Shown here piece by piece: positions 1-31,482 of a stretch of 31,482 bases of DNA. A program made the position numbers and the translations under genes. Source of the stretch: Cyanobacteria bacterium P01_D01_bin.156 (GTDB lineage: Bacteria; Cyanobacteriota; Cyanobacteriia; Phormidesmidales; Phormidesmidaceae). Every line of letters starts with the position of its first letter. Positions within the stretch are counted from its first letter, which is position 1. The stretch spans positions 1 through 31,482 of the forward strand of contig JBCCQQ010000069.1 in NCBI GenBank assembly GCA_039024555.1, read 5' to 3'. The notes under the pieces are model-generated. The model was not told the origin of the DNA. It was given only the letters and a program-made list of their open reading frames with translations, and did not search any database.

Positions 1-491
1 AGCGCGATCACCCAGCTCTCGTTTGAGTGCTAAGCTTTGTTCTTGGTAATCGAGCGCTTGCGGATAGTCACCTAATAAATCATAGATAATGCCGATGTTG
101 CCCAGGGTTATGGCTTCTCCGGCGCGATCACCCAGCTCTCGTTTGAGTGCTAAGCTTTGGTCGTAATAATCGAGGGCTTGGGTATAGTCGCCTAACTTCT
201 CATAGATAATGCCGATGTTGCCCAGGGTTATGGCTTCTCCGGCGCGATCACCCAGCTCTCGTTTGAGTGCTAAGCTTTGTTCTTGGTAATCGAGCGCTTG
301 CGGATAGTCACCTAATAAATCATAGATAATGCCGATGTTACCCAGTGTGTTGGCTTCTCCGGCGCGATCACCCAGCTCTCGTTTGAGTGCTAAGCTTTGT
401 GCTTGGTAATCGAGCGCTTGGGGATAGTCTCCTAATAAGCGATAGATAATGCCGATGTTGCCCAGGGTGTCAGCTTCTCCCGCGCGATCGC
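1..491. repeat. Coding tandem repeat, 120-bp unit, at least 4 copies (40-aa TPR)
   Basis: Lines starting at 1, 121, 241 and 361 are nearly identical (gcgcgatcacccagctctcgtttgagtgctaagcttt...). Confidence 0.97.
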
Positions 492-726
492 TCGCTTGGC
501 GATATAGGTCTAGAGCCTGCTGCCATTTCTCTAAAGCCTGCTGCCATTCACTGACCCTATACAGCTGAAGTCCTTCCTCCAACAGCTGCTCTGCCTGGGT
601 GCTTAGATCATCCGTTTGTGCCCATGCAGTGGCAGGACGCACAACTTCCAGCGTCAGACCGGATACAGCACCTAAGGTCAACGAGGTAATTAATGGGCCT
701 AGGGTAAAGCAGCGAGGGAGCGACAT
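1..726 (-). CDS. Secreted TPR-array protein, 5' part only (runs off the window; probably a TPR-CHAT paralog)
   Basis: Not in the ORF track because no stop lies in the window. Hand translation from ATG 726: MSLPRCFTLGPLITSLTLGAVSGLTLEVVRPATAWAQTDDLSTQAEQLLEEGLQLYRVSEWQQALEKWQQALDLYRQASDRAGEADTLGNIGIIYRLLGDYPQALDYQAQSLALKRELGDRAG..., i.e. signal-like N-terminus (AWA/Q) then 40-aa TPR units, same layout as 5911..8802. The CHAT domain is inferred, not seen. Confidence 0.9.
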   Translation of the reverse strand, partial: MSLPRCFTLGPLITSLTLGAVSGLTLEVVRPATAWAQTDDLSTQAEQLLEEGLQLYRVSEWQQALEKWQQALDLYRQASDRAGEADTLGNIGIIYRLLGDYPQALDYQAQSLALKRELGDRAGEANTLGNIGIIYDLLGDYPQALDYQEQSLALKRELGDRAGEAITLGNIGIIYEKLGDYTQALDYYDQSLALKRELGDRAGEAITLGNIGIIYDLLGDYPQALDYQEQSLALKRELGDRA

Positions 727-815
727 ACTACACCAGTACTTGATTGTTCTAGCCTACAAGGTTTACTTGATTAGATCCGCATACCCATGGATCAATTTTT
801 ACGTTGTCCACGGAT

Positions 816-881
816 AGGAAAGGAAAAAAGGGGAAGGGGGAAGGGGTAAAGGTAAAGGGGGAAGGGGTAAAGGTAAAGGGG
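816..881. repeat. Purine-rich G-tract short tandem repeat (21-bp unit gggggaaggggtaaaggtaaa x2 plus partial copies)
   Basis: 836-856 and 857-877 are identical; it abuts the stop codon of 882..2183. Confidence 0.9.
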
Positions 882-2183
882 TTATAGGTTTCGCTCTGCT
901 GTAATGCTGCTGAGGAGGTCTTCGTCCTCTAGGGTTTTAGCACCTTGGTGGGCCAATTCTAATATTGCTTGGGCCTGGTTGGTGCGGTCGGTGCGGTTAT
1001 ACACTACGCCCAAGCCCCACTGGGCCTTTACCCTTTCTTCTAGCTCATTGGCTGCTTCTGCAAGTGCTACAGCTTGGGTGTAGCTATCTTCTGCCACTAG
1101 GGCCAGACCACTGCGGACAGCATAGTCCCCTAGCAGCCGATAGGCCAGGGCCGACGCTTCCCCAGTCGCAATCAGTTTTTGCAAGTCATTAATCCCCTGG
1201 GCAAACAGCTTGTAGGTAGGATAGATCTCCTGAACAAGGATCAGCGTTTTGAAAGCCTGTGGTACATCCATCGCCTCCACTGCCGCAATATCCGCTGCAA
1301 TATCTCGTGCTTCTTGACCACCCGCAACACTAAACACCGCAGGCGCACTCCACTCCTCAGACGATGCCGCTGCGCGCCAGCCCGCAGTTACCTGGAGGGC
1401 ATATTCTTCTCCTGGTACCAGGGGGGACTTATTCACGGGATAAGCCAGGGCTGGCTGGTCGGTGAGCACGGTCCATTCTGGCTGCCAGCCATCAAAGGTG
1501 TTGCGCTGGAGGGTAACGCGATATTGCCGGGTGCCGGGGACTGGATTCCAGCGTAGAACGGGGGTGCGGGTGAGTACCTGGCCAGACCAGGGAGTAATGA
1601 CATACGGAATGTTGGAATCCTGGGCCGTCCAAGTATCGCTGATGCCAAATGTTGGTTTCAATCGTCTAGGTGTACCTGGACACGCTTCATTAACACTAGA
1701 TACCCCCGCACGCACATTGTCACTCTCGGTACGATCTGGACACAGCAAAGTGACCACTGTCCCTGGAGAAACCCTTAATAAATCATCTCCATAGAGCATA
1801 GTGCGAGGGTATGTGGTGTAAAAGTCTGACCAGACAGCGCGTTTGAGAAAGACTTGTTCTCCTTGGATGGAGTAGAGACGGGCGAGGCGGGCAGCGGCAC
1901 TGGGAGAAAGAGTAAGCCAGGTGGTAAATGCGAGGGCAGGAATTAAGAAGAGACGAACTGTTTTTTTGAATGGTGTTTGAACAGTGTTCTCCCATTTAGG
2001 AGGGGAGGTGCCGTAGGCGGAGGGGGATCGACTGATAGCGATAGGGATTGAAGACTCCTCCGTTGGTTCCCCTTGGTAAGGGGAGCCGTTGTTGAGATAT
2101 TTCTTGGGTAGGGGATTAGGAGATGATGGATATGGAAAAAAATTGAGAGAGTGTCGAAGTATCTCTTTTAATGAATTAATCAT
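882..2183 (-). CDS. Putative exported/membrane-anchored protein with central beta-rich domain (DUF928-like neighbourhood) and C-terminal TPR
   Basis: 433 aa; hydrophobic segment LFLIPALAFTTWLTLSPSAAA; motif IPYVITPW...TPVLRWNPVPGTRQYRVTL; C-terminal TPR-like helices; ATG overlaps upstream TGA. Confidence 0.75.
   Translation of the reverse strand: MINSLKEILRHSLNFFPYPSSPNPLPKKYLNNGSPYQGEPTEESSIPIAISRSPSAYGTSPPKWENTVQTPFKKTVRLFLIPALAFTTWLTLSPSAAARLARLYSIQGEQVFLKRAVWSDFYTTYPRTMLYGDDLLRVSPGTVVTLLCPDRTESDNVRAGVSSVNEACPGTPRRLKPTFGISDTWTAQDSNIPYVITPWSGQVLTRTPVLRWNPVPGTRQYRVTLQRNTFDGWQPEWTVLTDQPALAYPVNKSPLVPGEEYALQVTAGWRAAASSEEWSAPAVFSVAGGQEARDIAADIAAVEAMDVPQAFKTLILVQEIYPTYKLFAQGINDLQKLIATGEASALAYRLLGDYAVRSGLALVAEDSYTQAVALAEAANELEERVKAQWGLGVVYNRTDRTNQAQAILELAHQGAKTLEDEDLLSSITAERNL
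1989..2087. repeat. Dispersed palindromic (MITE/REP-like) element, copy 1, inside a CDS
   Basis: 25-mer aggggaggtgccgtaggcggagggg (2001-2025) is identical to 31406-31430; terminal hairpin ggttcccctt-ggt-aaggggagcc at 2065-2087. Confidence 0.85.
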
Positions 2184-3466
2184 CAGTTTGTTTCTTCCTT
2201 AGGGAGGGTATCGGTTGCTTGGTTGTTTTCTCCTTCATAACCTAGGGCTTTAGAAGCCAGGCCGACCCAGATGTCATCTTCTGGTCGATTGATTTTACTT
2301 AGGCAGGTTTCCCACTCGGTTTTAGCAGCCTGTTCTTGTTGCTGAGTTTCATATAACTGGGCCAGTAAACAGTGGGCATCGGGTCGGGGCTCCTTTAGCT
2401 CTGTCTCTAACTGGATAGCTCGCTTGAGTTCTCCTTCTGCAGACACAAACCGTTCCTGACGCAGCCAGGCCCAGCCAAGATTTTTACGTAAGCCGTATTC
2501 TAATTCTTTATCTTCAGTATCGCGATTTGTGTCTTTTAAGGCTGTGTTTAACAAGATGGCAGCTGACTCGTCATCCTCGTCTTCTAAAATCTGTAACCGG
2601 GCTAAATTATTGACCGAGGCTAAGTAGCCTGCCTGGATCGCTTTGGCATATTCTGCCTTAGCTTTGCCAAACTCTCGTAGATCTTCATAGGTGACGGCTA
2701 AGTCATGGTTTGCTTCTGGAAAATCTGGCTGTAGTCGCAGAGCGCGCTGAAAGCTGGCATGGGCATTGGTAAGTTGTTTATCTTGATAATATTGTCGTTG
2801 GCCCACAGCATGGTAACGCTGGGCAGCCCAGGGTAACCCCACGGCATGGCCCCAAAAGAGCAACAACACAATTCCCAGGGCTAATAAACAGCGCACTAAG
2901 GGCCTGTAGCGTGGTTTTGCCTTAGAAAGTACATAGGTATCAACAATTGTTTGCCCCACTTTGGTGAGTACGCCCCCGGTGGCAAACAGGGCTAGGGCCG
3001 CTGGAACAATGGTGCCAATAGAACTCCAGAGGCCAGGTGCGCCATCAAAAAATCGGGTGGCAATATCTTTGGCAAAGGCCAGGGCAATGGTGAGTAGGGC
3101 AATGGTGACCCCACCCCAGAACCAGCCTAGTATGGGTTTGATTTCAGGCTTTTTGGGGTGCCACCACCAGTGATGCGCCGGGGGATTAACGCTTTTGCGC
3201 CAGGTGGAAAGTGTATGGAGGCGGAGCAGTCGGTCGTTCCATTGACCCAATAAAGCATCATCCTCGGATAGGGTGATCCATTTTTCGGCGGTCAGGGTTT
3301 TAGATGCAGGCTGTTGCGCTAGATGATCGATCAGGGCCTGGATGCGATCGCGTTCTCGCAACATTTCCAGTACCGATTCATCCGACCAGTTTTTGGGCTC
3401 TTTGAGGGCCCGTACCTGCCGGTGATAGTCCGCCAGTGCCGTTTGTAGGATATCCGTTGCCTGCAT
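2183..3466 (-). CDS. Membrane protein with about 3 TM helices and C-terminal TPR repeats
   Basis: 427 aa; helical N-domain ending PPAHHWWWH, three hydrophobic stretches, then TPR motifs (ANHDLAVTYEDL, SVNNLARL, KNLGWAWL, AHCLLAQLYE). Confidence 0.85.
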   Translation of the reverse strand: MQATDILQTALADYHRQVRALKEPKNWSDESVLEMLRERDRIQALIDHLAQQPASKTLTAEKWITLSEDDALLGQWNDRLLRLHTLSTWRKSVNPPAHHWWWHPKKPEIKPILGWFWGGVTIALLTIALAFAKDIATRFFDGAPGLWSSIGTIVPAALALFATGGVLTKVGQTIVDTYVLSKAKPRYRPLVRCLLALGIVLLLFWGHAVGLPWAAQRYHAVGQRQYYQDKQLTNAHASFQRALRLQPDFPEANHDLAVTYEDLREFGKAKAEYAKAIQAGYLASVNNLARLQILEDEDDESAAILLNTALKDTNRDTEDKELEYGLRKNLGWAWLRQERFVSAEGELKRAIQLETELKEPRPDAHCLLAQLYETQQQEQAAKTEWETCLSKINRPEDDIWVGLASKALGYEGENNQATDTLPKEETN

Positions 3467-3496
3467 TGCTTCCCTTCTCAGCCCACACGTCAGCTA

Positions 3497-5761
3497 TTAT
3501 GATGCGTCTCCAGGCACAATATCGACAAACAAGGAGAGCACAGCCACCTGGTCCACATCTAGTAGCCGTGTCCCCTTGGCAGTATTAACACTACCGCGAC
3601 GGGTATCCATGGCCCCAAAGATATCATTCATGGCGTCTACATTGGTGGAGATGGCCCCGCGACTGAGAGAGCTATTCACCCTGGGAGCCTTTAGACGCAG
3701 GGTTTTCAATGGACTAACTAAGGATTGTGGACTGACTAACACCAGCAGCTCAGTAATACCCAAAGGTTCCGCACCCCTGAGTTTAGTGGACCAGGAACCC
3801 CGACGGGAAATAACATCAGCGTCTTCATTATCCGTAGTTAGGGGAAATAACACATTGACCTCACCCGCCGCATCAATGACCACAATGCCAAAGTGTAGAT
3901 CTTGTGTTTCATTGTTGTGGACGGTGACCTCAATTTCATTACCGATAGCAATTTGCTCAATGCCCCGCTCAAACTGTTGAGGAATAAAGATCGCTTCTGG
4001 GTCGCCGCGGCGAGTTGTAGTGCCGCTGCGAGATCCCAGATGCTCCACCTCCACACTGACGTCAAGGTGAGAGGTTTGTTGATTTACCATTAGGGCTAGC
4101 ATTCTACCCAGATAAAGGCTGACAACCCTGGCTTTCAAACGACCCAGGGCATTCTCCATGGTCTCTCCTGAGTCTCCAAAGGAACCGACCAGCAGGGGCA
4201 CCTGGGCTGGGGAAAAAATGCCGATACTGCCAACAGTTTGTCGCAGGCGCGGATTAGTCTCTATTAGGGAGACTCGCTGGTCAATCTCTGCGGTGTAGCG
4301 CCCCAACAAAACATGGGCCATTTTACCGGGTTCGGCCACAAACACATCAAAATCAGATAGCGCCCCTAGATTATCCAGGACAATCTGTTGTTCCGTCGGG
4401 GTGAGGGTATCGTCTAAACCGATTTTGAGCGTAACCTGACTGGAGATGCCCCGTACCTTTTCCTGCAGCAGCTGGGATGATACATTCGCACCCCGAGTGG
4501 TACTGACCAAACGGCCCTGGGTAACCAATCCTTGGCGGGTACCGTCGATCTGTTGCACTTCTGCCAGTTCCTTGCCAGTTGTTTTATCAATGACTGAAAA
4601 GATCGCGCCCTGGTCAAAGGATTCTAACGACCATGGGTCTAGCCCACCTAGCCACAGGGTTACCTCATCATTGTTAGCTTTTTCACGCACAGCATCCAAG
4701 ATTAATGCTTCAGCAGGCTGAGATATGGGTTCAATGTGATAAATCGGTTTTTGGTTGACCACTGGATCATTCTCACGGGCCGGGTCGTAGACTGGCACCT
4801 GGGAATGTTCTGCTAACCGATTGGCACTGTTGCCCACCATGGGAATCGTTTCTGCCAGGGAATCTGTATTTTGCCAAAGGTGTTGGGTTAATAAATAGGT
4901 AAAGGCCCCAGCAGTAAAACCGTCAAAGCTGTAGTCTGCGGCAAGCTGGTTACGGCGGACGGCACCTACAAAAAAGCCCTGGCCCTTAGGGGCGGTGATG
5001 GCATCAGCAAACTGCTGGGCATTCCAGTCGAGGGTGTCGAGTAGCTGTCGCTGGTAGGTCCATTCGCTTTCTGGAATCTGACGCAGATTGCTAATGTCTT
5101 CTGTCGCATCTAAAGAAGCGTTTAAGGACCGCATTACGGCATTGCCGCGCTTACCGCCGCCAGCGTAGCAGCAGTCGAGCAAAAAGGTAACATTGTCGGT
5201 TTTTTGGGCTAGGGCTGCCCGCATCAATAGCAGGGTGTGGCCCATAATGTCTTGTTCTGGAGTGTCATCCGGGAAGGTTGCGATCGCAGTATTGTAAAGC
5301 GAGTTGCATTCGCCCAGATCGTCGATATCGATACAGGTGCGCTGAATCTGTGTAAGCAGTTGCTCCATACGGTCCCGCTCGCGAATCTTTTCTCCATGGC
5401 CAGAAAAGTGAAAGATAACCACGTCCCCTGGCCTAGCAGGCTCATAGAGATATTCGTTAAATGTCTCCCACACATTGCGACGAGACGCCTGCTCATTGCA
5501 CAGAATATGGATATCGCTATCTTTAAATCCAAACCGATGGATCAACAGTTGGCGCTGTAGTTCCACATCGTTGATCGGTCCCTCTAGGCGGTTGCTGCGA
5601 TAGTCGTTAATGCCCACCAACAAAGCTACCTTACGCGGTGTGGCTGCAGCCAGTACTTTGCCATAGCGAGTGGCCGAATGGGTTAGCCCCAGCTGACTCA
5701 GGCCAATGGCACCCAGGGCTCCGGCACTACCGTGTAAAAAATGACGACGGTTAAACGACAT
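3497..5761 (-). CDS. Caspase-family (peptidase C14, orthocaspase/metacaspase) protease with Tat-like signal and C-terminal DUF4384-like domain
   Basis: KVALLVGINDY...LEGPINDV, catalytic His in FHFSGHG and Cys in LLDCCYAGG. Start revised from 5833 to ATG 5761 because GAGGAGG lies just upstream and MSFNRRHFL is a twin-arginine motif. Confidence 0.92.
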   Translation of the reverse strand: MSFNRRHFLHGSAGALGAIGLSQLGLTHSATRYGKVLAAATPRKVALLVGINDYRSNRLEGPINDVELQRQLLIHRFGFKDSDIHILCNEQASRRNVWETFNEYLYEPARPGDVVIFHFSGHGEKIRERDRMEQLLTQIQRTCIDIDDLGECNSLYNTAIATFPDDTPEQDIMGHTLLLMRAALAQKTDNVTFLLDCCYAGGGKRGNAVMRSLNASLDATEDISNLRQIPESEWTYQRQLLDTLDWNAQQFADAITAPKGQGFFVGAVRRNQLAADYSFDGFTAGAFTYLLTQHLWQNTDSLAETIPMVGNSANRLAEHSQVPVYDPARENDPVVNQKPIYHIEPISQPAEALILDAVREKANNDEVTLWLGGLDPWSLESFDQGAIFSVIDKTTGKELAEVQQIDGTRQGLVTQGRLVSTTRGANVSSQLLQEKVRGISSQVTLKIGLDDTLTPTEQQIVLDNLGALSDFDVFVAEPGKMAHVLLGRYTAEIDQRVSLIETNPRLRQTVGSIGIFSPAQVPLLVGSFGDSGETMENALGRLKARVVSLYLGRMLALMVNQQTSHLDVSVEVEHLGSRSGTTTRRGDPEAIFIPQQFERGIEQIAIGNEIEVTVHNNETQDLHFGIVVIDAAGEVNVLFPLTTDNEDADVISRRGSWSTKLRGAEPLGITELLVLVSPQSLVSPLKTLRLKAPRVNSSLSRGAISTNVDAMNDIFGAMDTRRGSVNTAKGTRLLDVDQVAVLSLFVDIVPGDAS

Positions 5762-5851
5762 GGTGATAGCCTCCTCAGTTAGATAAATAATTGAGTTATC
5801 GTAGTGCTTCCTCCAAGTGAGAATTTCTGTCATGGAAAAATTAGACTTAAA

Positions 5852-5876
5852 GCCCCCAGTATTGGGGATTGGGGGC
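5852..5876. repeat. GC-rich palindromic repeat/hairpin between CHAT and caspase genes
   Basis: gccccca-gtattggggat-tgggggc; resembles common cyanobacterial intergenic palindromic repeats. Confidence 0.55.
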
Positions 5877-5910
5877 CTGAGCGACTAATGGCTGCTTTAC
5901 CAGAACCGTC

Positions 5911-8802
5911 CTAAAGACCATTGCCGATTAGGATAAACGGAGCCCAGTAGTGAGGATGGCTAAGGTCGTCCGGGTCGATTTCTAGACCGCTATTGGCAAT
6001 CACGTTAACCAGACCACCCCGGTTGCTATCATCCGCTAGCCGAATTAGGTCTCGCTGGGCCTGTTGCAGGGCAGCCGCTTTGGATAATCCCCCTCGACCT
6101 AGGGCATCGTAAAAGGCGCTCATCAAAATCTGAGTGCCGCCATCATCTACCTGCCACAGGGAACCCATGGCCGCTTCTGCCCCCGCCAATTCCATCAAGT
6201 AGCCAAATCCTAAAATCTCTTCTCCGGTAATGCTGTCAGACTCTTCTCCACTTTCTATAAACTCTTCTGCCCGTAGCACATCGCCAATGGCGGTTTCACA
6301 GGCGCTCAGCACTATCAGTTCCACATTTGGGAAGGTCCAGCCTTTCACGTCGGCTAGGGTAGCCACGTCACCATTGCCAAACATAATGTAAGAATCTTCC
6401 AGGGTGCCGGGGTTAAAGGCCGCATGGGTGGCTAAATGGATAATGTGATAGTCATCCATTTCAAACACAATGCCTGCATTAAAGGCTTCGTTCAGGCGCT
6501 GCACAGTGCCAGGGATAGCCTCAGCCAGGGATTCAATTTCTGGTTTGGTAAAGGGGAGTCCTGAATGGGAAATGATCTGTTCGCCCACTTGTACCGTGTG
6601 GGTGCCTTCTGAAAATGCGGCAGCTAGAACGTTTACCTCATTGGTTTCGGTGGGAGTGGTGTTTAAGTCGTCCAGGCTGGTGGCGGTAATGTTATTGACT
6701 TTGTAGTTTTGGATTAGCCAGTCTTCGCCATCGTGAAGGGTGGCCAGGGGTGCATAGCGCAAACGTAGATCGGGGGAGTAAATAATGGTTTTGGCATCCA
6801 TCTGCTCTAGGTCTGTTTCAATGGGGCGAATCAAGTAGTTGTAGAGTTTTTGGGCTGGGGTAACAGCATCTCGATCGGGGGCTTCGAGGGCGTAGCGCAG
6901 GTTGCCGATGGCCCGGTTTAGGTCGATGCGGGTAACGTCTACGGTGTGGCGGATGGGCGTAGAATCGGGGGTGACGAGAACTAGTTCTAGGCGATCGTCT
7001 AAAACAAGAGGATAGAGCACGACTGCGTTTTGGTTCAGACGCTTTAGGTTATCTCGCAGGTCGTTAAGTTCGGGCAGCTCGATGTTGGCGGCCCCCAGGG
7101 TACTGCGCAAACGGTTGACCAGGGTAACAATGTCGGATTGTTCAAAAAAGGCTTGGAATGCTAGCCATGCAGTTTGTTCTAGCTGACGTAGTTCAATAAT
7201 GCGGGCCTGTTGTTGAGGGGTGCGTTGTTCGGGGCGGATTTTTGCGAGCGTGGTCCGCTCTTGCCCCAGGGCAATCAGCTTATCTTGGTTGGTTTTATAG
7301 CGTTGAATAATCTCTTTTTCATCTGGACGTAGGGCAATGCCAGCCTGGGTATTTTCATTGCCCCGAACGCCGCGTACATAGTTATCAAGTTCTTGCACCC
7401 GCAGCAGGTCCAGCACCCGCTGTGCTTCTAGGATGCGATCTTGCTGCAGAAGTAAATCTGCTAAGGCACGATAATTAGCTTCAATAGTTTCAGTAAAGGA
7501 CTCTTGAGACGATTGCTCCAGAGTTTGCAGATCGGTGCGAATAGCTTCGTAGGCATTGACAGCCTGCTTAAAGAAGATGATCGACAATACAGGTTTATCT
7601 TGGTCATCAAACAAGAAACCAAGATTAGCCAGAGTTTGAGCTTCTGTAACCCGGTCACCGATCTCACGTGTGATGACCAGGCTGGTCTCGTACTGCGCCA
7701 GCGCCTCCGGATACTCTCCTAACGTTCGATGCATAATGCCAATGTTGTTGAGGGTTGCGGCTTCAGTAGCTCGGTCACCGATCTCACGTGTGATGACCAG
7801 GCTGGCCTCGTACTGGGCCAGCGCCTCCGGATACTCTCCTAACGTTCGATGCACAATGCCAATGTTGTTGAGGGTTGCGGCTTCTGTAGCTCGGTCACCG
7901 ATCTCACGTGTGATCACCAGACTGGCCTCGTACTGTGCCAGCGCCTCCGGATACTCTCCTAACGTTCGATGCACAATGCCAATGTTGTTGAGGGTTTGGG
8001 CTTCTGTAGCTCGGTCACCGATCTCACGTGTGATCACCAGACTGGCCTCGTACTGCGCCAACGCCTCCGGATACTCTCCTAAGTTTCGATGTACAATACC
8101 AATGTTGGTGAGGGTTGCGGCTTCTGTAGCTCGGTCACCGATCTCACGTGTGATGACCAGGCTGGCCTCGTACTGTGCCAGCGCCTCCGGATACTCTCCT
8201 AATTTTCGATGCACAATGCCAATGTTGTTGAGGGTGTTGGCTTCCCCTGAACGGTCACCGAGCTCCCGTTTGATCACCAGGCTAGCCTCGTACTGTGCCA
8301 ACGCCTCTGGATACTCTCCTAATTTTCGATGCACAACGCCAATGTTGTTGAGGGTTTTGGCTTCCCCTGAACGGTCACCGAGCTCCCGTTTGATCACCAG
8401 ACTGGCCTCGTACTGCGCCAGTGCCTCCGAATACTCTCCTAATGATTCATGCACAATGCCAATGTTGTTGAGGGTTTTGGCTTCGCCTAAACGATCTTTC
8501 AGGTCTTGATAGATAGCTAATGCCTGCTGCCAAGTGGCTAATGCGGTTCGCCAATCATTGCGGCTATATTGCTCAATGCCTAAATCCAGCAGGCGACCTG
8601 CTTCGGCTAAACGACCATTCGATTCACTATTTTGCTTTGCGCCTAGCGATATGTCTAAACGTTCTAATCGGCTATCCGTAGCAAAGTCTAACCTCTCTAA
8701 AGCGTTGCTTTGCAGCTCGCCAGCCCAGCCTGCTTCTGCAAACGCCAACGGCCATGCCATAGCCAGGGTAATAAGCTGTAGTAATCTGCCGCGATGTCCC
8801 AT
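5911..8802 (-). CDS. Secreted TPR-repeat CHAT-domain (caspase-HetF) protease
   Basis: 963 aa; N-terminal signal peptide, about 8 TPR units, CHAT motifs IIHLATHA (His), LIVLSACETA (Cys), SLWQVDD, HPHYWAPFILIGN. Confidence 0.95.
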   Translation of the reverse strand: MGHRGRLLQLITLAMAWPLAFAEAGWAGELQSNALERLDFATDSRLERLDISLGAKQNSESNGRLAEAGRLLDLGIEQYSRNDWRTALATWQQALAIYQDLKDRLGEAKTLNNIGIVHESLGEYSEALAQYEASLVIKRELGDRSGEAKTLNNIGVVHRKLGEYPEALAQYEASLVIKRELGDRSGEANTLNNIGIVHRKLGEYPEALAQYEASLVITREIGDRATEAATLTNIGIVHRNLGEYPEALAQYEASLVITREIGDRATEAQTLNNIGIVHRTLGEYPEALAQYEASLVITREIGDRATEAATLNNIGIVHRTLGEYPEALAQYEASLVITREIGDRATEAATLNNIGIMHRTLGEYPEALAQYETSLVITREIGDRVTEAQTLANLGFLFDDQDKPVLSIIFFKQAVNAYEAIRTDLQTLEQSSQESFTETIEANYRALADLLLQQDRILEAQRVLDLLRVQELDNYVRGVRGNENTQAGIALRPDEKEIIQRYKTNQDKLIALGQERTTLAKIRPEQRTPQQQARIIELRQLEQTAWLAFQAFFEQSDIVTLVNRLRSTLGAANIELPELNDLRDNLKRLNQNAVVLYPLVLDDRLELVLVTPDSTPIRHTVDVTRIDLNRAIGNLRYALEAPDRDAVTPAQKLYNYLIRPIETDLEQMDAKTIIYSPDLRLRYAPLATLHDGEDWLIQNYKVNNITATSLDDLNTTPTETNEVNVLAAAFSEGTHTVQVGEQIISHSGLPFTKPEIESLAEAIPGTVQRLNEAFNAGIVFEMDDYHIIHLATHAAFNPGTLEDSYIMFGNGDVATLADVKGWTFPNVELIVLSACETAIGDVLRAEEFIESGEESDSITGEEILGFGYLMELAGAEAAMGSLWQVDDGGTQILMSAFYDALGRGGLSKAAALQQAQRDLIRLADDSNRGGLVNVIANSGLEIDPDDLSHPHYWAPFILIGNGL
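7632..8490. repeat. Coding tandem repeat, 120-bp unit, about 7 copies (40-aa TPR)
   Basis: Alternating 60-nt lines recur almost identically from 7681 to 8490. Confidence 0.97.
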
Positions 8803-8971
8803 AAGGTCTACGCTGAAGGGGCTATTTAGTTAAATTTACCGGTGAGGCAAGAGTTTCTCTGGAGATGCCTGATGTTTCTTAATCATGCATCTCACCTGCC
8901 TTTCTGTGTATTACCCGATGGGGTACTGTTTATGCCTAAGGATCGGCAATTTAATAATGTACCGATTTATC

Positions 8972-8990
8972 CTGTCCCCTGAGGGGACAG
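8972..8990 (-). terminator. Hairpin, possible terminator downstream of pentapeptide gene
   Basis: ctgtcccc-tga-ggggacag perfect 8-bp stem; no clear U-tract. Confidence 0.4.
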
Positions 8991-9059
8991 AATAGCTCAC
9001 TTTGCTTCAAGCAAAATTATGAACGTTATTAAATCCTGATTCCTAAGGGGCCTAAATTT

Positions 9060-10052
9060 TTAACCGTGAACCTTACCGTCGGGCATAGTAGTACCCACTA
9101 ACTTCGCATTGGCCAAATTTGCACTACTCAGCTCGGCCTTAAATAAAATAGCCTCGGTTAGATTAGCAGAACCTAAGTTCGTACGCCCTAAATACGCATG
9201 GGTCAGGTCTGCCTGGGTCAAATCAGCACCGCTGAGGTTGGCCCTACTCAGGTCAGACCGCAACAGACGGGAATCGGTCATCACAATTTGAAACAGCTGA
9301 GCACCGCACAGCTTACTATCCGTAAAGTTAACGCCCCTAAGGTCTGCACCGGTAAAATCACACCCGGACAGATTGGCCCGTTGACCCCGAACACGGGTGA
9401 GGTCGGCATAGCGTAGGTTGGCCCCTTCTAATTGGGCATCTGCTAAGGAGGCACCCTGCAGATTAGCTCCACTGAGGTTGGCGTTTCGTAGGTCGGCCTC
9501 CTTTAAAAAGGCTTCGCTCAGATTGGCTCCACTCAAATCTACATTGGCTAAATCCGCACCTTTTAGGTTGGCTCCCCGCAAATCTACCTGGCGCAGATGG
9601 GCTCCCCGTAAAATTGTTTGCTCACTACGGAGCTCCTGCCGCAGGTTGGCCCCGCGCAGACAGGCCCCCGTCAGGTTGGCACCGCTCAAGTCAGCATTGC
9701 GCAAATCTGCATCGGCTAAGTTGACATCAAACAGATCGGCCAGGGTCAGGTTAGCCCCCCGTAAATCGGCTCCCTGTAAGCTGGCCCCATGCAGGTTTGC
9801 ATCGCTTAGGTTGGTATAGATCAGGTTTGCCTGATTGAGATTAACGCCGCTTAGGTTGGCACGGCTAAGATTCGCTTTTTGCAGATTTACCCGACTTAAA
9901 TAGGAAAACATCAGATCCGTGCGTTCCAGATCGGCCTTTGAAAAGTCGGCACCGATTAAATCGGACTTGATTAACCGTAATCCTGCTAAACAGACACCGC
10001 TAAAGTCTGTGCGCCCTTTGTTATACAACTTAAATAGTTCAGTACTATCCAT
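9060..10052 (-). CDS. Pentapeptide repeat protein
   Basis: 330 aa almost wholly A(D/N)LxX repeats, ending TMPDGKVH; overlaps the upstream cyclase stop by 8 bp. Confidence 0.97.
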
Positions 10053-11838
10053 AGGGGGTGGACCTCGCGGATAGGGTGGCAGAAACGGCTGTCCGCCCAG
10101 GGGTTAGCTGAACGGGTGCTGGGGGCGATGCCGTTGGCGGATAGTACGGCTTGATCGCGTTTAAGATGGCGCTGACCACCGGCTCATGCTCGTTAGTATC
10201 TTCTAGACAGTGCACGATAATTGAAAGTTTGCTCTCTAAATCCTGAAACGATGGGCAATACTCAAAAACTTCTCGTAAAAAGTCTTCTAAAGTTTTACTC
10301 CGGAGCATGGACCATTCCTGAGCGCTGCCGGTAAATGGGCTGTACACCGTAGAGTGCAGCAAAATCTTTGCCCGTAGCGGATTGCAGTATTTAATAATGT
10401 CTAACCTGAGTTCAAACAGGTCGGCTCGATCTCTTACGCGGTTGCTATCGCCTACAGCGGGTCTTTCTATGGTTTTGCCTGAAAAGGCCACCGTATTGTC
10501 AGGATGGGTGCCCTCTGGCAGAGCTGCAAAACAGGTTTCGGGGCTGCTATCGGTATCGTTTGCATTGGACAGTCCCGGTGTAGACATGGGGATCATCTCA
10601 GGGCGGGCATTGTATAGGGAATGAAATGCCTTAAAGATAGTGTTGACGATTTTGGTATATTTCGCTTTTTGGTTTAGGTGGTGCAGCAGATGACGGAGCC
10701 GAAACTTTAAGTCCTTGGGACTGGGGGTTAGATGGTAAAGCTGCTCAACTAAAATCGCTGTGTCTGTTTGTTCAATTTTTTGAATGTCACTTTCCCAAAC
10801 CTTGTGGCACAGGCAGTATAAAACTTTTTTAATGCGCAGAATTTGGGCATCCTGTTCGAGTTCATCGGCTACTTGCTGGTAGCGATCGCGACCGGTAACT
10901 GCATCAGAGCCACTGGACTGTTCGGCAACCGGTGGTTTGGCTGCCTGCTCTGAGTAAAGGGGCGTAACAGCTTGTAGAATGACCTGTGCTAACTGGGAGT
11001 AAATCTCCTTATGGTTTAGGGTGGCAACAATCCGGTAGAGACTTGCCCGACAATGTTCTATCGATGGATTACGCTGCATCAATGTGGCAATTAAATGCTG
11101 CAGCGTAAACTGATCGAGAACCGTGGTTTCGTTTTCCCATAGGTTTTGACAGGTCCCAAAAATGAGTTTTTTGATACGCACCTGTTCCGGATGATCGCTG
11201 AGAACCTGTATGGCCTGTTCTAAAGGGCTATCAAAAACATAACTTTGAACGCCTTCAGCAAAAAAGGGACGAGTCATCTCTACATCAGAGATATCCAGCT
11301 CCAATGCAGGGCGTAGCTGATAGGCCGGTACGGGCTCTTGAATATTTTTGAGATTGAGGGGACCTAAAAAGGTGGCATCCAGTTCCAGACGACTTTTGAC
11401 CACATCGTAAACCACTTGGGAAACACAGATTTCCCCTGGAGATGCAAAGCTTTCTAAGCGGGCGGCGATGTTGACGCCATTTCCCATTACATCAGACTTA
11501 TTAATGTAGACATCCCCCAGATGGATGCCAATACGGTGGGCAAAACTATCTCGTTTGAGGTCGCTCCGCAGCTTTTTTTGAATATTTAGGGCACAGGCCA
11601 CGGCTTGAGCGGCACTAAAAAAACACATCAACAGTCCGTCACCCGTTGACTTTAGCACTTGTCCCTTAAAGACTTTGCACAGCCCAGAAATCTGCGTAAG
11701 ATCCCGGTTAATAATCGCCAGTGCCTGTTCCTCATTGGCCGACATCTGAGCACTAAACCCCACGGCATCAGTGACCACAATGGCGGCAAGTACCCGCTGG
11801 TTCAGATTTTGAAGCGATGGCTGCTGCGCCCCTTCCAT
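10045..11838 (-). CDS. Soluble class III adenylate/guanylate cyclase with three C-terminal helical repeats
   Basis: [40 protein letters not shown]: both metal Asp, Lys/Asp specificity pair and Asn/Arg all intact. Start ATG 11838 preferred over TTG 11856 (uncertain). Confidence 0.9.
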
Positions 11839-12239
11839 AAAAAACGTGACTGACAAGACTACCTGATATTAAGACTACCCCGGCTGCCCGGGGTCATCAG
11901 CAAATCGTGAATTAATGAATATGGAATTTACAGTAGACTTTATCGCCCCTTTTTATCTCTTCAGACCAAAAAAGATTGATTTATCGTTCAGCTGCTACTC
12001 CGTCGTCATATGTGGATAGCTTGCATCACCTGATGTACGGATAGTTTAGCACTTTAACCTAAAGTACGTACACGGTAGGTCGCTGTGTCCCTGATGACAG
12101 CAGTATTTTTATTTGCAAAAAGATTTTTTTCGTTGCTAGCTGAAGTGATAAAACAATTGAACCTAAGTTCAGACGGTATTGTATAGAGTCTTGATTGTTG
12201 TTTCCAAAAAACTGTTTTTTGCCAAAGAGATTGGTGTTG

Positions 12240-13403
12240 TTAAGGCCCTAAATTCTCTTGCACTGCAGCCTGTAACTGTTCCGTCAGCTGTGCTACGGTA
12301 CTCCCCTTGTCTTGCCGAAAATCCGCCACATAGTGTTTCAGGTTAATCGGCTCACCTACTCGGAAAATAGCCTGACGATGGGCTTTTGGTTGAATGTGTT
12401 TCATTTGATAAATCTCACGTTCCAAACGCATCAACGTGTCTAAAAAGCGCTCGGGGGTGGGGTTGGCTGCCACATAACCATCGTAAATAGCATCAAAGTT
12501 TAGGAGCCGCACCGTTGTCCAATACAGAGCATCATCCTCAGCTACGGTTTTAGGTTCCTCGGCTTCTAACAGGGCTTGAATGCGATAAACCCGTTCCCGC
12601 AGTGGAGCGCTATTGGGGGATAAGTCAAGCTGCTGTTCACAGTAGCTAACGACATGGTGCCGTAGTGTCTGAATCCTCTGGTTCCAATCAAGCTCTGGGG
12701 CAGGGACCAGGCCAAATTCATGTTCGATGCGGCTGAGGACAATGGCTGAGATGGCCAGCAGGCGTTGATAGGAGTCCTGCTCTTTTGGTGTGAGTCCTAA
12801 CTGTTGCTCTAACCCATGGAGTGTGTTTTCAATAATCCCTTCCATAGGTGTGGTGTAGCGGTACTTTAGGGAAATGGGAACGACATAGAAGTCCGTATCA
12901 GGAGCCTGCTTAGCCAACTGAGCCATCACTTGTAACGGCATTTGAATCGCCCCAGAGCGAAAGGGCATCACCGTATCATTTTGGTAAGAACAGCCACCTT
13001 CTGGAAAAATCACCACCCTGGCCTGGGGTTGCTTTAATAGGCCAAGGGTTTGGGCAATGCTGGCTCGATCCCCCAAGCCACGACGAATGGAATAGCAGCC
13101 CATCCACTGCAAAAATTTACCTTGAAAGCCTTGAAACGACTCGCGGGCAACAATGTAATACCACAGCTGTCCTACCCGAGCGGCCAGGCTAAACAGTACC
13201 ATACCGTCCTCCATGGTCGGATGGTTACACACATAAACCACACGAGCACCGTCTAGGGCACGTAGCTTAGCCACATCATCTTCGGACACCATCAATCCAC
13301 ACCGGTAAAAGCGCTGTAGCACCAGATAGGAAACGCTTTGCACCAGTCGAATTAATAATGGCTGCGGTTTGGGAGGAAAAAAGGATGGCGTGCCAGAAAC
13401 CAT
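12240..13403 (-). CDS. Phospholipid/glycerol acyltransferase (PlsC-like, long cyanobacterial type)
   Basis: NHPTMED (HX4D) and IFPEGG motifs. Confidence 0.9.
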   Translation of the reverse strand: MVSGTPSFFPPKPQPLLIRLVQSVSYLVLQRFYRCGLMVSEDDVAKLRALDGARVVYVCNHPTMEDGMVLFSLAARVGQLWYYIVARESFQGFQGKFLQWMGCYSIRRGLGDRASIAQTLGLLKQPQARVVIFPEGGCSYQNDTVMPFRSGAIQMPLQVMAQLAKQAPDTDFYVVPISLKYRYTTPMEGIIENTLHGLEQQLGLTPKEQDSYQRLLAISAIVLSRIEHEFGLVPAPELDWNQRIQTLRHHVVSYCEQQLDLSPNSAPLRERVYRIQALLEAEEPKTVAEDDALYWTTVRLLNFDAIYDGYVAANPTPERFLDTLMRLEREIYQMKHIQPKAHRQAIFRVGEPINLKHYVADFRQDKGSTVAQLTEQLQAAVQENLGP

Positions 13404-13758
13404 AGGTGTAACTAAGGGACAATGTGCTCTACAAGTTCTGATTTATACCCCGTGGGCTTGGATAGAGATTATATCGGGGATGGGTGATGCGTTTAGGACT
13501 GAATTTGGAATTTAGAATTCTAACTGCCTGAGGGAAATCTTCCTGCTTTATGTTGGTGCCTGGCGACCTAACCGTAGCCTTACACAAGGCTGTCCAAACT
13601 TTATAGCTACTGAAAGGCTATCTCTCAGTAGATTTACAGCAGTCGCCACCTCGAAATAACCTTTATCTGGGGCATCCGTTGGAACAATTTAAGTTAAAAC
13701 TAGGGTCTTCAAAAACCGTTATCACTGTTTCTCTATCAACCACCCGTCTAACGACCCT

Positions 13759-14556
13759 ATGAGAGTTGGTTCGCTACTGACATATTTAGGGATACCCCTG
13801 GTGGGGGTGTCGGTGGCTTGCAATGTTTATCTGTTTGGCCAGCTAAAGAAATACTATGTTGAGCTCAATCAAGTTCGTTTAGATCCGCTTGGTCTGAGTT
13901 ACTACAGTCCAGGGTCCCAGGTGGCAGAAAAAAAAGAGGCTAAACGTGTGGTATTTTTTGGTGACTCTAGGGCCCAGGGATGGCCTAACCCAAATATTGA
14001 GGGATACGAATTTATCAATCGGGGTATTAATGGTCAAACATCTATCCAAACCAGTCAACGATTTAGCCATCATTTAGCAGATCTAGAGCCAGATATTGTT
14101 GTTGTGCAAGTGGGAATTAATGACCTAAAAACCATTCCCTTGATGCCCGATATTCGCAATGTGATTATTGATCTATGTCGGGCAAATATTCGGAAAATTG
14201 TTGAAGATGCTAGAGAGTTAGGTGCCACGGTGATTATTAGCACCATTTTGCCAGTGGGAGAGGCCTCCCTAGCTCGCAAATTTGTCTGGTCGGACGATAT
14301 TGCCCAAGCCATCTACGAGGTGAACGGTTATATCGATTCCTTGGCTGACGAACAGGTGCTGGTCTTTGATAGTTTTTCTGCTGTTGCTGACAATGAAGGC
14401 TTGATTCCTCTGGATTATCGGCGGGATGAGCTGCACTTGAATGAGCAGGGGTACGATGTTTTGAATCAGGCCTTTATTGATTTTTTTGAAAGTGCTGAGC
14501 TATTCGATAGTCCGAATACTGATGCGATCGCAACAGAAAACTATCAGCCGCAGTAG
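13759..14556 (+). CDS. SGNH/GDSL hydrolase with N-terminal membrane anchor
   Basis: FFGDS, NRGINGQ, GIND, DELH blocks. Confidence 0.92.
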   Translation: MRVGSLLTYLGIPLVGVSVACNVYLFGQLKKYYVELNQVRLDPLGLSYYSPGSQVAEKKEAKRVVFFGDSRAQGWPNPNIEGYEFINRGINGQTSIQTSQRFSHHLADLEPDIVVVQVGINDLKTIPLMPDIRNVIIDLCRANIRKIVEDARELGATVIISTILPVGEASLARKFVWSDDIAQAIYEVNGYIDSLADEQVLVFDSFSAVADNEGLIPLDYRRDELHLNEQGYDVLNQAFIDFFESAELFDSPNTDAIATENYQPQ

Positions 14557-14584
14557 CCCTCAGGAGAACTGTCTGCTTCAACAA

Positions 14585-14607
14585 CGGCCCTGCCATTGAC
14601 AGGGCCG
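14585..14607. terminator. Hairpin between convergent genes, likely terminator
   Basis: cggccctg-ccattga-cagggccg between stops at 14556 and 14644. Confidence 0.6.
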
Positions 14608-14643
14608 AAACCCGATCGGACTATTGCTACAGCTCACAACAGG

Positions 14644-15105
14644 TTAGAAGCTATAGCCAATACCCGCGATAAAATCAACATCGTCACTACCATCCTGGAA
14701 TGGAGACCAAACAACAGAACCATTCACTAACCAACGCTCGTTAACTCGATAGTCAGCACCGCCAGTAACAGCAGCCTCCAACGTACTATCATCCCCCAAT
14801 TCACCATTGATACCTGCCCCTAGGAAGGGATAGAGACGACCCTGGGGGTCAACAGCATTAAAGTCGTAGGTGATAGGCAACACATAGGTGATATCTTCCC
14901 CATCGTCAAAATCAAAGTCGGTGCTTACAGCAGGACGCACTGACAAATTGTCAGATAAAGAGACTTTGCCATTAATAGCAAACCCTTCATCACCGCCGCC
15001 AATACCTACATAGTTGTAGTCAGGTTGGGCAGACGCTGTTAGCGGAGCGATGCCAATAACAGCTGCTGCTAGCCCCAGGGCGCAAAAAATACGATTAAAC
15101 ATCAT
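14644..15105 (-). CDS. Small outer-membrane beta-barrel protein
   Basis: Start revised to ATG 15105 (GAGGA upstream); signal peptide ending ASA/Q; amphipathic strands (LYPFLGAGI) and C-terminal GIGYSF. Confidence 0.85.
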   Translation of the reverse strand: MMFNRIFCALGLAAAVIGIAPLTASAQPDYNYVGIGGGDEGFAINGKVSLSDNLSVRPAVSTDFDFDDGEDITYVLPITYDFNAVDPQGRLYPFLGAGINGELGDDSTLEAAVTGGADYRVNERWLVNGSVVWSPFQDGSDDVDFIAGIGYSF

Positions 15106-15364
15106 GGTTAAATCCTCGAAACGTTTTATAGCAAACGGGTCAGCTGGATAAGAAGAACACCACATCGCGTTTGCATGGCCCTGTTGTATCTTTGCGTACC
15201 TGTAGATGTATCAAAGCAAAGGACACTTTATACAGCTGGACTATAAAATTGCAGCTAAAACCATTGATAAACCGTTTAAATAGACTGTGACAGTCAGGGA
15301 TATGACCGTAGTAGCAACGCAACAGCTTACCATAGAGAATGTTCGCTTTAGAGTTGTTTAACCC

Positions 15365-15814
15365 ATGGTGACGTTTATTCAGCGCGGCCTTGCCGTTTCA
15401 TTCCTGTGTTTTACCTGTTTACTTGGCTGGGTTGTGTCCCCAGCCTATGCTGTTGAGCTTTCCCCTGCTCCAGCGTCAGCAGAGGCATACATTATTTCTC
15501 CCGCCAATGGCGATACGGTCAGTTCTCCTTTGCTAGTGCAGTTTGGTCTATCGGGGATGGGCATTGCCCCAGCGGGTATCGATCGACCCAACACTGGCCA
15601 CCATCATCTGCTAGTGGATGTGGATGAGCTGCCCTCTCTGACTGAACCGCTCCAGGGGTCTGCGCAAGTACTCCACTATGGGGCTGGTCAAACCGAAACC
15701 GAACTCAGCCTAACGGCGGGAGACCACACTCTACAGCTCGTTTTGGGTAACTACAGTCACATTCCCCACGACAATCCCGTTATCTCCGAGAAAATTACTG
15801 TCACTGTTGAGTAG
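15365..15814 (+). CDS. Exported DUF4399-like protein
   Basis: Signal peptide; motifs GHHHLLVD, HYGAGQTE, GDHTLQLVLG..H.PH. Confidence 0.85.
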   Translation: MVTFIQRGLAVSFLCFTCLLGWVVSPAYAVELSPAPASAEAYIISPANGDTVSSPLLVQFGLSGMGIAPAGIDRPNTGHHHLLVDVDELPSLTEPLQGSAQVLHYGAGQTETELSLTAGDHTLQLVLGNYSHIPHDNPVISEKITVTVE

Positions 15815-15828
15815 AGAAAACAATCACT

Positions 15829-17127
15829 ATGGCTCCCCCGTCCACTGAACCGCTGCCGACCGAACAGCTCCTTGCCATTGACCGACAGCATGTGTGGCAC
15901 CCCTATGCGGCCATGCCCAATCCGTTACCTATCTTTCCGGTGAAGGCGGCCCATGGAGTACATATCGAGTTAGAAGACGGTCGCCGTTTAGTGGATGGCA
16001 TGTCATCCTGGTGGACCTGCATTCATGGTTATAACCACCCTCGCCTTAACCAGGTCGCACGGGACCAAATCGATTGCATGTCCCATGTCATGTTTGGCGG
16101 TCTTACCCATCAACCTGCGGTACAGCTGGCCCAACGATTAGGGGCACTGACTCCAGCCCCCCTGGAGCAGGTGTTCTTTTGTGACTCTGGTTCTGTTGCA
16201 GTGGAAGTCGCCATGAAAATGGCCATTCAATACTGGTATAACCTGGGGCAGCCTGAGAAACATCGCTTTCTTACAGTCCGTGGGGGCTACCATGGCGATA
16301 CCTTTGATGCCATGTCGGTGTGCGATCCGGTCAATGGCATGCACCATTTGTTTAATAAGGTGCTACGGCAACAACATTTTGCTGATGTTCCTCAAATTCC
16401 ATTTTGGGGAGTCTGGGACAACAGCGATATCAGCAGTTTTGAACACCTGTTGGCTGAGCATCATCACAGTATCGCCGCTGCCATCTTTGAACCGGTTGTG
16501 CAGGGGGCTGGGGGCATGCGGTTCTACAGCCCTGACTATGTGCGTCGAGCCAGGGAGCTCTGTGATCAATATGGGGTGTTGTTAATCCTCGATGAGATTG
16601 CCACAGGCTTTGGCCGCACGGGTAAAATGTTCGCCTGTGAACATGCCAATATTTCTCCAGATATTCTTTGTATAGGTAAAGCCTTGTCCGGGGGCTTTAT
16701 GTCCCTAGCGGCTACATTGACCACACCGCACATTAGCCAGGTCTTTTCCCAGGGGGAAGCCGGAGTGTTTATGCACGGTCCTACGTTTATGGGGAATCCC
16801 TTAGCCTGTGCCGTTGCATTAGAAAACTTGGCTATTTTAGAGAGCTATGACTGGTCTGCCAAAATTCAGCAGATTGAAGCACAGCTCAAGGTTGAGCTAG
16901 CACCTTGTCGGCAATCGCCCTTAGTACGTGATGTACGAGTGCTGGGGGCAATTGGTGTGGTAGAACTGCATGAACCGGTCGATATGGCGGTGATGCAACC
17001 CCAGTTTGTGGAGCACGGTGTGTGGTTGCGGCCCTTTGGCAGACTGGTTTATACCATGCCCCCCTACATTATCGGTCCCGACGAGCTGAGCCGTATTACC
17101 CAAGCTATGGTGGCGTTAACTCGGTAG
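15829..17127 (+). CDS. bioA: Adenosylmethionine-8-amino-7-oxononanoate aminotransferase
   Basis: HVWHPY, DGMSSWW..IHGY, SGSVAVEVAMKMA, YHGDT, DEIATGFGRTG, PLP lysine in CIGKALSGG, HGPTFMGNPLACA. Confidence 0.97.
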   Translation: MAPPSTEPLPTEQLLAIDRQHVWHPYAAMPNPLPIFPVKAAHGVHIELEDGRRLVDGMSSWWTCIHGYNHPRLNQVARDQIDCMSHVMFGGLTHQPAVQLAQRLGALTPAPLEQVFFCDSGSVAVEVAMKMAIQYWYNLGQPEKHRFLTVRGGYHGDTFDAMSVCDPVNGMHHLFNKVLRQQHFADVPQIPFWGVWDNSDISSFEHLLAEHHHSIAAAIFEPVVQGAGGMRFYSPDYVRRARELCDQYGVLLILDEIATGFGRTGKMFACEHANISPDILCIGKALSGGFMSLAATLTTPHISQVFSQGEAGVFMHGPTFMGNPLACAVALENLAILESYDWSAKIQQIEAQLKVELAPCRQSPLVRDVRVLGAIGVVELHEPVDMAVMQPQFVEHGVWLRPFGRLVYTMPPYIIGPDELSRITQAMVALTR

Positions 17128-17285
17128 TGCCTGAGGGGCTCTAACGCCCGTTTTCATTGGCTTTTAGATAAAACCTCCGCACATTCGCTGAAGTTTTGTA
17201 AATAACTTGCCGTAAATTTTGCCCATGTTCCGATAACTCATTGAGGCTGCTGCGAGCGCCCCACTGAGGTCATCGGAGAATCAAC

Positions 17286-17465
17286 ATGGGCAGTCTACGA
17301 CACTTGCTATTGGGAATAATTTTGACGACAAATCTATTGATGGCTGATAATGCCCGTGCTTCCGTAACGGTTAGCGTTACACCGTTAGAGCATCACATTG
17401 AAGATACATTTCATCCAAAACCAACAGGTATGCCCCAGCGACGGCTGAGCGGTGGAACACGTTAA
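17286..17465 (+). CDS. Unlisted 59-aa secreted peptide ending PKPTGMPQRRLSGGTR
   Basis: Hand translation: MGSLRHLLLGIILTTNLLMADNARASVTVSVTPLEHHIEDTFHPKPTGMPQRRLSGGTR*; GGAG at 17275-17278; signal-peptide-like N-terminus with A-R-A site. One residue below the apparent 60-aa ORF cutoff. Confidence 0.7.
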   Translation: MGSLRHLLLGIILTTNLLMADNARASVTVSVTPLEHHIEDTFHPKPTGMPQRRLSGGTR

Positions 17466-17817
17466 GAAAATGCCAGACAGCGGTACTAATATGCGATGTG
17501 TAAATGGAGCCTATCAATGTCTCCTAATCCTTACTTGTCGGAGCCTTAAAGTATTATGTTTCCGTTGAGCAAATACTACAGATTTATCAAGCTCACACTA
17601 GTTCATACAAAGGCTAGCGTGAGAAAACATAGAGTCTCATAGGCATAAACTAAGTAAAGTGGATTATCGGCCCTATTTGTCACGAAAGGAACCATGTAGC
17701 CGAGATGTAATCCTTTATTATTTGTGTTAGAAAAATAATAGATCCAGCTCCCAGGTGTATCTCGAAAGGTATATCTGAGAACTGGATCTAACACTTCGTC
17801 ACCAGTGAGCATTTGCC

Positions 17818-18705
17818 ATGAATCGTACCTTTACAAACGGTAAGTACTTCAAGTCAATTTCACTACCTATGCTTTGGCCGCTTGCTGTAGGTTTAGCGCT
17901 CTCTATAGCTGGGCCTGCGAAAGCTGCCATCTTCAAAGTCGATAGTCTTGCTGCAGATTTCGAATGGATTCTTCACGATGATTCTGTGGATGACAGTATT
18001 AGTGCCAATGATGTTGGAGGCACTCAATATGAAATCTATTCGACAGCCCTTCAAATCAACAATAATTGGTTAGTAATGGGGATTAGAAGCGAAGCTTCAC
18101 TAAGTGGTGTGCCGGAAGACCTCGCAAGGGATAAGCTTGTTCGATTTTCTGATGTAGTACTTAAATGTATTGAAATAATCTCGAATAGTTTCTCTGAATA
18201 TGCTATCGCCTTTGACCCTGACAATCAAAACGGTGTAGACAGTGTAGGTTTATATGCCGATCCTGTTCTCACTGATGTTGCTGTAGACAATGGTAATCTT
18301 CTAGGTGGTTTTGGTGATTACGTAGAATACGTAACTGCAGACGGCGGCACTCCAACTACAGGTACCTTGGATGATAGTGGTTTTGACCGAGCTACACACG
18401 TTCCATCTATTTTATCTTCAGGAAATCTGATTGGTGATGTCCAGTTACTAACAGATACGGAGATTGAAGAGCTAAATCTAGAGGCTGTCTTTGCAGGTAA
18501 ACCTGGAGTTACTACTGCATTTGCAACTGATATTACAGCTTTGCAAGCAACTGGAAAACAGTGTTCGTACTACGTTACTTTTGAGTGCAACAACGATTTT
18601 GCAGGGGGCACCTTTCTTGTCGAGAAGCCTCAACCTGTTCCTGAGCCAAGTTCGATGCTGGCTTTTGCCATGTTCGGCACACTAATCAGAAGATTCAGAT
18701 ATTGA
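17818..18705 (+). CDS. PEP-CTERM (exosortase-sorted) surface protein
   Basis: Signal peptide ending AKA/A, acidic body, FECNND motif, C-terminal VPEPSS + hydrophobic stretch + RRFR. Confidence 0.9.
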   Translation: MNRTFTNGKYFKSISLPMLWPLAVGLALSIAGPAKAAIFKVDSLAADFEWILHDDSVDDSISANDVGGTQYEIYSTALQINNNWLVMGIRSEASLSGVPEDLARDKLVRFSDVVLKCIEIISNSFSEYAIAFDPDNQNGVDSVGLYADPVLTDVAVDNGNLLGGFGDYVEYVTADGGTPTTGTLDDSGFDRATHVPSILSSGNLIGDVQLLTDTEIEELNLEAVFAGKPGVTTAFATDITALQATGKQCSYYVTFECNNDFAGGTFLVEKPQPVPEPSSMLAFAMFGTLIRRFRY

Positions 18706-18833
18706 TCTGAATCTTAAGGTTGCTGTTGCAAAAAGGATTTTGAGAGGTAAGTACTTAGGGTAAAACCACTTGAAGAGCGTCGGCAGCCTCCATCTATTAG
18801 CTATAGTGAGAACATAGCTATGACTTTAATTCT

Positions 18834-19055
18834 ATGGTTAACCAGCGTAACGTACTGACCGTTCTTGGCTGTTCTAGTTCTCTAATGTTGGCTCTGGCGG
18901 TTGCCCAACCTGCAGATGCAGCTGACTTGAGTGAAACACCAGATGCTGCGGAGAGTGGATTGGTAACTCTAGTTCACAATGATTCCAACCCGATTATGGA
19001 TGCCCTAAGCTGCAGCTGTGCCCGGTGTTTGCTCAGTCAGGGGACTACGCTGTAA
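18834..19055 (+). CDS. Small exported protein with C-terminal CxCxxC motif
   Basis: 73 aa; signal peptide ending ADA/A; NPIMDALSCSCARC. Confidence 0.75.
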   Translation: MVNQRNVLTVLGCSSSLMLALAVAQPADAADLSETPDAAESGLVTLVHNDSNPIMDALSCSCARCLLSQGTTL

Positions 19056-19177
19056 GGGATCTGATAAAAAAGTCTCTGGACGAGTTTGAGCAATGGGGGC
19101 ATGTTGGTACTGCATTTACCCAGTATCCCCCAGCAATTTGTTAAATCATTACTGATTGACGTGAAGCTATGCTGCTT

Positions 19178-20755
19178 TTAAGGCAGTACTGCCAGCAAGC
19201 CCCCAGAGGCTAAGGTAATGCCAAATAAGCCCAAACCTAATAAAAACACGCAGCCTGCCCCGAGAATTCTTACCCATCGGGTCAGGCGCTGACGTCTGTT
19301 GTTTAGACGACGTTCGGCATATCGACGCCCCATAATGGCCATAGCTCCAATCCAGGCAAGGGTTATGGCCATGCCTGCAGAAATGGCGAGAACCATAGCA
19401 ATGCTGGGCCACAGTAAATCATTGGCCAAACCGTACAGTAGCACCAGTAGGGCACCGCTGCAGGGCACTGCTCCAATGGCTAGGGAAAGCCAGCTGCCGC
19501 CTTCCGAATCGATGCAGTTAAAGCACTGGCAGAGGTCACGACTAGGCTGGATCTGTTGAACCAGGTCGGGAGATAGCACAGAGGCCGGATCTGTTCTATG
19601 CATAGCAGATCGGTGAACAGATGACTGTGTTCTCAGAGCTTGCCACAGTAGCCAGGCACCAATCGCTGCGATCGCACCATAGCTAACCAGTTGAATGACT
19701 TGATAGTTATCAGGCGTACTGCCACCCACCTGTCGAATCACCGTATCCGTCAGTAACACTACGATAACGGCTGATAATACATGGAATATGGCAATTCGGA
19801 GTCCCATGGTGATGCCCCGCCGTAAGCTCCCTCCCTTGCCAACAAAGTAAGAGATGATTACGGCTTTGCCATGGCCGGGACCGAGGGTATGGAGAACGCC
19901 GTAGCTAAAGGCCATCAGCAATCCAAGGAGAAAAGTGCCAAAAGAACGCTGAGCGTGAAGTTTACCCATAGCCTGGGTCAGAACCGCAGACACCCTCATA
20001 GGAATTGTTTGCCAAATAGGGCCAGACACTATTGACGAGACTGACTCCGGCGACTCTAGCACCATACTTTCTAGGTTAAGAGCATAGCTCACCTCCACTG
20101 GGCGTGAACCATCCACACGAAATAGCTCATAGCTGGCGGGTTGCTTACGCAATTGACCAGTGACTGCGACCGGAGCAAATAACCCAGGTGGCTCCATAGC
20201 CGCCTTTGGTTGCACATGGATGATTTGATTAGGCGGTGGCGGCGGCACGTGAATGCAAGCGCCTACATAGGGAACCAGCAGAAACTGGGTGACCTGCTGC
20301 TCATTGTTCCAGGTGAGAGGCAATACATACCCCGATAGTTGAACTGACTGATTCTCTAGAGTCTGGTTGGTTGATTGCGATTGTTCTTGCCAGTAGGCCT
20401 GAGCTTTGTCTACCTGAGTTAGCAGCTGTTCTACATTGAGACCCTGAGATTCTAATCGGTTTCTTAGGCGCTCAACTTCTTGAATCTCAAACGTTTCAGA
20501 ACCGGTCTCATTTTCATCTATCCAAAGTTGGAGCTGAGCCAACATCGATAGCTCATGGGTCTGGTCAATGGACAGATGTTCATACGGATTTTGTAAAGTG
20601 GTGGTCCGGGGTTCTAAATCTTCCCAAGTAATAGTTTGCTGTGCAGCTAATGGATATGCATTAATTACCACCAGCCAGACGGACAGGAGAAAAGCCAATA
20701 GGTAGCGCCGGCGGGCTAAGTCGTACATAGAATCGCACGGAAGAATAGCTGCCAT
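19178..20755 (-). CDS. Fusion of DUF3299-like periplasmic domain and RcnA/NiCoT-like Ni/Co transporter
   Basis: FLLVPYVGACIHVPPPPPNQII (DUF3299-type); YGVLHTLGPGHGKAVI and GAVPCSGAL (RcnA-type) with several TM helices. True start may be ATG 20728. Confidence 0.85.
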   Translation of the reverse strand: MAAILPCDSMYDLARRRYLLAFLLSVWLVVINAYPLAAQQTITWEDLEPRTTTLQNPYEHLSIDQTHELSMLAQLQLWIDENETGSETFEIQEVERLRNRLESQGLNVEQLLTQVDKAQAYWQEQSQSTNQTLENQSVQLSGYVLPLTWNNEQQVTQFLLVPYVGACIHVPPPPPNQIIHVQPKAAMEPPGLFAPVAVTGQLRKQPASYELFRVDGSRPVEVSYALNLESMVLESPESVSSIVSGPIWQTIPMRVSAVLTQAMGKLHAQRSFGTFLLGLLMAFSYGVLHTLGPGHGKAVIISYFVGKGGSLRRGITMGLRIAIFHVLSAVIVVLLTDTVIRQVGGSTPDNYQVIQLVSYGAIAAIGAWLLWQALRTQSSVHRSAMHRTDPASVLSPDLVQQIQPSRDLCQCFNCIDSEGGSWLSLAIGAVPCSGALLVLLYGLANDLLWPSIAMVLAISAGMAITLAWIGAMAIMGRRYAERRLNNRRQRLTRWVRILGAGCVFLLGLGLFGITLASGGLLAVLP

Positions 20756-20796
20756 CTGATTTTAGGTAATTTGCACCTATTTAGGTATTAATAAAA

Positions 20797-20861
20797 GAAG
20801 TCGGAGTTTGAAAGTCGGAATATTCTGCTTTTCTGACTTCCGAACTCCGAACTCCGACTTC
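20797..20861. repeat. Inverted pair of short heptamer-like tandem repeats (STRR-like)
   Basis: gaagtcggagtt (20797-20808) is the reverse complement of aactccgacttc (20850-20861); internal tccgaac repeats. Confidence 0.8.
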
Positions 20862-20925
20862 AAAGCAATACCCCCAGCTGGCTGGCCGATCCCAAATTGC
20901 TTAGCTTCTACCGTTCTTTTGAGGG

Positions 20926-23900
20926 TTAGACTGCCATCCCAGTCAAAATGCCAGATGTACCTTCCAAGGCAAGAAAAGAGATCGATTCTCTGGTGTGGCC
21001 GATTTCCATGTCTTTGGATTGCTCTTCATGGACTCTGACTCCAAAGCCAAGGGTGCTGATGCTATCTAGCCTCAGGTTAGCGGTATCTGCTCCGTAGTAG
21101 GACCCCAGTTTGGCAATTAACGATGGTGCCTGGTCAAAGGCTTCTTCAAAATTCACCTGGGTGCGATCCTTATTAACGGTACGTCCTGTCATCCCCCCCT
21201 GCAGTAATGTATCTCCGTCAGACCCCACACCTGGATCAACGGCTAGCCACCCGACGGTTTCTTGGGCATGTCCCCCTGAGTTTTTAGCCTCTTCCTCCTG
21301 CATGGCTAACTGAAAGCTTTGTGACTTCTGCCCCCTCATTCGGGTTGTTACCCAGTCGAATCCATTAAGAGTTTGTACCTGGGAGAGAACAATAGGCTTC
21401 TCGTCAAAGTCTTGTAAGTCAATTGTGTCAAATCCTTGAGATGTCAATCGGTTAGTCTTGTGGGTCCCTGCCGAGATACGTGTACCATCCGTCAAGGTCC
21501 AATCCCCTGCCTCCATCACCAGATAAGATACAGATTCACGAGTGTGTACGTCATCCTTATAGCTAGGCTCTTGTAGACGTACTTGGAAAGTATCTTCAGT
21601 AATGTTCCGCAGCCGCAGAGCAGCCGGGTCTCCACCCTTGAATGTGGGATCTGAAACAATGACGATCGGATCGATGTAATTGTTATCCAAGGCAATAGTT
21701 TGCCATCTGTGGTCCAGACTGAGAGTGCCATATTCTCCGAGCACGCTCTCCGCGATGGGGGCGGGGAGCGGTTCAGGCACTGGTTCAGGCTCAGGAATAA
21801 TTGGCCCAGGCGTAATTGGAGATGTTGGAGTACTATCATGCAATGCCGCTAAATAACCCAAGTTGTAGGACATGGGTGCGATGGTTTGCATAATGGTGAA
21901 TTCTGAATGGGGCACCAAATAGGTAACATCAAAGTGCCCTTCTGTGACTGGCCATAGCCGCGGATCGGGAGAACTAACATCGTCAAATAAATCCAGAGAC
22001 CAGTCATCGTAATAGCTAAAATCCACAGGACCATAAAGGGTAACGCCCGGCGGCGGATTCCCCCCAACAGCAATGCTATCGATAATTAAGGGATCATCGG
22101 GGGTACGGTGCCCCAGCCCTGTGGTGTAACTAACATTGTCAGGGTTAGCTCCCATAATAAATTGGGTGGCTAAAATCCCTGATTCTAAATATTTTTCATT
22201 ACTGGTTAGGTTATGAGCCCGCAACAGATTAGTACTATTAGGGCCAAGGCTACCCCATCCCAATGGGGCCCAAGGATCTTTGTTCCACTTAAAGCCGGTA
22301 CTGTTAATGGCAACAATCTCATCGTCGGCTGCCTGCAACAATGAATTTTTAGCATTGTTTTGGATAGTCGAATTTACTCCAGCTTGCTCCGTACGTGAGT
22401 AGGTAAACGCCGCATCCCGACGATTGTGATTTTGCCAGATATAAGGAGCAACATTAGGATCATCAAATACAGTCGTATCTAAAAAGACTTGGTGCCATCG
22501 TTCATCTCCAGACAGACGATACAATTCAGCGGCGGCTAAACTACGCTCATCGTAAACAGCTGTATAGGTTGTTGTGTTTTCAGGAATCTGGCCAAATTCT
22601 TGTTCCGCCCATTCCATGGCCTTCAGAGCACTCTCCTGATACTCATTTGCCTGATCTGGGGCGATATCTTGCAGGACATAAGCGGCATAGGCCGCTGTCG
22701 CTGCATACTTATAGCTCGACCACATATCTGGCGCGTAGACCATAATAGTTTGCGACTCTTGCCAGCTTGCCTCAAACCTGGCGGGGTGAGAGGCCGATTC
22801 GACTCCCCCCCGTACTCCCCCATCGGACAATTGCAACCGTTTGAAAAAGTCCAGTCCCCAAAGGGCCTCATCAATAACATCGGGTAGATTGTTGTTGGAT
22901 TCAGGAATATTTAGATCAACATTACTAAAATAATCAGGAAACAGTTCTGCTAGCTCTAACATGGACCGGGTAGCATCTAAATGCTGAATCCGTCGATCCC
23001 AGTCTCCTGCATCAAACCAGCCCCCCCATGCTTCCGGCACTAACTGTTCTGTTTTGCCAGCCACTAGTGCTTCAAAGGTATCTACAGCTGGATTTAATCC
23101 CATAAAGGTATCCATTAGGTTAGCCGTAGACTGATAAATTTGGACTCCATCATCCGGGTGAAATGGTCGGGGTCTCTCATAGTCAGTATATGGACTCTCC
23201 AAGGCGATGCCACTGCGCTGGTGGTACATGCCCCGAACCGAAACATAAAAACTTTCTGCCCAAACCTGTTCTCCGATATCAAACGAGAACGAAGTCCCCA
23301 CACCATCTACGGCGACCTTATAACTGCCTGTTTGGGTGAAGTCACTAAAGTCCATCATGTAGACATCAGTGCCGTTATAGTTACGACCTAGATAATCTTC
23401 GGCCTCATCTTTATCCTTGGAGAGTTCGACGGCTCCTTCGTAGACTTTGTTACCAGTAGCTTCATCGATTAACCAAAACCGTTGTCCGGGAGTGTATTCT
23501 ACATCTTGTCCTTCTACGCCCATCCAGGTAGAGAGAAAGGCCACTTTTGTGGGGGAGTCTGGATCAAACCCAATATGGGAAATATGTACTGCTTCACTGC
23601 GATCGCTTGTCGGCTCGTACGTAAATGTTGTATCTTCTACACCACTCCCGCTAAAGTCAATCTCATAGGTATTGCCCTTTTCCAACGGTTCAGGCAATTC
23701 TAAAAACACCGTATGTTCCATGGGCCAGCCAAAGTCCCAAGAACCGGTTTCAGCAATACCGGCCACCTTACTCTTACGAAAAACATTGGTGGGTTTAAGG
23801 TCTTGACTAGCACCGGAATTACTGATGGATTTGATCGTGTAGTTGCTAACATTATCAGCCCAATCAGTGTCTAATTCCGGCCCTTCTAGAGTGTCAAAGG

Positions 23901-24180
23901 TGCGTACTACGGTGTTGCCAGCAGTCATATGACCTACAACCTGGCCATCACGGTACAAAATATTCCACTCGTTAACAAAGTCTCCTGGTTGAGGTATATA
24001 AGGAATTTGTTTTCCTTTAATGACTTCACCTGTCTCAATCCGCAGAGCTAAAATTGTTGGGTTAACTGTGTACGCATCGGTAACTTTAACGCTGGATAGG
24101 GTATTCATGCTAATCGGTGCTGTAGTGATAAAGCCTTTAAGCCGCAAAGAAAAAGAATGACAGCATAGGACGGCTGTCAT
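20926..24180 (-). CDS. Glycoside hydrolase family 9 with N-terminal Ig-like domain, Pro-rich linker and three C-terminal beta repeats
   Basis: HQRSG, GGWFDAGDWD, DEALWGLDFF, SYTTGLG, SEFTI; linker TPTSPITPGPIIPEPEPVPEP; three roughly 95-aa repeats ending (RL/AM/RV)xE(E). Start may be ATG 24108. Confidence 0.9.
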   Translation of the reverse strand: MTAVLCCHSFSLRLKGFITTAPISMNTLSSVKVTDAYTVNPTILALRIETGEVIKGKQIPYIPQPGDFVNEWNILYRDGQVVGHMTAGNTVVRTFDTLEGPELDTDWADNVSNYTIKSISNSGASQDLKPTNVFRKSKVAGIAETGSWDFGWPMEHTVFLELPEPLEKGNTYEIDFSGSGVEDTTFTYEPTSDRSEAVHISHIGFDPDSPTKVAFLSTWMGVEGQDVEYTPGQRFWLIDEATGNKVYEGAVELSKDKDEAEDYLGRNYNGTDVYMMDFSDFTQTGSYKVAVDGVGTSFSFDIGEQVWAESFYVSVRGMYHQRSGIALESPYTDYERPRPFHPDDGVQIYQSTANLMDTFMGLNPAVDTFEALVAGKTEQLVPEAWGGWFDAGDWDRRIQHLDATRSMLELAELFPDYFSNVDLNIPESNNNLPDVIDEALWGLDFFKRLQLSDGGVRGGVESASHPARFEASWQESQTIMVYAPDMWSSYKYAATAAYAAYVLQDIAPDQANEYQESALKAMEWAEQEFGQIPENTTTYTAVYDERSLAAAELYRLSGDERWHQVFLDTTVFDDPNVAPYIWQNHNRRDAAFTYSRTEQAGVNSTIQNNAKNSLLQAADDEIVAINSTGFKWNKDPWAPLGWGSLGPNSTNLLRAHNLTSNEKYLESGILATQFIMGANPDNVSYTTGLGHRTPDDPLIIDSIAVGGNPPPGVTLYGPVDFSYYDDWSLDLFDDVSSPDPRLWPVTEGHFDVTYLVPHSEFTIMQTIAPMSYNLGYLAALHDSTPTSPITPGPIIPEPEPVPEPLPAPIAESVLGEYGTLSLDHRWQTIALDNNYIDPIVIVSDPTFKGGDPAALRLRNITEDTFQVRLQEPSYKDDVHTRESVSYLVMEAGDWTLTDGTRISAGTHKTNRLTSQGFDTIDLQDFDEKPIVLSQVQTLNGFDWVTTRMRGQKSQSFQLAMQEEEAKNSGGHAQETVGWLAVDPGVGSDGDTLLQGGMTGRTVNKDRTQVNFEEAFDQAPSLIAKLGSYYGADTANLRLDSISTLGFGVRVHEEQSKDMEIGHTRESISFLALEGTSGILTGMAV

Positions 24181-24711
24181 GTTCGCAAGATCGATAGATG
24201 GCCCTAACTGTTGAGATCCGCCGCCTAACTAACAAGTAATGAGGCACTCTGCTGTAAAAGCCAAAATTGGCAGCAAAAGATTACCAGAATAATGATCTGT
24301 TGAGTCAACATCTTTTGGGTGCAGAGGTAATCGACACAGGCGTTTAGTGTGATAGTTAATTGCTTCACGTTTTACCGTACTGCTGTCTCTTGAAAGCTAC
24401 CTTTCAAGACTGTCTATGCGATACAGCAGGCTGTAATGAGTTGACATAAAATAGCTCTCGGCACAGTCAGACAAAGAATGAATCCATCTGGCTAGCTGTC
24501 TTGCAAGCTAAAAAAACTACATTGGCTGTAGAGACTGTGTAATTGAATTAAATGCTCTGTGTTCACAAGGATTCTAGATTAACTATTATTACTAAAGTAA
24601 TCAGTAAAATGTTGCTGTTCAAACGCCAACAAGAAAAAACAACAGTAGATGAGAACGTGTGATGCTGATGTACTCAACTACAGTGAAACACAGGCTTAGT
24701 ATTACATATTT

Positions 24712-24732
24712 ACCTTCACACGGTGTGAAGGT
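24712..24732. terminator. Palindrome downstream of hydrolase operon (terminator or operator)
   Basis: accttcacac-g-gtgtgaaggt, perfect 10-bp arms. Confidence 0.4.
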
Positions 24733-24831
24733 TCTATCAAGAACAGATAAAGACGCTTTTTGCAGGCAATATCCATAGGCCAATCTAAAAACTGTCTCAG
24801 TCATTTACCTTATCTTTGGCTAAGCATGACT

Positions 24832-25650
24832 TCAGATAGTCCTGACACTCGCCTGTAATTCAGAAATTTTTTCCCACATCACGATGGGATTGGAATACAT
24901 AGGGAAATGACCACAGGCAGGAATTTCTGCTAGCTGTACACCATGGGCTTGAATATGACTAAGATACGAAAGCGACGCATTTTGTTCACCATACATGAAC
25001 TGTTTGGGGCAAGGTAACGCTAGGAATTTTTCCATTAGGTCGCCATGGTCCGATAAATCCACCATAGATTCAAAAATGCTTCTTACAGTACCAGCTCGTA
25101 CTTTATGGCGTAAGCTGGCTGCATATAGGGTACTGGCAAAGGCTGGAGCTTTATAAGTTCGCTCAATAAACGCGTCAAAAAATATTTCGTCATCGCCCTC
25201 TGGATACTCGATAATTTGTCTGCTTAGAAAGCAATCTTCTGGTGCGATATTCCCTTCAATGTCCACAAAAGTGAGAATACGGTTGGGGTATTGATGGGCA
25301 AACATTAACGCCGTAAGCCCCCCCATTGAATGCCCAACAAGGTGAAAACGGCCTATTTTGAAATGGTCAAGTACCTTTAAAGCAGTCTTTACCAAGAAGG
25401 GAATGGAAATATGTGAGAGGTCTGAGCAATGGGTTTTGCCACAGCCTGGTGCATCGTAGGCGATGAAGGGATGCCCATCAAAAGCGGTATGGAGCGCAAT
25501 ATCGCTGTAGTCTTCTTTTGTAGAACCGAAACCGTGCAGAAATAGAAGGGGAGCGAGATGACCATCACGGTGAATCGCTGCAATGTTCAATTCAACATTA
25601 TCGACAACTAAGGGTATTTGTGATTTTGTAATGTCTCCCTGGGTGCCCAT
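24832..25650 (-). CDS. Alpha/beta fold hydrolase
   Basis: LFLHGFG, YDAPGCG, GHSMGG nucleophile elbow, CGHFPM. Confidence 0.93.
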   Translation of the reverse strand: MGTQGDITKSQIPLVVDNVELNIAAIHRDGHLAPLLFLHGFGSTKEDYSDIALHTAFDGHPFIAYDAPGCGKTHCSDLSHISIPFLVKTALKVLDHFKIGRFHLVGHSMGGLTALMFAHQYPNRILTFVDIEGNIAPEDCFLSRQIIEYPEGDDEIFFDAFIERTYKAPAFASTLYAASLRHKVRAGTVRSIFESMVDLSDHGDLMEKFLALPCPKQFMYGEQNASLSYLSHIQAHGVQLAEIPACGHFPMYSNPIVMWEKISELQASVRTI

Positions 25651-25668
25651 TAAAATCTCTATTTATTG

Positions 25669-26442
25669 CTAAACATAGCCTAGTTTTTGCCTTGTCTGTC
25701 TGAGAATATGACTTGCAGCTCCCCGTAACAGAGGGGTGTCATTGGTGAGCGTGAGTATCTGAAATCCCCATTCTGTCAATAGTGGGATATTTTCAGGCAA
25801 ACCAACATGAATCCCTGGGACCAAACCGTATTCTTGGGCTACTTTAACTATTTTTTTTAGCGCATCTTCAACGATAGCTAGGGAAAAGTCAACCTTTGCG
25901 GGTAATCCGAGACTAATACTTAAATCTACAGTTCCGACATATAGACCATCTAAACCAGGCGTAGACGCAATTTCTTCAAGATTGTCTAGGGCTTGGCTAG
26001 TCTCGATCATCGCTAGAGCAAGTACGGTTTGGTTGGCTACCGAAAAGTAATCGTTGCCTGCATAAACATTGGCGCGGATGGGGCCGTAGCTGCGCTGTCC
26101 CAAGGGGGGATAGCGACAGCTTTGGATAAAGTCTTCGGCTTCTTGGCGATTATTGATCATTGGACAAACAATGCCATAGGCACCAGCATCCAATAGGCGC
26201 ATAATGGATACTGGATCGTTCCAGGGCACACGTACCAACGGCACTGCTGATGTACTCGACATCGCCTGTAGCATAGTAAGCGCAGTTTGGTAGTCCATCA
26301 GGCCATGCTGCATGTCAATGGTTAATGCATCAAACCCAGTGTGGGCCATGACTTCACCAGTCCAAGCACTCGGAATTGTAAGCCATGCATTGAGAGCTAT
26401 CCTATTGTCTGCCCATATCTTTTTGAGGGTATTTTCTCGCAT
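25669..26442 (-). CDS. HpcH/HpaI family aldolase
   Basis: GFDALTIDMQHG, LVRVP, LLDAGAYGIVCPMI, YPPLGQRS, MIET, GTVDLS. Confidence 0.93.
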   Translation of the reverse strand: MRENTLKKIWADNRIALNAWLTIPSAWTGEVMAHTGFDALTIDMQHGLMDYQTALTMLQAMSSTSAVPLVRVPWNDPVSIMRLLDAGAYGIVCPMINNRQEAEDFIQSCRYPPLGQRSYGPIRANVYAGNDYFSVANQTVLALAMIETSQALDNLEEIASTPGLDGLYVGTVDLSISLGLPAKVDFSLAIVEDALKKIVKVAQEYGLVPGIHVGLPENIPLLTEWGFQILTLTNDTPLLRGAASHILRQTRQKLGYV

Positions 26443-26849
26443 TATTCTGTTGTTTCTGTGTGAACTTGCGCCTGCCCAAATCCGTCGCCACTGCGTTTGT
26501 ATTCTTGGCGTGGTGGACTAAATATATCGAGTACCAAAGCCCCTGCTGCCCCTGCTCGAATAGTATGGGGTACATCGCCTGGGGTATGCCAAAAGTCCCC
26601 CACCTTCATGGCAAATTCTTCATCGCCCTGTTGACGAATGCAGTCTCCTTCGAGGAGCACCCCCCATTGTTCTTCGGGGTGGCTGTGTATTTTACCCACC
26701 GAATTAGGCTCAAATTTTACAACCGACAGCATCGCCTGTTCACCTGCAAAAACACATGTTTGGATACCTTCTGCAAGTGTGCGAGATATGCCTTTGTTAG
26801 CATCGTGAAGATTAAAGACCCAGTCAGGGAGAGAAGAGTTTTTCGTCAT
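26442..26849 (-). CDS. Cupin domain protein
   Basis: HSHPEEQ...PGDVPH...DIFSPPR; stop overlaps the aldolase ATG. Confidence 0.92.
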   Translation of the reverse strand: MTKNSSLPDWVFNLHDANKGISRTLAEGIQTCVFAGEQAMLSVVKFEPNSVGKIHSHPEEQWGVLLEGDCIRQQGDEEFAMKVGDFWHTPGDVPHTIRAGAAGALVLDIFSPPRQEYKRSGDGFGQAQVHTETTE

Positions 26850-27191
26850 TCGAGACTCCTTTAATCAAAATTATAAATAGCTTTTCCTTAAGCTTTAAGT
26901 CAGTGGCATCCTATTGAAAATCTGCTCAATCTGCTCTATGCCGCTTGAAGAGAACTTTTCAAGTGTCATCGTTTTAATGTTGGACATACCCAATAAAACG
27001 ATGCTCTTGATTGATGGCCTACTATTGCACTCTCTATGGGGGCAATGACAACAATCTCTTTTGGCACATGAAGAAGTTGATTAGTTTAGGCGGGCGTGAG
27101 CTTAGTGACCTTATGGTACCAGTGCCATTTTTGCATTAACATAGCGATTTAAAGTTGAAATAGAAATTCGACCTAAAAAATAGAGGAATTA

Positions 27192-27668
27192 ATGACCAAA
27201 AACCTTCGATTACGTAAAACCAAGTTGGATCCTATCGATATACAACTGATCCATGCGTTAACGAGGGACTCAAGAACCTCCATTGCAGAACTCGCTAGGT
27301 TGCTCAGTATGTCTGCACCAAGCATTTCTGAACGGGTGCAGCGTTTGGAAGAGTCCGGCATTATTGAACGCTTTACGGTGGAGATTGAGCCCAAACTGCT
27401 TGGCTATTCCCTAGGGTTTTATATTCGGATTCGTCCCTTTCCCGGTCAGCAGCCCCATGTAATAGCTCTGATTACCGAAATAGAACAAATCGTTGAATGC
27501 GATCGCATTACGGGTGATGACTGTTTTATTGCAAAGGTGTTTGTAAAATCTGCCAGCGATCTTGAAAAAATACTCGATCAGCTGATTCCCTACGCCCAAA
27601 CAAACACCTCTATGATTCAGTCATCTTTGGTGAAGCGCCGACTACCGCCCATAGAGGAAATCAGGTAA
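27192..27668 (+). CDS. Lrp/AsnC family transcriptional regulator
   Basis: LDPIDIQLI...SIAELARLLSMSAPSISERVQRLEESGII, CDRITGDD; divergent from the cupin operon. Confidence 0.95.
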   Translation: MTKNLRLRKTKLDPIDIQLIHALTRDSRTSIAELARLLSMSAPSISERVQRLEESGIIERFTVEIEPKLLGYSLGFYIRIRPFPGQQPHVIALITEIEQIVECDRITGDDCFIAKVFVKSASDLEKILDQLIPYAQTNTSMIQSSLVKRRLPPIEEIR

Positions 27669-27799
27669 AGCGTTTCTAGGTAGCCGCTAGAGGAAGGTCA
27701 CAGATGCTAGGACGTCTAAGTCAACTTTTCAACAAACTAATCTGATTAATCTCAAGTTAGTGGGGAAATTTAGACTAACTGTCTTTACTTCGTTGTCCC

Positions 27800-29554
27800 A
27801 TGACTGCCCTTGAGACTGTCCGCCTACATACTCGTCGGCAGGGCCTACCCATCGGCCTTAAAATATTTGGCCTAACTGCCAGCCTGCTGGGGCTAATGGT
27901 TATGGTGGTAGGGGTCTCGACTCGACGCCTAGGGCAGGTGAACGAAGAGATTATTAATCTGGCGGACTACGCGCTTCCCATTACTGATCGAGTAGCCCAA
28001 ATTGATGTGCACGTCCTGGAACAGGAGTTGCACTTTGAGCGGGTACAAACACTGTATGAAATTGAACCTCTAGATGAGGAGCGTCTGCAGTCGGAGCTGG
28101 CAGGGTTTATGGAACGGGGGCAGCAGGTTGATGAAGAAATTGAAACTGCGATCGCACTAGTCCAAACCGCCATTGATGAGGCGACGATTCCCGAAGTCAA
28201 GGCTAAATGGCAGAGCATTGCTCCCAGATTAATGGCCATTGAAACGGAACACCAATTATTTCAAACCCACACGAGTGAGCTTTTAGAGCTGTTAGCTGCC
28301 GGAGATTTAGAGTCCGCCCATCAGCTTGAAGAAACGTTGGTTGCCCAGGAAGTAAACTTCAACCAATCGGTTAATGACGTTTTCCTAGAGCTGGAAAACT
28401 TTACCGTCAAAGCGGCCCAATCTGGACAGTATCACCAGCAAGTGGTGCAAACCCTTAGTGCATCCATAGCGGGTTTAGCCACCCTAGCCGGTTTGGCCTA
28501 CGCCACCCTGGTTACCCTAGGGTTAGTAAGGCCAGTACGCTCCCTTAAAGCCGGTACTACCGCCGTGCAAACCGGTGATCTGGATGTTCATTTAGATACT
28601 TCCAGTCGAGATGAAGTGGGCACCCTGGCCCGAGCTTTTAACACGATGGTGGACGAGCTCAGACTCAAGGCCCGTCTAGAAGAGACCTTTGGCAAATATG
28701 TCGATCCGCGGATTGTAAAATCCCTTGTCCAGAGCAGTAACACCGCTGCTACTGACGGAGAGCGTCAGATTATGACCGTCTTTTTTGCCCAGGTGCAAGG
28801 TATGGAAACCGGCTTAGCACCCTTAGCACCCACCGATCAAGAACGCATCATCAATGACTACTTAAGCCTGATGTCGGCCCCCATCAGTAACCACGATGGG
28901 GTGATCGACAAGTTTATTGGCACCATGATTATGGGCTTTTGGGGCCCTCCCTTTACCGATGAAGATAACCATGCCCGTCTAGCCTGTGAAGCGGCCTTGG
29001 CAAGTCTCGATCAGCTGACCCAGCTGCAACCCAAACTGGCCCAGCTAGCCATGGCCCAAACCCAAAATCTCCACATTGGTCTCGCCACTGGGCCATTGGT
29101 GGTAGGCAATATGGGCTCAGAGGCTGCTAAGGCCTACACCGTAATGGGAGACACAGTAAATATTGCTTCCCGCCTGAAAGGGGTTAGCCAGCAGTACGGA
29201 GCCACCATTGTTATTAACGAGGCCACCCAACAACAGGTGGCGGATGTTATGGCTACCCGAGAACTGGACCTGATTCGAGTGGTGGGGAAAGAAGACGCCA
29301 TCCACATTTATGAGTTATTGGGGCGCAAAGATGCTCAAACGGCTGCGGATGAGGGTGCGATCGCAGCCTTTTCCCAGGGGCTCACGGCTTATCGACAGCA
29401 GGACTGGGAGCAGGCTCGTCAGCACTTTACCCAATGCCTGGACCAAAAACCTGGCGATCGGCCCACACTGCTCTACCTAGACCGAATTACCCAGCTAGAA
29501 GCAAATCCACCCGACACGAACTGGGATGGGGTATGGCAACTAACCCGGAAATAA
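27800..29554 (+). CDS. Membrane class III adenylate cyclase subunit (TM-helical sensor-TM-HAMP-cyclase), lacking both metal-binding Asp (C2/beta-like)
   Basis: HAMP (DEVGTLARAFNTM), transducer element TFGKYVDPRIV, cyclase with FFAQVQG, DKFIGTMIM, YTVMGDTVNIASRL. Confidence 0.92.
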   Translation: MTALETVRLHTRRQGLPIGLKIFGLTASLLGLMVMVVGVSTRRLGQVNEEIINLADYALPITDRVAQIDVHVLEQELHFERVQTLYEIEPLDEERLQSELAGFMERGQQVDEEIETAIALVQTAIDEATIPEVKAKWQSIAPRLMAIETEHQLFQTHTSELLELLAAGDLESAHQLEETLVAQEVNFNQSVNDVFLELENFTVKAAQSGQYHQQVVQTLSASIAGLATLAGLAYATLVTLGLVRPVRSLKAGTTAVQTGDLDVHLDTSSRDEVGTLARAFNTMVDELRLKARLEETFGKYVDPRIVKSLVQSSNTAATDGERQIMTVFFAQVQGMETGLAPLAPTDQERIINDYLSLMSAPISNHDGVIDKFIGTMIMGFWGPPFTDEDNHARLACEAALASLDQLTQLQPKLAQLAMAQTQNLHIGLATGPLVVGNMGSEAAKAYTVMGDTVNIASRLKGVSQQYGATIVINEATQQQVADVMATRELDLIRVVGKEDAIHIYELLGRKDAQTAADEGAIAAFSQGLTAYRQQDWEQARQHFTQCLDQKPGDRPTLLYLDRITQLEANPPDTNWDGVWQLTRK

Positions 29555-29619
29555 TCTTCTCTAAAAAACTCTTTCTCTATAATTAGTCATCCTAAATTCT
29601 CTCTTAACTAACGCTTACC

Positions 29620-31344
29620 ATGCAGCCTCGTTTTTCTCTCTCCATTGGCACTAAGATTTTTGGTATCGCCAGCAGCATGTTAGGTCTGCTATTGGGGGTG
29701 GCCTATCTCAACTATGTGCGCATTCGTCAGGTTAATCACGAGCTGATTGATATTGCCTACTATCTGGCACCTCTAACAGAGGATATCGCCAATATCAACG
29801 TCCATGTGCTTGAAGAAGAGATTCACTTTGAGCGAATGATCCGGTATTACACCATTGACAATAATAACCAAGCTAATGGTAACAATAATGCTAAAGCCAG
29901 CGATGAAGAAGAGGCTTTTAAGGAACGGGGCGAACGGGTTAAACAGGACATTGCCACTGCCATTGCCCTAGCCGACAAAGCGGCTGAGTCCGCCTATAGT
30001 CCTGAGGATATCCTTGAAATTGCTCGCCTTCGTCCACTGCTGGAAGTATTGGCATCGGAGCATCAAAATCTCCACCACTACAGTCTAGATATTATTGAAC
30101 GTCTAAAGGCTAGTGACCCCGAGGCCGCTAATCTGTTGGCTACTCAAATTACCGACTTTAAAGACGACTTTGACCATCGCATTCAAGATATCTTATTTGA
30201 ACTAACCACCTTCATTGAACAATCTGCTCACCACGCCCAGGTTACTGAACAACGAACACTGACTCTGAGCTGGTGGTTAACCGGCCTGGCTAGCGGTATC
30301 GGTTTACTATTTTCCGCTTGGGTTACCGCTGGGCTTGTACGTCCGGTACGACGATTGGTCAGCAATACGGAGAAAGTCGAACAAGGGGATCTGACTGTGG
30401 AAGTTCCCATCTACTCTGGTGATGAGATTGGTCAGCTGACAGAATCCTTTAACCACATGGTGAGCAAGATTCGTGAAAAGGAACAGCTCAAAGCCACCTT
30501 TGGCCAATATGTGGACCCCCGCATTGTTGACACATTGTTGGGACAGCCTAATTCAACCGAAGGCAGTCAACGACAGATGATGACGCTGTTCTTTTCGGAC
30601 ATGGCCAACTTTAGTAAAATTAGCGAACTGCTTACACCAACGGGGCTAGTCACCCTGATCAACCGATACTTTACCCTTGCTGCCGCTCCCATCAAGGAGC
30701 ACCACGGGGTGATTAATCAGTTTGTTGGGGATGCGGTCAGTGCATTTTGGGCTCCTCCCTTTGTAGACTCGGCAGACCATGCCAAACTAGCCTGCTACGC
30801 CGCCCTAGAACAGTTTGACCAACTCACTAAACTACGTCGCAGTTTGCCAGACTTACTAGGTATTCGAAAAGGTCTGCCAGAGATTAATATCCGCATTGGC
30901 TTAGCCTCAGGCGAGGCCCTAGCAGGGAACATTGGCTCTGAGCAGTCTAAGTCTTATACGGTATTGGGGCCAGTGACCCGGCTGGCGGAAAAACTAGAAA
31001 ATTTGAACAAAGTTTATGGAACTCGTATTTTGATGACAGCTACAACCAGGCAGCTGGCAGGCGATACAATCGAAGTGAGAGAAATTGACCAGATTGCATT
31101 ATCTGGAACGCCCGAGCCTATTTACGAACTACTGGGTATTGTCGGTAGCACAGACAATCGATTACTTATGTTGCGAGACTGCTTTCAGACAGCGTTAGAG
31201 ATTTATCGCGGCAGGTCTGGAGAGGAGGCCATCTCAAGATTTGAGGCATGTTTAGCCATAATCCCCAATGATGGTCCTTCTAAATATTATCTCGACCTAA
31301 TAACGTCAAAGAGTTCTTTTCTATCTAGCTCCAGAGCCACTTAG
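29620..31344 (+). CDS. Membrane class III adenylate cyclase subunit (same architecture), retaining metal Asp but lacking Lys/Asn/Arg (C1/alpha-like)
   Basis: HAMP (DEIGQLTESFNHM), TFGQYVDPRIV, cyclase with FFSDMANFS, NQFVGDAV, YTVLGPVTRLAEKL. Confidence 0.92.
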   Translation: MQPRFSLSIGTKIFGIASSMLGLLLGVAYLNYVRIRQVNHELIDIAYYLAPLTEDIANINVHVLEEEIHFERMIRYYTIDNNNQANGNNNAKASDEEEAFKERGERVKQDIATAIALADKAAESAYSPEDILEIARLRPLLEVLASEHQNLHHYSLDIIERLKASDPEAANLLATQITDFKDDFDHRIQDILFELTTFIEQSAHHAQVTEQRTLTLSWWLTGLASGIGLLFSAWVTAGLVRPVRRLVSNTEKVEQGDLTVEVPIYSGDEIGQLTESFNHMVSKIREKEQLKATFGQYVDPRIVDTLLGQPNSTEGSQRQMMTLFFSDMANFSKISELLTPTGLVTLINRYFTLAAAPIKEHHGVINQFVGDAVSAFWAPPFVDSADHAKLACYAALEQFDQLTKLRRSLPDLLGIRKGLPEINIRIGLASGEALAGNIGSEQSKSYTVLGPVTRLAEKLENLNKVYGTRILMTATTRQLAGDTIEVREIDQIALSGTPEPIYELLGIVGSTDNRLLMLRDCFQTALEIYRGRSGEEAISRFEACLAIIPNDGPSKYYLDLITSKSSFLSSSRAT

Positions 31345-31392
31345 GCGATTGCACAAAAATAAAATTCCAAGCAGGATTTTATTAAGCAACGT

Positions 31393-31482
31393 CCTCCCCT
31401 TAACAAGGGGAGGTGCCGTAGGCGGAGGGGTCTTCGGCCATTTGCGCTAGTTTTCCAGACCCCTCCCTGACGGTTCCCCTTG
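31393..31482. repeat. Dispersed palindromic (MITE/REP-like) element, copy 2, truncated by window end
   Basis: Hairpin cctcccctt-aac-aaggggagg (31393-31413), inner inverted pair ggaggggtct/agacccctcc, start of terminal hairpin ggttccccttg; matches 1989-2087. Confidence 0.85.

Follow-up and report, generated by a model that had tools for sequence, protein, structure and literature searches.

Two adjacent genes in a cyanobacterial genome, which we call A and B, raise the question of whether a bacterium can divide one class III cyclase active site between two proteins. Such a division is familiar from mammalian adenylate cyclases (C1/C2) and soluble guanylate cyclase (alpha/beta), where one domain supplies the metal-binding Asp residues and the phosphate-binding Arg and the other supplies the Lys, Asn, Arg and Lys. 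A and B lie in a 31,482-nt stretch of DNA (hereafter the window), contig JBCCQQ010000069.1 of Cyanobacteria bacterium P01_D01_bin.156. An original prediction, made from the letters of the window, held that each chain by itself has an incomplete site and that the two together form one ATP site and one degenerate pocket.

Bacterial class III cyclases are viewed in the field as monomers that homodimerise, and one of three papers terms the distinction between bacterial homodimers and eukaryotic pseudo-heterodimers "a fundamental difference" (PMC4821796, PMC9552081, PMC4886424). Pseudo-heterodimers of the C1/C2 type are also covered in PMC8815786 and PMC4821796. From the analysis below, we consider it likely that A and B together make up a membrane adenylate cyclase that is an obligate heterodimer, with one predicted composite ATP site.

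Results

Architecture and genomic context of the gene pair

A and B share 39% identity over 563 residues (E 3e-128), identifying them as paralogs, and both follow the order TM, periplasmic helical sensor, TM, HAMP, class III cyclase (Table 1). Scores against PF00211 were 45.3 bits for A and 46.1 bits for B at a cut-off of 21.9, and both proteins matched solved class III cyclases at E values of 1e-20 to 1e-24, which places them among the class III nucleotidyl cyclases. Hydropathy and HAMP matches (57 and 59 bits, cut-off 25) give each the layout of a HAMP-linked membrane receptor cyclase. The original description of two adjacent paralogs with a 65-bp gap and a common domain order thus agrees with the ORFs, Pfam, hydropathy and sequence identity. 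The N-terminal match to 4HB_MCP_1 is weak (16.9 bits in A and 16.5 bits in B, below the cut-off of 27), and the type of sensor stays putative. A C-terminal TPR-like region had been overlooked in that description. Its terminal PPxxDWDGVWxLTxK motif is present in A and in relatives with a complete active site, and is lost from B.

Table 1. Positions in the window of genes A and B, their domains and the upstream gene
Feature	Positions	Strand	Basis
Lrp/AsnC regulator gene, upstream of the pair	27192-27668		
Gene A, C2-like subunit, 584 aa	27800..29554	+	ORF list, Pfam, alignment to solved cyclases
A hydrophobic span 1, aa 16-41	27845..27922	+	Kyte-Doolittle scan
A predicted periplasmic helical sensor, aa 42-221	27923..28462	+	Weak 4HB_MCP_1 match and hydropathy
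A hydrophobic span 2, aa 222-243	28463..28528	+	Kyte-Doolittle scan
A HAMP domain, aa 241-288	28520..28663	+	Pfam PF00672, 57 bits
A class III cyclase domain, aa 324-499	28769..29296	+	Pfam PF00211, 45 bits; alignments to solved structures
A C-terminal TPR-like region, terminal motif PPxxDWDGVWxLTxK	29333..29551	+	
A-B spacer, 65 nt	29555..29619	+	Without terminator-like site
Gene B, C1-like subunit, 574 aa	29620..31344	+	ORF list, Pfam, alignment to solved cyclases
B hydrophobic span 1, aa about 7-31	29638..29712	+	Kyte-Doolittle scan
B hydrophobic span 2, aa 222-240	30283..30339	+	Kyte-Doolittle scan
B HAMP domain, aa 236-286	30325..30477	+	Pfam PF00672, 59 bits
B class III cyclase domain, aa 318-496	30571..31107	+	Pfam PF00211, 46 bits

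The Lrp/AsnC gene upstream of the pair is absent from the ORF lists of loci with 85% identity, which have a divergent 274-277 aa ORF upstream. Across the loci compared, ORF listing suggests that the pair alone is conserved and its neighbours are not. Neither promoter-like sites (5 in the region, 5.5 in shuffled sequence) nor terminator-like sites (2 and 4.2, respectively) exceed expectation. No terminator-like site lies between A and B, and the two genes are therefore probably co-transcribed. In full-length paired relatives, the spacer ranges from -113 to +110 nt in 25/26 cases and is 475 nt in the remaining one. A search of sequencing runs for the locus returned no RNA run; its sole match was a DNA run, possibly from the source sample itself.

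A and B hold complementary halves of the class III residue set

We checked active-site residues by direct indexing and in HMMER alignments with four class III cyclases of solved structure (3r5g, 1wc0, 2w01 and 6fht); all residues named for A and B in the original prediction were correct. A has neither metal-binding Asp, with Q331 (FFAQVQG) and T375 (FIGTMIM) at these positions, and has H425 (NLHIG) in place of the phosphate-binding Arg. It retains K371, T447, N454, R458 and K497 (VVGKE). B retains D327, D371, R425 (NIRIG) and T447, and is changed at Q367, R454 and K458, with an LSGT sequence that has no Lys. The two metal positions are 44 residues apart in both proteins. The VVGK Lys had been described as present in A and missing from B, which holds, with one refinement: the solved structures 3r5g and 1wc0 have their Lys before the Gly (xKG), and the conserved Lys of this subfamily, including members with a complete site, follows it (V-G-K).

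The residue set that a self-sufficient homodimer needs in one chain is therefore found neither in A (Q331, T375) nor in B (Q367, R454, K458). In 2003, Linder and Schultz are said to have characterized class IIIb by a Lys in the beta2-3 hairpin and, seven residues ahead of the Asn, a Thr in place of Asp. In A, K371 and T447 align to the corresponding Lys and Thr of CyaC (1wc0), a pair that we take to be the class IIIb adenine signature; B falls short of this pattern, with Q367 accompanying T447. Taken together, the two proteins of the window contain every canonical residue, in the complementary arrangement of C1/C2: D327, D371 and R425 of B and K371, T447, N454, R458 and K497 of A make up one site.

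The modelled interface between the two cyclase domains is the canonical class III interface. The predicted complex scored 0.72, against 0.00 for the best control, a result that solved class III homodimers may explain. This mark was reached by 116/157 solved complexes and 2/215 mismatched pairs, a rough calibration here, as the prediction was run on our own alignments. Model runs had at least 93% of contacts in common, with a partner pLDDT of at least 78; they cover the AB pair alone, and the score does not tell AB from AA or BB.

The split recurs in paired relatives

Three recurring patterns are seen in the 120 best database relatives: A-type, B-type and complete (DKDRTNR). A-types have the second metal Asp replaced by Thr, rarely by Pro or Ser, and retain the N..R residues; most still have the first metal Asp. 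B-types retain D, D and R and have lost N..R, with Q, E, R, H, G, K, N or A at the Asn position and Q, Y, K, T, E, D, H, A, V, I or R at the Arg position. A one-residue deletion removes the adenine Lys from the A-type of one genome of the same genus (G021) and from 4/120 relatives (P0082, P0097, P0098, P0101), which makes even the combined site of A and B imperfect in some relatives.

We then compared 160 related loci in two scans, 80 from genomes and 80 from metagenome contigs with a B-type alignment. In the genome scan, a same-strand B-type gene adjoins 22/25 A-type loci; of the other three, two lie at the edge of their contig and L021 has no linked partner. In the reverse, metagenomic scan, an A-type gene adjoins 8/11 B-type loci. 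Of the six partnerless loci over both scans, five are on short contigs or at the end of a contig. Complete-site loci were single-gene in every case (55/55 in genomes and 69/69 in metagenomes, 124/124 overall).

The same split was present in every paired relative examined, including the full-length pairs, 18 in the genome scan and 7 in the metagenomic scan; because it recurs in this way, the reciprocity is not a matter of chance. Judged by these sequences, the reciprocal loss is a family-wide pattern, neither local decay nor coincidence. The alternative picture of unpaired homologs degenerating at random ran against the counts of paired A-types and B-types with the same reciprocal split. We note that a B-type protein assigned by its source to the same MAG as L021 sits on a contig of another size, and that the B partner at L017 is broken into two reading frames, its contig being labelled by name with 4x coverage.

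Within the genus, adjacent A-B pairs occur in G002, G009 and G021; in G006, a B-type gene without a partner sits at the end of a contig. The other cyclases, without any full-length match to A or B, were found in 16/21 other genomes of the genus that were searched. In a phylum-wide sample of 401 genomes, at least two (G000, G042) have full-length matches, an undercount given that three candidates per genome were scored. The G042 match is on the same contig as locus L014 and is not independent of the genome scan.

A single origin and co-inheritance

A tree of 69 proteins groups the A-types into one clade (SH-aLRT 100) and the B-types into another (SH-aLRT 99). The two clades are sisters (support 88) with complete-site proteins outside, placing the split at a single origin. 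Over 20 pairs, pairwise identities of the A partners and B partners are correlated at r = 0.97, a value reached in 0/2000 permutations; as this is expected for any co-inherited genes, it demonstrates co-inheritance and not contact. We favor the interpretation that one ancient duplication gave rise to a heterodimeric adenylate cyclase with two dedicated genes, which have since passed together, by descent or transfer, through five phyla (Cyanobacteriota, Thermodesulfobacteriota, Spirochaetota, Planctomycetota and Latescibacterota). It would be a prokaryotic counterpart of C1/C2 with an origin separate from that in eukaryotes.

These results bear on the possibility that A or B is a regulator that pairs promiscuously with other HAMP cyclases, tuning or poisoning them, so that A-B is one of several combinations. 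Cyclase-domain matches number 14 in the genome, with several being 33-35% identical to the HAMP-cyclase part of A, and the conserved class III interface makes cross-pairing conceivable. We nevertheless regard this reading as unlikely: strict adjacency, the single origin and the agreement between subtrees speak for a dedicated pair, the pair is found in phyla with different other cyclases, and those 16 congeneric genomes have other cyclases without a full-length A or B.

Reciprocal constraint on the two chains

Relative to two orthologs with 85-88% identity, dN/dS is 0.09 for A and 0.08-0.09 for B, and about 0.05 for the cyclase domains alone; a pair at this level of identity is carried by Leptolyngbya sp. 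PCC 7375. The check for purifying selection thus found both genes constrained. Within the catalytic domains, constraint is relaxed reciprocally, the metal half being held by B and the base/transition-state half by A. Mean column entropy of the beta1-alpha1 metal half is 1.54 in A, 0.62 in B and 0.93 in complete-site proteins. In the beta5-alpha4 Thr/Asn/Arg half the values are 0.34, 1.21 and 0.29, and in the beta7-8 GK segment 0.70, 1.83 and 0.90, respectively. The HAMP, periplasmic and tail regions have similar entropy in A and B. The relaxed segments are exactly the halves that would face a dead pocket.

This pattern is at odds with both proteins being non-catalytic pseudo-cyclases, acting as homo- or heterodimeric sensors or scaffolds via protein contacts or binding nucleotide without turnover. 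Neither chain has the full residue set and some A-types also lack the adenine Lys, as such proteins might. Decay, however, would not leave complementary halves under such strict conservation: compared with complete-site proteins, A is similarly or more strongly conserved in its N..R half and B in its metal half, the cyclase-domain dN/dS is low, and the window pair jointly has every canonical residue. We therefore consider pseudo-cyclases decidedly improbable. That each protein is instead active alone as a homodimer by non-canonical chemistry, adjacency being a mere tandem duplication with diverged sensors, could draw on the first Asp of most A-types, the invariant Thr at the second metal position and the Arg and Lys that the window's B has close to its missing Asn and Arg, but is highly unlikely, as the window's A has neither Asp, B-type replacements at the Asn and Arg positions are not conserved, Rv1625c single mutants at the same positions are described as inactive (PMC4821796), and independent enzymes would not remain adjacent over several phyla while complete-site relatives are always solitary.

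The original prediction further proposed the degenerate pocket as a site for an allosteric ligand. This proposal is weakened: conservation within the catalytic domains is lowest in both halves of the pocket, with Thr at the second metal position as the sole fixed residue, and we set aside a conserved forskolin-like second pocket as unsupported by the entropy values. At no more than six positions have the A and B clades each fixed a different residue (Q213/E210, K299/Q296, T375/D371, M438/I438, S457/E457 and K460/E460). K460 in A and E460 in B hint at a charge-complementary heterodimer code in the linker and HAMP but fall short of establishing specificity.

Discussion

The core of the original prediction, that neither chain is complete and that A and B would form one ATP site and one degenerate pocket, is supported by the conserved split, adjacency, single origin, dN/dS and reciprocal constraint. 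Physical heterodimerisation, cAMP as the product and the inactivity of the homodimers are what we infer from these sequences. In the heterodimer that we propose, each chain would be inserted through its two membrane spans, and the periplasmic helical, HAMP and linker-helix parts would pair A with B, bringing the cyclase domains into the usual head-to-tail class III dimer. A single interface pocket would be complete, B giving the metal-binding D327 and D371 and the phosphate-binding R425, and A giving the adenine-binding K371 with T447, the ribose-binding N454, the transition-state R458 and the VVGK Lys K497. This pocket would convert ATP to cAMP, and its mirror image, with Q331/T375/H425 of A facing Q367/R454/K458 of B, would be catalytically dead. 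Since AA has no metal ligands and BB no transition-state residues, output would need both gene products. It would be set by a mixed sensor: the periplasmic domains are paralogous helical modules, for which one mixed sensor is more likely than the AND gate of two different sensors put forward in the original prediction. Residual non-canonical activity of AA is possible in species whose A-types retain the first metal Asp; the window's A has lost both.

The proposed enzyme resembles mammalian C1/C2 and soluble guanylate cyclase in having one active and one degenerate pocket, with B corresponding to C1 and A to C2. It differs from C1/C2 in that A and B are separate bacterial genes for HAMP-linked class IIIb (Lys/Thr) proteins, each with a two-span membrane sensor, and in that no conserved forskolin-like second pocket is evident from the entropy. 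Going by the 69-protein tree, the duplication behind A and B is separate from the one in eukaryotes.

An engineered precedent is Rv1625c (Mycobacterium tuberculosis Cya), for which D300A and R376A are reported to be inactive singly and to regain activity on co-expression with each other (PMC4821796). T375 in A corresponds to a natural loss of D300 and K458 in B to a natural loss of R376. Rv1625c itself is a natural homodimer with two equal sites, of class IIIa and with a six-helix anchor, and its split is man-made; the A/B split is natural, conserved and carried by two genes.

The rhodopsin-guanylyl cyclases of chytrid fungi, NeoR with RGC1/2, are likewise encoded by separate genes, are active only when co-expressed and have a membrane sensor in each subunit, according to a review (PMC8815786). 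They are eukaryotic, and the same review states that RGC1 and RGC2 retain all catalytic residues, so that obligate pairing there is not explained by a split site. The bacterial heterodimeric ABC exporters TM287/288, BmrCD and PatAB offer a further parallel, adjacent paralogous genes with one consensus and one degenerate composite site, though fold and chemistry are unrelated and the analogy would be one of evolutionary logic only.

The closest comparison is the complete-site subfamily (Thiobacillus denitrificans, Nitrospirales and alphaproteobacterial loci, L023-L084), which has the architecture and length of A and B, 36-43% identity to A (tblastn) and a C-terminal WDGVW motif as in A. These proteins differ in carrying all seven residues (DKDRTNR) and the GK in one chain, and are always solitary; presumably they are ordinary homodimers and represent the ancestral state.

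The original prediction knew of no characterized two-gene bacterial example, and our literature search likewise found no natural bacterial heterodimeric class III cyclase, although reviews beyond its reach may hold earlier predictions. Our sequence comparisons suggest that A and B function only in combination with each other, as has until now been described for cyclases of animals and fungi. If this is correct, the pair would be a naturally occurring departure from the homodimer rule stated for bacterial class III cyclases, and prokaryotes would have made their own, independent transition from symmetric homodimer to an asymmetric enzyme with one site. A "degenerate" cyclase gene beside a paralog would then be a likely subunit and not a pseudo-enzyme, a caution for annotators. 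If the sensor and HAMP parts are also heteromeric, the complex could act as an asymmetric receptor, with one catalytic site under the control of a single ligand-binding half-site. The pair would offer a simple, genetically separable model of how receptors couple to a single catalytic site in asymmetric cyclases, with the complete-site group as a ready comparison for reconstructing the transition from homodimer to heterodimer.

Complementary active sites in adjacent cyclase genes

The window (contig C69 of a 6.6-Mb genome) carries two membrane cyclase genes, A and B, on one strand, and a scan of the 65-nt gap between them for terminator-like sites found none. Over 563 residues the two proteins share 39% identity. 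Each contains a HAMP and a class III cyclase domain above the curated Pfam cut-off, a weak Pfam match to a four-helix-bundle sensor in its N-terminal part, and two membrane spans by hydropathy that enclose ~180 residues; with domains and spans in agreement, the sensor-HAMP-cyclase layout of the original prediction is real. A C-terminal TPR-like region, a weak Pfam match in the tail of A, is a feature absent from that description.

Residue assignments come from direct indexing and from HMMER alignments against four cyclases of solved structure (3r5g, 1wc0, 2w01 and 6fht). The two active sites had been described as broken in complementary ways, and every residue call behind this holds. The residue offsets (44, 4, 7 and 4) equal what we take to be those of CyaC (D1017, K1057, D1061, T1139, N1146, R1150). 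The conserved Lys of this subfamily follows Gly, also in members with a complete site.

Active-site residues of the two proteins
Position	A	B
Metal Asp 1	Q331	D327
Adenine Lys	K371	Q367
Metal Asp 2	T375	D371
Phosphate Arg	H425	R425
Thr position	T447	T447
Ribose Asn	N454	R454
Transition-state Arg	R458	K458
Lys after Gly	K497 (VVGK)	none (LSGT)

Residue patterns in the family

A database search gave 2310 relatives at E <= 1e-20 among 8000 scored candidates, and three residue patterns recur among the best 120. A-types replace the second metal Asp with Thr (in a few, Pro or Ser) and keep Lys, Asn, Arg and GK; their first Asp is variable, if mostly retained, and His, Gln or another residue often stands in for their phosphate Arg. 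B-types retain Asp, Asp and Arg and have lost Asn, Arg and GK. Complete-site proteins carry DKDRTNR plus GK. Among the matches listed, the closest relatives come from marine filamentous cyanobacteria according to source names; the 85% identical loci are those of Leptolyngbya sp. PCC 7375 and Adonisia turfae. Some A-types (those of genus-set genome G021 and proteins P0082, P0097, P0098 and P0101) lack the adenine Lys through a one-residue deletion, so the composite site would be non-canonical in those species.

Directly before the phosphate-Arg strand, A-types lack a four-residue segment that B-types and complete-site proteins have (consensus K-G-L-P), which at the sequence level is a further loss in A's metal/phosphate half. 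Just N-terminal to the cyclase domain, the motif TFG[K/Q]YVDPR has an invariant Lys in A-types and Gln in B-types, and position 460, after the transition-state Arg, is Lys in A-types (K460) and Glu in B-types (E460) and complete-site proteins. A K299/B Q296 and A K460/B E460 are candidate determinants of hetero-specific pairing. The C-terminal motif PPxxDWDGVWxLTxK of A, whose W575, G577, W579 and K584 do not vary across 33 A-types, is shared by complete-site relatives and has disappeared from all B-types.

Positions in the window of the gene pair, its motifs and other genes
Feature	Position	Strand	Description
Pentapeptide-repeat protein gene	9060-10052	-	330 aa; start overlaps third-cyclase 3' end by 8 nt
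Third cyclase gene	10045-11856	-	603 aa; class III domain N-terminal, aa 24-179, 43.7 bits
Lrp/AsnC-type regulator gene	27192-27668	+	131 nt upstream of A
Gene A	27800-29554	+	ORF, 584 aa
K-G-L-P segment, missing	28400-29400 region		columns near A 417-421
A K299	28694-28696		TFG[K/Q]YVDPR
A C-terminal motif	29510-29551		aa 571-584
Gene B	29620-31344	+	ORF, 574 aa
B Q296	30505-30507		TFG[K/Q]YVDPR

The ORF lists of the 85% identical loci do not include the Lrp/AsnC-type gene and have a different, divergent ORF upstream, so this gene is probably unrelated to the pair. In the third cyclase, ~420 residues are without any Pfam match.

Adjacent pairing and co-inheritance

Adjacent pairs with the same reciprocal split recur. 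Within the genus they are found in G002, G009 and G021; in G006 a B-type gene stands alone where the contig ends. A genome scan with the A-type alignment (one genome per species, 80 loci) gave 25 A-type loci, 22 of them with an adjacent B-type partner, and 55 complete-site loci, all solitary. The partners comprise 18 full-length genes, three partial or split genes and one contig-end stub of 151 aa. Two of the three unpartnered A-types abut a contig end; the third (L021, Symploca sp. SIO1C2 MAG, gene at 3977-5716) lacks a partner in the 4 kb that flank it on each side, and a B-type protein source-named after the same MAG, P0104, sits on a contig whose length differs, the only unlinked pair seen. 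A metagenome-contig scan with the B-type alignment (80 loci) gave 69 complete-site loci, again all solitary, and 11 B-type loci, 8 with an adjacent A-type partner and 3 cut or on short contigs where a partner is not assessable. These counts are not fully independent, as at least one contig is in both scans (L022 = L089) and G042, from the phylum sample, shares its contig with L014.

In cyanobacterial loci A precedes B, except in L017, where B comes first; B also precedes A in Desulfococcaceae, Spirochaetes, Planctomycetota, Scalinduaceae and Latescibacterota loci. In L017 (Spirulina sp. 06S082, 3040-6485), the B gene is broken into two overlapping frames (3040-4116 and 4010-4738), through a frameshift or else faulty assembly; a coverage of 4x is given in the name of the contig. 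Of 26 full-length pairs, 25 have spacers of -113 to +110 nt and one has a spacer of 475 nt. From the short spacer and the gene overlap in some relatives, we infer that A and B are co-transcribed.

We built a maximum-likelihood tree (quick search, LG+G4) from 27 A-types, 21 B-types and 21 complete-site proteins, 69 in all; the complete-site set was taken from full-length genes of the 55 complete-site genome-scan loci (every third plus five named). The A-types fall into a single clade (SH-aLRT 100), as do B-types (SH-aLRT 99), and the two group together (SH-aLRT 88). Complete-site proteins fall outside, a placement that hangs on midpoint rooting, except L034, which attaches beside the A+B group on a long branch. 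The A and B subtrees have the same groupings, and pairwise identities of A partners and B partners across 20 pairs correlate with r = 0.97, a value that none of 2000 label permutations attained. As judged from sequence comparison, this shows that A and B are co-inherited as a unit; the correlation alone does not show contact.

Selective constraint

Compared with two 85-88% identical orthologs, A has a dN/dS of 0.09 and B one of 0.08-0.09, and the cyclase domains alone give ~0.05, so both genes are under purifying selection; dS (0.8-1.1) is high and unsaturated in these comparisons and saturated in more distant ones. Column entropy differs reciprocally: at beta1-alpha1 (first Asp) it is 1.54 in A, 0.62 in B and 0.93 in complete-site proteins; at beta5-alpha4 (Thr/Asn/Arg) 0.34, 1.21 and 0.29; and at beta7-8 (GK) 0.70, 1.83 and 0.90. 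In the HAMP, linker, periplasmic and tail regions A and B have similar entropy. Such a reciprocal pattern is what one would expect were catalytic constraint limited to the pocket formed by B's metal half and A's base/transition-state half.

Modelled complex and proposed mechanism

We predicted the complex of the A and B cyclase domains using A-type and B-type alignments. The AB pair alone was modelled, so its score of 0.72 (best control 0.00) carries no comparison with AA or BB; 116 of 157 solved complexes and 2 of 215 mismatched pairs reach this mark, a rough calibration since our own alignments were used. Contacts agree in at least 93% across runs, partner pLDDT is at least 78, and the modelled interface is canonical for class III, one chain's alpha1 helix lying against the other's beta4-5 arm. 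As many class III dimers are solved, the model's pass may be memory.

The best-supported reading is that A and B are a predicted obligate heterodimer with one composite ATP site. B would be C1-like and A C2-like, the ATP pocket combining B's metal half with A's base/transition-state half, and the Lys/Thr pair suggests cAMP as the product. An engineered parallel exists in Rv1625c, where, according to PMC4821796, D300A and R376A are inactive singly and co-expression restores activity; A would be the natural analogue of D300A and B of R376A.

Less probably, A or B may pair promiscuously with other cyclases, a possibility kept alive by the 14 cyclase-domain matches in the genome. Given that the periplasmic domains of A and B are paralogous, one mixed sensor is more likely than two independent inputs. 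The second interface pocket, from A's metal/phosphate half and B's base/transition-state half, had been proposed as an allosteric ligand site; neither domain has a less constrained part, which argues against a conserved site of this kind, though Thr at A's second metal position is fixed in 93% of A-types.

The predicted heterodimer shares its design with mammalian C1/C2 and sGC alpha/beta, and differs from them in being two bacterial genes encoding HAMP-linked class IIIb proteins with, by the tree, their own origin. In published accounts, bacterial class III cyclases are said to homodimerise (PMC4821796; PMC9552081; PMC4886424) and heterodimers to be a higher-eukaryote feature (PMC8815786). 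The original prediction knew of no characterised two-gene bacterial example, and the literature searched yielded no natural bacterial heterodimeric class III cyclase either, though older reviews may hold such predictions. For research on cyclases the predicted A-B pair is of solid interest, and it is directly testable.
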